Below, in pieces: positions 1 to 64,000 of a stretch of DNA of 64,000 bases. How positions within the stretch are numbered: position 1 is the first letter of the stretch; the number at the start of each line of letters is the position of its first letter. Under the pieces are notes generated by a model. The model worked only from the letters and a program-made list of their open reading frames with translations, was not told the DNA's origin and made no database searches. A program made the translations under genes and the position numbers. Where the stretch lies: assembly GCA_027623195.1 (NCBI GenBank), contig JAQBUT010000004.1, forward strand, positions 81,609-145,608, written 5' to 3'. Origin of the DNA: Chloroflexota bacterium. Lineage in GTDB: Bacteria; Chloroflexota; Dehalococcoidia; Lucifugimonadales; JADFKI01.

Positions 1-766
1 CTTCCTCTCGATCTCCATGCAGCGGATCATTGAGGAAGGCATTTTCAGAGGCTTCGTTCGGAGGAGAAGAATGGAGACGCGATTGGCAGGGGAACGCAAT
101 CACTTTATACTATGCGGCTTTGGCAGGGTTGGTAGAGAGGTCGCACTGGCTTTTCAACAAGAGGGCGCCCATTTCATAATCGTAGAAAAGGATCTCGAAG
201 CGATTTCCGACGCCGACAATATGGGATTTGCTTACGTTCTAGGCGACGCTTCTGACGACGAAGTGTTAAGGGCGGCGGGTATAGAAAGAGCGCGAGGCCT
301 TGTTGCAGCCACGGGCAACGACAGCGATAACGTTTTCATAACACTTTCCGCCAGAGGCATCCGACCAGAACTCTTCATAGTCGCAAGGACAACCTACCAG
401 GACAACGAGGGTAAGCTCATACGAGCAGGCGCGAACAGCGTCGTATCCCCTCATACCATTGGCGGACGCCGCATGGCGCTTTCTGCGGTCCGGCCTATGG
501 CCGTGGACTTCTTCGATTCGTTGCTGGACGGTCGAGGTAAACGTGACCTTAGGTTCACGGAAATAACCGTCGGCGACGGGTCGGTTCTTCTAGGCAGCAG
601 TATCTTGCAGTGCAAGGAGAGCCAGGGAATTGACGTGCTGGCTCTGGCACGCGGTGAAAATGAAATGATGGTCAATCCCATAGGTGATCTGCAAATAGAG
701 GAAAACGACAGGCTTTTCATCGTGGGACCGGATACCAGGCTTGCAGATTTGGAAGGTAAGGCCTAG
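1..766 (+). CDS. RCK/TrkA-domain protein, C-terminal part of a K+ channel or K+ uptake protein (5' end outside window)
   Basis: The reading frame is open to the window edge. It has a Rossmann motif (ILCGFGRVG) typical of TrkA-N, followed by a TrkA-C-like domain. Confidence 0.75.
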   Translation, partial: FLSISMQRIIEEGIFRGFVRRRRMETRLAGERNHFILCGFGRVGREVALAFQQEGAHFIIVEKDLEAISDADNMGFAYVLGDASDDEVLRAAGIERARGLVAATGNDSDNVFITLSARGIRPELFIVARTTYQDNEGKLIRAGANSVVSPHTIGGRRMALSAVRPMAVDFFDSLLDGRGKRDLRFTEITVGDGSVLLGSSILQCKESQGIDVLALARGENEMMVNPIGDLQIEENDRLFIVGPDTRLADLEGKA

Positions 767-769
767 CCG

Positions 770-1489
770 ATGCCCGACAAGTCGAGGTCACTACTATGCA
801 TATTCGCCCACCCCGACGATGAGTCGTTCGGGCCAGGCGGCACGCTGGCCAAGTACGCCGCATCCGGCACCAGGATTACCGTTATCTCAGCAACCCGAGG
901 TGAGGGTAGCACGTTAGGCCGGGAGACCCACCAGGCCAACCTGGGCGATGTCCGGGAGGCGGAAATGCGTTGCGCATCCGAAGCGTTGGGCCTGGCGGAA
1001 TCACGCGTTCTGCATTACCCATACACGGGCCTAAATGACGTGGACGATGGAGAGCTATGTAACCTCGTCACGAATGCCATCGCCGAATTAAAACCCGACG
1101 TTGTGATGGCTTTCGGGCCTGGAGGCATCACCGGCAACCCTGACCACGTAGCTATAACCAGGGCTGCCACTTCGGCAATCCAACGTATGCCTCAACAACT
1201 GCGTCCCAGCCTTTTCTACTGGGCAATCCCGGAGGCCATAGCCAGCCGCCTGCGAGAGCTATCCGACATACCATTCGTCGGCGTGCCGAAGCAGGACATC
1301 AACACAGTCATCGACACATCTGATTTTCTTGAAACCCAGTTGAATGCCATACGCTGCCACAAAAGCCAGAGTGATCCAATGCCGCCTGTTCTTACCGAAA
1401 GGCTCAAGATGCATGCGGGTGATGAGTATTTCGTAAGGGTGGGTCCTGGTGCTGATAGTGAGAATATATCAAATGACATATTCAGCTAA
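770..1489 (+). CDS. PIG-L/LmbE family N-acetylglucosaminyl deacetylase-like protein
   Basis: It carries the AHPDDE motif near the N-terminus and a downstream NPDHV motif. Length is 239 aa. Confidence 0.8.
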   Translation: MPDKSRSLLCIFAHPDDESFGPGGTLAKYAASGTRITVISATRGEGSTLGRETHQANLGDVREAEMRCASEALGLAESRVLHYPYTGLNDVDDGELCNLVTNAIAELKPDVVMAFGPGGITGNPDHVAITRAATSAIQRMPQQLRPSLFYWAIPEAIASRLRELSDIPFVGVPKQDINTVIDTSDFLETQLNAIRCHKSQSDPMPPVLTERLKMHAGDEYFVRVGPGADSENISNDIFS

Positions 1490-1510
1490 TGGGCCTAATC
1501 GTCGTACGCA

Positions 1511-1550
1511 AAAAGACGAGGCAGTCGAATCCGACTGCCTCGTCTCATTT
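1511..1550. terminator. bidirectional rho-independent terminator between convergent genes
   Basis: A perfect 13-bp stem (GACGAGGCAGTCG / CGACTGCCTCGTC) has a 4-nt loop and is flanked by an A-run and a T-rich tail. Confidence 0.7.
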
Positions 1551-1573
1551 AATTACTTTGTCGCAGCTTAAGC

Positions 1574-2260
1574 CTACTGACCTATTCTAGACCGTAGGAA
1601 CTGCACCAGTGCCCAGCGGTCCTCTTCGCTTAACAGCTTGCGGTACTCCGGCATAGGCGAGGTGGAATCTCGTCCGCGAAGACGTACTGCCAACCCCTGC
1701 CTGCCACCGCCTGATATGAAGCCGAACAACTCTCCGTCCGTAGAGTTTTTCGTTGCGTCTGACCTCAGGTCGGCAGGGTATGGCCCCCTGTCATAAGCGA
1801 GGTTGCCGTCCGATCCTACCAGGGTAGTTATTGGCCCTTTGCCATCAAGCAATCCACCATGGCACACCAGACAGTTCACCTGATACGTCCGCCATGCAGA
1901 TGCATCATCGTAGTTCCCTGAAAACTCTTGCGGAATCTCAAGCGCCTTGAAGGCATCCATACTAACCGGCAGTATTTCCGCGCCGGATATCGGCACCGAT
2001 CCTTCTGGGGGCAACAGCCTAGGCCCCTCTTGAACACGATAGGACGGTTGGAAGTGCATTTCCGTCCACATCTCAACGGAATGCGAGCCAGTCTCTGGGA
2101 ACGCCGGCATCGTGAAATTAATGGCTCCACCTACGTTTACCGCACCTGTGCCAGTGTTATAGCAGGCCGTGGCAAGCAAGGTCGCCAAAAGAAGCGCTCC
2201 CAACACTGCGGTTTTACGGTTCCGCAGGCCAATCATCTTCCAGCCAAGTGAGAAAGTCAT
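1574..2260 (-). CDS. actE: monoheme cytochrome c, ActE-like subunit of alternative complex III (possible lipoprotein)
   Basis: It has a single CxxCH (CLVCH). The N-terminal hydrophobic segment ends in LLATAC, which is lipobox-like. It is the last gene of the ACIII-like operon; an alternative start at 2236 is possible. Confidence 0.7.
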   Translation of the reverse strand: MTFSLGWKMIGLRNRKTAVLGALLLATLLATACYNTGTGAVNVGGAINFTMPAFPETGSHSVEMWTEMHFQPSYRVQEGPRLLPPEGSVPISGAEILPVSMDAFKALEIPQEFSGNYDDASAWRTYQVNCLVCHGGLLDGKGPITTLVGSDGNLAYDRGPYPADLRSDATKNSTDGELFGFISGGGRQGLAVRLRGRDSTSPMPEYRKLLSEEDRWALVQFLRSRIGQ

Positions 2261-2264
2261 CTAA

Positions 2265-2789
2265 CTACTTGCTCTCCCAGCCTCTTGTGATATCTCCAGC
2301 CCCCGACTGCTTTAAGACCTCTTCCGCCCGAGGAATCCTGTCCTCTTCCGTCGTCACGGTAACACCGATGTAACCTTCGGTGATGCGCTTGTCATAGGCG
2401 CCCATGAACAATCGGGGAAGCCTGGATTCCAGGAGTATACCAATGATCGTAAATATGATGGCGCCCAACATGGTGCCCTCATACATGATGATTGCCATGG
2501 GAGGGATGGATAGAATTGGCTTGCCGCCAGTGACCAGAGGGAATGCCAACTGCGAACCTGCCGTCAAGACGAGGCCGATGATGAATCCGCACGCGGCCCC
2601 GGTAAGCGGCCATCGGAACAACTTGTGTTTGGGTTCCGCCTCTCCAAAAGTCCCTTCTGGATAAGGCGTTCCCGTTAGTACCTCGTATTCGGTGGTCGTG
2701 TATCCGGCAGAGGCCAAGGCTTCCAAGGCGTCTCCGGCCTCATCCACCTGCTCCTCCGTAAACAGTCCCAATACACTTCTTTTCGCCAT
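2265..2789 (-). CDS. actD: DUF3341-type membrane protein, ActD-like subunit of alternative complex III
   Basis: The 174-aa product has a soluble N-terminal part and two central TM helices. It lies between the NrfD-like and cytochrome c genes. Confidence 0.65.
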   Translation of the reverse strand: MAKRSVLGLFTEEQVDEAGDALEALASAGYTTTEYEVLTGTPYPEGTFGEAEPKHKLFRWPLTGAACGFIIGLVLTAGSQLAFPLVTGGKPILSIPPMAIIMYEGTMLGAIIFTIIGILLESRLPRLFMGAYDKRITEGYIGVTVTTEEDRIPRAEEVLKQSGAGDITRGWESK

Positions 2790-2837
2790 AATTGAGCCCC
2801 GTCCTAATAATTGGTTCTTAATCGTTTAATCGAAGGT

Positions 2838-4217
2838 TTACGGCGTTTCCCGTATGCTTGCTGGCACGATACGACGGCCAATCTTAATTTCCTCACGGAC
2901 CTGCATTCCCTCTTTCATGTCGAAGATAGGAATAATAGGGAAGAACTTCGAGAAGAGAAGCATTCCCAATGCAACGAACGCAAAGGTCTCAGCAACGACC
3001 AGTATTTCAACAATACTGGGGTGATAACTACCCCAATCGAACTGCAAAGGCTGCCTTCGGGCTAGCCCTGGAATAATAATCAGGAAGCGTTCAAGCCACA
3101 TGCCGATGTTGACAAGTATCGTAGAGAGGAACATCAGCCCAGGGCTACGTCTAACGCTTTTGAAAAGCCACATCGGCACAGGAATGAAGAACGACGTAAG
3201 CAAGAACGCTAAGAAAAGCCACATATATGGCGCCTGGAAGACCTGCAATTCCCTTAGGGCCAATTCAGGCGACTCCAACGTGTACAGCGCGAATATCCAC
3301 TCCACGAAGAAGAAGAAGAACCAGGTAGTGGCGACAACGATAAGAAGCCTACCGATAGCGTCGAAATGGTCTGGGCGGAGATAGTTGTCCAGCTTCCACA
3401 TCCACATGGCCAGAGCCATAATCATGGCAACCGCAGACACTCCAGAGTGAATGGCTCCAATGATGAAGTATGGCGCAAAGATCGTCGAGTGCCAGCCTTC
3501 TACTCCAATGGCCACGGCGAAGTCCCAAGAGACTATGCTGTGAACAGAAACGAACACCGGCAGGACCAACGCTGAAAGCAAAATACCGGCGATTGCCTGT
3601 AGCTTCCATTGCCTTGGCGTACCGCGCCAACCCAGGCAAAGCATGCCGTATATCTTCGGCGCAAACTTGCCCGTTGCCCTGTCCCGGACGACTGCGATGT
3701 CCGGTATAAGGGCGACATAAACGAATAGAGTACTACCGATCAGGTAGGTCATCACGGCGCTGGGGTCCCAGACAAAGGGAGAGCGAATGTTCATGAAAAG
3801 GCCGCGAGAGAAGTCGTAAGGGTAAACCCAGAACAGCCTCCACGGCCTGCCAACGTGGAACATGATGTTGGACAGCGCTGCCATCAGCGAGAATATCGTC
3901 ATAACTTCAGCTACGCGCGTAACTGGCCTACGCCACTCAGCCTGAGTGAGGCGCAGAATAGCGGAAATCATAATACCGGCGTGGCTAATACCAATCCAGA
4001 AGACGAAATTGGTGATGTAGAATCCCCACAAAACCGGCCTGTTAAGGCCAGTAACGCCGAGACCCTTATTTATCTCATAGCCATAAGCGCCAATTCCTGT
4101 GGCAATAACAAGCAACAGGAATCCGACTGCCCCGAGCCACCACTTGGGCATACCTAATACGCCGGCCAGGAGATCGTCGTTTATCTTTTTCTGACTAAGT
4201 TGGACGTGTTCCTGCAT
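2838..4217 (-). CDS. NrfD/PsrC-family polytopic membrane quinol-interacting subunit (ActC-like)
   Basis: A 459-aa multi-TM protein with the ISHAG..ISAILRL..WRRP signature of NrfD-like ACIII subunits. Confidence 0.75.
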   Translation of the reverse strand: MQEHVQLSQKKINDDLLAGVLGMPKWWLGAVGFLLLVIATGIGAYGYEINKGLGVTGLNRPVLWGFYITNFVFWIGISHAGIMISAILRLTQAEWRRPVTRVAEVMTIFSLMAALSNIMFHVGRPWRLFWVYPYDFSRGLFMNIRSPFVWDPSAVMTYLIGSTLFVYVALIPDIAVVRDRATGKFAPKIYGMLCLGWRGTPRQWKLQAIAGILLSALVLPVFVSVHSIVSWDFAVAIGVEGWHSTIFAPYFIIGAIHSGVSAVAMIMALAMWMWKLDNYLRPDHFDAIGRLLIVVATTWFFFFFVEWIFALYTLESPELALRELQVFQAPYMWLFLAFLLTSFFIPVPMWLFKSVRRSPGLMFLSTILVNIGMWLERFLIIIPGLARRQPLQFDWGSYHPSIVEILVVAETFAFVALGMLLFSKFFPIIPIFDMKEGMQVREEIKIGRRIVPASIRETP

Positions 4218-4250
4218 TTAGCAGCTACTCCACCCTCGGCATGTTTTGAA

Positions 4251-5708
4251 TTATCTAGGTTTGCCCAGCACGAGGACTTCAGTTCGATGATATGCCTTGT
4301 GCAATTTGTAAAGCATTAACTCTTTTTGTTCCCATATGCTTACGGGTGGAATCAACCTGGCGGCGAGCAAATAGAACAGCACTGCGCCCCCAATTACTCC
4401 GAGCACGATCAATACATCCGGGACACCGGGCATATTAGCCGCGGGTATCGAATCAAAAGGTATCTCGTGCTTGTCCACCCTGTAATCACCAACGCCCGGG
4501 TAAGACCAGGCCGCCACGTATAGACGAAGCCTGTCGAAGAAGGTCCCGGCGAGAACGGCGACCGACATAATAGTAGGACCCCAGAAGCTCTTTCGAACGC
4601 GGTTCCACATCATCACCAGAAGCGGTGTCACAAAGCTTAGTATGAAACCCGCCATGAACGCAGGCTGATAAGACCCAACCATGAGATATTTAAGAACGGC
4701 CTGCTCACTAGGCTTCTTTCCGTACCAGAAGACATTAAAGCTAGAGAACCAGAACCAGAACCACAACAAGGACAAAGCAAAGAGCAGCTTGCTCATCGCC
4801 CAGAACTGGTCCAATGTAAAGTAGTCCTCGTACCCTCCGAATTTTCGAAGGAAGAACATGGTCAAAATTACAGTTGCGACGCCTGCCTGCAATGAGTTAG
4901 CAGCGTGAGTCAGCGGATAAAGCGAGTCTATCCAGCCTGGCACCAGCGTCATCAGAAAGTCCGTGCTCACCAAGTAGTGCACAAACACCAGCATCATGAA
5001 ATATAACGCGCCAACAATGCCCATGCGATGGTGAAGCATATTCCATTGTTCCGTGGTCCCAATCCATCGTCCGGAAAGACGAGCGGACCATTTCTGCTTC
5101 CACCCGGTACTATGCTCACGCATCAGGGCAAGATCCGGCATTGCTGATAGCCAAAGCAGCATAATGCCAAGCGCTGCTAACGACAGTAGAGCTGCCGTAG
5201 TCCATATATGCGGGGAATACACCGGCACCTTGCTAAAGAACGGGTCGTCGGAGTTATAAAACCAAAGGCTACGGCGTCCGTCGGTTAGCGGCGGCAATAT
5301 CCACAGCATGGGAATAAACAGCAAAAGACTGAAAATACCAGCAGCCGACCAGAGTTCAGCTACACGGGAGACTGGCCTACGCCAATGTGCGTTTGCCAAC
5401 CTGGGCGCAATCGCGACCATCGGCGCGGCTGACGCGGTTGTGAGAATGAAGCTAAACATCATGGCGTAGTAGGCCCACACCATCCTGTCACTCACGCCGT
5501 CATTTACCCTCATCACAAAGCCGATGACGCCAAGCACTAGCAGAAACCCAGCAGCAGCTACACCGCTCAACCACTTGTCGCTGATCTTGTCATGTTTGGT
5601 TACGAGGTCGTTCACCACCTCCCTTTGGGAAGTGAACGGCACATACATACCTTCTGCATGATGCTCTTCGTTATGACCGCTGGCGTTGTGACTAGCCATG
5701 AACCTCAT
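4251..5708 (-). CDS. second, more divergent NrfD-family membrane subunit (ActF-like)
   Basis: A 485-aa multi-TM protein that retains the HWRRPVSRVAE segment homologous to the neighbouring NrfD-like gene. It overlaps the upstream Fe-S gene by 17 nt. Confidence 0.65.
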   Translation of the reverse strand: MRFMASHNASGHNEEHHAEGMYVPFTSQREVVNDLVTKHDKISDKWLSGVAAAGFLLVLGVIGFVMRVNDGVSDRMVWAYYAMMFSFILTTASAAPMVAIAPRLANAHWRRPVSRVAELWSAAGIFSLLLFIPMLWILPPLTDGRRSLWFYNSDDPFFSKVPVYSPHIWTTAALLSLAALGIMLLWLSAMPDLALMREHSTGWKQKWSARLSGRWIGTTEQWNMLHHRMGIVGALYFMMLVFVHYLVSTDFLMTLVPGWIDSLYPLTHAANSLQAGVATVILTMFFLRKFGGYEDYFTLDQFWAMSKLLFALSLLWFWFWFSSFNVFWYGKKPSEQAVLKYLMVGSYQPAFMAGFILSFVTPLLVMMWNRVRKSFWGPTIMSVAVLAGTFFDRLRLYVAAWSYPGVGDYRVDKHEIPFDSIPAANMPGVPDVLIVLGVIGGAVLFYLLAARLIPPVSIWEQKELMLYKLHKAYHRTEVLVLGKPR

Positions 5709-6450
5709 GTTCCTCGGCCGTCTTGTCGACCTTCTTTAGGTATACAACATTAGGATGTGTGCCCAAATGCTCAAGCATATGGTAGCCTCTGCCGCCAGGA
5801 CGCGATCCGGCAGGCTGCTTGAGCTCCTCTTTGGACTGTTTTGAAATCGCGCTATCTGAGTCATCAAGGTTACCGAACGTTAGCGCATGGGTCGGGCAAG
5901 CGTTCACGCAAGCCGGACTCATACCCCTATCGCCGTCTTCGACCTCTTGGCCATCCTTGGCGGCCTCTCGAGTCGAGCGACGAATTCGCTGAATACAGAA
6001 GGTGCACTTTTCCATGATGCCCCTGCTTCGCACGGTGACATCCGGGTTTAGCTGATTTTTAAGGCTCTCAGGCCACTCAGGCTCCCAGAAATTGAAGAAC
6101 CTTGCCTGATATGGGCAGTTGTTGGCGCAGAACCTGGTGCCAATGCAGCGGTTGTAGACCTGAACATTCAGGCCTTCGCTGTTGTGATACGTCGCGTATA
6201 CAGGGCATACGGGCTCACATGGAGCGTCATCGCACTGTTGACAGAACACAGGAACAAAGCGAGCCCTAACATTGGGGAACTCCCCTTCCCAGTAGCGTTC
6301 TATTCGAATCCATTCGATAGCACGTCGCTGGTTGAAGTGGCCTTCCTCGTTAATGGGGATATTGTTTTCGGACTGGCATGCAACAACGCACGCCTGACAG
6401 CCGATACACTTGTCGATATCGACGATCATTCCCCATTTATTCTCTGCCAT
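5692..6450 (-). CDS. 4Fe-4S ferredoxin-type iron-sulfur subunit (ActB2-like, separate polypeptide)
   Basis: Several Cys clusters are present: CIGCQACVVAC, CQQCDDAPCEPVCP, CIGTRFCANNCP and CTFC. Confidence 0.8.
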   Translation of the reverse strand: MAENKWGMIVDIDKCIGCQACVVACQSENNIPINEEGHFNQRRAIEWIRIERYWEGEFPNVRARFVPVFCQQCDDAPCEPVCPVYATYHNSEGLNVQVYNRCIGTRFCANNCPYQARFFNFWEPEWPESLKNQLNPDVTVRSRGIMEKCTFCIQRIRRSTREAAKDGQEVEDGDRGMSPACVNACPTHALTFGNLDDSDSAISKQSKEELKQPAGSRPGGRGYHMLEHLGTHPNVVYLKKVDKTAEEHEVHG

Positions 6451-6512
6451 ACCCAGTTCCTCCGGTAACCCTTCTTCACGCCCGGGCCCCTACGGTCTAC
6501 TTGTCACCCGCT

Positions 6513-8762
6513 TTAGCTGTCCAGCGGAGTTATCTCGATAATAAGTCGCTCATCGTCCCGTGGTGGCTCTGTAACGGTGTTCTCGAGCTTGGGAACCCGT
6601 TTCCACTCACCGGTTTTAACGATGTCCACCTTTGTCGCAGCCCAAGCGAGCGCGCCAGTTGTTGAATCCGAACTAGCGTCCAATATGGAGTAAACGTTCG
6701 AGCCACGATCCTTCGCGTACCTGCCGCCTGCGATATGACCTTGCCCAACCGGCACAGCCACAACGTTCGGCGAAACTCCGGGATGCGGGTAAGCCAGCGC
6801 TTCGATACTCCCGGCGTCCGACGTTATTCTGACGACGTCGCCCTCGCTAATGCCGAGTTCCTCGGCAGTGTGCATGTTAATCTCAACCCACGTTTGCCAG
6901 GTGGCAGACGTAATAGGGTCAGGCGTAGCCTGCATCCAAGGCAGCGCCGCGCCTCTGCCATCGCCAATCCCCGTTGTGGCAAAAGGCATCAGGTAAAAAT
7001 CTCTGTTACTGAAACTGGCCTGCGGGACTTCCACTAGGGGTGAAGCAGCAAACACATGAGTTTCCTTTTTCGAATCGTCCCACCAACCGCCCCGCTGTAG
7101 CAACCCGTTCCAGAAACCCTCGAACGTAACGGCCTTGACGGAGCCTCTGTTCTCCTCGAACAACTGACGAGCACCGTCTTTCAGTACGTCCTGGAATGTA
7201 TCACCAGGCAATTCCAGGTCCATTTCCAGACCCAGGGCAACTGCCATCAGTGTATCCCCAAAATTCCTGGTTCCCAGGTGCTCGCCTCTGTGCTCAAAGA
7301 AAGGCCTGACGACCGGCTGCTGAAACCCTACAGTCTGGTAGCCGGGACCAGCATCCGGAATGTCGCTGCCCCAATCTTCCAGAGAGTTGTGTTGAGGAAG
7401 CACGAGGTCAGACATCGCCGTTGTGTCGTCTATGAATCCCGAGAAGCTGACAATCAGCGGCACATTGAATGAAGCACCTTTAAAACCGGTTGCTTGCGGC
7501 AGGCCGTGGAACAGGTCCGCATCACGGACCATGAGTACCTGCACCCCACCGTTGCGCATCTCTTCTGCAAGCCGGTGCCAGTCAGCGAAGGAGTCCACGC
7601 CGGCAGTTACCGGCACGTCCTTAAACGGAGACGTCGGATTTAATATCACCCCGCCCGGCTTATTCACGCTGCCCACAAGTTGGTTCAGCGAGTAAATGGC
7701 AACCAGGTTGGCGAAACCGTTGGTGTGCGCGCCGGCGGAACCTCCGCCAATGGCCACCGACGGACCGTGGCTGGCGAACTGAACCGCCACCTCGTGAATC
7801 CTCTCAGCGGATACGCCAGTCGCACCAGCGACATTGTCTGGAGCAAATGCTCCCAGATTAAATCTTCCGTTGTTGGTTAGCGCCTGCGCGGCGGCAGCGT
7901 CACCCAGACCCTCGTCAATGATGACCTGAGCGATACTTAAAGCCAGCAGACCCTCAGTACCAGGATTAACAAAAACCCACTTGTCGGCGTTGGCCGCCGT
8001 CATAGAAAAGCGCGAATCGACGTGAATGAAATCGCCACGCTCGCGGTCGCCCTGCCGAAACTCGCCGTATCCCCTGGCGTGCCGAACCGGCGAACCCCAG
8101 GTGTTTAGGAAATCGGCCCCGAAGGACAGGACTACATTGGAATTTTCAATATCGAAGTCAGGCATCGTATCCTGACCAAACACATGCTTGATGGCGCGAC
8201 GTACGGTGGTGCGTTCCATAGGCTCGTAACCCATGTGTCGTCCGCCGTATTTGGATACGAACCGCTCAACGACTCCACCAAGGTGGCCACCCACCGGGTC
8301 TGTTGCCATAACAACCGACGACTGATTACCGTCGTTTTGAATATTCTGGAGTTGCTCGGTCAGACGCCCCAGGGCATCCTCCCAGCTAATCTCTCGGAAC
8401 TGCCCAGACCCGCGCTCGCCAACCCGAACCATGGGCCCGCGAATCCTGTCCGGGTGGTAGAGAGCTTGAAGGCCAGCCTCGCATCGGGCGCTATGGCTAC
8501 CCTGATTAATCGGGTAGTCGATGTTGCCTTCGACCTTCTTGGCGCGGCCTTCCATAACTCTAACAACGATACCCTCGCTGGTTGAGCACTGGCGGCACAA
8601 AGTGGCGTACCAGTTGTCCAGGCCGGTGACCAGGTCCTCAGGCATCTCGACAGGCGCTTGCACGAGCAATTCGTCAGCCGGCACGCCGCATGCCTGAAAC
8701 ACTACCGCACCTGCGGCAGAGCCACCAACATAGGTCATAAACTGTCTTCGAGTTATCGCCAT
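6513..8762 (-). CDS. molybdopterin-oxidoreductase-like subunit with Tat signal (ActB1-like)
   Basis: It has an N-terminal twin-arginine signal (TRRQFMTYVGGSAAG) and MopB-like length (749 aa). The N-terminal cluster motif is degenerate, reading C-x2-C-x3-E where C-x2-C-x3-C is expected. Confidence 0.75.
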   Translation of the reverse strand: MAITRRQFMTYVGGSAAGAVVFQACGVPADELLVQAPVEMPEDLVTGLDNWYATLCRQCSTSEGIVVRVMEGRAKKVEGNIDYPINQGSHSARCEAGLQALYHPDRIRGPMVRVGERGSGQFREISWEDALGRLTEQLQNIQNDGNQSSVVMATDPVGGHLGGVVERFVSKYGGRHMGYEPMERTTVRRAIKHVFGQDTMPDFDIENSNVVLSFGADFLNTWGSPVRHARGYGEFRQGDRERGDFIHVDSRFSMTAANADKWVFVNPGTEGLLALSIAQVIIDEGLGDAAAAQALTNNGRFNLGAFAPDNVAGATGVSAERIHEVAVQFASHGPSVAIGGGSAGAHTNGFANLVAIYSLNQLVGSVNKPGGVILNPTSPFKDVPVTAGVDSFADWHRLAEEMRNGGVQVLMVRDADLFHGLPQATGFKGASFNVPLIVSFSGFIDDTTAMSDLVLPQHNSLEDWGSDIPDAGPGYQTVGFQQPVVRPFFEHRGEHLGTRNFGDTLMAVALGLEMDLELPGDTFQDVLKDGARQLFEENRGSVKAVTFEGFWNGLLQRGGWWDDSKKETHVFAASPLVEVPQASFSNRDFYLMPFATTGIGDGRGAALPWMQATPDPITSATWQTWVEINMHTAEELGISEGDVVRITSDAGSIEALAYPHPGVSPNVVAVPVGQGHIAGGRYAKDRGSNVYSILDASSDSTTGALAWAATKVDIVKTGEWKRVPKLENTVTEPPRDDERLIIEITPLDS

Positions 8763-8796
8763 TCTCTAAATAAAGCCTCTAGAAATGACCCTAATC

Positions 8797-9504
8797 CTAA
8801 TAATGACAGGTAGTACAGTCAGTCGGGGCACCGTTATCTCGGTGACAGTCCACGCAATCGCCCATCTTCAGGGGACGTACCTGTTCGACCGTAGCCATAC
8901 TGCCCACATCGCCATGACAGACGGAGCAAACCTGCGCCTCGGCAATCTCCATGGTCTGACCCACTGATACGCTGGGGTCAATTCTCAGCGCCTCGCCCAA
9001 CCTGATTTCCCCAGCCTGCTCGTTGGGATCGGTCCATTCCTCAACAACGGTTTTCACGCCTGAGAATCTTCTGATATGAGCTTCGTGAACGAAATGTACA
9101 TGGTCTGGGACTCGATGCACACGCACCCAATCGATGGGTCGATCATCCGCGACCTGCTCCCGCATATTTTCAATCTGCTCCAGACCATCGCCTACAACCT
9201 GATGACAGGTCAGACATAGTCCAGCAGAGGGTATGGTGGCGGCGGCGCCCTCCGTTACATTCCTGTGACAGAAGGTGCAGTCCAACCCCAAATCCTGAAC
9301 GTGAGTTGGATGTGGGAATGCAATTGGTTGCGTGGGGCCCTGGTCGTGAGCAAATATGACTGGCATTCCTAGCCATGCAGACACAATCCAGGTGAGCCCT
9401 AATGCAATAGCAACGAAGCTACCCAGGCCCACGACACCAAGAGTGCCGAATATAGCCAGTTGTTTACTTGTAGGCTTCTTGACTTGAAAGTCGCCAGGTA
9501 TCAA
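8797..9504 (-). CDS. actA: membrane-anchored pentaheme cytochrome c (ActA-like)
   Basis: There are five CxxCH motifs (CTFCH, CLTCH, CSVCH, CVDCH, CTTCH) and an N-terminal TM helix. Confidence 0.8.
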   Translation of the reverse strand: MIPGDFQVKKPTSKQLAIFGTLGVVGLGSFVAIALGLTWIVSAWLGMPVIFAHDQGPTQPIAFPHPTHVQDLGLDCTFCHRNVTEGAAATIPSAGLCLTCHQVVGDGLEQIENMREQVADDRPIDWVRVHRVPDHVHFVHEAHIRRFSGVKTVVEEWTDPNEQAGEIRLGEALRIDPSVSVGQTMEIAEAQVCSVCHGDVGSMATVEQVRPLKMGDCVDCHRDNGAPTDCTTCHY

Positions 9505-9516
9505 AGTCGGTGTTCC

Positions 9517-9807
9517 CTAAATATAGTAATCGGCCCAAAAGTTACGGAGAATTCCCGCGAGATCAATCACCCGGTAGAGAAAGAACATTGCCAGCCCGAA
9601 GCAAATGATCGCGAAGGAATAGAAGGCAATCCTGGCCTTTTGCCAGTAGTTGGGAAGGTGTCCGGACATAACGAATGAAGGTAGAAAGTTATGCCCTACA
9701 ATCATGTTCGCAGCCATCAAGACTACGAAAAGAACCACCATCCAAAGCGAAACCAGTAGTTTGCCTAGTTCGCTCCACTCAAAGGGGCCAAGCGCAGCAG
9801 GGTCCAT
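9517..9807 (-). CDS. small hydrophobic membrane protein, first gene of the ACIII-like operon
   Basis: The 96-aa product has 2-3 predicted TM segments. It ends 12 nt upstream of actA on the same strand, with a GAGG-type RBS. I recognised no family. Confidence 0.5.
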   Translation of the reverse strand: MDPAALGPFEWSELGKLLVSLWMVVLFVVLMAANMIVGHNFLPSFVMSGHLPNYWQKARIAFYSFAIICFGLAMFFLYRVIDLAGILRNFWADYYI

Positions 9808-9875
9808 TTATTGCCTTGCCTCAGAATTTACGTTTGCTGTTGTGTTCAACAATTGGCTTTATCAGCCTGGTGAAA

Positions 9876-9903
9876 ATTATCACAGTGGTTAAGCCGGTGT
9901 CAA
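9876..9903 (-). promoter_or_regulatory. sigma70-type promoter for the ACIII-like operon
   Basis: On the minus strand, TTGACA (9903-9898), a 16-nt spacer and GATAAT (9881-9876) lie about 60 nt upstream of the 9807 start. Confidence 0.5.
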
Positions 9904-10043
9904 GGGTTTACTAGGCAAATACGCGGCCGCCGGTCCCTAACATTAACTATTCCAAAGCGCCAATAAAAGGATTCCTTTTTGACACAATGTCCACGATTTT
10001 TGCGGCGAGTTTTCCACGGTAGACGCGGACGAAACATGGCAGA

Positions 10044-11234
10044 TCAGTCACGGAAACCTTCCACAGTGTGAGCCTTAAGAAAGTCTTCGTCCAGGTTCAT
10101 ACCAAGGCCTGGCCTATCAGACACGTACAGATCGCCGCTACGGATATCCAAAGGGACATCCATAAACTTGTCGTAACCACTCAGGTCGTATCGAATTGTC
10201 TCCAGTTTGTAGAAGTTCGGCACGGTCATCATCACCTGCGCTCCGGCCATGATATTGATTGGCCCGCTGGCGTCGTGCGGAGACACAGGTATGTAATAAG
10301 CCTCGGCCATGGTCGATATCTTCTTCAGCTCGCTGATGCCGCCGGTCCAGGTAACGTCCGGCATGATGTAGTCGGCCAGGTTGTTCTCGAAAATAGGCAC
10401 GAACTCGAACCGTGTATGCAGTCGCTCGCCCACGCTAATTCTGCAGGAAATTTTTTCACGCACCTGCTTCAGGGCCGAGTAGCTCTCCACCGGAACAGGC
10501 TCCTCGAACCAGTGGATGTTAAAAGGCTCCAGCGCGTTGGCCAGCTGAATAGCAGTAGGCACGTTGTACCGACCATGAGCGTCGATAAGCACCTCTATTT
10601 GCGGGCCAACGGCCTCACGTACGGCAGCGGTAATGTCCACAGCCTCAGCCAGCCCTTGCGGACTGAGTTCGCCATCCATGAAGCTGATGTTGCCGTCCTT
10701 CAGACCGCCGTGCAGCGAGTGCATCATGGGGTCCATCTTGAGGCCGCGGTGGCCTGAGGCTACGATCTCTTTCGCGTCTGCCACCGCTTCCTCAGGCGTG
10801 TTGGGCTCAGGCGGATGGGTGTACAGCGCGATGCGGTCTCGAACGGGACCGCCCAGCAACGCGTATATGGGTTTGCCGAGGCTCTTGCCCAGGATGTCCC
10901 ACAACGCAATGTCGATTCCGCTTATGGCCGCTGTCGTTGCGCCACGAGTGCCGGTGTAGGTGAACAGCCGGAAGGTCCGCTGCCATATGTACTCGATGGC
11001 CCTGGGGTCCTGTCCCACCAGGAACTGCTTCAGCTCCTGTATGTACCGACCCACCGCTCGGTTGCCCACAAAGCCAGGATAGTTGGTGACCTCTCCCCAG
11101 CCGGATATACCCTCGTCGGTCTCCACTTTAACGAAGATGAACTGTCGCCTGGTGGGTAGCCTTGGCCGGTCACCGCCAGGCCTGTCGTCCCAATCGGTCT
11201 CGATAACATACGTCTTGACGTCGGTTATTTTCAT
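10044..11234 (-). CDS. enolase-superfamily enzyme (mandelate racemase/muconate lactonizing, galactonate-dehydratase-like)
   Basis: The N-terminus (MKITDVKTY) and overall pattern are typical of MR/MLE dehydratases. I chose the start at 11234 (AGGA RBS) over the longer 11288 option. Confidence 0.8.
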   Translation of the reverse strand: MKITDVKTYVIETDWDDRPGGDRPRLPTRRQFIFVKVETDEGISGWGEVTNYPGFVGNRAVGRYIQELKQFLVGQDPRAIEYIWQRTFRLFTYTGTRGATTAAISGIDIALWDILGKSLGKPIYALLGGPVRDRIALYTHPPEPNTPEEAVADAKEIVASGHRGLKMDPMMHSLHGGLKDGNISFMDGELSPQGLAEAVDITAAVREAVGPQIEVLIDAHGRYNVPTAIQLANALEPFNIHWFEEPVPVESYSALKQVREKISCRISVGERLHTRFEFVPIFENNLADYIMPDVTWTGGISELKKISTMAEAYYIPVSPHDASGPINIMAGAQVMMTVPNFYKLETIRYDLSGYDKFMDVPLDIRSGDLYVSDRPGLGMNLDEDFLKAHTVEGFRD

Positions 11235-11466
11235 GTTTTTCCTATCCTCAAAGCCTGTTTCATTGTTGGCGTTCCCGGTTGCCTGCATCGTTCATCTTTT
11301 CTTGGAGCATAATGCATGCTCGGGCCAGTCGTTCGACAAGTCCCCACTCTGTCGAGGATGCTCGATTGAATCGGCACTCACCACAGCCTTAAATTCTAAG
11401 AAGTGTTCGCCTTGAATTCATCCAAAGGCAGCACACTCAAAATCTTGCCAGCGCAGGGGAAGTGCG

Positions 11467-12747
11467 CTACGTAATATTCCAGCGCGGATGCGCCGCCGCC
11501 TCTTTCTGCATGCGCTCCGGAAGCCAACCCCTTACAGCAGGGTCCACGTAAAAGGTCGGATGAAGCAGTTCGTCATCGTTCTCTATCATTCCCTCATCCC
11601 TTGCCCTGCGCGAAAGCGTTGTGTACGGCAGCAAGCGGTTACCTATTCTCAAAGTAACGAAAGCCGGCTGGGTCTCCCGAAGGAAGTCCAGCTTCTCGTT
11701 TACCGTATCCTCTGTCTCGCCCGGCAACCCAAACGCAATGTTCATCGTGTGCGGCAGGTCTACCGACTTGCATGTGGCAGACGTATCCCGAAGCTGATTT
11801 AGACGTGACGTGAGGTCCTCTGCGGTAGCGCTGCCCTCATTGAGCAGCGCCAAGGAGCACCCGGCCCTCTTCATCAAATCAGCCGTTTCGCCATCGAAGT
11901 CCACAGGATGAATACCTGAGTTCCACCGGATTCCTATACTCGCGTCTATGATGGCCTGACACAACTCTTTTGCGTGATCCATTGGCACATTGAAACCGGA
12001 TGATATGAAGAAGAATTTGCGTATACCGAATTCGGCCTGAATATCCTTCACTTCACTCACAACCTCGGCTACGTCCTTGATGCGCCACTGGTCGCTGTCG
12101 GACTGGGACGATTTCCCTTCGGTGGGGTAATAGGCCTGGGCAAGCTTGGTTATCACCCCTACGCCGAACCCGGAACCGTCATATTTCTTCATGTCCAAAA
12201 GATCAAGCCGGGGCTTACTTTGATAGTTGGATGAAAAACTACCTTCACTAATTACCGTTTTACCGCCTTCTCGATGGACCAGTCCAGGAATGGCCTTGTA
12301 GTCCGAACCCGTGTCCAACTTGTCAAGCAACTGCGAGAACGCCTGCCCGGCGTCGCCTACAACTCCAAAGTCGGCTCCCACATATTCCAGGCACGGGGCG
12401 GGCAGAATGCTGAATGCCGGGCCACCGCAAACCGTGGTGGCACTACCAGCCGAACTTATGCGATCGATTGTCTCCTTCACCGCCGGTAAGTTGGACACCG
12501 GGTTGAAGTAGCTCTGGTTGTCCAGGTTGCGTAGGGACAGGCCCACAACTTCGGGCTGGAACTCTCTAACCGTCGCCTCTACATCGGCGGCCCCATCCTC
12601 AGAAAACATAAGGTCCAGCACCCGCATCTCGTGGCGCGATTCGTCCACACTCGCAGCCAGATATGCCAGACCAATGGGTACAGGGCGCACGACCATCCTG
12701 TCCATAAACCTATTCGTCTGATTGGTGGCAACTAACAAAACTCGCAT
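11467..12747 (-). CDS. B12-binding-domain/radical-SAM-like protein lacking the CxxxCxxC motif
   Basis: It has an N-terminal B12-binding-like Rossmann domain (MRVLLVATN...VGLSLRN) and a C-terminal TIM-barrel-like region (FGLPGET). No Cys triad occurs anywhere. The start at 12747 has a GAGAGGA RBS. Confidence 0.6.
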   Translation of the reverse strand: MRVLLVATNQTNRFMDRMVVRPVPIGLAYLAASVDESRHEMRVLDLMFSEDGAADVEATVREFQPEVVGLSLRNLDNQSYFNPVSNLPAVKETIDRISSAGSATTVCGGPAFSILPAPCLEYVGADFGVVGDAGQAFSQLLDKLDTGSDYKAIPGLVHREGGKTVISEGSFSSNYQSKPRLDLLDMKKYDGSGFGVGVITKLAQAYYPTEGKSSQSDSDQWRIKDVAEVVSEVKDIQAEFGIRKFFFISSGFNVPMDHAKELCQAIIDASIGIRWNSGIHPVDFDGETADLMKRAGCSLALLNEGSATAEDLTSRLNQLRDTSATCKSVDLPHTMNIAFGLPGETEDTVNEKLDFLRETQPAFVTLRIGNRLLPYTTLSRRARDEGMIENDDELLHPTFYVDPAVRGWLPERMQKEAAAHPRWNIT

Positions 12748-12928
12748 TGAGACTCCTCTCGAATCGCCGCTAATCACGACGGAGGATATCATAATTTTGT
12801 TGAGGATTCACCGTGCCGCTCACGCCTTGATAGACGGTTACAAGCGACATGTTGTACGAGGCTTTACCATGCAATACAATAGCGCCGATTCGTCCTGCGG
12901 ATAAACGGAATTATGAGAGGATCATACC

Positions 12929-13645
12929 ATGAGAGTAAACAACGTTATTACGAAAATGCAGGCTGGCGAAAGGGCGCTCGGATGCAACTTTTCGTTCCCG
13001 TCAACAACGCTGATTGAATTGGCCTCCATGGCCGGATTCGATTTCGTCACGTTCGACAGCGAGCATGGCCCTTTCACGGTGGATATTCTGGACGACCTCT
13101 GTCGGCTCTCCTCTGCTCTGGGTTTGACGCCTATGGCAAGGGTGCCCAACATAGAGGACTCAACTATCCTTCGATTCCTGGACCGGGGTATTATGGGCAT
13201 TACAGGGCCGCACATCATAAACGGCGACCGAGCGAGGCAACTGGCAGGCGCCTGCCGATACGTGCCCAGGGGCAAGCGCAGCTTCGGATCGGGTCGTGGC
13301 GCGTATTACGGCGATTTTGAGTCAGGCCCAGCTTACATGGAGCATACCAACAACAACATCCTCGTCATTGCCCAGTTGGAGGATGCGGAAGTCCTCAACA
13401 ATATCGACGACATCTTGTCTGTGCAAGGCATCGACCTCTTTACGTCAGGGGCTCAGGACATCGCCCAGTCGATGGGATTGCAGGGGCAACCCAATCATCC
13501 CGACGTGCAAGCTTTTGAGGCCAAAGTAAAAGACCTCGTCCACGCTGCGGGCCGAAAGATGGCCGAAGACGTTATGGCGTCAGTCCGCGCCGCGAACCTG
13601 TTCCTGGACGGGTGCAAAGGCTACCTGGCCCAAAACCGACCCTGA
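12929..13645 (+). CDS. HpcH/HpaI family aldolase (2-keto-3-deoxy-acid aldolase-like)
   Basis: The 238-aa product has the sequence pattern of HpcH/HpaI class II aldolases and a GAGAGGA RBS. Confidence 0.75.
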   Translation: MRVNNVITKMQAGERALGCNFSFPSTTLIELASMAGFDFVTFDSEHGPFTVDILDDLCRLSSALGLTPMARVPNIEDSTILRFLDRGIMGITGPHIINGDRARQLAGACRYVPRGKRSFGSGRGAYYGDFESGPAYMEHTNNNILVIAQLEDAEVLNNIDDILSVQGIDLFTSGAQDIAQSMGLQGQPNHPDVQAFEAKVKDLVHAAGRKMAEDVMASVRAANLFLDGCKGYLAQNRP

Positions 13646-13715
13646 TCTCTAAGGCCAGTCTAAGTCGTCGCATTAGAGCAACTGACGTAACAGTTTGTGA
13701 TATAAGTCTGAGATT

Positions 13716-13795
13716 TGCCCCCATCCTAACCTTCCCCCGCGGCGGAGGAACGGACACAAATCCTCGCCCTGAGGGAGAGGATTGAGGTGAGGGGG
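13716..13795. repeat. C-rich/G-rich imperfect inverted repeat, REP-like intergenic element
   Basis: The segment CCCCCATCCTAACCTTCCCCC ... TCCTCGCCCTGAGGGAGAGGATTGAGGTGAGGGGG resembles widespread intergenic palindromic elements. There is only one copy in this window. Confidence 0.3.
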
Positions 13796-13846
13796 AAACG
13801 CTGCGCCAACAACAAAGTATCGGAAACGTCGAAAGGACGAAAAATG

Positions 13847-15823
13847 CGAAGCCAGGTCCGTCTAAATATTCAATCTCCAAAACCTTTTGCCGATGGGATG
13901 GCCTTTGGCGACGTTGGGCCTTACGAGGCCATTGAGGGCAGCGTAGACTTCGCAATCGATCCAAACGACCTGGCCAACGCCGGCATCGTCGACCTGAAGC
14001 AGGCGCCTCGAAACGCGGAAGGCCTGGTGGAGTATTCGACTGAGTTTTACATTCTTCGGCCCGTCGACCTGGAACGTGGTAACGGCCGACTAATCTACGA
14101 CGTGAACAATCGCGGCAACAAGCGCATCCTGCAGTTCTTCAACGACGGAGTTCACAGCAACACGCCCATCACCGCAGAGAACGCGGGCAATGGATTTCTC
14201 ATGAGGCGAGGCTACTCCATAGTGTGGTCGGGCTGGCAGGGAGATGTCCTTCCGATTGACAGCCAACTCTCCATGCGGCTACCCGTGGCCACGAATAACG
14301 GCGTCTCCATCACAGGCGATGTACGCACCGAGTTCATCATAGAAACTCAAGGCGTCCAGTGCAGGCCATTGTCGGCAGCCGATTACGCGGACAGCTATCA
14401 GGCTGCCAACACGGACACTACCCTGGCAACCTTCACGATGCGGGAGTACCCGTACGACGAGAAGATCGTCATACCGTCGGACCAGTGGAGCTTCTCTCAG
14501 CTGGGCACAGACGGTAAGCTCACGGAATCCGCCAAGCATGTGTACCTGGCGAACGGCTTCCGACCCGGCTGGATTTACGACCTCATCTACACTGCCAAAG
14601 ACCCCAAAGTCATGGGGCTGGGACTATCGGGCCTCCGAGACCTCACCTCTTTCCTGATGCACGACGGGCAGGACGAAAACGGCGTGCCCAATCCATTGAG
14701 GCAAGGGGAGACGGGAATGGATAAGGCCTACGCCTGGGGCCGTTCCCAAAGTGGCCGGTTCTTGCGGGAGTTCGTGTACAGGGGCTTCAATCAGGCTTGC
14801 GATGGCAGCAGGGTTTTCGACGCCATGTCGCCGCACGTAGCTGGGGGTGGACGCATCGTGCTGAATTACCGCTTCGCTCAACCGGACCGATTCCCACGAC
14901 AGCATTTCCATCACACCTACCCGTGCGACCAGTTCCCCTTCTCATACGCGGAGTCTACGGACGCTCTCACCGGCGAGACCGACGCCATTCTCAAGAGGCC
15001 AGAGACCGACCCGCTGATTATTCACACGCAGACCTCGGCGGAGTACTGGGAGCGACGAGCCTCGCTGTCCCACACTGATTCGCTGGGCAACGACCTGCCG
15101 CAGCCCGAAAACGTACGCATATTTTGCTTTGCTGGCTCGCAGCACAGCGCCGACCCGCTTGCCAAGGGACCGTCCCAGGGCAATCACCAGTACCCGTCCA
15201 ATCCGCTGAACACGTCTCCCCTGCTCCGGGCGCTTCTGGACGCTCTCGACGCCTGGGCGACAGACGGCACGACTCCACCAGATAGCCGTGTTCCGAGTCG
15301 GTCCAACGAAACGGCCGTCCCAGCAGATGTGGCCAAAGCTAATTTCCCGAACGTTCCGGGGGTAACCCATCCAGTAAACGCCAACCGTCTGTTCGCACAA
15401 GACCACGGGCCGGACTTCAACAAGGGCATCATTGCTGAGCCGCCAAGGGAGGACGTTAGCAAGGAGTACCAGATTCTAGTGCCTCAGGTGGACGCCGACG
15501 GCAACGAGCTTCCGGGCATACGCACACCGCAAATCCAGGTGCCTTTGGCCACGTACACCGGCTGGAATTATCGTCCTGTGGGCTCCGCAGAGAAAAGCCT
15601 GGCCGGACTCGTCGGCAGCTACCTCCCATTCGCTCGCACCAAGGCGGAACGCGACGAGACAGGAGACCACCGGCCCTCGTTAGAAGAGCGTTACGGCTCT
15701 AAGGAAACCTACGTGAAGGCCATCGAAAAGGCAGCGCAGAGCCTAGTCCAGCAGCGGCTCCTCCTCCAAGAGGACGCCGAAAGGTACGTGGCGTTGGCCA
15801 GGGCGCAAACCGTATTTGATTAA
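13847..15823 (+). CDS. large conserved hypothetical protein, possible alpha/beta-hydrolase-like
   Basis: The product is 658 aa from the ATG at 13847 (AAGGA RBS). It has a G-R-S-Q-S nucleophile-elbow-like motif. The longer 13787 start would run through the repeat element. Confidence 0.55.
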   Translation, partial: RSQVRLNIQSPKPFADGMAFGDVGPYEAIEGSVDFAIDPNDLANAGIVDLKQAPRNAEGLVEYSTEFYILRPVDLERGNGRLIYDVNNRGNKRILQFFNDGVHSNTPITAENAGNGFLMRRGYSIVWSGWQGDVLPIDSQLSMRLPVATNNGVSITGDVRTEFIIETQGVQCRPLSAADYADSYQAANTDTTLATFTMREYPYDEKIVIPSDQWSFSQLGTDGKLTESAKHVYLANGFRPGWIYDLIYTAKDPKVMGLGLSGLRDLTSFLMHDGQDENGVPNPLRQGETGMDKAYAWGRSQSGRFLREFVYRGFNQACDGSRVFDAMSPHVAGGGRIVLNYRFAQPDRFPRQHFHHTYPCDQFPFSYAESTDALTGETDAILKRPETDPLIIHTQTSAEYWERRASLSHTDSLGNDLPQPENVRIFCFAGSQHSADPLAKGPSQGNHQYPSNPLNTSPLLRALLDALDAWATDGTTPPDSRVPSRSNETAVPADVAKANFPNVPGVTHPVNANRLFAQDHGPDFNKGIIAEPPREDVSKEYQILVPQVDADGNELPGIRTPQIQVPLATYTGWNYRPVGSAEKSLAGLVGSYLPFARTKAERDETGDHRPSLEERYGSKETYVKAIEKAAQSLVQQRLLLQEDAERYVALARAQTVFD

Positions 15824-15856
15824 TTATTAAGGCAGCCGAATATTCGGAGGAATAAC

Positions 15857-16612
15857 ATGAGACTAGAGGGCAAAGTTGCGTTCATTAGTGGCGGGGCCAG
15901 GGGCATGGGAGCGGCTGAGGCTAAGCTATTCGCGAAGGAGGGTGCCAGCGTTGTCGTAGGCGACCTGCTGGACGAAGAAGGCAAGAAGCTGGAAGCGGAA
16001 ATCAACGAGACTGGCGGACAATGCCTGTTTCTTCACCTAGACGTCACTAGCGAAGCCAACTGGAACGAGGCCGTGGCAGCCACAGTCCGACAGTTCGGCA
16101 AGCTGGACATCATGGTGAACAACGCCGGAATAGGCGGGACCGGCAGCAAGGTCGAGGACACCACTGTCGAGGAGTGGGACGAGACCATGAACATTAACGC
16201 CAAAGGTGTGTTCTTCGGCACCAAAGTTGCCATAGCCGAGATGCAGAAGACCGGAGGCGGGTCCATTATCAACATATCTTCACAGCTAGGCCTGGTTGGC
16301 ACCGACATCAGCAGTCCGCAGTATCAGGCATCCAAGGGCGCGGTGAGGATATTCACCAAGGCGGCAGCAATCCAGTACGCCGCAGACGGTATCCGAGTCA
16401 ACTCAGTTCACCCCGGACCCATCGTCACCGCTATGACGGAGCAACGCCGGTCTGAGCCGGAAAACTTCGCGCTGATGACCTCACGCATCCCCATGGGTCG
16501 GTTCGGACGACCGGAAGAGGTCGCCAACGGAGCCCTGTACCTGGCGTCCGACGAGTCCTCATACGTCACCGGGAGCGAACTGGTCATCGACGGCGGGTGG
16601 ACAGCGCAGTAG
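15857..16612 (+). CDS. SDR family oxidoreductase
   Basis: It has the TGGARGMG cofactor motif, an NNAG motif and the YxxxK catalytic motif (YQASK). Confidence 0.85.
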   Translation: MRLEGKVAFISGGARGMGAAEAKLFAKEGASVVVGDLLDEEGKKLEAEINETGGQCLFLHLDVTSEANWNEAVAATVRQFGKLDIMVNNAGIGGTGSKVEDTTVEEWDETMNINAKGVFFGTKVAIAEMQKTGGGSIINISSQLGLVGTDISSPQYQASKGAVRIFTKAAAIQYAADGIRVNSVHPGPIVTAMTEQRRSEPENFALMTSRIPMGRFGRPEEVANGALYLASDESSYVTGSELVIDGGWTAQ

Positions 16613-16663
16613 GACGCGGAGCTTTCAGCCGGCAGCGATCGGCAACAAGGCTTATGCATAGAT

Positions 16664-17023
16664 ATGAGAGATTTCAAAACCTTAAAGGTATGGGAACGGA
16701 GCCATCAATTGACTCTGCCCGTCTATCAGGCAAGTGGCGGCTTTCCTAGGGAGGAAATTTATGGTTTGACCAGCCAGATGCGAAGAGCCTCAGCATCGAT
16801 TGCGGCAAACATCGCAGAAGGTTGCGGCAGAGGCAGTGAAGCCGATTTCGCCAGGTTTTTGCAGATGGCAGCGGGTTCAGCCAGCGAGTTGGAATATCAC
16901 GCGATCCTAGTGCGTGACCTCAAATTCCTCGACGGCCCAATATATGAAAACATCAACCAAGAGGTTACTCAAATTAAACGAACGCTTACCGCATTCATAA
17001 AAACGCTGAAAGCTGATGGCTAA
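16664..17023 (+). CDS. four-helix-bundle protein (23S rRNA intervening-sequence protein / Avd-like family)
   Basis: The pattern LKVWERSHQL...YGLTSQMRRASASIAANIAEGCGR...FLQMAAGSASELEYH is typical of this family. GC is lower than in the flanks. Confidence 0.8.
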   Translation: MRDFKTLKVWERSHQLTLPVYQASGGFPREEIYGLTSQMRRASASIAANIAEGCGRGSEADFARFLQMAAGSASELEYHAILVRDLKFLDGPIYENINQEVTQIKRTLTAFIKTLKADG

Positions 17024-17045
17024 CGGCTAATAGCTAATTTCTAAT
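17004..17045 (+). repeat. six tandem heptamers (consensus RGCTRAT)
   Basis: The units CGCTGAA AGCTGAT GGCTAAC GGCTAAT AGCTAAT TTCTAAT span the stop codon of the four-helix-bundle gene and end just before the next gene's RBS. Confidence 0.5.
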
Positions 17046-17057
17046 CCGGAGGATTGA

Positions 17058-18209
17058 ATGAAAATAACCGACATCAAAACTTATTTGGCACACCCTGGCA
17101 GAGGCAAGAACCTCTGCTTTGTGAAAATCGAAACGGATGAGGGCATCCACGGCTGGGGCGAGTGCTACACGCAGGCCGACCGCGATATACAGATCACAGC
17201 GCACGTCGACCAGCTAAAGCGCTACCTCATCGGGCGCGACCCCACGAACATCAAGCACTTTACACAGATGGTGTACGACGACTTCGCAGGCAGACGCGGG
17301 TCGATGGACTTGTATTGCGCCGTCAGCGGGCTGGACCACGCCATGCACGACGTTACCGGCAAGATGCTGGGAGTCCCGGTGCACAAGCTCATTGGCGGGG
17401 CCTGCCGAGACAAGATTCGTGTCTACGCCAACGGCTGGTCGGAGGGCGCCAAGACGCCTGAGGCCTTGGCGGAGAAGGCTCAGCAGGTGGTGGAGATGGG
17501 CTTCAACGCAATGAAGTTCGACCCCATCCCTGGTCCGTGGCGCACCTTCATCAACAAAGACGTGGAGCGCGCCGCCGTAAATAACGTCCGCGCGGTGCGG
17601 CAGGCGGTCGGCCCCGATGTGGACATCCTCATAGAGATGCACCGCAGGCTTGCTCCTATGCACGCCATCAAAATCGCGCGCGAGATCGAGCAGTACGAGC
17701 CCTTCTGGTACGAGGAGCCGGTGTTAGCAGAGAACATCGACGCACTGGCAGCAGCCAAACGACAAATCAACATACCGGTGGTCACCGGTGAAGAGTTGTA
17801 CACCAAGTTCGAGTTCCGCGAGGTCTTCGAGAAGCAGGCGGCCGACATCATCAACCCGGACGTCTGCAACGTGGGAGGCATTCTGGAGCTTAAGGAGATC
17901 GGCGCAATGGCCGAGCCCTACTTCGTGGTGGTCTCCCCCCACAACTACAACAGCACAACTATAGGTCTGGCGGCGACTCTGCACGTATCGGCAGCCATGC
18001 CCAACTTCCTTATCACCGAGTACTTCGTGAGCCTGGAGGAGTTCGGCAAGCAAGTGGGTAATCCGCCGTTCCAGGTGGAGAATGGCTACATCAAATTGCC
18101 TACAACCCCTGGCCTAGGCATCGATCTAGACGAAGAGGCTCTGCTGAAATTCCCATACCAGCCATTCGCACCACGCTCGCCTCGCCAATACTATGAAGAG
18201 GGGCCGTAA
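17058..18209 (+). CDS. enolase-superfamily enzyme (galactonate-dehydratase-like), paralog of 10044-11234
   Basis: The N-terminus is MKITDIKTY and the sequence follows the MR/MLE pattern. It has a GGAGG RBS. Confidence 0.8.
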   Translation: MKITDIKTYLAHPGRGKNLCFVKIETDEGIHGWGECYTQADRDIQITAHVDQLKRYLIGRDPTNIKHFTQMVYDDFAGRRGSMDLYCAVSGLDHAMHDVTGKMLGVPVHKLIGGACRDKIRVYANGWSEGAKTPEALAEKAQQVVEMGFNAMKFDPIPGPWRTFINKDVERAAVNNVRAVRQAVGPDVDILIEMHRRLAPMHAIKIAREIEQYEPFWYEEPVLAENIDALAAAKRQINIPVVTGEELYTKFEFREVFEKQAADIINPDVCNVGGILELKEIGAMAEPYFVVVSPHNYNSTTIGLAATLHVSAAMPNFLITEYFVSLEEFGKQVGNPPFQVENGYIKLPTTPGLGIDLDEEALLKFPYQPFAPRSPRQYYEEGP

Positions 18210-18245
18210 GATTTCTTTGACCGTCGATATTCAGGAGACGAAATT

Positions 18246-18449
18246 ATGAATGAAAAGACTGGCCTCTCATCGGAAGAATTTGCCACGCTGGTTCGACGTG
18301 CGGGCATGACCATGAATGAGGCCGAGCTAGAACACCTGAAACCCATGTACGAGCATTTCGCGGACTCGGTTCAGCAGATGCACCTGCTGGACCTCGGCAT
18401 GGAGGACCTGGCGGTGACGTACATACCGAACTGGGAACCACTGGTTTAG
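18246..18449 (+). CDS. small GatC/AtzG-like protein, probable partner of the downstream amidase
   Basis: The 67-aa helical acidic protein ends 33 nt upstream of an amidase-signature gene, mirroring the AtzG-AtzE / GatC-GatA arrangement. Confidence 0.5.
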   Translation: MNEKTGLSSEEFATLVRRAGMTMNEAELEHLKPMYEHFADSVQQMHLLDLGMEDLAVTYIPNWEPLV

Positions 18450-18482
18450 CCGAAGGCTCATCAACAAGAAAAGGGAAAAGCC

Positions 18483-19877
18483 ATGACAGAATTGCACTAC
18501 CTGACAATACCACAGGCGGGAAAGCTACTAAAGTCCGGCGAGCTATCGCCTGTGGAGTTGACCAGGGCCTTCTTGGAGCGCATCGACGCACTGGACTCCA
18601 AGTTAGAGGCCTACATCACGGTCATGTACGACAGCGCCATGGTGGAGGCCCGTAACGCCGAGGCAGAAATCCTGCGCGGGGAGTACCGAGGCCCGCTGCA
18701 TGGGATTCCTATCGCGCTGAAGGATCTTTACGACACCAAGGGCGTGCGTACAACTGCCAGTTCCAAAGTCATGGCCGACCGTGTGCCCACGGAAGACGCC
18801 ACCACCACGGCGAAGCTTAGTCAAGCGGGCGCTGTGTTACTGGGCAAGCTGGCCATGCACGAGTTCGCGCTTGGCGGGCCCGATCCTACAAACGGGTTCC
18901 CACTGGCCAAGAATCCCTGGAACCTGGACCACATTCCGGGCGGCTCCAGCAGCGGTTCGGGAACGGCTATTGCAGCGGGGCTGGCCATGGGTACGCTAGG
19001 CTCATGCACTGGAGGCTCCATACGAGGCCCGGCAGCATACTGCGGCATTGCGGGTATCAAGGCGACCTACGGCAGAGTGAGCCGTTACGGTGTCGTGCCG
19101 TTGAGTTGGAGCCTCGACCACTGCGGCCCATTGACGTGGACTGTGGAGGACTCAGCCATCATGCTGCAGGCCATCGCCGGTCACGACCCCAAAGACCCGA
19201 CCTCCAGCCGTGCGCCGGTGCCTGACTACACGGCATCGTTGCGGGAGGACGTGAAGGGCCTGCGAATCGGCGTACCCCGGCATTTCTTCTTTGCCGAAGA
19301 CGACCGGATTAATAGCGAGGTAAAGACCGTCGCCGACGCGGCCATCCGCACCTTCGAGGCCATGGGGGCCACTATCGTAGATGTCTCAGCCCCTATGTTG
19401 GATCACGCAGGAGCCGCGCAACCAGTCATTATGCTAAGCGAGGCATTCGCATACCACCGTAACAACCTTATCAACAAGCCCGAGCTATTCGGCGACATGG
19501 TGCGGGCGCGTTTCCGTACAGGCGGTCTTTTCTCCTCAGCTGATTACGTGCAGGCGCAGCGAGTACGCAACGTTCTTAAGCGTGAGTTTGCAGAGATCCT
19601 GCAGGGTGTGGATGTAGTGATGTCGCCTACTATGTCCACCACAGCCCCAGCGTTCGAAGGTATCGACGCCATGACCACGTCACGTTCGCCTAGCTTCACG
19701 GGGCCTTACAACCTGACGGGCATGCCGGCCATTTCGGTGCCATGCGGCTTTACGTCGGCTGGACTGCCCGTCGGCCTGCAAATCGCAGGCAAGCCCTTCG
19801 ACGAGCCAACGGTGTTTCGGGCCGCCTACACCTACCAGCAGCAGGCCAAGTTCTACGAAACGCGGCCGGTGGTGTAA
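18483..19877 (+). CDS. amidase-signature family enzyme (GatA/AtzE-like)
   Basis: It has the GGSSSGSG signature and the catalytic Lys context (IALKDLYDTKG). Length is 464 aa. Confidence 0.85.
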   Translation: MTELHYLTIPQAGKLLKSGELSPVELTRAFLERIDALDSKLEAYITVMYDSAMVEARNAEAEILRGEYRGPLHGIPIALKDLYDTKGVRTTASSKVMADRVPTEDATTTAKLSQAGAVLLGKLAMHEFALGGPDPTNGFPLAKNPWNLDHIPGGSSSGSGTAIAAGLAMGTLGSCTGGSIRGPAAYCGIAGIKATYGRVSRYGVVPLSWSLDHCGPLTWTVEDSAIMLQAIAGHDPKDPTSSRAPVPDYTASLREDVKGLRIGVPRHFFFAEDDRINSEVKTVADAAIRTFEAMGATIVDVSAPMLDHAGAAQPVIMLSEAFAYHRNNLINKPELFGDMVRARFRTGGLFSSADYVQAQRVRNVLKREFAEILQGVDVVMSPTMSTTAPAFEGIDAMTTSRSPSFTGPYNLTGMPAISVPCGFTSAGLPVGLQIAGKPFDEPTVFRAAYTYQQQAKFYETRPVV

Positions 19878-19937
19878 GCGCTTACCTCTGCTGTTGTGGT
19901 ATGGGTTCGCGCCGAGCAGGCTCTTTGCCAGGAATTA

Positions 19938-20671
19938 TTACTGGCCGCGCCTCAACGTCATGGTGGCTAGGGATATGAAAATAGCGCCAAACACGCCCAG
20001 CGCGGCGATATCTACCATGACGTCACCGAGGCCGTCGCCCTTAAGCATGATGTTCTGAATTCCATCAACTGCGTAGGTCAGTGGCAACATCTGCGCAAAG
20101 ACTTCAAGAGGTGTAGGCATCTGTCGGACGGGAACTATAACGCCCAGTAAGAATATCTGTGGAATGATAATGATAGGTATGAATTGCATCACCTGGAATT
20201 CATTTCGCGTAAAGGTGGATATGAATATGCCCAGGCTTACTCCCACAATTGAGAGCATGAACAGGAACACAATGACTTCCGCCAGGTTTCCTCGATAACC
20301 TATCTGCAATATGAAAATGGAAAAAAGTAATTCCAAAATAGATTGAATCGCGGCGAATAACAGGAAGCCCAACATATAGCCAACCATGATATCCCCACGT
20401 CCAACAGGCGTTGTTACAGTCGCTCCAGCGTGCCCTGCGCACGCTCCCGGAGAAAGGTAACTCCCGTAAGCAAGAAGGAAAAGAACAGTACGAAGACGGC
20501 CAGTAATGCGGGGGTTATGTGGTTCAAAACGGCCCTGTGACTACTTAGCCCAAATCCCACAAGAGCCATGACAATAATCGGAGCAATTAGTATCAGGGCG
20601 AGTGAGCGGCGGTCCTTGAGGATCTGGTGAACCAGAGGCTTGGCAATTGCCAGCGTGCTAAGAGGATCCAA
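19938..20671 (-). pseudogene. ABC-2 type transporter permease interrupted by a 1-nt frameshift
   Basis: The N-terminal ORF (20671-20414) ends ...RERAQGTLERL-TAA. Another frame continues VTTPVGRGDIMVGYMLGF... into ORF 20387-19938. Together they give a typical ~243-aa ABC-2 permease. Confidence 0.7.
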
Positions 20672-21413
20672 TCGACTTGCTCTCCCTCACAAAATACAGG
20701 AACACTTCCTCCAGCGACGCGTTTGGGTTGCCTGTGGCCGCCTTTAGCCCGGATGGACTGCCATCGGCAACTATATGTCCTTCTTGTAGGAATACAAGCC
20801 GGTCGCAATGGGCAGCATCATCCATGGTGTGGCTGGAAAGCACGAGTGTTGAGCCCTGGTCGGCGAGTTCTCGAAAATGCTGCCAGAACGAGGCTCTAAG
20901 CTCAGGGTCGAGACCCACCGTTGGTTCGTCCAGCATAAGAAGAGAAGGACTGTGTACGAGTGCAATAGCAAGGCTTACACGCTGCCTCATGCCCCCGCTA
21001 AGGCTCAGCACAGAATCCCGACGACGTTCCGTGAGTCCAACGGTTGCGATAGTGCGTTCCACGGCCTGTTGCCTGGCGCGTTTGTCGAACGAACCGTACA
21101 TGCTTGCAAAAAAGTCGACGTTTTCCTGGACGGAAAGCTCTTGGTACACGGCGCTAAGCTGAGGCATGTAACCGATACGTTCGGCGAATTTAGTTGACGG
21201 CCTCTCGCCAAACACTTGAACAGAGCCCGAATTCGGCTTCAGCAAACCCACAATCAATTTCAGGAGCGTGGTCTTTCCTGAACCATTGGCCTCCAAGAGC
21301 CCGAATATCTGACCAGTGGGTATTTCGATTGACAGGTGGTTTAGAACCAGACGCTTTCCATAGCTGAAAATCACATCGTTGACACTGATCGCAGGGCCTT
21401 GATGGATACTCAA
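20658..21413 (-). CDS. ABC transporter ATP-binding protein
   Basis: Walker A (GLLEANGSGKTT), the signature motif (LSGGMRQR) and Walker B (LLMLDEP) are all present. Confidence 0.9.
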   Translation of the reverse strand: MSIHQGPAISVNDVIFSYGKRLVLNHLSIEIPTGQIFGLLEANGSGKTTLLKLIVGLLKPNSGSVQVFGERPSTKFAERIGYMPQLSAVYQELSVQENVDFFASMYGSFDKRARQQAVERTIATVGLTERRRDSVLSLSGGMRQRVSLAIALVHSPSLLMLDEPTVGLDPELRASFWQHFRELADQGSTLVLSSHTMDDAAHCDRLVFLQEGHIVADGSPSGLKAATGNPNASLEEVFLYFVRESKSIGSS

Positions 21414-21457
21414 CTTTTCATATCCTTCTCGAGGGATTCGTCAGAGGCGAACGTCAT

Positions 21458-21826
21458 TTACGAGGCTTTCTCAGGCTGCTGTAGCAGTTGCAACGTATTG
21501 CCGTCGGGGTCAAGTAATGTGGCGACCCATCCGCCCCAATGCTCCTGCTCAGGTGGGCGCACGAACTCCACGCCCTTGGCTGAAAGAGTCTTGTAGGCGT
21601 TCTGGATATCCTCAGTGCCCAGATTAATCATCACCCGCTCCGGCTCCACGGTCCTGCCGCTCACATGCTCGTGAGTGCCTATGCTGAACCTCACCTCGCC
21701 CAACTGGAAGGCAACGAAGTAGGGGCGCACTGAGTGCACGGGAAAGCTCATCGTGTCTCTGTAGAACTCCGTCATCTCGTCCAACCTGTCCGTCCAGATG
21801 ATGACGCCGACAACTCCATCTATCAT
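21458..21826 (-). CDS. VOC (glyoxalase/bleomycin resistance/dioxygenase) family protein
   Basis: The 122-aa product has the typical VOC fold sequence pattern. Confidence 0.7.
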   Translation of the reverse strand: MIDGVVGVIIWTDRLDEMTEFYRDTMSFPVHSVRPYFVAFQLGEVRFSIGTHEHVSGRTVEPERVMINLGTEDIQNAYKTLSAKGVEFVRPPEQEHWGGWVATLLDPDGNTLQLLQQPEKAS

Positions 21827-21994
21827 ATCGATTTCCTTTGCTTATTCATGAATACGATGGTTAGTCCAAACATCATGTTATTTGCCAATAGCCGGTCGGT
21901 CAATCCGGCGGTCAGCGGGGGCGGATCAACCAAGAAACACACAAATTCAACTCATAGGTTATTTCCAAATACCGGATTTGCAGTTATAATGGCA

Positions 21995-22157
21995 CTTGGA
22001 GACATGGATGTTGATGATGACAGTTTTTGGTTGGGTCTCTAGAAAGGAGGATGTTACATTGGATAGACGTACGGGGGGGTGCCCCAGGTAGGTGTTCCCT
22101 TGGGCACCTTCTTAACGTAAAGGCCCGTTCGCTCAGTCGGACGGGCCTTTACTTTTG
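21995..22157 (+). ncRNA. candidate small RNA or leader: orphan promoter, internal hairpin and terminator
   Basis: TTCCAA (21963-21968), a 16-nt spacer and TATAAT (21985-21990) precede a GGTGCCC/GGGCACC hairpin (22078-22108). A terminator with a 10-bp stem (22119-22150) and T-run follows. No ORF of 60 aa or more lies on this strand. Confidence 0.3.
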
Positions 22158-22284
22158 TCTGGATTACGGGCAGGCCACGCTTGAAACAAGGGGCTTAGGC
22201 CTGCCAGAGGAGATCAAATCCAGTGAACGATTGGCACGGAAGCCATCCATTTTGGGAAACTTCAGTCGTATAGGCCGGTTGAAA

Positions 22285-22659
22285 TTAATCCGGCAGCTTG
22301 GTTGACTGCCAGGCCACCATCTGCCAACCGTCGTTCCTCTGCACCCAGACGTCGGTGAATCGCACGCCGAAGTCCAGCTTCTGGCCACGCGTGGAGACCT
22401 TGAACCGTGCTGTGCCTGTTACCACTCCTGACGAACCGTAAACCCTAGCTTCCACATCCGCCGGGGTAATAGAGTCGAAGGTAGTGGCACCAACCTCCAT
22501 GCCCCCTATCAGGCTCTGCTTGGTGTCTACCCTGGCTGACGAATGAAAGTAGCTGAGCTCATCAGCGAGTAGGGCATTCAGCGTAGTCACGTCCCCACCA
22601 ACCATGGCATTCATACGACTTGCGTCAAGATCAATTAATGTCTGCTCTGTTCCTGGCAT
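22285..22659 (-). CDS. SnoaL-like / NTF2-fold protein (DUF4440-like)
   Basis: The 124-aa product has the sequence pattern of NTF2-like small proteins. Confidence 0.6.
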   Translation of the reverse strand: MPGTEQTLIDLDASRMNAMVGGDVTTLNALLADELSYFHSSARVDTKQSLIGGMEVGATTFDSITPADVEARVYGSSGVVTGTARFKVSTRGQKLDFGVRFTDVWVQRNDGWQMVAWQSTKLPD

Positions 22660-22748
22660 TCTACATTTCCCCTTCCGATAATATTTTCCCCCATTCGGTC
22701 TCCGATCACTGGCCTACCGTTAACGCATGGGTCTAAAATCTCTATTGT

Positions 22749-23702
22749 CTATTTCTTACCCTCGAAGAAGCGACGAGGGTTATCCACCATTATCTTGTTA
22801 ATGTCTTCTGGCGACGCGCCCAACTCCTGGAGCCTGGGCAAGACGTTACGGGTGATGAACAGGTAGCTGTCGGGATTATTTGCGTCCCGGACGGCCCTGG
22901 CCTCGCGATGAGCAGGTATGCTGGCTACGGACCAGTCGTGGCCAAGCATGATCCGGTCCACGAAACCTGCCTCGATGAGCTTGTAAGTAGTCTCGGTACG
23001 CGCCTCCCAATTGGGAAGCTCCGGCCGAGAGCCTGGGTTCCGGTCCAAGCCTATCCAAACGCCCTTCTCCAGCAGGCCGGTAAGGTAGCCCAAATCCGTC
23101 GTGTCGTTGCTATGGCCCACGTAGACCCGATTAAGATCTACACCCTCGTCTTCGAATATACGGACCTGCTGCTCCCCCACCCGTTCAGGGGCCCACGTAT
23201 GCGATGATATAGGCACTCCCGTGGCCTTTTGTGCTCGCGCGGCCGCCCGGAGAATAATCTCCCCCTCGTTGGTCACGCCGCCCATGTCGTTGGCCACCTT
23301 AATGATGCTGGCCCTGATGCCGGTTCCTTCGATGCCCTCTTCGATTTCCCTGATGAACAGCGGCGCTATGGCATCTGGAGAGGCGGTCCAGAAAACTCGG
23401 GGAATGTCCCGCCAGACGCCGGTGGCACAGATGATATTGACGCCCGTCTCTCTGGAGACCTGTTCCAGCATACGAATATCCCGACCAAGGTCTATAGTGG
23501 TAACGTCGATTATGGTGCGAAGGCCTTCGTTATAGGCCTCCGTAAGGTCGTGAATGGCCCGCGCTATCGTGCCATCACGGTCTATGAATTCCGGATATAG
23601 CTGCTGGATGCTCGCCGATGAGGTGATTACATGCTCGTGGGACAGGGTGAATCCCATGTCGGCGGTGTCCATTGGCCCCAAAACAGAATTAATCGTGGCC
23701 AT
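22749..23702 (-). CDS. phosphotriesterase-related (PTE/PHP family) amidohydrolase, likely lactonase
   Basis: The N-terminal GFTLSHEHV metal-binding motif is present, and length (317 aa) fits the family. Confidence 0.8.
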   Translation of the reverse strand: MATINSVLGPMDTADMGFTLSHEHVITSSASIQQLYPEFIDRDGTIARAIHDLTEAYNEGLRTIIDVTTIDLGRDIRMLEQVSRETGVNIICATGVWRDIPRVFWTASPDAIAPLFIREIEEGIEGTGIRASIIKVANDMGGVTNEGEIILRAAARAQKATGVPISSHTWAPERVGEQQVRIFEDEGVDLNRVYVGHSNDTTDLGYLTGLLEKGVWIGLDRNPGSRPELPNWEARTETTYKLIEAGFVDRIMLGHDWSVASIPAHREARAVRDANNPDSYLFITRNVLPRLQELGASPEDINKIMVDNPRRFFEGKK

Positions 23703-23705
23703 GAA

Positions 23706-24488
23706 TTATGCCTCCAGAACTACGGGGTTGCTGAGCACGCCGATGCCGTCAATATCCACCTCACAGGTGTCCCCTGGCTTCATGTTTTGCGTGGCTCCGT
23801 CGGTGCCCATCCAGACCATGTCGCCAGGAACAAGCGTGATGTGCTGGGTCATTACGCTGAGGTAGTGCGCAACGCCAAAGATCATATTGTTAGTGGGGAA
23901 GTCCGAAACGACTTCGCCGTTAACGCGAACCTGAGTTCGTAGCTTATCAAGCTCCACATCCGTTTCAATCCACGGCCCCATAGGCTTAAAGGTATCGGAA
24001 TTCTTGGAGCGCCACATTGTCCGGTCAGCGGACTGCCAGTCGCGTTCGCTCACATCGTTGCCTATGGTGTAGCCCAGAACACAGGACAGCGCGTTGGCCT
24101 CGGTCAGATGCTTAGCCTGCTTGCCAATGACAACTACCAGTTCGCCCTCGTATTGGAAACGCTCCCCAGCGTCTTTGGGCTTCACGATAGCTTCGTTATG
24201 TGCAATCAGTGCATTGTTGGCGCGATAGCCAATGTCTGCCTTGTCCGGTAGGTCCGGCTCCCGCCCAAGTAGCTTGGCAGCCTCTCGCACGTGCTCTTCG
24301 TAGTTAATGCCCGCCGCGTAAAAGGTCTTGGGCTCAAAGGGAATTAGCAGTTTTACTGAATCCAGGGACCGGGTGGTGCCAGTCTCGCTGTAGCTCTCAA
24401 ATGGGCTGCCCGTAACCTCGCTAATCTGCTCGCCGTTTAGTATGCCAAACGACGTATTTCCGTCTGCCTCGTAACGTACCCAACGCAT
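23706..24488 (-). CDS. fumarylacetoacetate hydrolase (FAH) family protein
   Basis: The product is 260 aa with FAH-family motifs (YEGELVVVIGK, GDMVWMGT). Confidence 0.8.
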   Translation of the reverse strand: MRWVRYEADGNTSFGILNGEQISEVTGSPFESYSETGTTRSLDSVKLLIPFEPKTFYAAGINYEEHVREAAKLLGREPDLPDKADIGYRANNALIAHNEAIVKPKDAGERFQYEGELVVVIGKQAKHLTEANALSCVLGYTIGNDVSERDWQSADRTMWRSKNSDTFKPMGPWIETDVELDKLRTQVRVNGEVVSDFPTNNMIFGVAHYLSVMTQHITLVPGDMVWMGTDGATQNMKPGDTCEVDIDGIGVLSNPVVLEA

Positions 24489-24566
24489 TTTTCACCCCTC
24501 CTTCAATCTCTTATTCAAATCTTGATATCAATCGGCTATTTTTTCGATCTACTGAAGACGTGGTGC

Positions 24567-25679
24567 CTATCGCTCCGCGTTCATCAGCTCCTTTGCTATG
24601 GGCAAGACATCCGATGCCACCCTGCTGCACTCCTCGACGTGGGGGTAGCCGGAAAGGATGAACTCATCGATGCCCAGCCGCCAGTAGCCCAGTAACTCCT
24701 CCGCCACCTGCTGAGGCGAGCCCACTATTGCCGTGCCACAGTTGACCCGCACCGTAGAAATTCCGTTCCACAGGTGGGCTCCGACCCTGTGTTCCTCGAC
24801 AACCTGGGCCTGCGCTCTCTGCCCCACCATAGCCGTGCCTGCGAACACGGCCTGTCTTTGTCCTTTCACCACCGTTTCTGCTCTGGACAGCAGATCCCCG
24901 GCAGCGTCCCAAGCCTGGCTCTCAGTGTTGCGAACGATGATGTGGGTGCGAAGACCATGAACTCCCTGTCGGCCCGCCGCCTGGAACTGCTCGTTGGCCC
25001 TGCGGATATGCGTCTCGATGCCTTCTAGCGGCATGATCCAGGCCAGATATGTGTCAGACTGCCTTCCCGCCAAACCCAACGCCGCATCGGACGCCCCTCC
25101 AAGGTAGAACTTCGGGCCATCGCCTACTGGACCTGGCGAGCAGATAGCGCCGTTCAGCCGGATGTGCTCCCCCTGGTAGTCCACAGGCTCAGGAGAACCA
25201 GCCCACAGTTTCCGGCAGGCCTCAATGAACTCCTCAGCTCTGGCGTAGCGGTGCGCGTGGTCCGAGACCTCTCCCATACGTTCGAAGTCGCCCTGGATGC
25301 CGCCGGGGACAACGTTGAGGTCGATGCGGCCTTCGCTGATGTTGTCCAGCGCTGCAGCCATCTGCGCGAAAAGGCCTGTAGATATGAAGCCGGGCCTGAC
25401 AGCCACAAGAAAGCGTATGCGTTTGGTGACTGCTGCCAGCGCGGTCACGGTGGTCCAAGTCTCTGCCAGCGGCTCCCGCTCCTCGAACAGGCCATTGGCG
25501 AAGCGGGTAGGAATTAGCAGCGAGTAGTAGCCCTCGTCCTCAGCCGTTTGCACCACCTGTTTGAGGTATTCAAAGGTCGGAGGACGCTCAGCCTTTAACG
25601 TGCCTATGTGCTCGCCATCGCCGTCAATAGGCACGAACCAGCTAAATCTAGGCTCAGGTCTGTTATTCGATAATGTCAT
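24567..25679 (-). CDS. LLM-class flavin-dependent oxidoreductase (SsuD-like monooxygenase family)
   Basis: The 370-aa product has the luciferase-like monooxygenase pattern. Confidence 0.75.
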   Translation of the reverse strand: MTLSNNRPEPRFSWFVPIDGDGEHIGTLKAERPPTFEYLKQVVQTAEDEGYYSLLIPTRFANGLFEEREPLAETWTTVTALAAVTKRIRFLVAVRPGFISTGLFAQMAAALDNISEGRIDLNVVPGGIQGDFERMGEVSDHAHRYARAEEFIEACRKLWAGSPEPVDYQGEHIRLNGAICSPGPVGDGPKFYLGGASDAALGLAGRQSDTYLAWIMPLEGIETHIRRANEQFQAAGRQGVHGLRTHIIVRNTESQAWDAAGDLLSRAETVVKGQRQAVFAGTAMVGQRAQAQVVEEHRVGAHLWNGISTVRVNCGTAIVGSPQQVAEELLGYWRLGIDEFILSGYPHVEECSRVASDVLPIAKELMNAER

Positions 25680-25703
25680 GAACAGGCATAGCCTCCGTTT
25701 TGG

Positions 25704-26735
25704 TTACTTCTTTAATTCACTGAGGCCAAACGCCTCGGCCACCAGTTCATACGAGCGCACCCTGTCCTCGAAGGCGTAGCAGATTGTCACGATGCCAACG
25801 TCGTCGGTCTTGTACAACTCCGCTACTGCTTCAATCTTCTCCCTTACCTGTTGGGGGTCGCCGTCGATGTAATGCTCGCGTAGCTGGTTGATGTAGGCCA
25901 GTTCGTCGGGCCGGAACTGGTATGCCAGCGCCTCATCGATTGGCGGAACAGCCTCCCTCGTGCCCTGCACGGACTTCACCCTTGCAACGTTCCTACTAGA
26001 AGCAATTCGCTGCGCCTCTTCCTCTGTCTCGGCGCACAAGACTTGGAGGCCAACGTTTACCTTGGGCTCGGACAGGTACTTGGAAGGCTTGAACTGCGAT
26101 CGGTACATGTCGGCTATGAGAGGCCCTTGTTCCACGGCCATACCGAAAAAATGGGCAAAACTAAAGGGGAGGCCCATTTCTGCCGCCATGGACGCGCTAT
26201 CCGCTCTGGAGCCCAGCAGCCATACATCCGGAGCGGTGAACTCACCCGGCCCGGCATGCACGGATGCGAAGGGATGTTCCGGGTCCACACTGTTATTGAG
26301 AAAGCCTACGAGGTCCCGAACCTGGTCAGGGTAGTAACGTACGTCGATACGCTGGCGCGGGTGGGACAGCACTGCCGCAGTTAGCTGGTCGCTTCCCGGC
26401 GCCCTTCCCAGTCCCAGGTCGATTCTACCGGGGAAGAACGTCTCCAGCATGCGAAAGGTCTCCGCTACCTTGAAGGGGCTGTAGTGCGATAACATCACGC
26501 CGCCGCTGCCCACGCGTATCGTGGATGTGGCAGCCGCGATCTGGCCTATAAGCACCTCGGGGGCAGTCCCTGCAAAATTGGCAACGTTGTGGTGCTCGGC
26601 GACCCAGTAGCGATGGTACCCCAAGCGCTCTGCCGCCTTGGCCAACTCTACCGTTTCCAGAACGGCGTCTCGGGCAGTGCCGCCCTGGCGCACAGGCGAC
26701 TGATCCACAACACTAAGCTTCAGGTTTGTCTTCAC
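25704..26735 (-). CDS. LLM-class flavin-dependent oxidoreductase (luciferase-like)
   Basis: The 343-aa product has the YHRYWVAEHH motif typical of this class. Confidence 0.8.
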   Translation of the reverse strand: MKTNLKLSVVDQSPVRQGGTARDAVLETVELAKAAERLGYHRYWVAEHHNVANFAGTAPEVLIGQIAAATSTIRVGSGGVMLSHYSPFKVAETFRMLETFFPGRIDLGLGRAPGSDQLTAAVLSHPRQRIDVRYYPDQVRDLVGFLNNSVDPEHPFASVHAGPGEFTAPDVWLLGSRADSASMAAEMGLPFSFAHFFGMAVEQGPLIADMYRSQFKPSKYLSEPKVNVGLQVLCAETEEEAQRIASSRNVARVKSVQGTREAVPPIDEALAYQFRPDELAYINQLREHYIDGDPQQVREKIEAVAELYKTDDVGIVTICYAFEDRVRSYELVAEAFGLSELKK

Positions 26736-26792
26736 ACATATCCTTTGTTTTGAATGTCAGGCAATTTCATTAACAACACACGCACGCGCAAA

Positions 26793-28487
26793 TTAGTCGG
26801 GCTTCGCCGTGTGCGCCTTCCAGCGATTGATGGCAGCCTGCCCTCGCGGACTGGACTGCCTCTGAATCTGCACATTAATTAACGAGGGCCGCTCCAGCTT
26901 CATGCAACGCTCGATAGCGTAAGGAAGGTCCTCCGGGTTTTCCACCATCTCGCCGTAGCCTCCCAGCCCTCGCACAACCTGATCGTAGCGCGTCGGCAGC
27001 AGGTCTGTGGCAACAGGCTTGCCATAGACTCCTATCTGAATCTGGCGGTCTATGCCCCATGCAGAGTCGTTACCCATCACGGCAACTATAGCAAGGTGAT
27101 GGCGAACCGCCGTGTCGAACTCCATGCCGTTAAAACCAAAGGCCCCGTCGCCCGTAAATGCAAGCACCCGCCGGTTGGGATGAGCCAGCTTGCATGCCAT
27201 AGCCGTGGGTATGGTGTGGCCCAGCATTCCCAGCGTCGGCACGTACCACCAGCTCTTGGGGACCCTCGCCGGCAGGTAGGCACGACCCCAGTGGCAGTAG
27301 TCGCCGCCGTCGAAAACCAGGTAGTCGTCCTCGGCAAGATTCTGGCGTATGGCCTTGTGCACCGTCATAGCGTGTAGCGGGACCTGGGGCTCGGCAAACG
27401 TTTCCAGGTGCGCGTCCCACTCCTTGCGGGCCTCCGATAGCACTTTGAGCCAGGGGAGGTCTTTCCAGGTGTGCTTGGCCGCCTCGGCTGTTAGCTGCTC
27501 CACAACCGCGCCGACGTCGCCAGCTATGCCAACGGCAACGCCCCTGTTACGGCCAATCTCAGCTTCGGATGGGTCGATCTGGATTATCTTGGCATTTGCA
27601 TTTATCACGGGCGGCATTGCGTAGCCCATAATCAGGTCCTGCTTACGACCCATCAGCACGACCACGTCGGCGTCTCCCACCATCTGCGCCGCGCGGTTAA
27701 GCGCCCTGTCGAAGAAGCCGAAGCAGTACTGGTGCTCGTCGGAAACCAGTCCCCGCGCGTCACCCTCCGTCATTAGTGGCAGCTTCGTTGCCTCAATAAA
27801 TTTGGCCAGGTATTCGCCGTTGCTGGTGTAGGCCGCCGCGCTTCCCGCTATAAGCAGAGGCCTCTCGGCGCTGTTAAGAATCTCGATAGCCTGGCGGACC
27901 TGGTCCTCGGACGCTCTGGCCGCCCCTATTCCGCGATATTCGGACGGCTCGTAAAATTTCACCTCGTCCTCGGATACGAACTCCTGCTGAAGGTCCACGG
28001 GTATGGTCAAATGGACTGGCCCTCGCCTGCCGCTGTAGGCCACCCTGACAGCGTGAGCAATCATGTCGGGTATGCGCCGGGGGTCGGTGACCATCCACGC
28101 GCCCTTGGTAACGGGCTTGGCCATGCCTATCTGGTCGATTTCTTGCATAGCGCCGCGGCCAAGCTCGGAAATCTCCGCACAACCACTAATGGATATCACG
28201 GGGCTGCCTGAATGCATCGCGGCGGTCAGGCCGGGTATGGCGTTGGCGAATCCTGGCGTGGTGTACATGACAACGCCGGGCTGTCCCGTAATGCGCCCCC
28301 ATGCGTCCGCCATGTGTACGGCCGCCTGCTCGTGCCGCGTGTCTACGAACCGAAAGCCCATGTCATCCATGTCGTTCATCACGGGGAGAACATGGTCGCC
28401 TGCAATCCCAAAGACGTTCTTGACGCCCTCCAACTGCAAGGCCCTACCGATCAGTTGGCCCCCGCTGATTTTTCTGCTACTTGTCAT
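26793..28487 (-). CDS. thiamine-diphosphate-dependent enzyme, oxalyl-CoA decarboxylase / 2-hydroxyacyl-CoA lyase-like
   Basis: The RHEQ motif and the ThDP motif GDGAFGFNGMEFDT...GND are present. I chose the start at 28487 (MTSSRKISGGQLIG); the track ORF extends to 28925 but that extension overlaps the divergent gene. 28568 is an alternative start. Confidence 0.75.
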   Translation of the reverse strand: MTSSRKISGGQLIGRALQLEGVKNVFGIAGDHVLPVMNDMDDMGFRFVDTRHEQAAVHMADAWGRITGQPGVVMYTTPGFANAIPGLTAAMHSGSPVISISGCAEISELGRGAMQEIDQIGMAKPVTKGAWMVTDPRRIPDMIAHAVRVAYSGRRGPVHLTIPVDLQQEFVSEDEVKFYEPSEYRGIGAARASEDQVRQAIEILNSAERPLLIAGSAAAYTSNGEYLAKFIEATKLPLMTEGDARGLVSDEHQYCFGFFDRALNRAAQMVGDADVVVLMGRKQDLIMGYAMPPVINANAKIIQIDPSEAEIGRNRGVAVGIAGDVGAVVEQLTAEAAKHTWKDLPWLKVLSEARKEWDAHLETFAEPQVPLHAMTVHKAIRQNLAEDDYLVFDGGDYCHWGRAYLPARVPKSWWYVPTLGMLGHTIPTAMACKLAHPNRRVLAFTGDGAFGFNGMEFDTAVRHHLAIVAVMGNDSAWGIDRQIQIGVYGKPVATDLLPTRYDQVVRGLGGYGEMVENPEDLPYAIERCMKLERPSLINVQIQRQSSPRGQAAINRWKAHTAKPD

Positions 28488-28707
28488 ACCATAGTCGCTC
28501 CTCCGGAAAACACCATTTCGTACCCTGGCAATTGTATCTTCAAGGGCTGTACTGTCAAGTAAAGACATTTTTTTGTCTGAACGTTTTGGGGCGCTCAACA
28601 GGCAGAGTCGCTTCTTGACACAGACAGGCGCTGAGCCTAGACTCCGATTGCCTGTACAGGCGCTCCGACACTGTGTCTCGTAGCCGGTGATTAAGATAGG
28701 AAAGCCA

Positions 28708-29958
28708 ATGACTTCACAAAATAAGCCAGCCGCATTGCAGGGCATCAAAATCGTCGACTGGACCATATGGCAGTTCGGGCCCATCGCATCCACCATGCTG
28801 GGAGACCTGGGCGCTGACGTCATCAAGATCGAGTCGCTGGACGGAGACCCAGGCCGCACCGTGTTCCGCGCCGGCGGCGTTGATCGCAGCCTACCCGGCG
28901 GGCGCACATCGTATTTCGAGGCCATTCAGCGCAATAAACGCTCCATCGCCCTGGACCTCAAGAAGCAAGAGGGGGTAGATGTCGTCTTAAAAATGGTAGA
29001 AGACGCCGACGTTTTTATCCAAAATTTTAGGAAGGGAGTTGCGGAGCGTTTAGGGCTGTCCTACGAGGTGCTTCGAGAGATTAATCCCAAGCTCATATAC
29101 GCATCCGGGTCGGGCTACGGCCCCAAAGGCCCAGATGCAGAGATGCCCGCCTTGGACTCGGCTGCTCAGGCACGGAGTGGCCTAATGTACGCCACAGGAC
29201 CGGACGGATCGGACCCCTACCCCATTCAAGGCGTTGTTGGCGACCAGATCGGCGGCATCACTTTAGGCTGGGGCATTCTCGCGGCGCTAATGGCCCGGTC
29301 CATCCACGGCATAGGCCAGCAGGTGGATGCATCACATCTCGGAAGCGCCATTTGGCTGCAGGGATTGGCGGTTGGCATGGGCCAGCTCACCCTGGACCGA
29401 CCACCGTCCGAGATTAACAACAGCTACCACTCACCAAGAGACGCCGCTTTCAATCCTCTGGCCAACTACTACAAGTGCAAGAACGACCGCTGGATCATGC
29501 TTGCCAACTTCCAGGCAGACCGCTACTGGGCCGATTTCGCCCGCGCATTGGGCATCGAGGAGCTTATCGACGAGCCGAGGTTCCACGACATGGACGCGCG
29601 CGGAGAAAACAGGGGCGAGCTGATCGCCATATTAGACAAGAAGTTCTCGGAAAAGACCTACGAGCAGTGGGCGGAAATCCTGGCAAGCTCAGGCGACTTT
29701 ATCTTCTCGCCCGTGCAACGGCTATCGGAGCTTAAAGACGACCCGCAGGTGATCGCCAACGGCTACATCGCCGACGTCGACCATCCGACGCTGGGGCCGG
29801 TCAAGCTAGCCGACCACCCCCTGCGGTACAGCGAGACTCCTCACAGCATCCGCACCGTGGCCCCAGAGCTCGGCGAGCACACCGAAGAGATTCTTCTGGA
29901 GATGGGCTACGACTGGGACGCGATTGCCAGCTTACAGGAGAAAGGTGTGATTTTGTGA
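28708..29958 (+). CDS. family III CoA-transferase (CaiB/BaiF/Frc family)
   Basis: It has the N-terminal LQGIKIVDWT...GADVIKIE pattern and a GDQIGG Asp loop. The ATG at 28708 has an AGGAAAG RBS. Confidence 0.85.
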   Translation: MTSQNKPAALQGIKIVDWTIWQFGPIASTMLGDLGADVIKIESLDGDPGRTVFRAGGVDRSLPGGRTSYFEAIQRNKRSIALDLKKQEGVDVVLKMVEDADVFIQNFRKGVAERLGLSYEVLREINPKLIYASGSGYGPKGPDAEMPALDSAAQARSGLMYATGPDGSDPYPIQGVVGDQIGGITLGWGILAALMARSIHGIGQQVDASHLGSAIWLQGLAVGMGQLTLDRPPSEINNSYHSPRDAAFNPLANYYKCKNDRWIMLANFQADRYWADFARALGIEELIDEPRFHDMDARGENRGELIAILDKKFSEKTYEQWAEILASSGDFIFSPVQRLSELKDDPQVIANGYIADVDHPTLGPVKLADHPLRYSETPHSIRTVAPELGEHTEEILLEMGYDWDAIASLQEKGVIL

Positions 29959-30258
29959 GGGTGAAAGGTTAATTTGTTGGGCCTGCCCTTCGAAAAGCTC
30001 AGGGCAAACGGATTTCACCCCGCATATAGCAGCAGCGGGCACTAGGTTGATATAATGTAGCCGTCATGTTTGTTCATACAGGTGTGGCCACGCTCCGGGA
30101 TGTTCCACCGTCGCCGGGGCATTTTTTATGAACTCAATCATCCCCTAGCTCCCATGAAGGCGCAGACCGACACCGCGTAGGCCATTGACAGAGGCAAGGC
30201 CTTGCCATAGCCTGAAATAGGTGCCAGATTGGCATAGGTTTTCGGAGGTACGGCCCTT

Positions 30259-31248
30259 TTGACGACACTCGTGACCGGTTGCGCAGGATTTATAGGATCT
30301 AACGTTTGCCGCATGCTTACGGACAGCGGCGAGACTGTTGTAGGCGTGGACAACATGAACGACGCCTACGACGTTCGCCTGAAGCACTGGCGCATGGGCG
30401 AACTAGAATCCAGGCCTAACTTTCACTACTACCACCGCGACCTTTCAGACCTTGGCTCCATGAAGTCGCTATTCGTCAAATACGCCGCCGAAAGCAACCC
30501 ACCCTTCGCATCCGTCATCAGCATGGGCGCGCGGGCAGGGGTTCGTCCCAGCGTGGAGAATCCGTGGGTCTACTACGAGGCCAACACACTGGGCACTCTG
30601 AACCTGCTTGAGCTATGCAAGGACTTCGGCGTCAAGAAGTTCGTGCTCTCATCCACATCCAGCGCGTACGGCGACAACACGCCAATGCCGTTCAAGGAAG
30701 ACGCCAACACCAGCAATCCCCTTTCGCCATATGCGGCCTCCAAGAAGGCTGCCGAGACCATGGTGTTCACCTACCACCATTTGCACGACATAGACGCCAC
30801 CGTGCTCCGTTACTTCACCGTGTACGGTCCGGCCGGGCGACCCGACATGAGCATCTTCATTTTCGTCCGGGCCATAGCGGAGGGCCTACCCTTTACGGTG
30901 TTCGGCGACGGTCAGCAGTCGCGGGACTTCACATTCGTTGAGGACATTGCCAGGGGAACCATAGCGGCCACCAGGCCGGTGGGATACGAGATAGTTAACC
31001 TGGGCAACGACAAACCCGCAGTGCTCATGGATGTCATCAACATGATCGAGGACATGCTGGAGAAGAAGGCCAACATCGGCCACAAGCCCATGCACAAGGC
31101 CGACGTCCGTGCCACCTGGGCCAACATCGACAAGGCCCGGGACATTCTAGGGTGGGCGCCTCAAGTCCCCCTGGAAGACGGCCTAAAGCGCACAGTGGAC
31201 TGGTATATGAAGAACCAGGACTGGGCCAAGGACATTATTGTCGGTTAG
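30259..31248 (+). CDS. NAD-dependent epimerase/dehydratase (UDP-glucuronate 4-epimerase-like)
   Basis: It has the GCAGFIGSN Rossmann motif and the YAASK catalytic motif. The start is TTG with a GGAGG RBS. Confidence 0.8.
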   Translation: MTTLVTGCAGFIGSNVCRMLTDSGETVVGVDNMNDAYDVRLKHWRMGELESRPNFHYYHRDLSDLGSMKSLFVKYAAESNPPFASVISMGARAGVRPSVENPWVYYEANTLGTLNLLELCKDFGVKKFVLSSTSSAYGDNTPMPFKEDANTSNPLSPYAASKKAAETMVFTYHHLHDIDATVLRYFTVYGPAGRPDMSIFIFVRAIAEGLPFTVFGDGQQSRDFTFVEDIARGTIAATRPVGYEIVNLGNDKPAVLMDVINMIEDMLEKKANIGHKPMHKADVRATWANIDKARDILGWAPQVPLEDGLKRTVDWYMKNQDWAKDIIVG

Positions 31249-31463
31249 GCTTAGGACCGGTCCTACGTTCCTGAGTTTTGACCCTTATTCGGGAATATCT
31301 TCAGACTCACCACTTACAACACAAGAAAGTCGGCGGAGTCTTGATTGATTTCTGACAGAGCCTCAAAATGGCTTGACCGAATACTCACATTCAGTCAATT
31401 CCAAATAATGATGGCCAATAGCGTCAGGCACTAGTGGGGATAAGGACTGTGGATACTGAAGGC

Positions 31464-32259
31464 CTATCCTTCGTATCTCGCTACAACGAGGTTAAAGAGG
31501 TTGAACTTGCCTACCTCTGGGTAAAAGTAGTGGGCGTCGAACTTCTCGATGGTGAAACCATTTTCTTCTAGGTCCTTTAGAGACACTACGTTATCGGCGG
31601 CATGATAACTTTGAATGGCCTCACCAAGATTATGCGGAGCAATACCTCGGAGCTTACCAAAAGTCCTAAGAAAACTCATAGGATGGGCCTTCATATACCG
31701 GAGGTTGGTTTTCGTGGGCCACCTACGCGCGTGCCCACAGAAGGCTTCAACCTTCTCCAGATGTTGTTCTCAGTAGTATGTCGTCATAGAAGGTTGTTTT
31801 GAATACCGAAGGTCTCTGGACGTCGTATATGGCAGCGGCGGTCTGACCGTCATAGCGAAAATCCAACACCGGCAGGTCCGAAGACCCAATGGGGAAATCT
31901 ATAAGAATATAAGCGCCTGGATTGAGCAAGGCCTTCAATTCCCTAATGAATTTCGCATTACTGATTATGAAGAACGACGACCTAAAACAGGTAACTATAT
32001 CGGCTCTCAAAACATCACCAAGAGCGGAAAGATCGTTCAAGTCGTGGCGAAGAGCGCCGGAAATGTCGTCCAAGAACAGGTCGCATGGTCGGTATTGGAA
32101 CGGAAGATCTTGAAGCAGTTCCTCGACCACGATACTAGGTGCCCTTTCCGCCAACCCCAGTACTACAGGGTTGTTCGGCAACTTGGACCTCATATCATCA
32201 TATAGAGGCCTCACGGCCTCTTGTAACCAATTGAAATGGAATTCGTCGCTGACACCCAT
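31464..32259 (-). pseudogene. methyltransferase-fold-like hypothetical protein interrupted by a frameshift, in a low-GC islet
   Basis: ORF 32259-31747 ends at TGA. A second frame opens at 31769 and reads EQHLEKVEAFCGHA...MKAHPMSF... through to 31464. Local GC is about 38-45% against about 57% in the flanks. Confidence 0.5.
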
Positions 32260-32468
32260 GATAAAATCAAGATAGCATTATGAGACGAAAAAGGGCAAGG
32301 TGCAGTGGGATTTCCCCAATCCCTTTTCGACTACGGCATTCCGGACTAGGCACCGTAAGGGGTCCAAACATCGCGGCTAGTGCCACAAACGTTAATATCC
32401 AAATTGCAAACGAAATCCCGTGTCACGAATAACCTATCAAATCAAATAATAGGGAAGAAAGTGACTTC

Positions 32469-33083
32469 TTATGGTGCTCCTCGAAACAGCCCTAATGTCT
32501 CTAGCTCCAGCTCCACTTGCGCCATGGACTCGAACCGTATGCCGGTTATACCCAGGCTGGTGGCTGACTCTATGTTTTCAGCCACGTCGTCGATGAATAC
32601 GCACTCATCCGGCGACACGCCCAATACTTCCAGCCCAGAAGTAAAGAAGGCTGTGTCCGGCTTGCAATGGCCTAACTCGTAAGACAACAACGTGTCAGCG
32701 AAGAGCGCCAGCGCGGGCTGCAACTCTGCGCTGCGCTTGTAATGCTCCTCGTCCGTGTTGGAGCCCAGCACCAGTCTGTGTTTTCCCTTAACTCTTTCTA
32801 ACAAAGGCAGGGCTTCGAGATTTGGGGCCAGAATGGAATTCCAATGGCCCATGAGTTCGTCAGCGGGCATTTTGATGTCCAGGCTGGCCGCTACGCTGCT
32901 TGCGAACTCGCCTGTATCGATCTCCCCGCGCATGTAAGCGAGGTGCGTATCGCTGTTAAGGACGGTCTCTAGCACCTGCTCGGGAGCCATACCAGCCGCG
33001 CGTCCCAGGGGTTCGGTGGCGTGTTCCCAGTGCGTCCAGACGATCACACCGCCCATGTCGAATATTACTGTCGAAATCGCCAA
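32469..33083 (-). CDS. HAD-superfamily hydrolase
   Basis: The N-terminal VIFDMGGV motif (DxG variant of motif I) and a C-terminal FIDD motif are present. Length is 204 aa. Confidence 0.75.
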   Translation of the reverse strand: MAISTVIFDMGGVIVWTHWEHATEPLGRAAGMAPEQVLETVLNSDTHLAYMRGEIDTGEFASSVAASLDIKMPADELMGHWNSILAPNLEALPLLERVKGKHRLVLGSNTDEEHYKRSAELQPALALFADTLLSYELGHCKPDTAFFTSGLEVLGVSPDECVFIDDVAENIESATSLGITGIRFESMAQVELELETLGLFRGAP

Positions 33084-33151
33084 TTCGAACCCTCATTTCA
33101 ATAGTATCGAATATTTGATGAAGCCCATAACGAACCTGCAACGTTGGGCAT

Positions 33152-33180
33152 TTGAACCCTAGAATCTACCCTGTTATTAT
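33152..33180 (+). promoter_or_regulatory. sigma70-type promoter upstream of the peptidase-pan operon leader
   Basis: TTGAAC (33152-33157), a 17-nt spacer and TATTAT (33175-33180). Confidence 0.45.
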
Positions 33181-33221
33181 ATAGAGGCAGCCAATCCTAG
33201 CCGGGAACGGTGAGCATTACA

Positions 33222-33335
33222 ATGAAAATCGAACTAAGCGCCTTGGTAGGCGTCTGCGCAGCCACAATTGTAACGGGACAAAGCCTTTCTGACGAGGGTC
33301 GGAAAGGCTTTTGTCGTTGTTTGGGATGTATTTGA
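33222..33335 (+). CDS. candidate 37-aa leader peptide (MKIELSALVGVCAATIVTGQSLSDEGRKGFCRCLGCI)
   Basis: The ATG lies 7 nt after GGTGAG. The sORF reads through the leader terminator, and its TGA stop lies 8 nt before the 33344 ATG. It is too short to appear in the ORF track. Confidence 0.25.
   Translation: MKIELSALVGVCAATIVTGQSLSDEGRKGFCRCLGCI
33280..33323 (+). terminator. rho-independent terminator/attenuator inside the 5' leader of the peptidase-pan operon
   Basis: A perfect 10-bp stem (AAAGCCTTTC / GAAAGGCTTT) with a 12-nt loop is followed by TTTGTCGTTGTTT. It sits in a divergent promoter region with no upstream plus-strand gene to terminate. Confidence 0.55.
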
Positions 33336-33343
33336 CTGATTCA

Positions 33344-34318
33344 ATGGGCATTACAGACGTAGAGGGCGTGAAGGTGGGTCATAGTACTAACCTGGAGGCG
33401 GCAACCGGCTGTACCGTAATCCTGTGCGAGGACGGAGCCGTTGGTGGTGTCGACGTACGTGGCCCGTCGCCCGGCACCCGCGAGACGGACCTGTTGCGCC
33501 CCACGTATAACGTCAACGTCGTTCACGCCATCCTGCTCAGTGGGGGCAGCGCCTTCGGACTGGACGCTGCGTCGGGTGTCATGCGCTACCTTGAGGAGCG
33601 AGACATTGGGTACCAGGCTGGTGACGTTAAGGTGCCCATAGTCCCGGCGGCGATACTTTACGACCTGAGAATGATTACAAACAAGGTCCGCCCTGGACCT
33701 GAAGACGGCTACGCGGCCTGCGAAAGCGCCTCAAGAGAGCCTGTCGAAGAGGGCAGCGTTGGAGCCGGCACAGGAGCCACCGTGGGCAAGGTCATGGGCT
33801 ACGACCGGGGCGTCAAAGGCGGCATTGGAACATCCAGCATACATCTGGGCGACGGCCTTGTGGTGGGCGCAATAACTGCTGTTAACGCCATAGGCGGCGT
33901 GTACGAGCACCGCACGGGCGCGCTGGTTGCAGGCCCGCGTAACCCAGACTCCGGACTAATGTTGGATTCGCTGGAGCTCATGACCTCTCCAAACTTCAAG
34001 AGGCCGCAGGTGGTGCCGGGAACCAACACGACTATTGGAGTTGTGGCGACCAACGCCCGCCTAACGAAAGAGCAAGCCAACAAGCTAGCGTCATCGTCCC
34101 ACGACGGCCTGGCCATGGCGGTAAGACCTGCCCACCTAATGGGCGACGGAGACGTCATATTCGGGCTGGCAACTGGCAAGCACGAGCCAGAGGTCGAACT
34201 TAACCGGATACTGGCCGCCGCCGCGGTCTGCGTCAGCGATGCCATAGTGCGGGCCATTCGCATGGCCACAGGCCTGGGTGGAATTCCCTGCATTGGTGAG
34301 TTGGCAAAACATGACTAG
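33344..34318 (+). CDS. P1/S58 family peptidase (DmpA/BapA-like aminopeptidase)
   Basis: It has the N-terminal ITDVEGVKVGH pattern and a GGSAFG self-processing-type motif. The start could also be 33326 or 33311. Confidence 0.75.
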   Translation: MGITDVEGVKVGHSTNLEAATGCTVILCEDGAVGGVDVRGPSPGTRETDLLRPTYNVNVVHAILLSGGSAFGLDAASGVMRYLEERDIGYQAGDVKVPIVPAAILYDLRMITNKVRPGPEDGYAACESASREPVEEGSVGAGTGATVGKVMGYDRGVKGGIGTSSIHLGDGLVVGAITAVNAIGGVYEHRTGALVAGPRNPDSGLMLDSLELMTSPNFKRPQVVPGTNTTIGVVATNARLTKEQANKLASSSHDGLAMAVRPAHLMGDGDVIFGLATGKHEPEVELNRILAAAAVCVSDAIVRAIRMATGLGGIPCIGELAKHD

Positions 34319-35195
34319 TTTCAACCGGCAGTCGAAGATAGCCTTTCTGGGCGCAGGCAAGGTCGGTGGCTCTCTGGCGCTGGCCCTGGCAAACGCTGGC
34401 TATCCCGTAATAGCCGTGGCCAGCAGGACACAAGCCTCGGCCAACGAATTTGCCGAGCGGATCAGCGGCTGCGAAGCCTACCAGGGCTACCAGGAGGCGG
34501 CGGATTTGGCTGATGTGGCCTTCGTAACCACGTCGGACGACTACATTAGCCCGGTGGCAGCATCTGTGACGTGGAGCCAAGGTCAGGCGGTGGTGCACTG
34601 CTCCGGAGCGGCGTCGCTGGACCTGTTCGACGGACCAAAGGCCCAGGGCGCGATACCAGGGGCATTCCATCCGCTGCAAGCCTTCTCGTCTGTGGAAAAT
34701 GGGGTGAAGAGCATACCCGGCACAACGTTCGGCATTGAGGCCGGAGACGACATAAGGCCATACCTGGAGCGGATGGCCCACGATATCGGAGCGAATCCTG
34801 TCCTTCTGAGAGCTGAAGATAAGGTGCTCTACCACCTGAGCGGCGTCCTGATGGGCAACCTGCTCACCTGCCTTGTGGGCATCGCCGGCGGCGTTTGGGA
34901 GCACATAGGCTACACCCGCGCGGACGGCGTTAAAGCGCTGCTCCCCATGATGCGAGCGGTCGCTAACAATATCGAAGCGTCGGGCATACCGGGTGCGGTA
35001 GCTGGTCCTTATCCCCGCGGTGACATCGGCACCATAAACAAACACCTGGAGGCGCTGCGGGACCGTGATCCCAGCCTGCTTCCGCTTTACTGCGAACTCG
35101 CGCTCGCCGGGCTGCCCCAGGCTGTAGAGCGCGGCCTAAACGAAAACACAGGCGAAGAGATTCGCCGTAACATCGAGAAATTTCGAGAGCGATAA
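34311..35195 (+). CDS. Rossmann-fold DUF2520-type oxidoreductase, candidate ketopantoate reductase
   Basis: It has an N-terminal [14 protein letters not shown] dinucleotide-binding motif. It overlaps the upstream gene by 8 nt and lies directly upstream of panB-panC. Confidence 0.6.
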
Positions 35196-35238
35196 CGGAC
35201 ATAGGCCCTCACTCAAGAAAGACAAGAGGAGGTACCAG

Positions 35239-36087
35239 ATGCGAGTGACAATCCGAGACCTGAAGAACATGAAGGCGCGTGGCGAGAAGATAGCCATGAT
35301 AACCGCCTACGACTACACGTCGGCCATGATAGTCGAGAGGGCGGGCATACCTATCATTCTGGTTGGCGACAGCCTCGGGCACGTAATAATGGGCCACGAC
35401 TCCACGGTACCCGTGACTATGGCGGATATGATCCACCACATTCAGGCAGTAATGCGCGGCACGGAGAAGACTCACGTAGTCGGCGACATGCCATTCATGA
35501 GCTATCAGGCCGACGCTGCCGACGGCGTTCGCAACGCCGGACGCCTGCTTAAAGAGGGCGGTTGCCAGTCGGTTAAGCTGGAGGGCGGACGCCCGGTGGC
35601 TGACATCGTGCGAAAGATTGTGCAGGCAGGCATACCTGTGATGGGTCACCTGGGCCTGACTCCTCAAGCGGTGAACCAGCTTGGCGGATACCGAATCCAG
35701 GGACGCACCACCAAGGCTGCTGTCGAGCTAATCGACGACGCTAAGGCCCTGGAAGAGGCTGGCGCTTACGCTCTGGTCCTGGAAGGCGTACCCACGCAAC
35801 TGGCCCAGATGGTAACCGAACGACTCAGCATCCCCACCATAGGTATAGGCGCGGGCGTGCATTGCGACGGTCAGGTTCAGGTGTTCCACGACCTGCTGGG
35901 GCTATTCGACGACTTCGCTCCCAAGCACGCCAGAAAATACGCCAACCTGTCGGAAGTTATTCAGGACGCAGTTTCGCGATATGTCAGCGATGTGCAGGCC
36001 CGGACCTTCCCCAATGAAAAGGAGAGCTTCAATATGAAGCCTGAGGTGGCGCAGGAGCTTACCGGCCAGCACTTCGAGACGGTATAA
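35239..36087 (+). CDS. panB: 3-methyl-2-oxobutanoate hydroxymethyltransferase
   Basis: The PanB pattern is clear (ITAYDY, LVGDSLG, VKLEGG). Length is 282 aa. Confidence 0.9.
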
Positions 36088-36098
36088 GTCCTGACTGC

Positions 36099-36929
36099 AT
36101 GAAAGTAATCGACACTATAGCTGAATTTCGGAATACGTCTGCAGGTGCGGCCAAACCGTTGGGCTTGGTGCCCACCATGGGATTCCTACACCAGGGGCAC
36201 ATGTCGCTGGTGCAGAGGGCCCGTGCCGAAAACGCTACGGTCGCCGTCAGCATTTTCGTTAACCCTACGCAGTTCAGTCCTAATGAGGATTTTTCGGCCT
36301 ACCCACGGAATATGGGCGCCGATCTTGCCATGCTCAGGGAAGCTGGCGTTGATCTAGTCTTCGCCCCACGTGCCGAAGAGGTATACCCGTCGGGCTTCGA
36401 GACGCAGGTGGACGTAGGCAACATCGCCTCCAGGCTGGAGGGGGAACACAGGCCGGGCCACTTCAAGGGCGTCGCCACAGTCGTATGCAAACTGTTGACC
36501 ATCGTCAGGCCCGACAGGTGCTACTTCGGTCAGAAGGACGCGCAGCAATGCCTGGTCATACAACGGCTCAATACCGACCTTAACCTGGGCGCAGAAATTG
36601 TCGTTTGTCCTACGGTGCGGGAACCGGACGGTCTGGCCCTCAGCAGCCGCAACGTAAACCTCAGCCCCGACGAACGTAATGCGTCGTTGGTGCTGTACCG
36701 CGCGCTGTCCAAAGCCAAGGCCATGCGAGACTCCGGGGTCGCCGATGCTGAGGAAATCAAGCTAGCCATGCGAAACTTAATCGAGGGCGAACCCCTGGCG
36801 CAGATTGGTTACGTCAGCGTGGCCGACCCGTTCACCTTGCTGGAGCTAAGTAATATAGACGGACAAGCTCTGGCCTCCATGGCCGTGCACATCGGCAAAA
36901 CCCGGCTCATCGACAACATGGTGATATGA
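36099..36929 (+). CDS. panC: pantoate--beta-alanine ligase
   Basis: The PanC pattern is present (PTMGFLHQGHMSLV, SIFVNPTQF, FGQKD). Confidence 0.9.
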   Translation: MKVIDTIAEFRNTSAGAAKPLGLVPTMGFLHQGHMSLVQRARAENATVAVSIFVNPTQFSPNEDFSAYPRNMGADLAMLREAGVDLVFAPRAEEVYPSGFETQVDVGNIASRLEGEHRPGHFKGVATVVCKLLTIVRPDRCYFGQKDAQQCLVIQRLNTDLNLGAEIVVCPTVREPDGLALSSRNVNLSPDERNASLVLYRALSKAKAMRDSGVADAEEIKLAMRNLIEGEPLAQIGYVSVADPFTLLELSNIDGQALASMAVHIGKTRLIDNMVI

Positions 36930-36951
36930 TGAGTGACCGCAATATGGTTTA

Positions 36952-37749
36952 TTGGAGACCCGCTTGAACATCCTCATCACCAATGACGACAGCGTAAACG
37001 CGACCGGCCTATGGACGCTGGCCAGGGCATTACAGGAGCTAGGCACCGTGACAGTCGTTGCGCCAGACCGCGACCAGAGTGGTATCGGCGCTGCGCTTAC
37101 GCTGCAAGCCGTCGTTCGGACCCGCGAAGTGGACCCACCTCCAGTGGAAGGCATTCGCACGATTGCGGTAGAAGGCACGCCGGCGGACTGCGTTGTTCTG
37201 GCAGTGGAAAGCCTGGTGTCCGGTCCCATCGACCTGCTGGTTTCCGGGATCAACCAGGGTTCAAATTTAGGCATGGACGTGATGGTATCCGGGACGTTTG
37301 GCGGAGCAATGCAGGGTTACTTTCGCAACATACCCTCCATCGCTATTTCAGTGGCCTCTCTCACCAACGTCCAGTACGATGCAGCCGCGCTAACGGCCAA
37401 AACTCTGGCAAAATCCATTTCCAGTAATGGATTCACGGCGCCTCTCATGTTTAACGTCAACCTACCCAACGCCACGCCGGACCGCATCCAGAATGTAGAC
37501 ATCACCCGGCTGGGACCACGCCAATACCTGGAGAACGTGGAGCGGGGAACCAACGGTCGAGCGACTCACTACTGGATAAAGCACAACAAGAACATCAACC
37601 CCACCGTCGCCGAGGGCACGGACATATGGGCCATTCGCAACAGCCGTATATCAATCACCCCTATGAACGGCCTGTTTGGCCCCGATGAATCCTCTCCTGA
37701 TTTTCAGGTGCTGGCGGACGATGTGGCAAACAGCCTGGGCATCGCATGA
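36952..37749 (+). CDS. surE: 5'/3'-nucleotidase SurE
   Basis: It has the N-terminal ILITNDDS motif and the GINQGSNLG motif. Confidence 0.85.
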   Translation: METRLNILITNDDSVNATGLWTLARALQELGTVTVVAPDRDQSGIGAALTLQAVVRTREVDPPPVEGIRTIAVEGTPADCVVLAVESLVSGPIDLLVSGINQGSNLGMDVMVSGTFGGAMQGYFRNIPSIAISVASLTNVQYDAAALTAKTLAKSISSNGFTAPLMFNVNLPNATPDRIQNVDITRLGPRQYLENVERGTNGRATHYWIKHNKNINPTVAEGTDIWAIRNSRISITPMNGLFGPDESSPDFQVLADDVANSLGIA

Positions 37750-37857
37750 CGCCTCCCTGTTCATCTTAGGGAACAGTTGACAGGCATTGGCCTCCCCCAC
37801 GACAATTGGCAGCGAGCGAATACCCGCTAACTACGTGCTAATTAATAGGAGGCCACC

Positions 37858-38184
37858 ATGATCTACGAGTACCGCGTTTACGAGACTTTACCTGGAATGC
37901 TCCCTAACCTTCACGCCCGATTCCGCGACCACACCACCAAGATCTTCGAGCGACACGGCATCAAGAACATCGGCTACTGGACTTCCGAGGTAGGCGACTT
38001 CTCCGACAGACTCATTTACATCGTGGCCTTTGAAGACGCCGGACAGCGTCAAAGGGCCTGGGAATCCTTCCGCAACGACCCAGAGTGGCAGAAGGTCCGC
38101 GCAGAATCCGAGGCCAACGGTCTCATCGTTAAGCGCGTGTCCAACAGTCTTCTGAATCCCACCGACTACTCGCCCCTACAGTAG
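37858..38184 (+). CDS. NIPSNAP family protein
   Basis: The 108-aa product begins MIYEYRVYE, typical of the NIPSNAP dimeric alpha-beta barrel. Confidence 0.7.
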   Translation: MIYEYRVYETLPGMLPNLHARFRDHTTKIFERHGIKNIGYWTSEVGDFSDRLIYIVAFEDAGQRQRAWESFRNDPEWQKVRAESEANGLIVKRVSNSLLNPTDYSPLQ

Positions 38185-38338
38185 ACAATCTATCCACCGG
38201 AATTATGGTTCCTTGCCATACCGCCGTCGCCGTTATATGCTAGGCGGCGGCACTGGCGTGGGCACGCCTTCCCGCACCGTGTGCCATCATGAAAATTGCT
38301 TTCCGCTATACATCTAAAAAGAGGAGGAAGAGCACGCA

Positions 38339-39481
38339 ATGGCTGATTTGCGCAGAACTGTCGCCATAGTTGGCGTAGCCGAATCCGACGAGATCGGACG
38401 AGTAGAGAAATCAAATCTTCAGCTTCATGCCGAAGCTGCCTACAACGCCCTGGAGGACGCCGGGCTGACAATGAAGGACGTCAACGGCCTTATGACGGCT
38501 GGCACCTCAACGATCAACCTGGGCGAGTACCTGGGCGTACAGCCCATGTTCACAGATACCACGGCAGTTGGCGGATCGTCGTTCATCATCCACATAGCCC
38601 ACGCTATGGCCGCCATCAACGCCGGCTACTGCGACACCATCCTGGTCACCCACGGCGAGGCGGGACGCAGCGCCCGTTCCCGGCCCGGCGCGAACGCCTC
38701 GGATCCGGGGCCGCAATACGAGATTCCGTACGGGTTCATCGGCGCCCCCATCAACTACGCCATGGCCGCCCGACGTTACATGCACATCTACGGCGACGAC
38801 TATACTCGGCAGGGCATGGCCGAGGTAGCCGTGGCAACCCGCAAGTGGGCCAACCTTAACCCCAAGGCCTACATGCAGGGTCAGGAAATGTCCTTCGACG
38901 ACTACCACGACTCCCGCTGGATCTCGTGGCCTTTCCATCTGTTCGACTGCTGCCTGGTGACAGACGCCGGCGGCGCATACGTGGTCACTACGGCCGAGCG
39001 CGCACGCAACCTGCCCAAGAAGCCCGTATACGTATTGGGCGCAGGCGAGGGCCACGACCACGGCATCCTTAGCCAGATGCCTGACCTAACCCGCACATGG
39101 GCCAGGAACTCCGGCCCTGCTGCCATGAAAATGGCAGGCGTCACTCACAACGACATCGATCTGGCCATGATTTACGACTCCTTCACCTACACTGTGCTGG
39201 CCACACTGGAAAGCCTGGGCTTCTGCGGTCCCGGAGAGGCTCCTGACTTCGTCAAGGACCAGCGCACGGCACCCGGTGGAAACTTCGCCATGAACACCAG
39301 CGGTGGCGGCCTGTCCTACACACACTCGGGCATGTATGGCATGTTCCTGGTGCTCGAGGCGGTACGTCAGCTTCGCGGCGAGACCGGCGAAAGGCAGATT
39401 GATAATCCCAAGCTGTCTCTGGTCCACGGTACCGGCGGGTCCCTGTCATCCACAGGAACCGTAATCCTGGGTGTCGACTAA
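38339..39481 (+). CDS. thiolase-like (SCP-x/Ltp-type) protein
   Basis: The product is 380 aa with a thiolase fold pattern and a C-terminal NTSGGGLS motif. It is paired with a DUF35 OB-fold gene. Confidence 0.75.
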   Translation: MADLRRTVAIVGVAESDEIGRVEKSNLQLHAEAAYNALEDAGLTMKDVNGLMTAGTSTINLGEYLGVQPMFTDTTAVGGSSFIIHIAHAMAAINAGYCDTILVTHGEAGRSARSRPGANASDPGPQYEIPYGFIGAPINYAMAARRYMHIYGDDYTRQGMAEVAVATRKWANLNPKAYMQGQEMSFDDYHDSRWISWPFHLFDCCLVTDAGGAYVVTTAERARNLPKKPVYVLGAGEGHDHGILSQMPDLTRTWARNSGPAAMKMAGVTHNDIDLAMIYDSFTYTVLATLESLGFCGPGEAPDFVKDQRTAPGGNFAMNTSGGGLSYTHSGMYGMFLVLEAVRQLRGETGERQIDNPKLSLVHGTGGSLSSTGTVILGVD

Positions 39482-39507
39482 CAACTACTTATAATGAGGA
39501 GCCGATA

Positions 39508-39924
39508 ATGACTTCCGATTACAAAAAGCCAATACCCGTCCCGCAGTTCGAGTCCGACCACTACTGGCAGAAGGCCAAGGAGAAGGAGCTGTGGCTGCGC
39601 AAGTGCAACGCCTGCAGCAAGGTCTACTTCTACCCCAGGGACATTTCGCCGTGCTGCTTTTCCAGGGACACCACCTGGGTTCAGGCCAGTGGCAAGGCCA
39701 CGCTATTCACCTACGGCATAGTGCAGAGGGCGCCCCATCCTGGTTTCGTGCCGGATGTGCCCTTCGTTACTGCAATGGTGGAGCTTGAAGAGGGACCTAT
39801 CATGGCAACAAACATCGTCATGGACGACCCTACGCCTGAGAAGCTGCAAGTTGGCATGGCGCTAGAAGTGGTGTTCGAGGACATCACAGACACGATCGCT
39901 CTGCCGAAGTTCAAGCCTGCATAG
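39508..39924 (+). CDS. Zn-ribbon/OB-fold protein (DUF35 family)
   Basis: It has a C-x2-C ... C-C rubredoxin-like knuckle followed by an OB-fold, and lies immediately downstream of the thiolase-like gene. Confidence 0.75.
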   Translation: MTSDYKKPIPVPQFESDHYWQKAKEKELWLRKCNACSKVYFYPRDISPCCFSRDTTWVQASGKATLFTYGIVQRAPHPGFVPDVPFVTAMVELEEGPIMATNIVMDDPTPEKLQVGMALEVVFEDITDTIALPKFKPA

Positions 39925-39937
39925 GCTGCGTCATGAG

Positions 39938-39978
39938 AAAAAAAGAGGGCCGGTCAATTGACCGGCCCTCTTTTTTTT
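39938..39978. terminator. bidirectional rho-independent terminator
   Basis: An A-run, a GAGGGCCGGTC/GACCGGCCCTC stem with an AATT loop, and a T8 run. Confidence 0.8.
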
Positions 39979-39981
39979 GCC

Positions 39982-40308
39982 TTAGCTTTTGGCGTTTGCC
40001 TTGCACTCGTCGCAAGGACACAACTTTCTAAGCAGTTCAAATGGGTAAATGCCCGTATAGTGGGTATCGCTCCAGAGGAATTGAATAGCATATTTACCCA
40101 CAGGAATGTGGTCTTCTATGCGAATGTTCGCCTCCACAGTGGCAGGGTCCAGTAGAGGCCGGTTCGTCCACTCTTCCACGCATTCAGCACATGAGCAGTT
40201 GATTCGCAGGTACTTGGACTCATAGTGACTCATGTGGCCGTCACTCCACTCCAAGTCCAACCCATCGTCGCCTATTTTTAGCCTGCTTACCTTGTGATTG
40301 GTCGTCAT
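39982..40308 (-). CDS. DUF971 family protein (gamma-butyrobetaine hydroxylase N-terminal-like Zn-binding domain)
   Basis: The 108-aa product has CSCAEC and CPCDEC motifs. Confidence 0.7.
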   Translation of the reverse strand: MTTNHKVSRLKIGDDGLDLEWSDGHMSHYESKYLRINCSCAECVEEWTNRPLLDPATVEANIRIEDHIPVGKYAIQFLWSDTHYTGIYPFELLRKLCPCDECKANAKS

Positions 40309-40419
40309 ACGTTCCTCGGCTGATGCTGCGTTAGGTGCTTTCGCTGCGTCGCCCCGCGCACGTAGGCTTTGGCGTGGGGCGTTGTGACGTAGTTCCAGTA
40401 TATGGCACCTTGGAATCCC

Positions 40420-40466
40420 ACAACAACAGAAAGGCCGTCCTGAAACTAATCAGAGCGGCCTTTCTA
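40420..40466 (-). terminator. rho-independent terminator downstream of the S8 peptidase gene
   Basis: A 10-bp stem (AGAAAGGCCG / CGGCCTTTCT) is followed on the minus strand by TGTTGTTG. Confidence 0.55.
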
Positions 40467-40493
40467 GCTAATCCATTTGGCGATTTTGAAGTG

Positions 40494-42324
40494 CTACGGC
40501 TTGAAGATCACCATCGTGGTGCCGTCGCTATCTGCATCCGGGTCGTGATTGTCGTCCTGGTCATAGGTATACGTCTTATGGCCGACACCGGTGACTTGGA
40601 ACGTTACACCGGCTACGCCGTCATCAAATCTGTCACTTCTGAACCTACAGGTGCCATCCAGCTTTACACGGCAGGAATCAGTATCGGTTCCGTCAGGTGT
40701 AGTCCAAGTAACCTCAACCCTGGCCCGATTTACGGCAACTTCGCCGGAGTCGTGAACAAGGACAGTCACGTATGCCTCCCACCTACCACGCCTACCTTGT
40801 TTGATCGAGACATCTATGTCTCCAACGTGCATCAGCTTAAGAACTACGGGGGGTGCCGAACTTACGGTCAGCGTCGCGTTGTTACTAATAACGCCGTCCA
40901 TAAGTGCCACGATATTCGCGGTGCCCTCTTCTACGCCGTTGGCCATACCCGTGTCATCCACAGTGGCCACGGCTGTATCAGAGCTATCCCAGTTAACGCT
41001 TGACGTCACGTTTACAAAAGAGCCGTCGTCATAATTCGCAACAGCCTTGTACTGCTGGGACTTGCCCTTCTCTATGGTCTTATTGGCAGGCGAAACGTCG
41101 ATAGAAGTCAAAACCGGGTCAGATGTCGGAGGAGGTGGTGACGCCGTTCCTACGTGGGGCAGTCCATATCCGGAGGCTACATCGTAGCCAACGCCTGCGC
41201 CCCTGCCGCTCGTGATATCAGTAGCCGTCGTCCTCAGATACGTTCTGGTGCTATTGGGGTCGCCCTGCCACAGCTTTGCAGCCAGGCCCGCGACCTGCGG
41301 TGCGGCCATGGAAGTGCCCGAGTAATAGGCATAACCGCTAGGTTCAATTGCAGTAGGGAACGTTGATTCCACAATTTTGCCGGCAGCGGCAAACTCGATT
41401 TCGCCGATGCTAACCACGCTGTCGTCACCGTCGTCCACGCCTCGGCTGCTGAAATTAGTCACAGACTCGGCATTATCTATGGCCGCAACGGCAATGACGT
41501 TAGGGTCCCAGGCAGGATACTCTATGCTACCGCGGGCAGGTCCAGTGTTACCAGCCGAGGCTACAAATAGAATGCTGCCCTTATGCCTGTCTATGGCTGC
41601 CGCTATCCGAGAGTCAGACGACGGACCGCCAATGCTCATTGTTATTACGTTAACGAGATTGTTATTACCCAGGTAATCTATGGCTGCCGCAATGTCGTCG
41701 GCAAGGCAACCCGAGGAGGAGCAGACCATTATGGAATAAAGGCCCGCCTCCGGAGCTACGCCCCAAATGCCGGTGTGAGTGGAGCCACCATCAGCCACAG
41801 CCGAACCAGCCGTGTGGGTGCCGTGGCCGTCCCAGTCCTGGCAGGTATTGTTGGCTGCATCACTTAGGGCAAGGCTACCAGTGGCATCCTTGCAACCCAC
41901 TACACGGCCAACCAGGTCGGGGTGATTCCGGTCAATGCCGGTATCCAGGTGACCAATGGTAATGCCTGCGCCACCGGATGTCTGGCTAATACCAGTATCA
42001 GAGTAGATCTGCTCAATTCCATAAGGCGTAGGGTCTGAGGGTACACCGTTGGGATGGTAGACCGCTACGTTGCTCGTGCTTAGACCAAGGTTCTTAACGT
42101 CCTGCCTGGATTTGCCATCCAGCTTGACAGAGAAGCCGCCCTGGAATCCGTGCCTATATTCCACCATCGCTACGCGCCAGAAAACTCTGTACCTCAGGCG
42201 AGCTCTCATCAGCGTCTATGTAGACGTATTCGGGAGCGTCGGCATCCACGTGGTAGGTCCCTACCGTGGATGCAAGGACAATGGCAGCTGTTAACGCCGC
42301 CAGGATGCTCCATCGTCTATTCAC
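40494..42324 (-). pseudogene. secreted S8 (subtilisin-family) serine peptidase with Big_2 domain, frameshifted near the propeptide
   Basis: The catalytic motifs DTGID, HGTHTAG and GTSMAAP lie in ORF 40494-42209. A signal peptide and propeptide start (VNRRWSILAALTAAIVLAST...SFLARSDGGI-TAG) lie in another frame from the GTG at 42324/42327 (GAGGAGG RBS) to 42154. Confidence 0.65.
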
Positions 42325-42946
42325 CACTTCCTCCTCGTCCTTAACTTCGTAATTCAGCCACGAAGTAGCCGGTGGTCTACACCCTGTTGTTTACACCCGT
42401 AGGTTGTTCGTGCAGACCGCAATACGCATAATATATCCCGTATTCGGGCCTGCGAAACCGTATTAAACAGCCATTCACATAATCGTCGCCTATACAAAAC
42501 ATAACCACTCTTCTCGTTAATCTGCTCCGCCGGCCTGCCTCCTAGATATAAACCAGATGGGATTAAGATTTGCACATGAAATCAAGAATCAGCGCAATAC
42601 GAACAATTACGCTATTTTCCTGTGATTCGTGCGGAGGGCAAACCCTTAAGCGCAGCCTAACAATGACGTCAAGAAAGCAAATGTAACCTGGAACCGAAGG
42701 GCATTGTTGAACTGGCGCACTATGATAATCTTGCGGCAAGGCTAACTTGGGCTCGAAGCCTGTTTTTCCAACGGACCCTTCAGCGACAAACGTGCTTCGT
42801 TCTGCGCCTGGAAATAGCCAAAACGTCATGCATCTTTTCGGAGGAGCCTGAACTGGTCGATTTGTAGGTCTGATCAACATAACCAGGGCCGAATCAGTTC
42901 GGAAATCGAAGATGTCTGGCCTATTGAACGTAGTGGGAGTGATGAA

Positions 42947-43759
42947 ATGAAGATGAAGAAGACCCGATGGCCGCTATTTGTGGTGGCGACACTCTTGGTT
43001 GCGATGCTAACCCTGCCTGCTGTGGCGAGTGCAGACCACGCCTGGGGTAGTTACCACTGGGCCCGCACAGCTAGTCCCCTGCCTCTGTCCCTCGGAGACA
43101 ACGTCTCCGGAGCTTGGGATGTGCACCTGGCCGCCGCCAATTCGGATTGGAACCTGTCACCGGTGCTCGACAATACCGTGGACGCAGGCCGCACTAATCC
43201 AAGAAAATGCAGCCCCGGTTCGGGCTTGGTCGAGATTTGCAATGCCCAATACGGCTTTAACGGCTGGCTCGGCATCGCTGGTATCTGGGCATCCGGAGAC
43301 CACATTACCAAGGGTTACGTGAAGGTTAACGATTCGTACTTCGACACTAGCACCTACAACACACCCGAGTGGCGTCAGTTGGTGATGTGCCAGGAGGTCG
43401 GTCACGTATTCGGCCTTGGTCACCAGGACGAAAACTTTAACAACCTGAATCTTGACACCTGCATGGACTACTCGAGCAGTCCTGGTTCAAACCAGAACCC
43501 AAACCAGCATGATTACGACATGTTGGCTTCAATGTATGCCCATTTAGATGCCTTTGACTCCTATTCTGCCGCGCCGATCGACGGCGGGTCCGGCGAAGGA
43601 AATGGTAATGGCCGGGGCAAAAAGGGCGAGGCGCCTGGGCTGGTCATGAGCGAGTGGGGCAAAGCCATCAGCACCGATGGTAAAGGCCGCCCCGACCTAT
43701 TCGAGGTCGATTTGGGGAACGGCAACAAGGTGCTCACCCACGTGTTCTGGGCCAACTAA
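42947..43759 (+). CDS. secreted metzincin-like putative zinc metalloprotease with QExxHxxGxxH variant motif
   Basis: It has a signal peptide (MKMKKTRWPLFVVATLLVAMLTLPAVASA), the motif QEVGHVFGLGHQD, and a downstream CMDY Met-turn-like segment. Confidence 0.6.
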   Translation: MKMKKTRWPLFVVATLLVAMLTLPAVASADHAWGSYHWARTASPLPLSLGDNVSGAWDVHLAAANSDWNLSPVLDNTVDAGRTNPRKCSPGSGLVEICNAQYGFNGWLGIAGIWASGDHITKGYVKVNDSYFDTSTYNTPEWRQLVMCQEVGHVFGLGHQDENFNNLNLDTCMDYSSSPGSNQNPNQHDYDMLASMYAHLDAFDSYSAAPIDGGSGEGNGNGRGKKGEAPGLVMSEWGKAISTDGKGRPDLFEVDLGNGNKVLTHVFWAN

Positions 43760-43782
43760 GCCTTCGACACCACCTGTAATTG

Positions 43783-43820
43783 AAAAGAGGGCCTGGCTTA
43801 TCGCCAGCCCCTCTTTTTTA
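43783..43820. terminator. bidirectional rho-independent terminator
   Basis: AAAA, a GAGGGCCTGGC/GCCAGCCCCTC stem and TTTTTT lie between convergent genes. Confidence 0.7.
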
Positions 43821-43843
43821 TTAGCTAGACTTCGTTCTGAGCT

Positions 43844-44800
43844 CTAGCCCTGCTTTACCAGCTTCTGCATGGAGCGTAGCTCTTTCGGCGGGTCCATCTT
43901 GCTGCCGTAGTCTGCCCAGGAGACCTCCGCCACGTAGATGTCGCCCTTCGAATCCACCGCAATCCCATGCGGCGAGTAGAATCTGCCAGGCTCATCCCCG
44001 TAGGTCTCCAAGCCTAACTTGGCAAGATAGTTGCCCTTCAGGTCGCTGATCGTCACCCTGGGGCCAAGATTCGTACCCATGCGGTTATTGCCAATGCCGG
44101 CGAAGTACTCCCCGATGTACATCAGAGGCTGGCTTCCACGATAATCCAGGTGAAGACATGCGGCTCTGGACAGGTTCACCCACTGAGTCTCGTACTTGCC
44201 TTCGGGGCTGAAGACCTGAATGCGGTGGTTCTCCCTGTCTGCAATGTATACCCAGCCATCGCGATCAACTGCCACGTAGTGGACGATGTTGAACTGTCCC
44301 TCGGCCGTGCCGGACTCGCCCCAGGAGAGAATCTCCTTGCCGTCCGGCGAGTACTTATGCACCACAGCGTTGGAGTAGCCATCCGCGATGTAGAAGTCGC
44401 CGTTGCGCGGATCGAATCCCACGTGAGTCGGTCCGCTGAATGGCTTGCCGCTCATGGGAACAGAACGCTGGCCCGGCGTGCCCATCGTCTTCAGTAGCTT
44501 TCCGTCAGAGGTGAACTGCCTTACTGAATGGTCGGCATTATCCACACACCATATGGTTCCATCCGGCCCCACCGTCACGCCGTGCGGGCTGGTGAATATG
44601 CCGTGACCCCAGGTCTGCTGCACCTTGCCATCAGTGTCGAACACTATCATGGGATTGGTGCCGCGGTTGAAGACGTACACGTTGTCATTGGGATCCACGG
44701 CTACAGACGTGGCTTCCTTATAAGTCGAGCCTTCCGGGATGTCACCCCAGTCTTCGCCCGACACCTCGTAAACATAATCGCCAGAGCCTAGTAAAGGCAT
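43844..44800 (-). CDS. NHL-repeat beta-propeller protein (peptidyl-alpha-hydroxyglycine alpha-amidating lyase-like)
   Basis: Repeated P-x-G-[IV]-x-V-D...[IV]-Y-V-x-D NHL-type blades. Length is 318 aa, with no signal peptide. Confidence 0.7.
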   Translation of the reverse strand: MPLLGSGDYVYEVSGEDWGDIPEGSTYKEATSVAVDPNDNVYVFNRGTNPMIVFDTDGKVQQTWGHGIFTSPHGVTVGPDGTIWCVDNADHSVRQFTSDGKLLKTMGTPGQRSVPMSGKPFSGPTHVGFDPRNGDFYIADGYSNAVVHKYSPDGKEILSWGESGTAEGQFNIVHYVAVDRDGWVYIADRENHRIQVFSPEGKYETQWVNLSRAACLHLDYRGSQPLMYIGEYFAGIGNNRMGTNLGPRVTISDLKGNYLAKLGLETYGDEPGRFYSPHGIAVDSKGDIYVAEVSWADYGSKMDPPKELRSMQKLVKQG

Positions 44801-45027
44801 CGTAGACCTCCATTCATGCTAAGACGCCGCCTGTTAGACGTACGCCTTGAATATCGGTCAGATAGTACCAATTGCGGCATGTAGTTACAACAAGGCGGCG
44901 AAAGAGATTTTTTAGGAGCATCTTCAACACCCTGCTCTTCACCGGGTTCCAAACCAAATGTTGACCGTGCACCACTTGCGAATATAATACGGTCAGACCT
45001 ACCGCGTTACTGCGGGAGGAAACGACC

Positions 45028-45795
45028 ATGGATTCAGGAGCGCTTATGGGAAGATTCGACGGGCAGGTGGCTATCGTCACGGGAGCCGCCACAGGCATTG
45101 GATACGGCATAGCCAAACGATTGGCCAGTGAGGGCGCCAACCTGGTTATGGTGGACCTGAACGGGTCAATGGGAGAACAGTCGGCAAGCGAAATTGCTGC
45201 GCGGGGCACCGAGACAAGACTTGTGGTAGGCGACGTTGGCGAAAGCTCAACTGCCGACGAAGCTGTACGGCAGGCTGTGGATACCTGGGGTAGGCTAGAC
45301 ATTCTCATTAACAACGCAGGTATCACCGGCGTGGACGGAAACATATGGGAGACGCCTGTCGAGGAGTTGGACAGGGTTTATCGCGTCAACCTGCGAGGGG
45401 TCTTCTCGTTCTGCCACGCGGCCATACCCGCCATGCTGGAGAGGGACTACGGTCGTGTCGTCAACATAGCGTCTATTGCCGGTAAAGAGGGCAATCCGCG
45501 CATGGTGCCATACTCCGCAACGAAGGCCGCCGTCATCGGCCTAACCAAATCCGTGGGCAAGGAGTTGGCCAAAACCGGCGTTAGGGTGAACTGCGTCGCG
45601 CCGGCAGTAGTGCATACCCGCCTTCTTGATGAGCTCACGCCTGAACAGATCCAATACATGGTGGACCGCATTCCAATTGGGCGCACCGGAGACATCAGCG
45701 AGATCGCTGCGTTGGTTGCCTGGCTGGCATCCGAAGAGTGCTCCTTCAGCACTGGGGCTGTCTTCGACATTAGCGGGGGCCGCGCGACTTACTAG
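45028..45795 (+). CDS. SDR family oxidoreductase (FabG-like)
   Basis: TGAATGIG, NNAG and YSATK motifs are present, with a GGGAGGA RBS. Confidence 0.85.
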   Translation: MDSGALMGRFDGQVAIVTGAATGIGYGIAKRLASEGANLVMVDLNGSMGEQSASEIAARGTETRLVVGDVGESSTADEAVRQAVDTWGRLDILINNAGITGVDGNIWETPVEELDRVYRVNLRGVFSFCHAAIPAMLERDYGRVVNIASIAGKEGNPRMVPYSATKAAVIGLTKSVGKELAKTGVRVNCVAPAVVHTRLLDELTPEQIQYMVDRIPIGRTGDISEIAALVAWLASEECSFSTGAVFDISGGRATY

Positions 45796-45891
45796 TGTGG
45801 CCACACACCTCAGAACCTTCTGACAAACGGCGCATCTAATTGGCGCCGGTCCCTAACGGGGAAGACCCAAAAATGCGGAGAGGACGAGAAT

Positions 45892-46443
45892 ATGCCGTGG
45901 ATTGACCAGGACGAAAGCCTTAACGTTGGGAACGTAATCAAGATAATGTCCCTGAGGCCCAAAGCCATGCAGGCCGTAATGGATGTAAATCAGGCCGTCA
46001 CATTCGGAGGGTCGGCGCTAACGCGAGTCCAGGAGGAGGCGATTGCCACCACTGTGGGCGTCGTCAACAAGTGCCGCTACTGAACGATGTCCCACGGGGC
46101 GTTGCTCCGTCAGATGTCCGATGACCCCGAGATGGCCAGCATGGTGATGTATGACTACACCAAGGCCAACATCGATCCCCAGTTGAAGGGAATCCTGGAT
46201 TTCGCCACCAAGCTAACCCTCAAGCCAGGCGAAATGGAGGAGACCGACATTCAGACCTTGCGCGTTTCCGGCCTGAGCGACGAGGAGATTCTCAGCGTTG
46301 TCATGGTGACTTGTAACTTCAACTTCATGACGCGGCTTGCAGACGCCCTGGGTGTGGTCTTCGAAGACTCACGTCAACAACAGATGGAGCGATGGCTGAC
46401 TGGTCCCGTTAAAGACCAGGAATGGCTCATGAAGCAGAAGTAA
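45892..46443 (+). CDS. AhpD/carboxymuconolactone-decarboxylase-family peroxidase-related protein, probable selenoprotein (UGA at 46081-46083 read as Sec)
   Basis: Two same-frame ORFs are separated only by TGA-ACG. Read-through gives VNKCRY-U-TMSHGALL, which matches the family's CxxC...H redox motif. The combined length is 183 aa. Confidence 0.7.
46086..46118 (+). promoter_or_regulatory. SECIS-like hairpin downstream of the in-frame UGA
   Basis: A 6-bp lower stem, a 2x2 internal loop, a 6-bp upper stem and a CGUUG pentaloop. The loop GUU lies 21-23 nt from the U of UGA. Confidence 0.5.
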
Positions 46444-46522
46444 CTTGGAGAAACTGGACATACCGATAAAGGCGGCGGCAGGTACCGGAGTTGGATGGAA
46501 CCGCTCTCGAAGCTAAAGTAAC

Positions 46523-47902
46523 TCAGTCGGCCCCGCTGCCGGTAGGCGCTGGCTCTGGGTTGGACACTCCATGCCCCTCGGTCCCGAAGACCTGCTCCAC
46601 TTCCCAGTCTGGTATCAGTATTTTGTGCGTAGGCTCAAGCACCACGATGCTGACCATGCCCGCAAGGCTCGCCACTATGGCTATCATCAGGGCCAAGTCA
46701 TAGCTGCCAGTCATATCGTAAATTGGCCCGCCGACCCATCCACCCAGCGCCATGCCGAGGCCTGCTCCAAGCATCTGAATGCCATAGGGCGAGCCCGTAG
46801 GCGCGTGGCCGTAGTATTTTCGATTCAGTATTGGGAAGCCGCCGGTCTCGCCTCCGTAGCCTATCCCGAACAGCACTGCGAATAGGTAGAACATCCACGG
46901 GTCATGCGTCCAGAATAGCGACACCACGGTGATGCCCTGCAGAAAGTAGAAAATGGCCATGACGGTCCGGGTGCCCATGTGCTCGCAAAGTATAGGCACG
47001 GCGATTCGAGATATTATGCTCACGGCTGACATGACCGTTAATAGTGCCGCCGCCGTCACCAGGGACAGCCCTTCGCTGACAGCCAACGGTATGATGTATA
47101 TCAGTATCACAGCGTGGCCAACGCATCCCAGGAAGTGTATGGAGCTCAGGTTCCAGTATGCTGCCGTCCGGCGCATGTGGCCGTTGAACATCTTGATCCG
47201 CTGCGGGTCGACGACCTTTTCTTCCGGAGATGGGTCGCCAGGCCTATGCCCGTAAGGCAAGATGCCCCGGTCCGACGGCTTGTTGCGAAACACCACGATA
47301 AGCCCCGCCATAATCAATGCGGAACCAACGCCCAGCGCCAGGAAGGCCTGCTGCCATTCCATGTACTGAATCATGGCGCCAATGGCAGGGGCAGCCAATG
47401 CTGGCCCCAACCCCCACGCCGCCATTATCAGGCCCATGCCAACGCCCAAGTGACGCCTGAACCAGAGCATTGCGGCAGGAATTAGAGGCACGAGGAACAT
47501 GGCCTGAGCCACTCCCAGAAGGACGCCGAAGTAAAGATAGAGGTGCCAAGGTTGCGATATGTAACCTGTGAGGATCATGCCCACAAGGAAGAGCGCCGTC
47601 CCGACCGCCATGGCCTTGCGCGCTCCAAAGCGGTCGCCGAACCAGCCAGCGAATGGCGATGACAGAGCGGTTACTAAGCTGGTAATGGCGTAGGCTAAGG
47701 TGATGGTGCCCTGGCTCCAGCCGAAACTCACTTCTAGGGGTTCGATGAATACGCCGAACGCCATGCGAACCGATGTCCCGACCATTTGCATGACTGCGAT
47801 AACCGTTACGATTACCCAGGCGTAATGAGGGTAGAAGACCCGGCCATTTCCGCCATCTTCACCTTTACCTGGGTCCCTACCCAGATTGACACCGAGTGCC
47901 AT
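46523..47902 (-). CDS. MFS transporter
   Basis: The 459-aa product has about 12 TM segments and a GWFGDRFGARK-type loop motif. Confidence 0.8.
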   Translation of the reverse strand: MALGVNLGRDPGKGEDGGNGRVFYPHYAWVIVTVIAVMQMVGTSVRMAFGVFIEPLEVSFGWSQGTITLAYAITSLVTALSSPFAGWFGDRFGARKAMAVGTALFLVGMILTGYISQPWHLYLYFGVLLGVAQAMFLVPLIPAAMLWFRRHLGVGMGLIMAAWGLGPALAAPAIGAMIQYMEWQQAFLALGVGSALIMAGLIVVFRNKPSDRGILPYGHRPGDPSPEEKVVDPQRIKMFNGHMRRTAAYWNLSSIHFLGCVGHAVILIYIIPLAVSEGLSLVTAAALLTVMSAVSIISRIAVPILCEHMGTRTVMAIFYFLQGITVVSLFWTHDPWMFYLFAVLFGIGYGGETGGFPILNRKYYGHAPTGSPYGIQMLGAGLGMALGGWVGGPIYDMTGSYDLALMIAIVASLAGMVSIVVLEPTHKILIPDWEVEQVFGTEGHGVSNPEPAPTGSGAD

Positions 47903-47926
47903 TCAGCTTGACCTCTTTGTTTACAT

Positions 47927-48229
47927 TCAATGCAGTGGGCAGGCGAATAGAAATGCTCGTTCCCATCCCTGCTCTTCCCCTGGGTTTCCCAGGGAACCCG
48001 CTAACGCCCCATTAGGACTAGCCTGTTGGCCGGTCCGAAAATCAAACTGGGCCTCGCCCAAACCGGCCTGGGCATATGGATTGTTGCGGGCTTCGATGCG
48101 AGCATCAGCGGCCCACGCGCCAAAGAAAATAGTGATGGCTAGACTCAAAACCACCACCACAACGAACTGGAGTGGCAGCCCAAGCACGCGCATTTCGTTG
48201 AGACGAGATGCCAGACTGTCGTTCTGCAT
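47927..48229 (-). CDS. hypothetical small membrane-anchored protein
   Basis: There is one strong TM segment (LPLQFVVVVVLSLAITIFFGAW). It lies upstream of and co-oriented with the MFS gene. No clear RBS is visible, and a shadow ORF overlaps on the other strand. Confidence 0.3.
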   Translation of the reverse strand: MQNDSLASRLNEMRVLGLPLQFVVVVVLSLAITIFFGAWAADARIEARNNPYAQAGLGEAQFDFRTGQQASPNGALAGSLGNPGEEQGWERAFLFACPLH

Positions 48230-48240
48230 ATTTAAGTTAC

Positions 48241-48282
48241 CATATAATAAACGGGGGCAGGCTTTCAAACCTGCCTCCGTTT
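48241..48282 (-). terminator. rho-independent terminator of the VOC gene
   Basis: A 13-bp stem (AAACGGAGGCAGG / CCTGCCCCCGTTT on the minus strand) is followed by a T-rich tract. Confidence 0.6.
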
Positions 48283-48298
48283 ATTCCATTAATTCTAT

Positions 48299-48772
48299 CT
48301 AAGCGGGAATGGCCGCTCTAGCGATCGCGAGGAGATCCTCTTCCGAGTCGTCCAAGTTCACGGGGTCGCCGTGCGGCTGCGGGACGGGGAAGCCAGTCTT
48401 GTAGTAGACCTCGAACGTATTGCCCTCGGGGTCGGTAGCGTACATTCCAAATGCGTTGCCGTGGCTGACGGTGCGCTGTATGCTGACGTTCTCTTCCTTG
48501 AACACTTTGTAGAAGCCTTTCAGCTCGGCCAAAGAGTCTACCTTGAAAGAGATCTGCTGCACCACTTTGGCGTCAGCGTCCACGTTGCGGCCCTTCATAA
48601 TCACGAACTCGTGATGCTCTTCACCGGGGTTAGCGCTCATGAAAACCATGCCACGCTGTTCCAGGTCCTCGTCCGTTATCTCGAGGCCCATGACCCTGGA
48701 ATAGAAATCACGCTGCTTCATGAGGTCCGTAACATAAATTCCGACATGGCCCAGTCCACTAAGTTTAGGCAT
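48299..48772 (-). CDS. VOC family protein (extradiol dioxygenase/glyoxalase-like)
   Basis: The GHVGIYVTD N-terminal pattern is present. Length is 157 aa. Confidence 0.75.
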   Translation of the reverse strand: MPKLSGLGHVGIYVTDLMKQRDFYSRVMGLEITDEDLEQRGMVFMSANPGEEHHEFVIMKGRNVDADAKVVQQISFKVDSLAELKGFYKVFKEENVSIQRTVSHGNAFGMYATDPEGNTFEVYYKTGFPVPQPHGDPVNLDDSEEDLLAIARAAIPA

Positions 48773-48944
48773 TCGTCTACCTCCGATGATATAAAGCCGA
48801 TTTCAACCCATATTTAGGCTGCCGTTGGCGGGATTGTACCACAATACAGCCAGCCGCAACGACTGCCGCGACGGCTTCCGGTTTCATGCCTTTAACTCCG
48901 GTACGAACCGGGTTGCAGTCGACTGTCGTCGCTATAAAGCGGCC

Positions 48945-49571
48945 CTAACTGGTGACCCAATCAACGGCGTTCACGACTAGTTGTTGAAAGAGCGTGGTCT
49001 GAAAGCTCAACCCATCGTGCCCGAGGGTCGTCTGGAAAACTTTACCGTTGCCATACGTGCGCGTCCACGCCATGGGATAGGTCTGGCCGTCCAGGTCCGC
49101 CGTCAAGAATACCTGATTGCCGGGTCGCCAACCCAATTCGGTGTAAAGCTCGTCATTGGTAATAAAGTCGCGTATACCGGCGCTGCACTGGTGACTCGGA
49201 TCGCTGACGTTTACGGTGAACTGTCCGTAAGGTGGGTGGGTACTGGCGCCCGAGACCCAACCTCCCCCGGAAACATCATGGTACTCGTTCCAGTTGTCCG
49301 GCCTACACCCAGATATATGCAGGCAGACGAACCCTTTGCCACCACCTATGAACCTTGTAAATTGAACCTGTTCGTCTCGGGTAAGGGTAAGCTCCGCCTC
49401 ACGCCTCGTGTTGAAAATAATAGCGTCATATCCCCGCAGCTTTTCAGAAAGCAAAACGCTGGAGTTTTCGGTCACCTGCACCTGGTGGCCTGCCGCCTGC
49501 AGGAAGTCGGCCAGGATCGGTGTTGATTCATCGTACGGATGCCGTCCGCCTGACAATACCAGCAGGTCCAT
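48945..49571 (-). CDS. ThuA domain-containing protein
   Basis: The 208-aa product has the ThuA-like class I glutamine-amidotransferase-like pattern (GGGKGFVCLH). Confidence 0.7.
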   Translation of the reverse strand: MDLLVLSGGRHPYDESTPILADFLQAAGHQVQVTENSSVLLSEKLRGYDAIIFNTRREAELTLTRDEQVQFTRFIGGGKGFVCLHISGCRPDNWNEYHDVSGGGWVSGASTHPPYGQFTVNVSDPSHQCSAGIRDFITNDELYTELGWRPGNQVFLTADLDGQTYPMAWTRTYGNGKVFQTTLGHDGLSFQTTLFQQLVVNAVDWVTS

Positions 49572-49691
49572 GGGAATCCTCCATTCAAATGAGTTGGGGC
49601 ATAACTCCCCATGACGGGAAGCCGCTCATACACGCCTAAATCGAGTTTATACCAGGGTATTTAAAAGGGTCAAGGAATACGGAGACTCTAA

Positions 49692-50417
49692 TTAGAGGGC
49701 TTGTGAAAACCTCTTGAGCAGCGACTGCAATGGCATGTCGGATAATGCGTTCAATCGCAGGTCGGCGCCTTCGAAAGCCATATCCGCCGTCATAGGGTTC
49801 GGAACAACCACGCAGTTTACGCCCGCGCTCCTCGCCGAGTTAAGTCCATTCAGGGAGTCCTCGATGGCCAGCGCGTTTGCGGGATAGACGCCCAAGCGGT
49901 CAGCGGCCTTAAGGTAAATTTCTGGATCTGGTTTGGCCTTCTTCACATCATCTCTGGTCGTAATAGATTCAAACAGGCCCAGCATTCCTCTAGAGTTCAG
50001 GTGTCCGCGAACCCATTCGCTGTCGGAGCTAGATGCAACCCCGACTTTAAGGCCCAAAGCCCTGGCGCCGTTAATGTAGTCCAGTATTCCAGGTAAGATC
50101 GGGTTTGACTCAATTTGTGCCAAATAGCGCGGCCGCATATCCGCCCGTACTGCCTGTCTGTCTATGGCTCGACCAGACATCTCTTCCAAGTGCTGGTAGA
50201 TATTAAAGGTCCCAGCCTCAGTGCCGATGGACTGTTTCCAAATATCGGGGTCAAGAACGGTGCCGTAGCCTTCAAAAACATCTCGCCATATATTAAAATC
50301 TGGCGTCTCTGTATCGAGAATAACGCCGTCGAAGTCAAATATCAGCGCGGAGATTTCAGGCAATTCCACTTCCCTAATTAAATAACCAGGATGATATAAT
50401 TGAAAAGAATAAGGCAT
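49692..50417 (-). CDS. HAD-superfamily hydrolase (beta-phosphoglucomutase-like)
   Basis: It has the motif I sequence FDFDGVILDTE. I chose the start at 50417; the longer 50540 option would overlap the rplS promoter and start. Confidence 0.75.
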   Translation of the reverse strand: MPYSFQLYHPGYLIREVELPEISALIFDFDGVILDTETPDFNIWRDVFEGYGTVLDPDIWKQSIGTEAGTFNIYQHLEEMSGRAIDRQAVRADMRPRYLAQIESNPILPGILDYINGARALGLKVGVASSSDSEWVRGHLNSRGMLGLFESITTRDDVKKAKPDPEIYLKAADRLGVYPANALAIEDSLNGLNSARSAGVNCVVVPNPMTADMAFEGADLRLNALSDMPLQSLLKRFSQAL

Positions 50418-50446
50418 AAGGATTATATCACTGCGTCGATTATCCC

Positions 50447-50476
50447 TTGCACACCCCCGCCCTATGAACGTAGAAT
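50447..50476 (+). promoter_or_regulatory. candidate promoter of rplS
   Basis: TTGCAC (50447-50452), an 18-nt spacer and TAGAAT (50471-50476). Confidence 0.4.
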
Positions 50477-50538
50477 AGTATGTTGTCATTTTTGTTTTAT
50501 GACAATTTGAAAATATGATAATTGGTAGGTAAATAGCC

Positions 50539-50877
50539 ATGGAAGCCTACGAGCTAATCGAGCTAAAGCCCAACGAGAAAATAGAAGAGTTCCAGCCCGG
50601 AGACACCGTACGCGTGGACATCCGCGTTACAGAGGGTGAGCGAACGCGAACCCAGGCCTTTCAGGGCGTGGTCATACGCCGGCGCGGTGGCGGCCCGGGC
50701 GAGTCCTTCACAGTGCGGCGTGTAGCACACGACGTAGGTGTGGAGAGGACTTTCCTCATGAACTCGCCAAACGTGGAGGCGGTTGTCGTCACACGAAAGG
50801 GCAAGGTTCGCAGGGCGCGACTTTACTACCTCCGAGGCCGGTCCGGCAGAGCAGCGCGAATTAAAGAGCGCCGATAA
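50539..50877 (+). CDS. rplS: 50S ribosomal protein L19
   Basis: The 112-aa product has the L19 signature FQPGDTVRV...[10 protein letters not shown]. Confidence 0.9.
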
Positions 50878-50897
50878 GCCCTCTACGAGGATTTACC

Positions 50898-50936
50898 CAA
50901 AAGGGCGTTCGCCGTGGCGAACGCCCTTTTCGTTTT
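50898..50936 (+). terminator. rho-independent terminator of rplS
   Basis: An AGGGCGTTCGC/GCGAACGCCCT stem is followed by TTTTCGTTTT. Confidence 0.8.
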
Positions 50937-51037
50937 CCACAATATAGCCAGAGCATCTTGCGAACATGCGTTCCGTTAAGATAGAATATGCTCGCTAGCA
51001 AAGTCGCAACCGCATATCCCCGACAGGCCTACGTTAC

Positions 51038-53500
51038 GTGATATACGCCGAGATAGCAGTCGACGCCCCTATCGGTCCTGAAAAAACCTTCAGTTACTCC
51101 ATACCTGACGGCCTCGAACTAAGGCCAGGCCACCTGGTCAAGGTGCCCTTTGGCCCGCGAAGCATCCAGGGGGTCGTAATGTCCCTGTCCACCACCTCAG
51201 CCGTGGCACAAACCCGTGACGTCTACGACGTAGCTTTCCTGGAACCCGTTGTGGACGAAGCCCGGCTGAAGCTGGCCAGTTGGGTCAGCAGCTACTACAT
51301 GTGCTCTCTCTTTGAGGCGCTTTCGCCAATGCTTCCCCAGGGAGGACGCGTCCGAGGTAATACGAGGCTGACATTAATCGAAGACGTTAACGACATAGCT
51401 TCCGGACAGGCGTACACCCCGTTCCAAGAAAAAATTCTCACCTTGTTGCGAAGCCGCCCAGGCGTAAGTCAGGAACAGTTGGTGCGCAGGATGGGCGATG
51501 GCGCACGGTCGGCAATCGCAGCCCTGGAGCGTCGTGGGGTTCTCACCCGCGAACCCGGTTCTCTGGAACCCAGCGTTAAAGAGAAGCTCAGGCACGTCGT
51601 TACCATTGCCCCCGGCGCACGAGACAGCGCGAACCAGTGGCTTCACGACGCTTCAAACAGGGCCAATCGACAGAAGGCTCTGGCTCAGGCCCTACTGGAC
51701 TCTCAAGAGCCTTTGGACATTACCTCCGCCCGCAAAGAGTATGGAGCAGGTGCAGTCAAGTCGCTGAGAGAACGAGGCTGGCTTAACGTTAAGGCGGTAC
51801 AGGTGGACCGCGATCCCTTGGAAGGCAGGAGCTTCCCACCCGAACGACCAGTGACCTTAACAGCGCCGCAAACAGCAATCGCGGAGGAAATCCGACGCTC
51901 GCTAGATGATTCCTCCGGGCAGCGAGACACCTACCTGCTGCAAGGCGTAACCGGCAGTGGCAAGACGGAGGTTTACCTGAACGCCGCACAGCATTGCCTC
52001 GCTCTGGGAAAACGAGCCATAGTCCTTGTACCGGAGATAGCGCTGACGTACCAGACCATCGAGCGGTTCGCCTCCCGGTTTCCCAACGACGTGGCAGTGC
52101 TGCACAGCGGCCTCACTGCTGGAGAGCGCTTCGATCAGTGGTGGAAGGTGCGCCAGGGCCGATACGGCGTCGTAGTAGGGTCACGCAGCGCTGTCTTCGC
52201 ACCGCAACCCGACCTCGGCTTGATAATCATAGACGAGGAGCATGAGTGGACGTACAAACAGCACGATGCCGTGCCGCGATACCACACCAGGGAGGTCGCC
52301 GCCGAGGTAACCCGGCTGACTGGCGCTACGCTGCTCCTGGGCAGCGCATCGCCGGACCTCTCTTCCTACCACCGAGGTAAGCGCGGTACGTACAAGCTTC
52401 GACTGCTGACTGATCGCATTGCCTCTATCGATAACGGGCTTGCAGACGCAGGGACGGAACCGGTGGTGGCTCCGCTGGCGTCGGTTCAAATCGTGGACAT
52501 GCGCTCCGAGCTTCGCGAGGGCAACCGGGACATATTCAGCCGCCCGCTCACAGCGGCCATGAATGATTGCCTAGACTCTGGCCAACAGATGATGCTTTTC
52601 ATCAATCGCAGGGGATCGTCAGCCTACCTGCAGTGCCGTAGCTGCGGCTTTAGTCTGCGTTGCCGCAGTTGCGACGTTCCCATGACGTACCACAAGAGGG
52701 CCAAGCGACTCATGTGCCATTACTGCGGCACCCGCCGAATACCACCGGACAAGTGCCCGCAGTGCCTGGCCTACCGCCTGAGTTTCTACGGTGTGGGCAC
52801 CGAGGGTATAGCCGAGCAATTGGCTTCTAAATATCCAGGGGTTGAGGTGCTGCGTTGGGACAGGGATACAGCCACCTCTCCCAAGGCGCATGAAGATATA
52901 CTTACTCGGTTCAGGTCCGGGGACGCCCGAATACTGGTAGGCACTCAGATGATTGCCAAGGGCCTACATTTTCCGTCCGTGACCTTGGTTGGTGTCGTTT
53001 CGGCCGACGTTGGCCTGAACGTGCCGGATTACCGTGCCGGGGAGCGAACCTTCCAACTGCTGTGTCAGGTGGCAGGAAGGGCTGGTCGCGGAACTTACGA
53101 GGGCAAGGTTATTCTGCAGACCTACCAGCCAGACAATTACGCCATCAAGGCGGCGGCTTCGCAGGATTACCAGGGCTTTTATGACAAAGAGATGGCGTTT
53201 CGAAGAGACCACTCTCACCCGCCGTACAGCCGGCTAATCAGGCTTATGCACTCGGACACAAACCGGGCCAAGGCAGAAGGAGAGGCCATCCGGATGGCAG
53301 AGGTTCTTCGTGCGGGACAAGATGAGTGGGGCCTGTCGGACACCGATGTGCTGGGGCCGACCCCTACGTGGCCTGCAATGTTACGCGGCCGGTACCGTTG
53401 GCACATCATACTGCGCGGCCCTAACCCAAGGTCGCTGCTGAATAAGACCACGATGCCCCAGGGTTGGGTGGTAGACATCGACCCTGTATCGTTGACGTAA
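51038..53500 (+). CDS. priA: primosomal protein N' (replication restart helicase PriA)
   Basis: It has a Walker A motif (GVTGSGKT), a DEEH box, and Cys-rich zinc-binding motifs (CRSCGFSLRCRSC...CHYCG...CPQC). Length is 820 aa. Confidence 0.9.
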   Translation: MIYAEIAVDAPIGPEKTFSYSIPDGLELRPGHLVKVPFGPRSIQGVVMSLSTTSAVAQTRDVYDVAFLEPVVDEARLKLASWVSSYYMCSLFEALSPMLPQGGRVRGNTRLTLIEDVNDIASGQAYTPFQEKILTLLRSRPGVSQEQLVRRMGDGARSAIAALERRGVLTREPGSLEPSVKEKLRHVVTIAPGARDSANQWLHDASNRANRQKALAQALLDSQEPLDITSARKEYGAGAVKSLRERGWLNVKAVQVDRDPLEGRSFPPERPVTLTAPQTAIAEEIRRSLDDSSGQRDTYLLQGVTGSGKTEVYLNAAQHCLALGKRAIVLVPEIALTYQTIERFASRFPNDVAVLHSGLTAGERFDQWWKVRQGRYGVVVGSRSAVFAPQPDLGLIIIDEEHEWTYKQHDAVPRYHTREVAAEVTRLTGATLLLGSASPDLSSYHRGKRGTYKLRLLTDRIASIDNGLADAGTEPVVAPLASVQIVDMRSELREGNRDIFSRPLTAAMNDCLDSGQQMMLFINRRGSSAYLQCRSCGFSLRCRSCDVPMTYHKRAKRLMCHYCGTRRIPPDKCPQCLAYRLSFYGVGTEGIAEQLASKYPGVEVLRWDRDTATSPKAHEDILTRFRSGDARILVGTQMIAKGLHFPSVTLVGVVSADVGLNVPDYRAGERTFQLLCQVAGRAGRGTYEGKVILQTYQPDNYAIKAAASQDYQGFYDKEMAFRRDHSHPPYSRLIRLMHSDTNRAKAEGEAIRMAEVLRAGQDEWGLSDTDVLGPTPTWPAMLRGRYRWHIILRGPNPRSLLNKTTMPQGWVVDIDPVSLT

Positions 53501-53528
53501 TCGACAGAGAAGTCCTGCAAAAGAAAAA

Positions 53529-53550
53529 GGACAGGGCATAATGCCCTGTC
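53529..53550 (-). terminator. terminator hairpin between convergent priA and NHL genes
   Basis: A GGACAGGGCAT/ATGCCCTGTCC stem has its T-run on the minus-strand side. Confidence 0.6.
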
Positions 53551-53577
53551 CTCTCGCTGCGCAATCTGTAAAAGTTT

Positions 53578-54573
53578 TTACAGGTTGAACTGTGGATCCA
53601 TGTAATCCTTTTCCTTGGAGTAAACCTGGAGCCTGCCCCGAGTGCTATCAGCGACGATCAGGTTGTCGTTCTCGTCAATGGCAATTCCCACCGGGCGGTT
53701 GAAAAGACCTAGCTTGGTCTTGTCCTTAACTCGGCGATATGCCTTGACCGCATCCGGATTGGCCTCCACCACTTCCTTGGCCCACTTGGAGAACTCTACT
53801 GCGTCTCCAACAAGCTGCGTTATGATGGTGCCGTCAGCCTCGAAAATCTTCACCAGTTTCTCACCCCAGTCGGACACGTAGACATCGCCCTCGCTGTCAA
53901 CCGCCACGTCAGCCGGATGATCAAGGAAAGCTGCCGGTCCGCCGGTCTCTTGCCCGAATGTAAGGAGATGCGTGCCGTCTGGTGAGAACTTCTGCGCCCG
54001 GTTGTTTCCCCAGTCGGCAACAAAAATGTCGCCATTGGAGTCGACACAAATTCCCCAAGGCCTGTCCATTTGGCCCGGACCAGTCCCGTTGCTACCGAAA
54101 GCAGAGATGAAGTTGCCAGTCTTGGTAAACTTCTTTACCTGGCCAGTGGAGGTCTCCACAACCAGAAGGTTTTCGTCCGCATCGAAGGCTATACCTGAAG
54201 GACTCTGAAGTCCGCCTTCGCCATCCCATTCACTAACCAGCTGCCCGTCGGCATCGAAGACCTTAATGAGCTTCTCAAACTCGTCTGAGCAGTAGACATT
54301 GCCGTCCTTGTCGACGGCCAGGCTGCAAGGGAAGGTCAACTGTTCGCGTCCGAAGTCCCCGATGAACCGCTCGTCCATGGTTACTTTGCCAATGCGCTTA
54401 TTGGGCGCGACCACTCCACCGGCCCCGTCGTTGCCACGACTTAATACGTAAAGCACGCCACCGGGAGCTACGACCACATCGGTGGGCTGTGTAAAGCCAT
54501 TCCCCGCCGCGGCATTCCTACCGATGGTATGACTATAGTTCCAGGTGCGACCTGCTACAGTCGTTGTTAGCAT
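53578..54573 (-). CDS. NHL-repeat beta-propeller protein
   Basis: The 331-aa product has six NHL-type blades (repeated P-x-G-[IV]-A-x-D...[IV]-Y-V-x-D). There is no signal peptide. Confidence 0.7.
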   Translation of the reverse strand: MLTTTVAGRTWNYSHTIGRNAAAGNGFTQPTDVVVAPGGVLYVLSRGNDGAGGVVAPNKRIGKVTMDERFIGDFGREQLTFPCSLAVDKDGNVYCSDEFEKLIKVFDADGQLVSEWDGEGGLQSPSGIAFDADENLLVVETSTGQVKKFTKTGNFISAFGSNGTGPGQMDRPWGICVDSNGDIFVADWGNNRAQKFSPDGTHLLTFGQETGGPAAFLDHPADVAVDSEGDVYVSDWGEKLVKIFEADGTIITQLVGDAVEFSKWAKEVVEANPDAVKAYRRVKDKTKLGLFNRPVGIAIDENDNLIVADSTRGRLQVYSKEKDYMDPQFNL

Positions 54574-54679
54574 CGTTCCACCCCTAAATCTTTGGATATA
54601 GGCGTCCGCCGTAGCGGACGCCTTATGTTCGTTATTTCCGACTCACCGCCGAAGCGAAGAGTTTGTGGACCGATTGGGT

Positions 54680-55822
54680 TTAGCGACCGTTGACCTTGAC
54701 GAACTTCGGCTGTTCGAAATGGCCGTTGACTATGGAAGGAGCATCAAGCTCCATCCAGTCCTCCAGTATGGTGGAGTAAACGCCGCGGTAGTCCAAATTA
54801 GGAACCAAGTCACCCTGTTGCAGGGCCTCTGCGCGCGTCTCAGGGTACTCGCTATAGTAGCCACCCTGCACCCTGGGACCAAGGGCGAATGCAACACCGG
54901 CTGCGCCATGGTCCGTTCCGGAGCCGTTGTCGCGGACTCTACGACCGAACTCAGAGAACATGAACATCACCACGTTCTCATCGGCATTGTGCTCGCGGAG
55001 GTCGTCCCAGAAGTCTGCAACAGCCTCTGAAACCTCAGACCACAACTGCGCGTGGATTGCTCCCTGCGCTGCGTGGGTGTCGAAGCTGCCGTGGCTGGTG
55101 TAGAACACTCGCGTGCCTACTTCAGCGGTGTGAATCATTGCGATGTCCCTTAGCTTTTGGGCTATGGGGCTGCTTCCGTATTCGACACTTGACTCGTACT
55201 GCTGTGGGGCCACCTTCAGAATGTCGGCGCCCCTAAGAGCATCCAGGCCTGTCTGGCCCAGGTACTCCATGACCTGTCCGGAGCCAATCGCCGGGCCGTA
55301 CATTTTGGCGAAACGATCAAGCACCTGCAGCCTCTGCTGCTCTTGCTCAATGTTGGTGAGCAGGCCGTAAGTAGAGACATCAGCCACGGACGCCACTGAG
55401 ACGCCGGGGGCCACAAGCGCTCGTGGAAGCGCCTGGTCAACGTTAACGCCCGTTACTGGGTTTTCGGCGTTGGGGTCAATATGCTTCAAAGCGCGGCCCA
55501 GCCAGCCCTCGGTGCCGACCTTATCCGGCTCGCATGTGTGCCAGATGTCCATCGAGCGGAAGTGGGACCTGGGCGAGTTCTCATAGCCGATGCCATGAAT
55601 TATCGCCATGTCGCCGCTCTCGAAAATGTCCTTCATGGGACCCATCGCCGGGTGCATACCCATCTTGCTGTCGAGCTTTATGATTCGCTCTTCGGGTATC
55701 TGCAGCGACTTGCGATTGGTGTAGTAATTACCGTCGGTGTACGGAATAATCGTGTTGAAGTAGTCGTTTCCGCCAGTAAGCTGCAGTACAACCAGTACTG
55801 GTGGTTTTGTCGTAGTTGTCAT
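54680..55822 (-). CDS. DUF1501 domain protein (alkaline phosphatase/sulfatase superfamily-like)
   Basis: It has the N-terminal VLVVLQLTGGNDYFN pattern and a C-terminal GTDHG motif. There is no Tat or Sec signal. Confidence 0.7.
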   Translation of the reverse strand: MTTTTKPPVLVVLQLTGGNDYFNTIIPYTDGNYYTNRKSLQIPEERIIKLDSKMGMHPAMGPMKDIFESGDMAIIHGIGYENSPRSHFRSMDIWHTCEPDKVGTEGWLGRALKHIDPNAENPVTGVNVDQALPRALVAPGVSVASVADVSTYGLLTNIEQEQQRLQVLDRFAKMYGPAIGSGQVMEYLGQTGLDALRGADILKVAPQQYESSVEYGSSPIAQKLRDIAMIHTAEVGTRVFYTSHGSFDTHAAQGAIHAQLWSEVSEAVADFWDDLREHNADENVVMFMFSEFGRRVRDNGSGTDHGAAGVAFALGPRVQGGYYSEYPETRAEALQQGDLVPNLDYRGVYSTILEDWMELDAPSIVNGHFEQPKFVKVNGR

Positions 55823-55883
55823 TCGTTCCTCCTTACTTTCCTGCTTGGAACTATCAAAGTTCCAATTTAATTATCAGGTCTGC

Positions 55884-57290
55884 TTAGCCGAACTGGTACT
55901 CCCTGGTCGCGCCGATGAGAGCTAGCATTTCTCCGGTGCGGCGAGCGGATGATTCCGGATCGGCTTGCCAGTTAATATCGCCTTCGCTTTCGGCCTGAGA
56001 AAGAAGCTGTTCGCGAGTGTTGTCGGTTACAGGGAGAGGGCCCATCTGGTTCAGGCACTGCTCCACGAATTCGGTCGGTGACATTACCGGGCCGTTGGCT
56101 CCAGAGACGAGTTCTACGATTCGCTTTACGCCAGGAAGGTCGGTGTTGCTGATCCTGTCAGCCACAAAGTTCACGCGCTTCACAAGGGAACCGCTGTTGA
56201 TCCACTCATGGCCCGTATGCCAACCTTCGACGCTTGGAGGATCAAGTATTTCCTGACCCATATAGCCTGACTCGCGCGCCATCGATTCCAACCGAGGATC
56301 AGGACCGGTCAAGTCACCAGTCATGCGAAGCGTGCCAACCACAACCTCGACGGGGTTTCTGACCTTCTTATACTGAGCCTCTTTGAAGAAGTCGGAGTTG
56401 AACAGCACACGGAGCACCGGAAGGATCTCGTAATTGTTGTCCACCAGCGTTTTCGCAAGAAGCTCTACCGCAGCAGGATTCCTGGGAGGATCGATGTTCC
56501 ACGCTGGAACCTGCTCCTCGTCTTCCACGAAGAAGTTGTAAAGGTGCCGAGCAATGAACTTGGAGCAGGCAGGCTGCTTCAAGATGATGTCGATGATGTC
56601 CTCGCCATTGAAATTGCCGACATTACCGAGGAATGTCTTCTCAGAGTCGTCGTGGTCTTCCGGACGATACTCGAAACTCCAGGCGTGACGGCCATATGGA
56701 TAACGAGGTATCTTCGCGCCAATAGTCCAGCCGGTGAAGGCCCTGGAGCACTCAAAAACGTCCTTCTCGGTGTAGTTGCCTACGCCAAGCGTGAACAGCT
56801 CGAGAAGCTCTCGGCCCCAGTTTTCGTTGGGGGCGGCCTTGTGGTTCTCGTTATTGTCCAGCCAGTAAATCATCGCGGGGTCGCTGGCAAGCTTTACCAA
56901 AAGGGTTCGATAATTGCCCATGCCCTCATCGCGGAACATCTGGATCTGGTCAAGAAGATGGTTGCAGTTGTCAACCTTAGAGTTGCCAGTGGCGAACACA
57001 TGGTGCCAGAACAGGGCGACCTTCTCCTGCAACGGGCGCTTGGTGTTTACCATCCAGTACAGCCAGTTGGCCTGCCCTGGAACCGCGGCCCCTCCTGGTA
57101 TCTCTGTGATCGGGTGATATCGATAAAGAGTATAGTCGTCGACGGGTTCCTGGCTCTCGTAGTCGAGTAGCGTCTCGACGGTAGCCTCGTAGCCGTCTTC
57201 AGCCATTGCCTCGACCTCATCCCGTGTGGCGCCAAATCCCGCGCGCCTCATCAGATGGGAAAACAGAGCTATGTCTTCTTTAGTGGCCAT
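55884..57290 (-). CDS. DUF1800 domain protein
   Basis: The LMRRAGFGAT N-terminal pattern is characteristic of DUF1800, and the gene is paired with DUF1501. There is no signal peptide. Confidence 0.7.
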   Translation of the reverse strand: MATKEDIALFSHLMRRAGFGATRDEVEAMAEDGYEATVETLLDYESQEPVDDYTLYRYHPITEIPGGAAVPGQANWLYWMVNTKRPLQEKVALFWHHVFATGNSKVDNCNHLLDQIQMFRDEGMGNYRTLLVKLASDPAMIYWLDNNENHKAAPNENWGRELLELFTLGVGNYTEKDVFECSRAFTGWTIGAKIPRYPYGRHAWSFEYRPEDHDDSEKTFLGNVGNFNGEDIIDIILKQPACSKFIARHLYNFFVEDEEQVPAWNIDPPRNPAAVELLAKTLVDNNYEILPVLRVLFNSDFFKEAQYKKVRNPVEVVVGTLRMTGDLTGPDPRLESMARESGYMGQEILDPPSVEGWHTGHEWINSGSLVKRVNFVADRISNTDLPGVKRIVELVSGANGPVMSPTEFVEQCLNQMGPLPVTDNTREQLLSQAESEGDINWQADPESSARRTGEMLALIGATREYQFG

Positions 57291-57376
57291 GCATGTCCTC
57301 CTTACAATTATTTGCTTGACTGTAATAAGTTACTGCCATTGCATTCATAGCAACCACAACATACGTCAGGTACACG

Positions 57377-57865
57377 TCACCCCCTTTCTCCCTTTTCGCT
57401 ATCTGTCAAAGAAGAGACTAGAGGTTCGCCCTGACAATCCGGGCACACGCCGTAAAAGTCCACTCGGCGGCGCAGTATACGGTATCCCGTGGAGTCGGAA
57501 ATTTCCTCGAAAGGATCTTTTAACTCCGCGATATCCAGATCTTCAACCTTCTCGCATACCTCGCAGACGAGGTGCGGGTGAGATCTAGGAATACGTCCGT
57601 CATAACGATTCGAAGCGCCGCTAAATTCGATCTCCAGTACTTGACCAGTATCTTTTAGCAGCTCAATGGTGTTGTAAATCGTCGCGAGGCTAGTGCCGGG
57701 GTAGTAACGCTTCACGCCCTCGTGAATTTCGCTGACTGAAGGGTGGCGATCACTGGCTAGGAGTACCTCCAGAAGCTGCTCTCGGCGGGGCGTTATGGTG
57801 ACGCCTCGATCACTCAAGGCTGCCTTCATTTCGCCAAGCCTAATCTGTAGGCCTTCGCTTAGCAT
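57377..57865 (-). CDS. Fur-family metalloregulator (Fur/Zur/PerR class not resolved)
   Basis: A winged-helix N-terminal domain is followed by HPHLVCEVCEKV and a C-terminal CPDC, which together form a structural Zn site. Confidence 0.8.
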   Translation of the reverse strand: MLSEGLQIRLGEMKAALSDRGVTITPRREQLLEVLLASDRHPSVSEIHEGVKRYYPGTSLATIYNTIELLKDTGQVLEIEFSGASNRYDGRIPRSHPHLVCEVCEKVEDLDIAELKDPFEEISDSTGYRILRRRVDFYGVCPDCQGEPLVSSLTDSEKGERG

Positions 57866-57919
57866 AGGTATTTCACCATGGTGTTCGCCCTATATTCGCT
57901 AATGTGAAAAATTACACCA

Positions 57920-57936
57920 ATTAGAATCATTCTAAT
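57920..57936. promoter_or_regulatory. perfect 8-1-8 palindrome, candidate Fur-family operator
   Basis: ATTAGAAT-C-ATTCTAAT lies 55 nt upstream of the Fur-family start and overlaps the putative -35. It has the 7-1-7 AT-rich architecture of Fur/Zur/PerR boxes. Confidence 0.55.
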
Positions 57937-58174
57937 AGCCCGTTTGCGGTAAGATAATAGAACCCACAAAAAATGTCAAGTGCGACTTTTTTTATGTATT
58001 GCTTAATTGTAACAAACCCTGTTTAGACTGGAAATTGACGATTCGCGGACCCGGTCAAGCGGCCACCTGATGTTGCAACGTAAACGGTCCGTAATTGAAC
58101 TTTTGTCTGACTTAACGACTGCCCGGTGGCCATGGTAATTGACCCAACGCGCCCAAACAATGCCAGTATCGGCG

Positions 58175-58204
58175 TTGACCGCATCACACAGGCGTCCATA
58201 TAAT
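58175..58204 (+). promoter_or_regulatory. candidate promoter of the manC-like gene
   Basis: TTGACC (58175-58180), an 18-nt spacer and TATAAT (58199-58204). Confidence 0.45.
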
Positions 58205-58292
58205 CAAGCAATAGTCTATTGCGGGCCAGATGGACCGCCCTCTGGCTAAGCTTAGGCAACGACAACGAAGCGCCGCCCGCGGGGAGATACAT

Positions 58293-59762
58293 ATGTCCAT
58301 ACAGCCGGTCATACTGGCCGGAGGCTCCGGCACCAGGCTTTGGCCTTTGTCGCGAGAACTCTACCCCAAACAGTTCCTCCCTTTAATGGGGGAACGCTCT
58401 CTGCTTCAGGAGACTGTCAGCCGACTTGAAGGCCTGACGGACGTAGCTGCGCCTATCGTTGTCTGCAACGAGGAGCACCGCTTTCTGGTTGCAGAGCAGA
58501 TGCGCCAGATGGACATACAACCAAAAGCTATTGCTCTCGAACCGGAAGGACGAAACACTGCACCGGCTCTCACCTTAGCAGCCCTTATCCTATGCAATGC
58601 GTTAGGCCCTGACTCCCAGCCCAGCGGAGACGACGACGTAATGCTGGTGATGCCGGCCGACCATGTGATAAATGACGTTCCAGCCTTCCAGGCGGCCCTA
58701 CAAAACGGGGCCAAGCTGGCAAAGAATGGAAGCCTTGTAACCTTCGGCATAGTCCCTACATCACCGGAGACAGGCTACGGTTACATTCACAAGGGGGTAT
58801 CCGAAGAATCGGCGTTCCATGTGGCCGAATTCGTTGAAAAACCAGACGTGGACTCGGCAAAAAATATGCTGGCAAGCAAAGACTACCTCTGGAACAGCGG
58901 GCTTTTCATGATGCAGCCCTCTGTTTGGTTACGTGAGCTAGGCCGCCACAGGCCAGATATCGCCGAGGCGTGCGAGGCGGCACATGCAGCCAGCCACCTG
59001 GACGGCGATTTCTACCGGCCCGACAGGGAACTCTTCGCGGCGTGCCCATCCGAATCGATAGACTATGCGGTAATGGAGCGAGTCGGCGCATCGGGCAGCG
59101 AAGGCACGTCTACGTGCCTGGTCGTTCCGCTGGAAGTAGGATGGTCCGACCTGGGCGCATGGTCCACACTTTGGGAGCAGGGCGCCAAGGATGCTAACGG
59201 CAACCTGATCCAGGGCGACGTGTACGCCCACCCTTCTATGAAGGATTCTCTGCTTATTAGCCAGAATCGGATGGTCGCTGCGGTTGGCCTCAAGGACGTC
59301 ATCGTAGTAGAAACGGCAGACGCGGTCCTCGTTGCCCACAAGAACAGCGTTCAAGATGTTAAGGACCTGGTTGCCCGCCTTAAAGGTGAGAAGCGCCCGG
59401 AGCAGCATAACCACCGTAAGGTGCACCGGCCCTGGGGCAGCTACGAGACTGTGGACGTCGGAGGCAGATTCCAGGTGAAACGGCTTTCGGTGAATCCAGG
59501 TGCGGCGCTTTCCCTGCAGATGCACCACCACAGGGCAGAGCACTGGGTCGTCGTCACAGGAACAGCCAAAGTCACCAGGGGCGACGAGGAGTTCCTCCTC
59601 ACGGAAAATCAGTCCACTTACGTTCCTGTAGGGGTGCAGCACCGACTAGAAAACCCAGGGACCATCACCACGGAGATAATCGAAGTGCAGACCGGCGGCT
59701 ACCTGGAGGAAGACGATATAGTCCGGCTCGAGGACCGATACAACCGGCATCACGAGGACTAA
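58293..59762 (+). CDS. manC: mannose-1-phosphate guanylyltransferase / mannose-6-phosphate isomerase (bifunctional type II PMI-GMP)
   Basis: It has the N-terminal ILAGGSGTRLWPLSR motif and a C-terminal cupin domain (HHHRAEHWVVV). The start at 58293 has a GGGAGA RBS. Confidence 0.85.
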   Translation: MSIQPVILAGGSGTRLWPLSRELYPKQFLPLMGERSLLQETVSRLEGLTDVAAPIVVCNEEHRFLVAEQMRQMDIQPKAIALEPEGRNTAPALTLAALILCNALGPDSQPSGDDDVMLVMPADHVINDVPAFQAALQNGAKLAKNGSLVTFGIVPTSPETGYGYIHKGVSEESAFHVAEFVEKPDVDSAKNMLASKDYLWNSGLFMMQPSVWLRELGRHRPDIAEACEAAHAASHLDGDFYRPDRELFAACPSESIDYAVMERVGASGSEGTSTCLVVPLEVGWSDLGAWSTLWEQGAKDANGNLIQGDVYAHPSMKDSLLISQNRMVAAVGLKDVIVVETADAVLVAHKNSVQDVKDLVARLKGEKRPEQHNHRKVHRPWGSYETVDVGGRFQVKRLSVNPGAALSLQMHHHRAEHWVVVTGTAKVTRGDEEFLLTENQSTYVPVGVQHRLENPGTITTEIIEVQTGGYLEEDDIVRLEDRYNRHHED

Positions 59763-59922
59763 TGCCCTCTGTAGCACAACGGCCTCCCCTGCCCAGCCTA
59801 GGCCACATAACTTGCCTCGCCAATAACTGCTGCAATACCCATTTACAGGATGTACAATAATTTGGAACCTCTGCCGTTAACGTTGGCGTTAACCAAGTAA
59901 TCACGACTTCTAGGTGTTGTTA

Positions 59923-61125
59923 ATGACTCAAACCGACCTCCCCCCGTCAGAAGTGCCTATGCTGCCGGCCCGTACCCTCCTGGGGCCTGGACCAAGCAAC
60001 GTAGACCCACGGGTGCTGCAAGCCATGACCCAGGGCATGATCGGCTACCTGGACCCCGAATTCACGAAGATCATGGACGAAGTCACGGACCTGATTCGTC
60101 GTGTTTACAAGACCGCCGATGGCCGCACGATGGCCCTGTCGGGAACGGGGATGTCGGGAATGGAAGCCGGGTTGGCCAGCCTGCTCGAGCCCGGCGATAC
60201 GGTGGTCATGTGCCTCTACGGATACTTCTGCGAGCGCATGGTGGAGATAGGCACGAGAGTACGGGCCAACGTAATACCATTAAGGTCTGATTGGGGAGGT
60301 CCTTTCCCTGAGGAGATGCTAGAGCAGGAGCTTAAGAAGCATAAGAATGTGAAAGTCGTCGCCACGGTACATGCTGAGACCTCTACAGGGGTGCTACAGC
60401 CTCTAGAGGGACTGTCCAAGCTGGCAAAGGCCCATGATGCACTGTTCATGGTGGACGCCGTGACCTCACTAGGCGGCGTAAATGTGGCCTTTGACGACTG
60501 GGGTATGGATTACGCTTATTCGGCCACTCAGAAGTGCCTGGGATGTCCTCCTGGCCTGTCCCCCGTCTCGCTTAGCGAACGAGCCTTGCACACCGCCCAG
60601 AACCGAATTGAGAAGCCATTCACCTGGTATCTGGATCTTGGAATGCTGGCTAATTACTGGGGATGGGGAGAGCAGCGTGTTTACCATCACACGGCGCCAG
60701 TGAGCATGATACTCGCGCTAAGGGAGGGCCTAAGGCTAGTCTTAGAGGAGGGCCTGGATAACAGGTTCCAGCGCCATGCAACGAATGCAGCAGCCCTGGT
60801 GGCTGGCCTGGAAGCGTTAGGTCTGAAGCTGGTTGTGCCGGCAGGGCATCGCCTCAACCAGATAACACTGGTGTGGATACCAGAAGGCATAAACGACATG
60901 GACGTCAGAGGTCGGCTTCTAAAGGGTCACGGCATTGAGATAGGCGCTGGTCTAGGCGATTTCGCTGGTAAGGTGTGGCGTATAGGACTTATGGGCGAGT
61001 CCAGCAAGGCGGAAAACGTGATCACGCTGCTATCTGCGCTGGAGAAGATACTTCCCGAAGTCGGTTTCGAGGTTGGCAAGGGCGCCGGCGTAAAGGCTGC
61101 CGAGGACTCCCTGGCCTCCAGTTAG
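59923..61125 (+). CDS. class V PLP-dependent aminotransferase (alanine/serine--glyoxylate aminotransferase-like)
   Basis: It shows the LLGPGPSNV N-terminal pattern and the SATQKCLG PLP-lysine context. Confidence 0.8.
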   Translation: MTQTDLPPSEVPMLPARTLLGPGPSNVDPRVLQAMTQGMIGYLDPEFTKIMDEVTDLIRRVYKTADGRTMALSGTGMSGMEAGLASLLEPGDTVVMCLYGYFCERMVEIGTRVRANVIPLRSDWGGPFPEEMLEQELKKHKNVKVVATVHAETSTGVLQPLEGLSKLAKAHDALFMVDAVTSLGGVNVAFDDWGMDYAYSATQKCLGCPPGLSPVSLSERALHTAQNRIEKPFTWYLDLGMLANYWGWGEQRVYHHTAPVSMILALREGLRLVLEEGLDNRFQRHATNAAALVAGLEALGLKLVVPAGHRLNQITLVWIPEGINDMDVRGRLLKGHGIEIGAGLGDFAGKVWRIGLMGESSKAENVITLLSALEKILPEVGFEVGKGAGVKAAEDSLASS

Positions 61126-61189
61126 CCTGCTTTAGTGAAGGCCAGGGAGCTCCTTGAACCTAGAGTAACGCTCCCCATGGGGGGAGGCG

Positions 61190-61411
61190 TTACGCCACTT
61201 CTCCCATTTCGAACCCGCCGCCCGCCATCATTGCGGCCATTCGCCCCGGGGATATTACGTCCTTCGTGTGTCCACACTGAAGGCAGGTATTGAACTCGCT
61301 ATATATGTCCCTACCCTGGTGCATATCTCCTCCACACCGTGTGCAGCACTTGAATTGCAAAAGCCTACCCGACTGATTAACCAGTGCAGACCGATTGGCA
61401 CGCGTTTCCAT
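61190..61411 (-). CDS. small zinc-ribbon protein, hypothetical
   Basis: The 73-aa product has CxxC pairs (CTRCGG ... CLQCGH). A strong GGGAGGAG RBS sits 7 nt before the ATG at 61411. Confidence 0.5.
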   Translation of the reverse strand: METRANRSALVNQSGRLLQFKCCTRCGGDMHQGRDIYSEFNTCLQCGHTKDVISPGRMAAMMAGGGFEMGEVA

Positions 61412-61574
61412 AATCCAGCTCCTCCCAATTGCCTCTTCGTTATTTTTGTATTGCCTGGGTAAAGTTGGCATAATTTAGAACATTCGTACGGTCCAGTCAA
61501 TATACCGTGAAGGTCAATATTTAACGAATCCAAACGAATGTGCTAAATCGGAACACCGGCATGTGGCGGCCAAA

Positions 61575-61612
61575 TAAAAAAGGGCAGAGCCTATTGGCCC
61601 CGCCCTTTGACT
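61575..61612 (-). terminator. rho-independent terminator of the HU gene
   Basis: An imperfect GC-rich hairpin is followed by a T6 run on the minus strand. Confidence 0.6.
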
Positions 61613-61634
61613 TTGCGTTCTATTTTTAAGAGAT

Positions 61635-61925
61635 CTAGTTAGCGGCCTTGCTTAGCTCCGCCCCTGCTGTGAATCCCACACGCTTGTGCGCTGGGACTGT
61701 TATCAAATTGCCAGCCTGACCGCCCCTAATGGGACGTACCTTCCTGGCCTTCACCTGACGTACCTCGAAGGATCCAAATCCAGTTAGAACTACTCTGTCA
61801 CCAGACGACAAGGCATCCTGGATGCTGTCCAGTACGGCGTTTAAAGACGCCTCGCCCTGTGCCTTCGAACCCTTCATCTTCGACGCGACACGTCCTGCCA
61901 TGTCACTCTTTCGTAGGGTTGCCAT
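61635..61925 (-). CDS. HU family DNA-binding protein
   Basis: The 96-aa product has the pattern GDRVVLTGFGSFEVR...RNP-like arm typical of HU/IHF. Confidence 0.85.
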   Translation of the reverse strand: MATLRKSDMAGRVASKMKGSKAQGEASLNAVLDSIQDALSSGDRVVLTGFGSFEVRQVKARKVRPIRGGQAGNLITVPAHKRVGFTAGAELSKAAN

Positions 61926-61992
61926 AAGTATGTACCTCCTTGAGCCTTATGAAATGCTTACTCTCGACGCCACCCCCTGAATCTCGATTGCG

Positions 61993-62021
61993 ATAATATT
62001 TACAAAATATTGGCCTGTCAA
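61993..62021 (-). promoter_or_regulatory. sigma70-type promoter of the HU gene
   Basis: On the minus strand: TTGACA (62021-62016), a 17-nt spacer and TATTAT (61998-61993). Confidence 0.5.
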
Positions 62022-62164
62022 TAACTACACTCACGAATGCAATAAAACTTGGCTGTAGGAACATGAAATGCCCGCAATAAAAACCTTTTTACCTTCCGAA
62101 AAGTCCGGCAAACGAGCTTCGAAATCTTAGCCAATAATAAGGCGACGATAACGGAACCGAGGGA

Positions 62165-62173
62165 TGGTATAAT
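62165..62173 (+). promoter_or_regulatory. extended -10 promoter element of ssrA
   Basis: TGGTATAAT (TGnTATAAT) ends 11 nt before the mature tmRNA 5' end. Confidence 0.5.
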
Positions 62174-62184
62174 GTGTAGTAAGT

Positions 62185-62548
62185 GGGGACGCGTGGTTTC
62201 GACAGGGGATTAACTTCGAAGGATTGCAGGTCGAGGCGCCATCATCACCTCGTAAAAAGGTGGCAAAAAAATTAATTGGCAACTCACAAGAGTACGCCCT
62301 AGCCGCCTAATTTAGGTGACTACATCCATGGTTTCTTCTCCTCGAGGGAGGCTAATGGGTGATATAACATCGAGGTGCTGCCCGATTTACGCCGATATTG
62401 AGGGCCTAAGACTTATCGGCTGTGGGTTTGCAGTCGCTCCCCGCTGGAAGGTGCTGCCGACTCAAGATTAAAAATTCCGGCTAAGCCTGTAGTATATCCT
62501 CGTAGTCGTTTTCTGGACGGGGAGTTCGACCCTCCCCCGTCTCCACCA
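62185..62548 (+). ncRNA. ssrA: transfer-messenger RNA (tmRNA), tag reading frame GNSQEYALAA
   Basis: The 5' end is GGGGACGCGTGGTTTCGACAGGGG. The tag ORF is GGC AAC TCA CAA GAG TAC GCC CTA GCC GCC TAA. The 3' end has a T-arm (GGGGAGTTCGACCCTCCCC) and acceptor (CGTCTCCACCA) with the G-U pair at acceptor position 3. Confidence 0.92.
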
Positions 62549-64000
62549 ACTCCAAACTTGGAGTCGGTCTGTTTCATCCGGAGAGTGCAGCGTAAGTGCT
62601 GCGCTCTCCACCCTGGCCATAGCCTTTTCGAGCAACGTGCTAAAGGCAGCGGCTGGCCGGATGGCCCCTATAAGCCTGCTGTCTATATCTACGTACACAC
62701 GCTCAATAAGCGGGCTGATTAGCTTACGCCTCTCTTCAGGCGTCGCCTCGTTCCATAGGTCCTTTACGCTTGCGAACAGATGTGCTGCTTCTTCCATTGT
62801 AGGCAATTCGACATTTTCGGTCAATCGTAGGCCGGCATCAATCTCGGTGAGTTTCGCTTTATATTCAGCATCGCTAATGCCCCCAGCCATATAGGCCCGG
62901 GACACCCTCCGTTTTCGCTCCTGCAACTCCTTAGGGTCAGGCCCTTTATGGTCGGCCACAGCTAGCTGTGCCATCTCTTCTCGCCACTCCGGACGGAGTT
63001 CTATCGAAGTCAGAATGTCTTGAATCTGTTGATCGACCTTCGGCGCCATCATGGAGCGCCCGTTAGTGACGCACTCGCGGGAGTGGCGTTCCCGGTACAT
63101 CGCCCCGCCATAGCGGTGCCGGTCGGACTGGATTCCCTTTCCGCAGTTGCCGCAGGAGATCATCCCTTGGAGCAGACCCTTGGGACCCTGGACCGTGCGT
63201 ACAATGGTCCGACGTTTCCTGCGGCTCTGGACTTGTTCGTATAGCTCTTCGGAGATGATGGCCTCATGTTGTCCCAGGTACTCATCTTCATTGTATATAA
63301 CCTTACCTAGGTAGAACCGACAGTTCAGCATGTCCTTCACCGCGTGGCTGGTAAAGATTCCACCCTGGCGGGTCTTTAGGCCCTGGGCATTGAGCCAGTT
63401 GGCCAGCGAACCGGTAGACTCCCCGCCGGCTCGGCGACGGAAGACCTCAAGTAACGCTTTTGCTTCTATTTCCTCGGCCTGAGGAACTCCCCCCGGTTCC
63501 ACAATCCGGTAACCAAAGGGAATCGGCCCTATAGGGAGCCCGATGGTGGCTCGATACCGCTGGGCCTTGGAAACGTGGACGGCGAGTTGATCGGAAAAGA
63601 ACTCGGCCACGCCGCCTATCATTGTGAGCATCAGCTTGCCGCTCGGGATAGTGAAATCGAAATCTTCCATGACGCTTGCGAAGCCTACTTGGGCGTCACC
63701 CAGCGACTGTAGGGCTTGGCGCTGTACACCGACGTTCCTAGACCACCTGTCAATGGTGTGGACAACCACTATGTCGAACAGCCCTGCCTTGGCATCCGTC
63801 AGCAGTGCCATGAGCTTGGGACGTCGGTCTATTCGTTCGGTGTGAGCACTTTTCCCCTCTTCGACATAGACACCTACGAGATCATACCCACGCCGCTTAC
63901 ACCAGCGCTCGATGTCAGCCTTCTGGGCATCGATGGAGTACTTCTCCACCTGGGAGGGGTCGGACACCCTTATGTAAGCGACAACTCGGTTAGCTGAGGC
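62468..64000 (-). CDS. large serine recombinase (resolvase/invertase N-terminal domain + recombinase domain + zinc ribbon); 5' end outside window
   Basis: The frame is open to the window edge (..ASANRVVAYIRVSDPSQ..), with the catalytic Ser in RVS. DRWSRN and CGNCGKG motifs are present. The last 27 codons are antisense to the tmRNA 3' end. Confidence 0.8.
   Translation of the reverse strand, partial: ASANRVVAYIRVSDPSQVEKYSIDAQKADIERWCKRRGYDLVGVYVEEGKSAHTERIDRRPKLMALLTDAKAGLFDIVVVHTIDRWSRNVGVQRQALQSLGDAQVGFASVMEDFDFTIPSGKLMLTMIGGVAEFFSDQLAVHVSKAQRYRATIGLPIGPIPFGYRIVEPGGVPQAEEIEAKALLEVFRRRAGGESTGSLANWLNAQGLKTRQGGIFTSHAVKDMLNCRFYLGKVIYNEDEYLGQHEAIISEELYEQVQSRRKRRTIVRTVQGPKGLLQGMISCGNCGKGIQSDRHRYGGAMYRERHSRECVTNGRSMMAPKVDQQIQDILTSIELRPEWREEMAQLAVADHKGPDPKELQERKRRVSRAYMAGGISDAEYKAKLTEIDAGLRLTENVELPTMEEAAHLFASVKDLWNEATPEERRKLISPLIERVYVDIDSRLIGAIRPAAAFSTLLEKAMARVESAALTLHSPDETDRLQVWSWWRRGRVELPVQKTTTRIYYRLSRNF
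62549..64000. mobile_element. left edge of an integrated element (island or prophage) inserted at the 3' end of ssrA; continues beyond the window
   Basis: A serine recombinase gene abuts and overlaps the tmRNA 3' end, and the dyad ACTCCAA-AC-TTGGAGT lies immediately after the CCA. The other boundary is not visible. Confidence 0.5.

Follow-up and report, generated by a model that had tools for sequence, protein, structure and literature searches.

Two open reading frames on the forward strand, 45892–46083 and 46087–46443, lie in a common frame in the window, i.e., the whole stretch of 64,000 nucleotides that was analysed, and between them stand only the TGA at 46081–46083 and one ACG codon at 46084–46086. 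The initial annotation had described the two as split by these codons alone, and both its coordinates and its frame were confirmed. Together they form a single forward-strand frame of 183 codons (45892–46443) of which the TGA is the sole interruption. The read-through product is 183 residues long and runs ...VGVVNKCRY-[UGA]-TMSHGALLRQ... across the stop, and its N-terminus, MPWI..., agrees with the MSWI or MPWI of the homologs. The start codon is preceded by a Shine-Dalgarno-like sequence (Table 1); before the internal ATG at 46087 the sequence has no comparable purine run or ribosome-binding site.

The neighbouring genes encode a short-chain dehydrogenase/reductase (SDR), an NHL-repeat protein, an MFS transporter and a glyoxalase-fold protein, with the SDR gene upstream and the MFS gene in convergent orientation downstream. 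No ahpC or peroxiredoxin partner gene was found among these neighbours. Synteny with the SDR and MFS genes is common to the closest relatives only, and thus the neighbourhood offers no functional lead.

Table 1. Features of the predicted selenoprotein gene; positions are those of the window.
Feature	Position	Strand	Remarks
Shine-Dalgarno-like sequence GGAGAGGA	45877–45884	+	7 nt 5' of the ATG at 45892; read from the sequence
Complete selenoprotein coding sequence (predicted)	45892–46443	+	183 residues including Sec64; TAA at 46441–46443; TIGR01926, Pfam CMD and PDB alignments
Glu49 codon GAG, proton-relay glutamate	46036–46038	+	12 residues before the first Cys; invariant in 65/65 TGA forms (codon −15)
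Cys61-Arg62-Tyr63 (TGC CGC TAC), first Cys of C-x-x-U and relay Tyr	46072–46080	+	Cys in 65/65; matches C-x-Y-C in PDB homologs
In-frame UGA, predicted Sec64 codon	46081–46083	+	Position of the second Cys of CxxC; TGA in 70/80 loci
Whole hairpin	46086–46118	+	MFE fold, −16 kcal/mol; upper stem plus lower stem 46086–46091/46113–46118, 2x2 internal loop
His68 codon CAC, relay histidine	46093–46095	+	Four residues after Sec; 65/65; overlaps the 5' arm of the stem
Conserved core, predicted bacterial SECIS	46094–46110	+	7-bp stem 46094–46100/46104–46110; GUU loop 46101–46103; 17 nt from UGA to loop

Authenticity of the TGA Codon and Genetic Code

To examine the support for the TGA, a check that had been proposed along with the initial annotation, the locus was sought in other assemblies. 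The sequence TGA-ACG-ATG was present in six independent assemblies, one from ENA and five from Logan that derive from separate sequencing runs, and three of the six show two SNPs relative to the window, neither of which alters the protein. The TGA is no assembly error.

TGA is the rarest stop codon of the window, where it ends 10 of the 62 ORFs and five of the 41 long ORFs. The Pfam-confirmed MFS transporter gene at 46523–47902 is among the genes that end with TGA. As TGA terminates ordinary genes of the window, the genetic code is the standard one and the UGA at 46081–46083 represents a local exception. A search of the window for further selenoprotein genes gave no credible TGA-split ORF with at least 45 aa on each side, and a window-wide scan for a TGA with a neighbouring redox motif and a SECIS-like hairpin returned the flagged site as its top match and nothing else that was credible.

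Protein Family and Catalytic Relay

For family scoring, Cys was put in for the UGA. The product reached 126.4 bits against a cutoff of 81.8 with the NCBIfam model TIGR01926 ('peroxidase-related enzyme'), with residues 8–158 covering positions 24–176 of the 178 in the model. Pfam CMD (PF02627) matched with 41.1 bits (cutoff 23, E = 1.8e-10) and TIGR00778 (ahpD_dom) with 29.9 bits (cutoff 27.8). The earlier assignment to the AhpD/CMD family is hence borne out by both TIGR01926 and Pfam CMD, and the TIGR01926 match spans the stop. Two narrower placements were rejected. The related model NF041238 (AhpD_rel_CFYUT) scored 69.9 bits against a cutoff of 175, and its 357 positions compare with 183 residues here. 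An enzymatic gamma-carboxymuconolactone decarboxylase is out as well, because the protein has the C-x-x-[C/U]...H relay, which gamma-CMD enzymes lack (PMC3141380), and matches only the generic Pfam CMD model.

Five solved structures (2pfx, 3c1l, 6k40, 2prr and 2oyo), which are labelled as AhpD or as uncharacterized peroxidase-related proteins, align with the product over about 145 residues with E-values from 3e-26 to 4e-21, and for 2pfx, 3c1l and 6k40 (E = 3e-26 to 1e-23) the alignment runs across the UGA. In these three alignments the motifs NKCFYCLVAHGA, NHCYYCLTAHGA and NRCVYCAVSHGA of the structures stand opposite NKCRY-U-TMSHGA, which places the UGA on the second Cys of the CxxC motif. 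All five structures, including 3c1l (Mlr4105), are Cys forms with N-x-C-x-Y-C-x-x-x-H-G-A, compared with N-K-C-R-Y-U-T-M-S-H-G-A in the window.

The complete relay Glu-x11-Cys-x-[His/Tyr]-Cys-x3-His is present as Glu49/Cys61/Tyr63/Sec64/His68, with the predicted Sec replacing the second Cys. The proton relay of AhpD proteins has been described as Glu36/Cys48/Tyr50/Cys51/His55 in PA0269 and as Glu118/Cys130/His132/Cys133/His137 in Mycobacterium tuberculosis AhpD (PMC3141380), and its spacing in the window protein is identical to that in both. PA0269 in addition shares the C-x-Y-[C/U] motif. Both of these proteins use Cys, whereas the window protein has a predicted Sec.

The Codon at the UGA Column among Relatives

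A scan of one genome per species yielded 80 related loci from at least six phyla. The codon at the column of the UGA was TGA in 70 of them, TGC or TGT (Cys) in five (L064, L068, L069, L073 and L082) and GGA in one; the remaining four are truncated at the N-terminus, and TAA or TAG did not occur. The TGA forms are found in many Dehalococcoidia, including closed chromosomes such as OY762409.1 and OZ242283.1, in Anaerolineae, Chloroflexia and Gemmatimonadota including Longimicrobiales, and further in Calditrichia, Cytophagia, Acidobacteria (Pyrinomonadaceae) and two cultured Bacillus isolates, SCS-153A and Marseille-Q3570 (L076 and L079). Glu49, Cys61 and His68 were invariant in all 65 TGA forms compared. 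Such a distribution of TGA and Cys codons between invariant flanking residues is the classical Sec/Cys-pair signature.

A search of 5.8 billion protein sequences gave four full-length homologs, with Arg, Trp or Gly at this column and none with Cys. For the three whose DNA was examined, the codons are CGA, TGG and GGA, each one substitution away from TGA. We had considered that a gene caller using code 4 or 25 could have produced the Trp and Gly residues, and this was rejected as the DNA truly reads TGG, CGA and GGA. Cys at the UGA column was confined to more distant orthologs, and the more than 55 close relatives included none with Cys. The expectation that U aligns with the Cys of homologs was borne out by the three crystal structures and the five genomic orthologs, with the caveat that Arg, Trp or Gly takes this place in the nearest homologs of full length.

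A pseudogene, or an error of sequencing or assembly, would make the locus a broken copy of an ordinary CxxC AhpD-like gene from which no full-length protein is produced. The calling of the gene as two ORFs, with only a 118-aa piece annotated in GenBank, would be in line with this, and some relatives are plainly degraded, i.e., four loci have lost the N-terminal half (L056, L058, L060 and L061) and one has His68 changed to Leu (L049). Six independent assemblies nevertheless have the same stop codon, as do 70 of the 80 loci, from several phyla and never as TAA or TAG, the catalytic residues are invariant on either side of it, and both strain SNPs are protein-neutral. Judged by these conservation data, the explanation is effectively refuted.

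Hairpin Fold and SECIS Criteria

The initial annotation had drawn a hairpin at 46086–46118, and the minimum free energy fold contained all of its listed pairs plus one extra C-G pair that closes the GUU loop. Counted from the U of the UGA, the loop G lies at 21 nt and the loop U at 22 nt, in agreement with the earlier estimate of about 21–23 nt for the loop GU. Taken alone, the hairpin is within chance (z = −1.31, with 20 of 200 shuffles folding equally well), and the 100-nt context around it gave z = +0.54; its significance comes only from comparison with relatives.

In the model of the bacterial SECIS (bSECIS), the loop measures 3–9 nt with a G at its first or second position, the upper stem has 4–16 bp, the loop lies 16–37 nt from the UGA and the MFE does not exceed −7.5 kcal/mol (PMC13188914). 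The window element, with its GUU loop, 7 bp, 17 nt and −16 kcal/mol, agrees with the model on every point, as do 64 of the 65 TGA forms. No SECIS or other credible match was obtained from Rfam, either with the whole window at gathering thresholds or with 45980–46220 at E ≤ 10, where chance matches fell far below the cutoffs.

The element resembles the E. coli fdhF SECIS in lying within the coding sequence directly past the UGA and in having a small apical loop that starts with G and then U. The two differ in that the loop G and U are at +21/+22 in the window and at +23/+24 in fdhF, and in that the window element has no evident bulged U and no sequence similarity to the fdhF element; binding of SelB to it is putative.

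Conservation and Covariation of the Stem

To examine the hairpin across relatives, 64 distinct stretches of 45 nt, starting at the UGA, were aligned codon for codon and without gaps. The upper stem corresponds to columns 14–20 paired with 24–30, i.e., to 46094–46100 paired with 46104–46110 in the window, and it was independently predicted by RNAalifold. Its cells were paired in 94.6% of cases compared with 88.5 ± 0.6% in column shuffles, and when the partner strand was slid by 1–3 nt only 43–58% were paired. Pair 15–29 is C-G in 58 sequences and U-A in five, and pair 20–24 is G-C in 30, A-U in 14 and C-G in seven. Altogether 27 compensatory cells were counted against 6.9 ± 2.2 in shuffles, a number that none of 500 shuffles reached, the shuffle statistics being inflated by relatedness among the sequences. 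The slid-register control and the spread over phyla argue against relatedness as the whole explanation of the stem signal.

The pattern of constraint on the codons points in the same direction. The compensating bases include a non-synonymous second position, that of Ala, Glu or Gly at codon +6, which is paired with the wobble base one codon further on. At its third position, codon +6 has a G in effectively every case. Leu+8 is CTC in 62 of 65 and Arg+9 is CGT in 53 of 59, while the preferred Leu and Arg codons elsewhere in these genes are CTG and CGC. The synonymous constraint coincides precisely with the stem. At least 90% of the sequences share the loop G of column 21, and the loop itself reads GUU in 45, GGG in 11 and GGC in four of the 65 TGA forms. 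The suggestion of a SECIS-like element was thus upheld on three grounds, namely its fit to the bSECIS model, the compensatory changes and the synonymous-site constraint.

The core of five pairs was intact in 63 of the 65 TGA forms but in only one of the Cys or Gly forms, of which there are just seven, five of them Cys. A perfect stem persists in the TGG and CGA variants, both known from one contig each of roughly 1 kb, which is what a very recent change, or else a sequencing error, would produce. The lower stem (46086–46091/46113–46118) was rejected as part of the conserved element, as it pairs in only about 12–60% of relatives. Some form of lower stem is folded by many relatives, though in a different register, and the one drawn here is lineage-specific. 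Of the hairpin originally proposed, accordingly, the fold and the upper stem were retained and the lower stem was not.

The position of the hairpin directly past a stop codon also brings to mind termination followed by reinitiation. Ribosomes would then end a 63-aa polypeptide at the UGA and start again at the ATG 3 nt past it, the hairpin would serve this coupling, and the 63-aa and 118-aa products would assemble as subunits. An ATG does lie directly past UGA-ACG, at 46087, the pair Thr-Met at +1/+2 is common in the closest clade, and Met+2 occurs in 29 of the 65 TGA forms. Reinitiation would, however, suit one clade only: Met+2 is absent from more than half of these forms, which have no nearby in-frame start, as in UGA-GCC-GUC-GCC-CAC (L037–L050) and UGA-AUC-AAC-CAC (L063 and L072). 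The ATG at 46087 has no Shine-Dalgarno sequence before it, the split would cut the C-x-x-[C]-x3-H centre and delete a key catalytic residue, and the restriction to TGA would be left unexplained. We regard reinitiation as extremely improbable.

Sec Machinery and the Decoding of UGA

Genes for selA, selB, selD and tRNA-Sec were found neither in the 64-kb window nor in about 1.3 Mb of sequence flanking related loci. Searching the window and L001–L083 by tblastn for SelA, SelB and SelD, with the E. coli proteins as queries, gave no match at 1e-5, and ARAGORN detected only a tmRNA in the window and no tRNA-Sec in 60 related loci. Two genomes of Dehalococcoidia rank in the top ten of bacterial selenoproteomes by size in BSepDB, with 46 and 49 genes, and are those of Sec-pathway species (PMC13326102); for Chloroflexi, a tRNA-Sec of the 8/4 type is on record (PMC5389517). 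A search of the literature on selenocysteine in SAR202 returned nothing relevant; the subject of one paper considered, PMC5424206, is other than UGA decoding. We infer that the organism is able to decode UGA as Sec.

Sec-like tRNAs carrying other amino acids exist. The UGA might be read as Cys, by a tRNA-Sec-like tRNA or a thiophosphate-derived Cys-tRNA(Sec), or as Trp or Gly, by near-cognate read-through that the hairpin stimulates or by an alternative code. That no Sec machinery was seen in the window and the flanks of related loci would agree with such decoding, as would the TGG, CGA or GGA codons that some relatives have here and the rarity of TGA among the stops of the window (10 of 62 ORFs). 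An alternative code of type 4 or 25 is contradicted by the ordinary window genes that end in TGA, and in the CxxC motif, which is invariant in the wider family (PMC3141380), Trp, Gly or Arg cannot take over the role of the redox-active residue. The spacing of the element and its loop G[U/G] moreover fit the SelB-type bSECIS model, and the family has its place in the catalogue of selenoproteins (PMC13188914). Decoding of this UGA by an amino acid other than Sec is in our view very unlikely.

Proposed Function and Mechanism

Taken together, the region 45892–46443 is with high probability a single gene recoded for Sec, and we are equally confident in the joint reading that its predicted product is a 183-residue AhpD-like, peroxidase-related thiol/selenol oxidoreductase of the TIGR01926 family. 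The comparative signature would be hard to explain otherwise. In the mechanism that we propose, the UGA at 46081–46083 is most likely recoded as selenocysteine: the mRNA stem-loop at 46094–46110, with its GUU loop 17 nt past the UGA, would recruit SelB-GTP and Sec-tRNA(Sec) to the ribosome, which would then insert Sec and not terminate. Sec64 would stand in for the second cysteine of the C-x-x-C redox centre, inside the AhpD proton relay. The enzyme probably cycles between the selenol/thiol form and a Cys61-Sec64 selenenylsulfide, and this cycle would reduce a peroxide or a peroxiredoxin-type partner. The Sec insertion, its dependence on SelB, the redox cycle and the physiological substrate are what we infer from the comparisons above.

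A bolder idea is that SAR202-type Dehalococcoidia possess a SECIS-dependent, SelB-like route that may insert another residue, e.g., Cys on a tRNA-Sec-like tRNA; in a milder form, the clade would be obligately dependent on Sec at this site. The milder form draws on the non-UGA forms, which have only Gly, Arg or Trp, and on the lack of Cys in more than 55 close relatives, from which it would follow that Cys cannot substitute for Sec. We give this idea only a slim chance.

Relation to Known Selenoproteins

The initial annotation had referred to AhpD-like proteins with CxxU as a known class of selenoproteins, which the literature affirms. Zhang, Fomenko and Gladyshev reported in 2005 an 'AhpD-like protein' with CXXU (COG2128) as a new selenoprotein family of the Sargasso Sea, with 27 sequences and a predicted SECIS (PMC1088965). 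'AhpD-like 1' ranked fourth in abundance among the prokaryotic selenoprotein families of the GOS survey, where 299 Sec forms stood beside 902 Cys homologs (PMC2398784), and the entry 'AhpD-like protein, TIGR01926, CxxU' appears in a review of 2026 (PMC13188914). The window gene resembles these selenoproteins in its membership in TIGR01926, in the C-x-x-U motif with Sec at the second Cys, in having Cys homologs, in a SECIS that follows the UGA directly and has a G in its small apical loop, and in its origin from marine or aquatic uncultured bacteria. We see no difference of substance; the host MAG is a SAR202-type member of the Dehalococcoidia, sampled in the Caspian Sea. At the level of sequence, the gene passes every membership test of the AhpD-like TIGR01926 CxxU family. 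A separate family is NF041238 (AhpD_rel_CFYUT), the 'hypothetical protein 1' of the Sargasso Sea, which has a related CMD/AhpD-type domain and CxxU.

Descriptions of the family, the CxxU motif, the SECIS and the abundance in marine metagenomes go back to 2005. The gene raises no new biological question. It is a well-supported annotation correction in a known family and in a lineage already reported as rich in selenoproteins.

Annotation and Significance

That automated annotation would truncate the gene had been predicted at the outset, and this is what the databases hold. In the search of 5.8 billion proteins, the exact match was a 118-aa entry, 'hypothetical protein BZY79_01145 [SAR202 cluster bacterium Casp-Chloro-G4]', and more than 100 clusters consist of fragments of 118–119 aa that all start just past the stop. 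With so many clusters of C-terminal fragments, the split has evidently been called again and again. The value of the present result lies in correcting this annotation, i.e., in replacing the 118-aa hypothetical protein of GenBank by a gene of 183 residues. As a consequence of annotation as fragments, the redox repertoire of SAR202 and other Dehalococcoidia, which are abundant in the dark ocean and in deep lakes, is systematically under-reported. Recoding at this site would further imply a selenium requirement for the lineage. The TGA-form genes of the two cultured Bacillus isolates offer a tractable route to the physiological substrate of TIGR01926 proteins.

Truncated annotation and occurrence of the TGA form

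The AhpD-like family is systematically cut off by gene callers. Among the protein-database hits P0005-P0120, over 100 clusters (90% identity) consist of fragments of 118-119 amino acids, which begin at the Met that follows the UGA by two codons. The contigs that carry many of these fragments are large, reaching 4.2 Mb, and the fragments have no recorded Pfam domain. The TGA form was found in two cultured isolates, Bacillus sp. SCS-153A (L076, NZ_CP143546.1) and Bacillus sp. Marseille-Q3570 (L079), with the motif NECFY-U-MEHHG. The stem of the predicted SECIS reads AUGGGGC-GGC-GCUCCAU in these two loci; where the SAR202 stem has a C-G pair, they have U-A, a compensatory change. The positions of the codons at the UGA column and of the neighboring features are collected in the table.

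Positions of codons and genes in the window and in related loci (each locus in its own numbering)
Feature	Location	Position	Strand	Details
Codon at UGA column	L001	767-769		TGG
Codon at UGA column	L002	359-361		CGA
Codon at UGA column	L003	6196-6198		GGA (Gly)
Codon at UGA column	L055	6222-6224		GGA (Gly)
Codon at UGA column	L076, L079	~10157		TGA
Separate CMD-domain gene	L003	5618-5923		101 aa
tmRNA gene	window	62185-62548	+	ARAGORN and Rfam (150.8 bits)

Sense codons and possibly damaged copies

Two close homologs (60-62% identity), L001 and L002, carry sense codons that are each one substitution away from TGA, and the SECIS stem is perfect in both (7/7 pairs). Each of these loci is represented by one contig of approximately 1 kb. 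The sense codons are consistent with the Sec codon having been lost very recently or, alternatively, with a sequencing error.

Glycine occupies the UGA column in a subclade with approximately 40-43% identity to the window protein, comprising the loci L003 and L055 and the proteins P0074 and P0099. The motif of this form is CRYGALTHG, and the stem downstream of the GGA codon has decayed to 5/7 pairs. Sec appears to have been swapped for Gly, not Cys, in this subclade, a change that would take away the second redox residue. In L003, the separate CMD-domain gene (carboxymuconolactone-decarboxylase domain) lies directly upstream of the AhpD-like gene.

Four Dehalococcoidia genomes (L056, L058, L060, and L061) contain only the C-terminal two-thirds of the AhpD-like gene. 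The match begins at approximately residue 68-71 of the query and is preceded by unrelated sequence with many stops. These copies may be remnants of a decay or rearrangement that lost the Sec-containing N-terminal part. In L049, an ortholog with the TGA form, the otherwise invariant relay residue His68 is replaced by Leu (CTC, motif TMSLGG); this copy may be inactivated, or the change may stem from an assembly error.

RNA genes and stop codons

The tag peptide encoded by the window tmRNA is GNSQEYALAA, and no other structured RNA genes were detected by ARAGORN and Rfam in the 64-kb window. In six loci from Dehalococcoidia and Chloroflexota (L006, L034, L038, L041, L054, and L059), the AhpD-like gene is followed at a distance of 0.3-4 kb by a tRNA-Gly(CCC) gene, a synteny that the window gene does not share.

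The G+C content of the window is 55.6%, at which frequent TGA stops are expected. TGA is nevertheless the least frequent stop codon in the 62 window ORFs of at least 90 aa (10, with 31 TAA and 21 TAG), which could reflect selection against UGA stops in a Sec-using lineage; it terminates 5 of the 41 ORFs of at least 200 aa.

Follow-up and report, generated by a model that had tools for sequence, protein, structure and literature searches.

The window analysed here is a stretch of 64,000 nucleotides from a Chloroflexota metagenome-assembled genome (MAG) outside Dehalococcoides, of about 55% GC (assembly GCA_027623195.1, contig JAQBUT010000004.1, positions 81,609 to 145,608 of the forward strand). 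Close to its right edge lie a tmRNA gene, ssrA, and the gene of a large serine recombinase:

61635-61925, minus strand: HU/IHF-like gene adjoining ssrA (NCBIfam IHF/HU matches)
62166-62174, plus strand: TGgTATAAT, candidate extended -10 promoter of ssrA, ending 11 nt upstream of the tmRNA 5' end
62185-62548, plus strand: ssrA, a one-piece tmRNA gene whose CCA end is encoded (ARAGORN, Rfam RF00023)
62279-62311, plus strand: tag reading frame, GNSQEYALAA and stop (ARAGORN tag peptide; coordinates from the sequence)
62468-64000, minus strand: large serine recombinase gene, 510 codons visible (Pfam Resolvase and Recombinase, AF2 model, Foldseek)
63962-63964, minus strand: catalytic serine codon, S13 in the visible translation (motif YIRVSD), an invariant column inside the Resolvase match

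The recombinase gene and its overlap with ssrA

A sequence-only reading of this DNA had placed a canonical one-piece tmRNA at 62185-62548, and ARAGORN and a full-length match to RF00023 (1-374; 150.8 bits, E 2.4e-59) confirm it. The motif TGgTATAAT, unflagged by a simple two-hexamer promoter scan, may serve as the extended -10 element of this gene. The neighboring HU/IHF-like gene is part of a 311-nt repeat (61630-61940) whose flanks are different in sister contigs from the same population, relative to which the window is a hybrid at this point.

The serine recombinase gene, the sole gene in 62549-64000, is convergent with ssrA. Its stop codon (TAA, 62468-62470) falls within the tmRNA gene and its reading frame stays open through the window edge at 64000, where the visible N-terminus, ASANRVVAYIRVSDPSQ, puts the start codon a few codons farther out. 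The protein matches Pfam Resolvase (PF00239, E 1.6e-28, residues 6-150) and Recombinase (PF07508, E 7.3e-18); Zn_ribbon_recom gave no match in it. In a 40-sequence alignment with the window protein as reference, S13, R60, R85 and R88 are invariant, and every invariant position of the family is kept in the window. The C-terminal region of the A118 integrase (4KIS) aligns to residues 153-440, and an AF2 model (mean pLDDT 82.6) displays strands at 281-318 and 432-449, with helices at 319-428 in between. Foldseek ranks complexes of full-length Bxb1 and of other serine integrases first for this model (E ~1e-19), and PhiC31 and A118 are found as well. A catalytic domain with its serine nucleophile and conserved arginines is present, as are a C-terminal recombinase domain, a zinc ribbon and a coiled-coil insertion; judged by sequence and predicted fold, the protein is a complete large serine recombinase.

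The last 27 codons, W485-F510 and the stop (81 nt, 62468-62548), read the tmRNA 3' end in reverse complement, and the antisense reach of the ORF into ssrA that had been described earlier is thereby exact. Among 120 homologues, 109 have an ORF that likewise enters a copy of the tmRNA 3' end, which makes the overlap a family trait. That copy is read in all three frames (60, 27 and 22 of the 109 in frames 1, 2 and 3, respectively), so that it is the DNA that is conserved and not the peptide. Past the copy the ORF enters real tmRNA sequence in 68 homologues and other DNA in 31, adjacency to a tmRNA being the commonest state in the family. We note that an open frame of 27 codons is by itself unremarkable by chance.

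The predicted structure of residues 481-510 is of low confidence (pLDDT 49-59), and column conservation drops to 0.39 and then 0.12 toward the tail. The sequence-only reading had named non-conserved read-through in the terminal 27 residues as a result that would speak against an integrated element. The peptide is indeed unconserved by all three measures (frames, pLDDT and column conservation), and this counts against a functional tail rather than against integration. We propose that the tail is an unstructured by-product with no conserved module. An ssrA-like degron switched by excision, suggested by a conserved alternative tail ending in VELLAA and a stop, was also considered. This idea is weakened by the presence of the same tail on recombinases only about 35% identical to each other, from which it follows that the tail belongs to a common neighboring island end and did not co-evolve with the enzyme.

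Occupied and unoccupied tmRNA genes

Two contigs of the same population (L093 and L095; loci are given L numbers throughout), from the MEHR18-1 samples SAMN03444948 and SAMN03444961, match the window from HU to tmRNA (61630-62548) at 99.8-99.9%. The match ends exactly at the CCA, after which both contigs show GGAACACGAAATGCCG together with a terminator hairpin and an ABC-F gene; neither has a recombinase. The very first base past the CCA already differs (GGAACAC... in the unoccupied site, ACTCCAA... in the window):

Window, attL junction: ...GTCTCCACCA / ACTCCAAACTTGG
Same population, unoccupied, attB-like junction: ...GTCTCCACCA / GGAACACGAAATG

The left end of the island is also found in a second host. 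The 85 nt that follow the CCA (62549-62633) recur at 100% identity behind a different tmRNA in MAG GCA_027619165.1 (L087). Alignment shows that the bodies of the two tmRNAs diverge, down to their tags (GNSQEYALAA and DNNRNFALVA), while the 85-nt segment is identical, which argues that this DNA is mobile and does not belong to the host. These two observations, together with the family-wide association described above, support the earlier proposal of an element integrated at ssrA, a serine recombinase being the one gene regularly associated with the site, and the comparison with genomes that have no insertion, which had been suggested as a check, is provided by L093 and L095. In our judgment 62532-64000 is very probably the left end (attL side) of an integrative genomic island lodged in the 3' end of the host's single tmRNA gene, with the serine recombinase as its integrase.

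Searches for the rest of the island were negative within their respective scopes. The protein collection searched holds no match to the recombinase above 75% identity, and a scan of genome contigs with it returned only two distant loci; look-ups with the window proteins PriA and HU retrieved the sister contigs and not the continuation of the window itself. The window contains no second copy of the core besides that of the tmRNA. None of 18 related tRNA- or tmRNA-adjacent loci shows a complete island with both ends within 10 kb, and no terminal overlaps suggestive of a circular contig were found among related loci, L004 included.

The junction of tmRNA and island in the source genome is known from one assembly, and the core is a short repeat. 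An assembly chimera formed across the short repeated tmRNA 3' end, the recombinase really lying at the distal repeat or in another organism, would be in keeping with the different DNA that follows the tmRNA in the two other contigs of the population, with the hybrid character of the window at the HU repeat and with the apparent end of the source contig inside the recombinase gene. We nonetheless consider a chimera very unlikely: at 17-27 nt the shared core is below usual final assembly k-mers, the same order of tmRNA, CCA and 85 nt is found independently in L087, and a recombinase next to a tmRNA is what most of the family displays (68/109). Even in a chimera, the recombinase would adjoin an att copy.

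That the arrangement is a fixed, immobile relic, in which the recombinase has been retained, excision has been lost and no present function remains, is unlikely, if less so. The ORF is intact over 510 codons with all invariant residues, and occupied and unoccupied sites coexist in near-identical genomes, which points to a recent event. The case for a relic comes from the absence of a circular form among the loci and from the frequency of relics at this site, of which the decayed recombinase of L001, the 85-nt stub of L087 and the islet of L093 are examples; the latter measures 2.55 kb, has no recombinase and is bounded by a degenerate repeat, its second core copy being 20 nt long with one mismatch.

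The putative att core and crossover, and the hairpins past the CCA

The following features surround the end of ssrA, the first three and the last being assigned in part from comparison with related loci:

62532-62548, plus strand: CTCCCCCGTCTCCACCA, att core, the shortest stretch of the tmRNA 3' end that recurs at island junctions, in the window probably supplied by the island
62532-62533, no strand: putative crossover dinucleotide CT, at -17/-16 from the CCA end, on the T-loop/T-stem boundary
62549-62557, no strand: ACTCCAAAC, likely outer part of the island-side (P') half-site from its conservation in the clade, encoding V-W-S of the recombinase
62549-62564, plus strand: perfect dyad ACTCCAA-AC-TTGGAGT, then T-rich CGGTCTGTTT; a short terminator-like hairpin (folding and terminator scan)
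62580-62609, plus strand: 12-bp GC-rich hairpin GGAGAGTGCAGC-gtaagt-GCTGCGCTCTCC inside the recombinase ORF, without a T run
62468-62531, minus strand: predicted recombinase tail encoded by host DNA after integration (VELPVQKTTTRIYYRLSRNF and stop), antisense to the tmRNA

In every relative for which context is available, the recombinase gene converges on a tmRNA or on a copy, 17-27 nt long, of the 3' end of one. Copies of 17-21 nt with unrelated left flanks are found in L006, L012, L017 and L087, and that of L004 is 27 nt long. In heterologous junctions identity to the tmRNA begins at -17 to -21, and inverted-repeat arms exactly 32 nt apart and centered at -17/-16 are seen in 6 of 12 non-tmRNA junctions, versus 0 of 15 tmRNA junctions. 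From this we infer that the crossover occurs at CT, 62532-62533. In the junctions available for the window's own clade (L004, L012 and L087, all heterologous) no symmetric P and P' arms were found, and the position is transferred from sister clades. The insertion point proposed for Dehalococcoides islands is likewise in the T-loop. ACTCCAAAC is kept or nearly so past the CCA in L001-L004, L012 and L087, and other recombinase clades carry motifs of their own at this place (GAAACAC, TCCCTACA, CAAACAC).

The mechanism that we propose is as follows. The integrase would be the large serine recombinase encoded at the very edge of the island, convergent with ssrA, and would recombine attP with attB at a 2-bp crossover, CT, its activity being predicted from sequence; attP would lie within the 3' end of the recombinase's own gene. 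Since the crossover would fall inside the tmRNA 3' end, the island would bring a substitute for the last ~16 nt of the tmRNA together with a downstream hairpin, and ssrA would stay intact. As the recombinase ORF has no stop before the site, it would run on for 20 further codons into antisense tmRNA upon integration, and it is from the position of the crossover that 62468-62531 is taken to be host-encoded. The claim that the recombinase C-terminus changes between the integrated and excised forms is supported accordingly by some 20 residues that the host would encode in attL, a change already noted for DsiB by McMurdie et al. 2011.

It is at this site that an alternative integrase has to be weighed. 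Tyrosine integrases are the classical enzymes of tmRNA sites, and in the nearest relatives whose context is available (L003, L004, L009 and L013) a Phage_integrase-family gene is found some 1.7 kb upstream of the serine recombinase; a tyrosine integrase beyond the window could thus be what integrates the island at ssrA, the serine recombinase being an accessory resolvase or invertase at its edge. This tyrosine recombinase is, however, split in two in L004; a tblastn search for its relatives was negative in L006, L010, L011, L019, L024 and L027, and no Phage_integrase gene is called in L006 and L088, whereas the serine recombinase still overlaps the core in all seven of these last loci and is the only gene that invariably abuts the site across clades. 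The arm spacing of 32 nt and a footprint of ~50 bp, moreover, fit the attP of a large serine recombinase and not a tyrosine core with a 6-8-bp overlap. The tyrosine recombinase sits deeper in some, and not all, related islands rather than next to the att site. We regard integration by a tyrosine enzyme as highly improbable, and retain the serine recombinase as the probable integrase; a second recombinase, of the tyrosine type, may be involved in the window's island.

The dyad directly 3' of the CCA, reported by the sequence-only reading, is present and perfect. Perfect 7-nt hairpins with loops of 2-4 nt are more numerous in the window than expected (25 versus 12.1), and that one of them begins no more than 5 nt from the CCA has a probability of ~0.001. 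Two roles had been offered for it, that of att core and that of ssrA terminator stem. As a core with AC as its central dinucleotide, it would have the appeal of a 7+2+7 palindrome with a non-palindromic center at the end of a gene, and it is shared by L001, L002 and L087. A crossover at +8/+9 would, however, leave +1 to +7 host-derived and identical between occupied and unoccupied sites, and these positions read GGAACAC in the latter and ACTCCAA in the window; the right arm is missing in the close relatives L003, L004 and L012; and the 17-27 nt of tmRNA that the island-side copies carry on their left would be required only by a crossover within the gene. The first role is thus contradicted and can hardly be credited. 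The left arm of the dyad occupies the position of the clade-specific attP-arm motifs. Of the two options the terminator stem is the better, in view of the folding and terminator scan, and the dyad is more likely a replacement terminator of ssrA.

The second hairpin, at 62580-62609, could possibly act as a stop or processing signal for ssrA read-through. The segment 62520-62640 has a fold energy of -48.6 kcal/mol (z -4.55), and other types of island carry unrelated strong hairpins at the equivalent place. A consensus fold across all post-CCA hairpins was not obtained because their lengths differ; an equal-length subset yielded 8 pairs and a single compensatory change.

That the ORF must read through its own att site might be seen as a regulatory device and not an accident, a proposition that we find decidedly unlikely. 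If it were true, the integrated gene would have as its 3' end antisense tmRNA, face the strong ssrA promoter and hold a hairpin or terminator inside its ORF; its transcripts would be silenced or, having no stop codon, become substrates for tmRNA tagging; and the stability of the island would be tied to the gene it occupies, only the excised circle encoding a normally terminated enzyme.

Relation to known islands and integrases

The layout described here has a precedent. Dehalococcoides carries ssrA islands with the recombinase DsiB (McMurdie et al. 2009, PMC2764846; McMurdie et al. 2011, PMC3146451), whose gene lies at attL, is convergent with ssrA and has no stop before the site, such that the ORF overlaps ssrA or its repeat (PMC3146451); ssrA-associated islands have been reported in Dehalogenimonas as well (PMC13390414). 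By sequence, the element in the window is of the same broad kind as these ssrA-specific islands, with a separate, distantly related recombinase lineage in another Chloroflexota bacterium. The target is in both cases the 3' end of a single-copy tmRNA gene. In the Dehalococcoides islands insertion is placed in the T-loop and a ~20-nt repeat of the tmRNA 3' end is generated; the window island would follow suit, as indirectly suggested by the divergence right past the CCA, the 17-27-nt copies in relatives and the center of symmetry at -17/-16, the far boundary being outside the window. Shared as well are the position of the recombinase at attL, its convergence and the ORF overlap (81 nt in the window; 109/120 homologues), the occurrence of tandem arrays and relics, and full-length homology of the recombinase.

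This homology was established indirectly, through the recombinase of L024, whose homologues include Dehalogenimonas proteins: the window protein is 36% identical to it over the full length (E 2e-105), which suggests a distant sister clade of DsiB, the comparison being with the L024 clade and not with a Dehalococcoides DsiB sequence. The Dehalococcoides islands have a six-gene integration module composed of DsiB, the small resolvase DsiA, a RecF-like protein, ParB, Mom with an embedded tRNA-like locus and a primase-like protein (PMC3146451). Within the clade of L024, at 35% identity, the DsiA-like resolvase, ParB and Mom are all found in L017, L019, L064 and L065, and L024 itself has ParB, Mom and a DsiA-like fragment; in L018 and L065, mom begins with a tRNA according to ARAGORN. 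The window, in contrast, ends in the recombinase, and its closest relatives have no DsiA, ParB or Mom; the module is absent and replaced in L003, L004, L006, L009, L013 and L088, a tyrosine-recombinase-like gene, a Replic_Relax protein or a type IV secretion system (T4SS) being found instead. The arm motif past the CCA (ACTCCAAAC versus GAAACAC), the low identity of the recombinase and the non-Dehalococcoides host further set the window apart. The cargo moved by relatives is varied and includes a T4SS element adjoining smpB.

In staphylococci, the Ccr recombinases of SCCmec (CcrA/CcrB), large serine recombinases too, likewise target the 3' end of a conserved housekeeping gene present in one copy, where they insert an island and leave short direct repeats. 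Their target is a protein gene, rlmH/orfX; two recombinases take part and no ORF reads through into the target. CcrB is the best NCBIfam match of the window recombinase, at 133.9 bits far under the family cut-off of 900, and was the comparator used in McMurdie et al. 2011 (PMC3146451). Phage large serine integrases (Bxb1, PhiC31, A118/LI, TP901-1) have the same catalytic domain, recombinase domain, zinc ribbon and coiled coil in the same order and fold, and att sites that, like those proposed here, are short and quasi-symmetric about a 2-bp crossover. They are only 14-20% identical to the window protein. In the window, unlike in these phages, an RNA gene is targeted and its 3' end has to be restored, so that attP and attB have 17 nt or more in common on one side, and attP would lie inside the integrase ORF. 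No relatives of the recombinase were found in IMG/VR viral contigs, and the neighbors of related recombinases are relaxase, T4SS or ParB/Mom genes and not virion genes.

The classical tmRNA and tRNA islands of tyrosine integrases (Williams 2002/2003; Islander, PMC4383910) similarly enter the 3' part of a tDNA and restore it with an island-borne copy, the displaced fragment marking the far end, and form tandem arrays; the enzyme family and its chemistry are unrelated. Islander 2015 (PMC4383910) stated that tyrosine integrases are the only enzymes known to target tDNAs. Of 937 Prochlorococcus tycheposons at tRNA/tmRNA genes, 27 have a large serine instead of a tyrosine recombinase according to the available part of the report by Hackl et al. 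(bioRxiv 10.1101/2020.12.28.424599), a part that describes no overlap of ORF and att site; these elements, from a different phylum, are likened to ours by site and enzyme type and not by homology.

Better supported by sequence than a regulatory role of the overlap is the possibility that the window recombinase is a branch of a broad, little-recognized group of large serine recombinases that target tmRNA and tRNA-Asp, Asn, Met and Leu genes and have attP inside their own 3' ends. For annotation, the long C-terminal "extension" of such recombinases would be antisense tmRNA and not protein. The window island runs counter to the older textbook view that tRNA and tmRNA genes are targeted by tyrosine integrases only, and would carry a mechanism of organohalide-respiring Dehalococcoidia over to a further lineage of Chloroflexota and a further clade of recombinases, from which it appears that tmRNA-using serine recombinases move many kinds of cargo in Chloroflexota, including relaxase elements and a T4SS element. 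Given that the T-arm and acceptor end of tmRNA are among the most conserved bacterial sequences, members of this family are candidate landing-pad integrases of broad host range.

The recombinase gene and its overlap with ssrA

The sequence-only reading had placed a canonical tmRNA near the right end of the window, with a minus-strand recombinase ORF running into it and a dyad directly behind the CCA, and all three features are borne out:

62185-62548, plus strand: canonical one-piece tmRNA (ARAGORN, tag GNSQEYALAA*; Rfam RF00023, 150.8 bits, full model)
62468-62470 (TAA) to past 64000, minus strand: recombinase ORF with Pfam Resolvase and Recombinase domains
62549-62564: dyad ACTCCAA-AC-TTGGAGT, which folds and scans as terminator-like owing to the CGGTCTGTTT after it

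The start codon of the ORF lies a few codons past 64000, and its final 26 residues and stop correspond to tmRNA positions 62468-62548 read as reverse complement. The chance of such a perfect hairpin beginning at most 5 nt from the CCA is about 0.001.

The encoded protein is a complete large serine recombinase. All positions invariant in a 40-member alignment are present, among them the catalytic serine of the YIRVSD motif. Residues 153-440 align with the C-terminal region of A118 integrase (4KIS), and Foldseek ranks Bxb1, other serine integrases, PhiC31 and A118 highest. The top NCBIfam match is CcrB, with a score far under the CcrB cut-off. The AlphaFold2 model is confident to about residue 450, with pLDDT values of 49-59 at residues 481-510.

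A total of 293 homologues (top identity 71-75%) were detected, from Chloroflexota and Dehalococcoidia MAGs. Comparing their C-termini, as had been proposed, revealed that 109 of the 120 listed (of 293) run on into the antisense sequence of a tmRNA 3' end, with 60 reading WWRRGR..., 27 GDGGG.NSPS... and 22 VETGE..RTPRP, three frames of the same DNA. Of these 109, the ORF continues into genuine tmRNA sequence in 68 and into other DNA in 31. In every related locus with context, the gene runs convergently towards either a tmRNA or 17-27 nt that repeat a tmRNA end, and relatives at 25-33% identity are convergent to tRNA genes. At 14 of the 18 tRNA/tmRNA-adjacent loci examined, the ORF ends 23-96 nt inside the RNA gene; the ORFs of the relatives tabulated below end 39-87 nt inside the tRNA.

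Loci of recombinase relatives (25-33% identity) convergent to tRNA genes
tRNA-Asp: L029-L031, L036, L038, L040
tRNA-Asn: L063, L069
tRNA-Met: L066
tRNA-Leu: L073

Occupied and unoccupied sites

Three independent lines, namely an unoccupied sister site, recurrence of the island end in another host and the association of the family with tmRNA 3' ends, argue strongly for an inserted element at ssrA, as the sequence-only reading had supposed in proposing an island integrated there with a serine recombinase. Sister contigs of the same population were found by look-up through the window's proteins, its PriA being 100% identical to that of a "Chloroflexi bacterium" MAG. Two of them (L093 and L095) provided the suggested comparison with genomes lacking the insertion: they match 61630-62548 of the window (HU gene, spacer and entire tmRNA) at 99.8-99.9%, and the match stops exactly at the CCA, past which come GGAACACGAAATGCCG, a hairpin with a T run and an ABC-F ATPase gene. 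Neither contig has a recombinase behind the tmRNA, and both show the site as it is when the window's island is missing.

In L093 a 20-nt segment of the tmRNA 3' end recurs 2554 nt downstream in degenerate form (one mismatch), so that the unoccupied site is not virgin and holds an older islet. The 2.55-kb stretch between tmRNA and copy (L093 6824-9378), with its terminator hairpin and its gene for an ABC-F ATPase, is a relic islet that has no recombinase, and the window's island therefore probably heads a tandem array.

The HU/IHF-like gene (61630-61940) is a 311-nt repeat with four flank combinations across the window and sister contigs. These reflect either an inversion between two HU copies or chimeric assembly at the repeat, an ambiguity that bears on how the window's first 61.6 kb connect to its tmRNA end and leaves the tmRNA-recombinase junction unaffected.

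Flanks of the HU repeat
aminotransferase-HU-SGL/YebC: L089, L090, L092
GAF-HisKA-HU-tmRNA: L093, L095
GAF-HisKA-HU-SGL: L094
aminotransferase-HU-tmRNA: window only

The second host is MAG GCA_027619165.1 (locus L087), whose tmRNA is clearly different (tag DNNRNFALVA, divergent body). The 85 nt behind it are identical to window 62549-62633, and identical DNA behind two different tmRNAs indicates mobile DNA. Behind them lie a copy of the core, CTCCCCCGTCTCCACCA, and a further recombinase gene.

Crossover, dyad and C-terminal tail

The dyad had been put forward as a candidate att core. Directly behind the CCA, from +1 (62549) onward, the occupied site no longer matches the unoccupied one, which sets the exchange point at or left of 62548 and excludes the dyad centre (+8/+9); the proposed core was misplaced. 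At junctions with a non-tmRNA left flank, tmRNA identity starts at -17 to -21 (positions counted back from 62548), or at -27 in L004. In 6 of 12 such junctions (L011, L017, L019, L025, L026, L076) the 9 nt past the CCA form an inverted repeat, 6-9 of 9 positions matching, of the 9 nt lying upstream at a distance of exactly 32 nt; at this spacing the 15 tmRNA junctions reach 5/9 at most. Arms 32 nt apart place the symmetry centre between -17 and -16, on a CT found in all copies, which in the window (62532-62533) is the T-loop/T-stem boundary. The junctions available for the window's own clade are heterologous, and we infer crossover at this CT by carrying it over from sister clades; the position agrees with the Dehalococcoides T-loop insertion point inferred by McMurdie et al. 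(2011). The final ~16 nt of the tmRNA would then be supplied by the island, and recombinase residues 491-510 would be encoded by the host. The resulting half-sites are about 25 bp, reportedly the usual half-site length in a serine-integrase attP (Rutherford et al. 2013). The 85-nt stub in L087 (1560-1645) stops directly at the core copy, which starts with the inferred CT; it could stem from secondary-site integration into a resident recombinase gene or from a deletion.

The first nine bases, ACTCCAAAC (62549-62557), which make up the dyad's left arm and two more positions, are kept in the window's clade and also code V-W-S, and other clades have their own motifs at this position (GAAACAC, TCCCTACA, CAAACAC); judged from sequence, 62549-62557 forms the outer portion of the half-site on the island side. 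The right arm was not found in L003, L004 and L012, which means that the family as a whole does not share the palindrome; the entire dyad recurs in L001, L087 and L002. The last of these (9980-10375, Dehalococcoidia MAG) is a tmRNA without recombinase, with ACTCCAAACTTGGAG after the CCA as in the window and, past the dyad, a strong intrinsic terminator, a glycoside hydrolase gene and ordinary metabolic genes. This ACTCCAAACTTGGAG is either a native flank mimicked by the window-type island arm or a 15-nt scar.

In other island types a hairpin, as a rule with a T run behind it, lies within the recombinase ORF 8-45 nt past the CCA; the hairpin sequences are unrelated. In islands with a recombinase of the DsiB type, that of Dehalococcoides ssrA-specific islands (L014, L016, L017, L019, L021, L024, L026, L028), the first 45 nt past the tmRNA CCA hold GAAACAC, a hairpin and a T run inside the ORF, the hairpin sequences varying among islands with a compensatory pair in one subset. 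The islands thus seem to supply ssrA with a new terminator in place of its own. The window dyad with its T-rich tail is plausibly, and most likely, such a predicted terminator, a role perhaps shared by a 12-bp hairpin at 62580-62609.

The antisense-tmRNA peptide is not conserved as a peptide, given its three frames, column conservation down to 0.39 and then 0.12, and low pLDDT. Integration and excision must give the protein different C-termini, and tail comparisons gave no sign that this matters. A conserved alternative tail of 20-25 residues, VELHLNTYLRR...VELLAA*, initially resembled a specific excised-state C-terminus, a reading weakened by its attachment to two recombinase clades only ~35% identical to each other. 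A GTGTTT arm motif at the expected distance assigns it to a common neighbouring island end, probably one widespread island right end. The tail ends in LAA, resembling an ssrA tag.

Occurrence of the alternative tail
Proteins: P0002-P0005, P0014, P0019, P0040, P0086; P0203-P0206, P0217, P0220, P0225, P0226
DNA: L004 5553-5640

Relation to known islands

Islands at ssrA are already published for a sister lineage: those of Dehalococcoides insert in the tmRNA T-loop with a 20-bp repeat and carry a six-gene module starting with DsiB, a serine recombinase of ~540 residues, the 3' end of dsiB always overlapping attL and no stop codon coming until upstream of the island, even within ssrA (McMurdie et al. 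2011, PMC3146451). Others are reported for Dehalogenimonas (PMC13390414). One clade of relatives, with Dehalogenimonas proteins among its members, reproduces this module (recombinase, 211-residue resolvase, ParB, Mom); in two of its loci, L018 and L065, ARAGORN places a tRNA at the start of mom. The window recombinase is 36% identical to this clade over its whole length and its closest relatives, unlike DsiB islands, are without the six-gene module.

Gene content of the closest relatives
Tyrosine-recombinase-like gene and small ORFs: L003, L004, L009, L013
Replic_Relax protein: L006, L011, L027
T4SS set adjoining smpB: L088

In L088 (1-11617) a 49%-identity relative at a tmRNA by smpB marks the edge of an element with TrbL, a TraG-like ATPase, pilin, primase and Replic_Relax, apparently a conjugative element that employs a recombinase of this family. 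The 3.67-Mb contig concerned has another member of the family, P0038 (L006), ~118 kb away at a copy of the tmRNA end.

The literature on serine recombinases at tRNA and tmRNA genes is uneven: serine integrases were not known to target tDNAs according to Islander 2015 (PMC4383910), and 27 of 937 tRNA/tmRNA elements have a large serine recombinase in the tycheposon study (bioRxiv 10.1101/2020.12.28.424599). The finding in the window is real, and its correct reading is an ssrA-integrated island with a serine recombinase. The recombinase ORFs universally run past the site without a stop codon, which could conceivably have a regulatory meaning, and the habit of keeping attP within the 3' end of the recombinase gene itself, with an RNA gene as target, seems to reach well past tmRNA.
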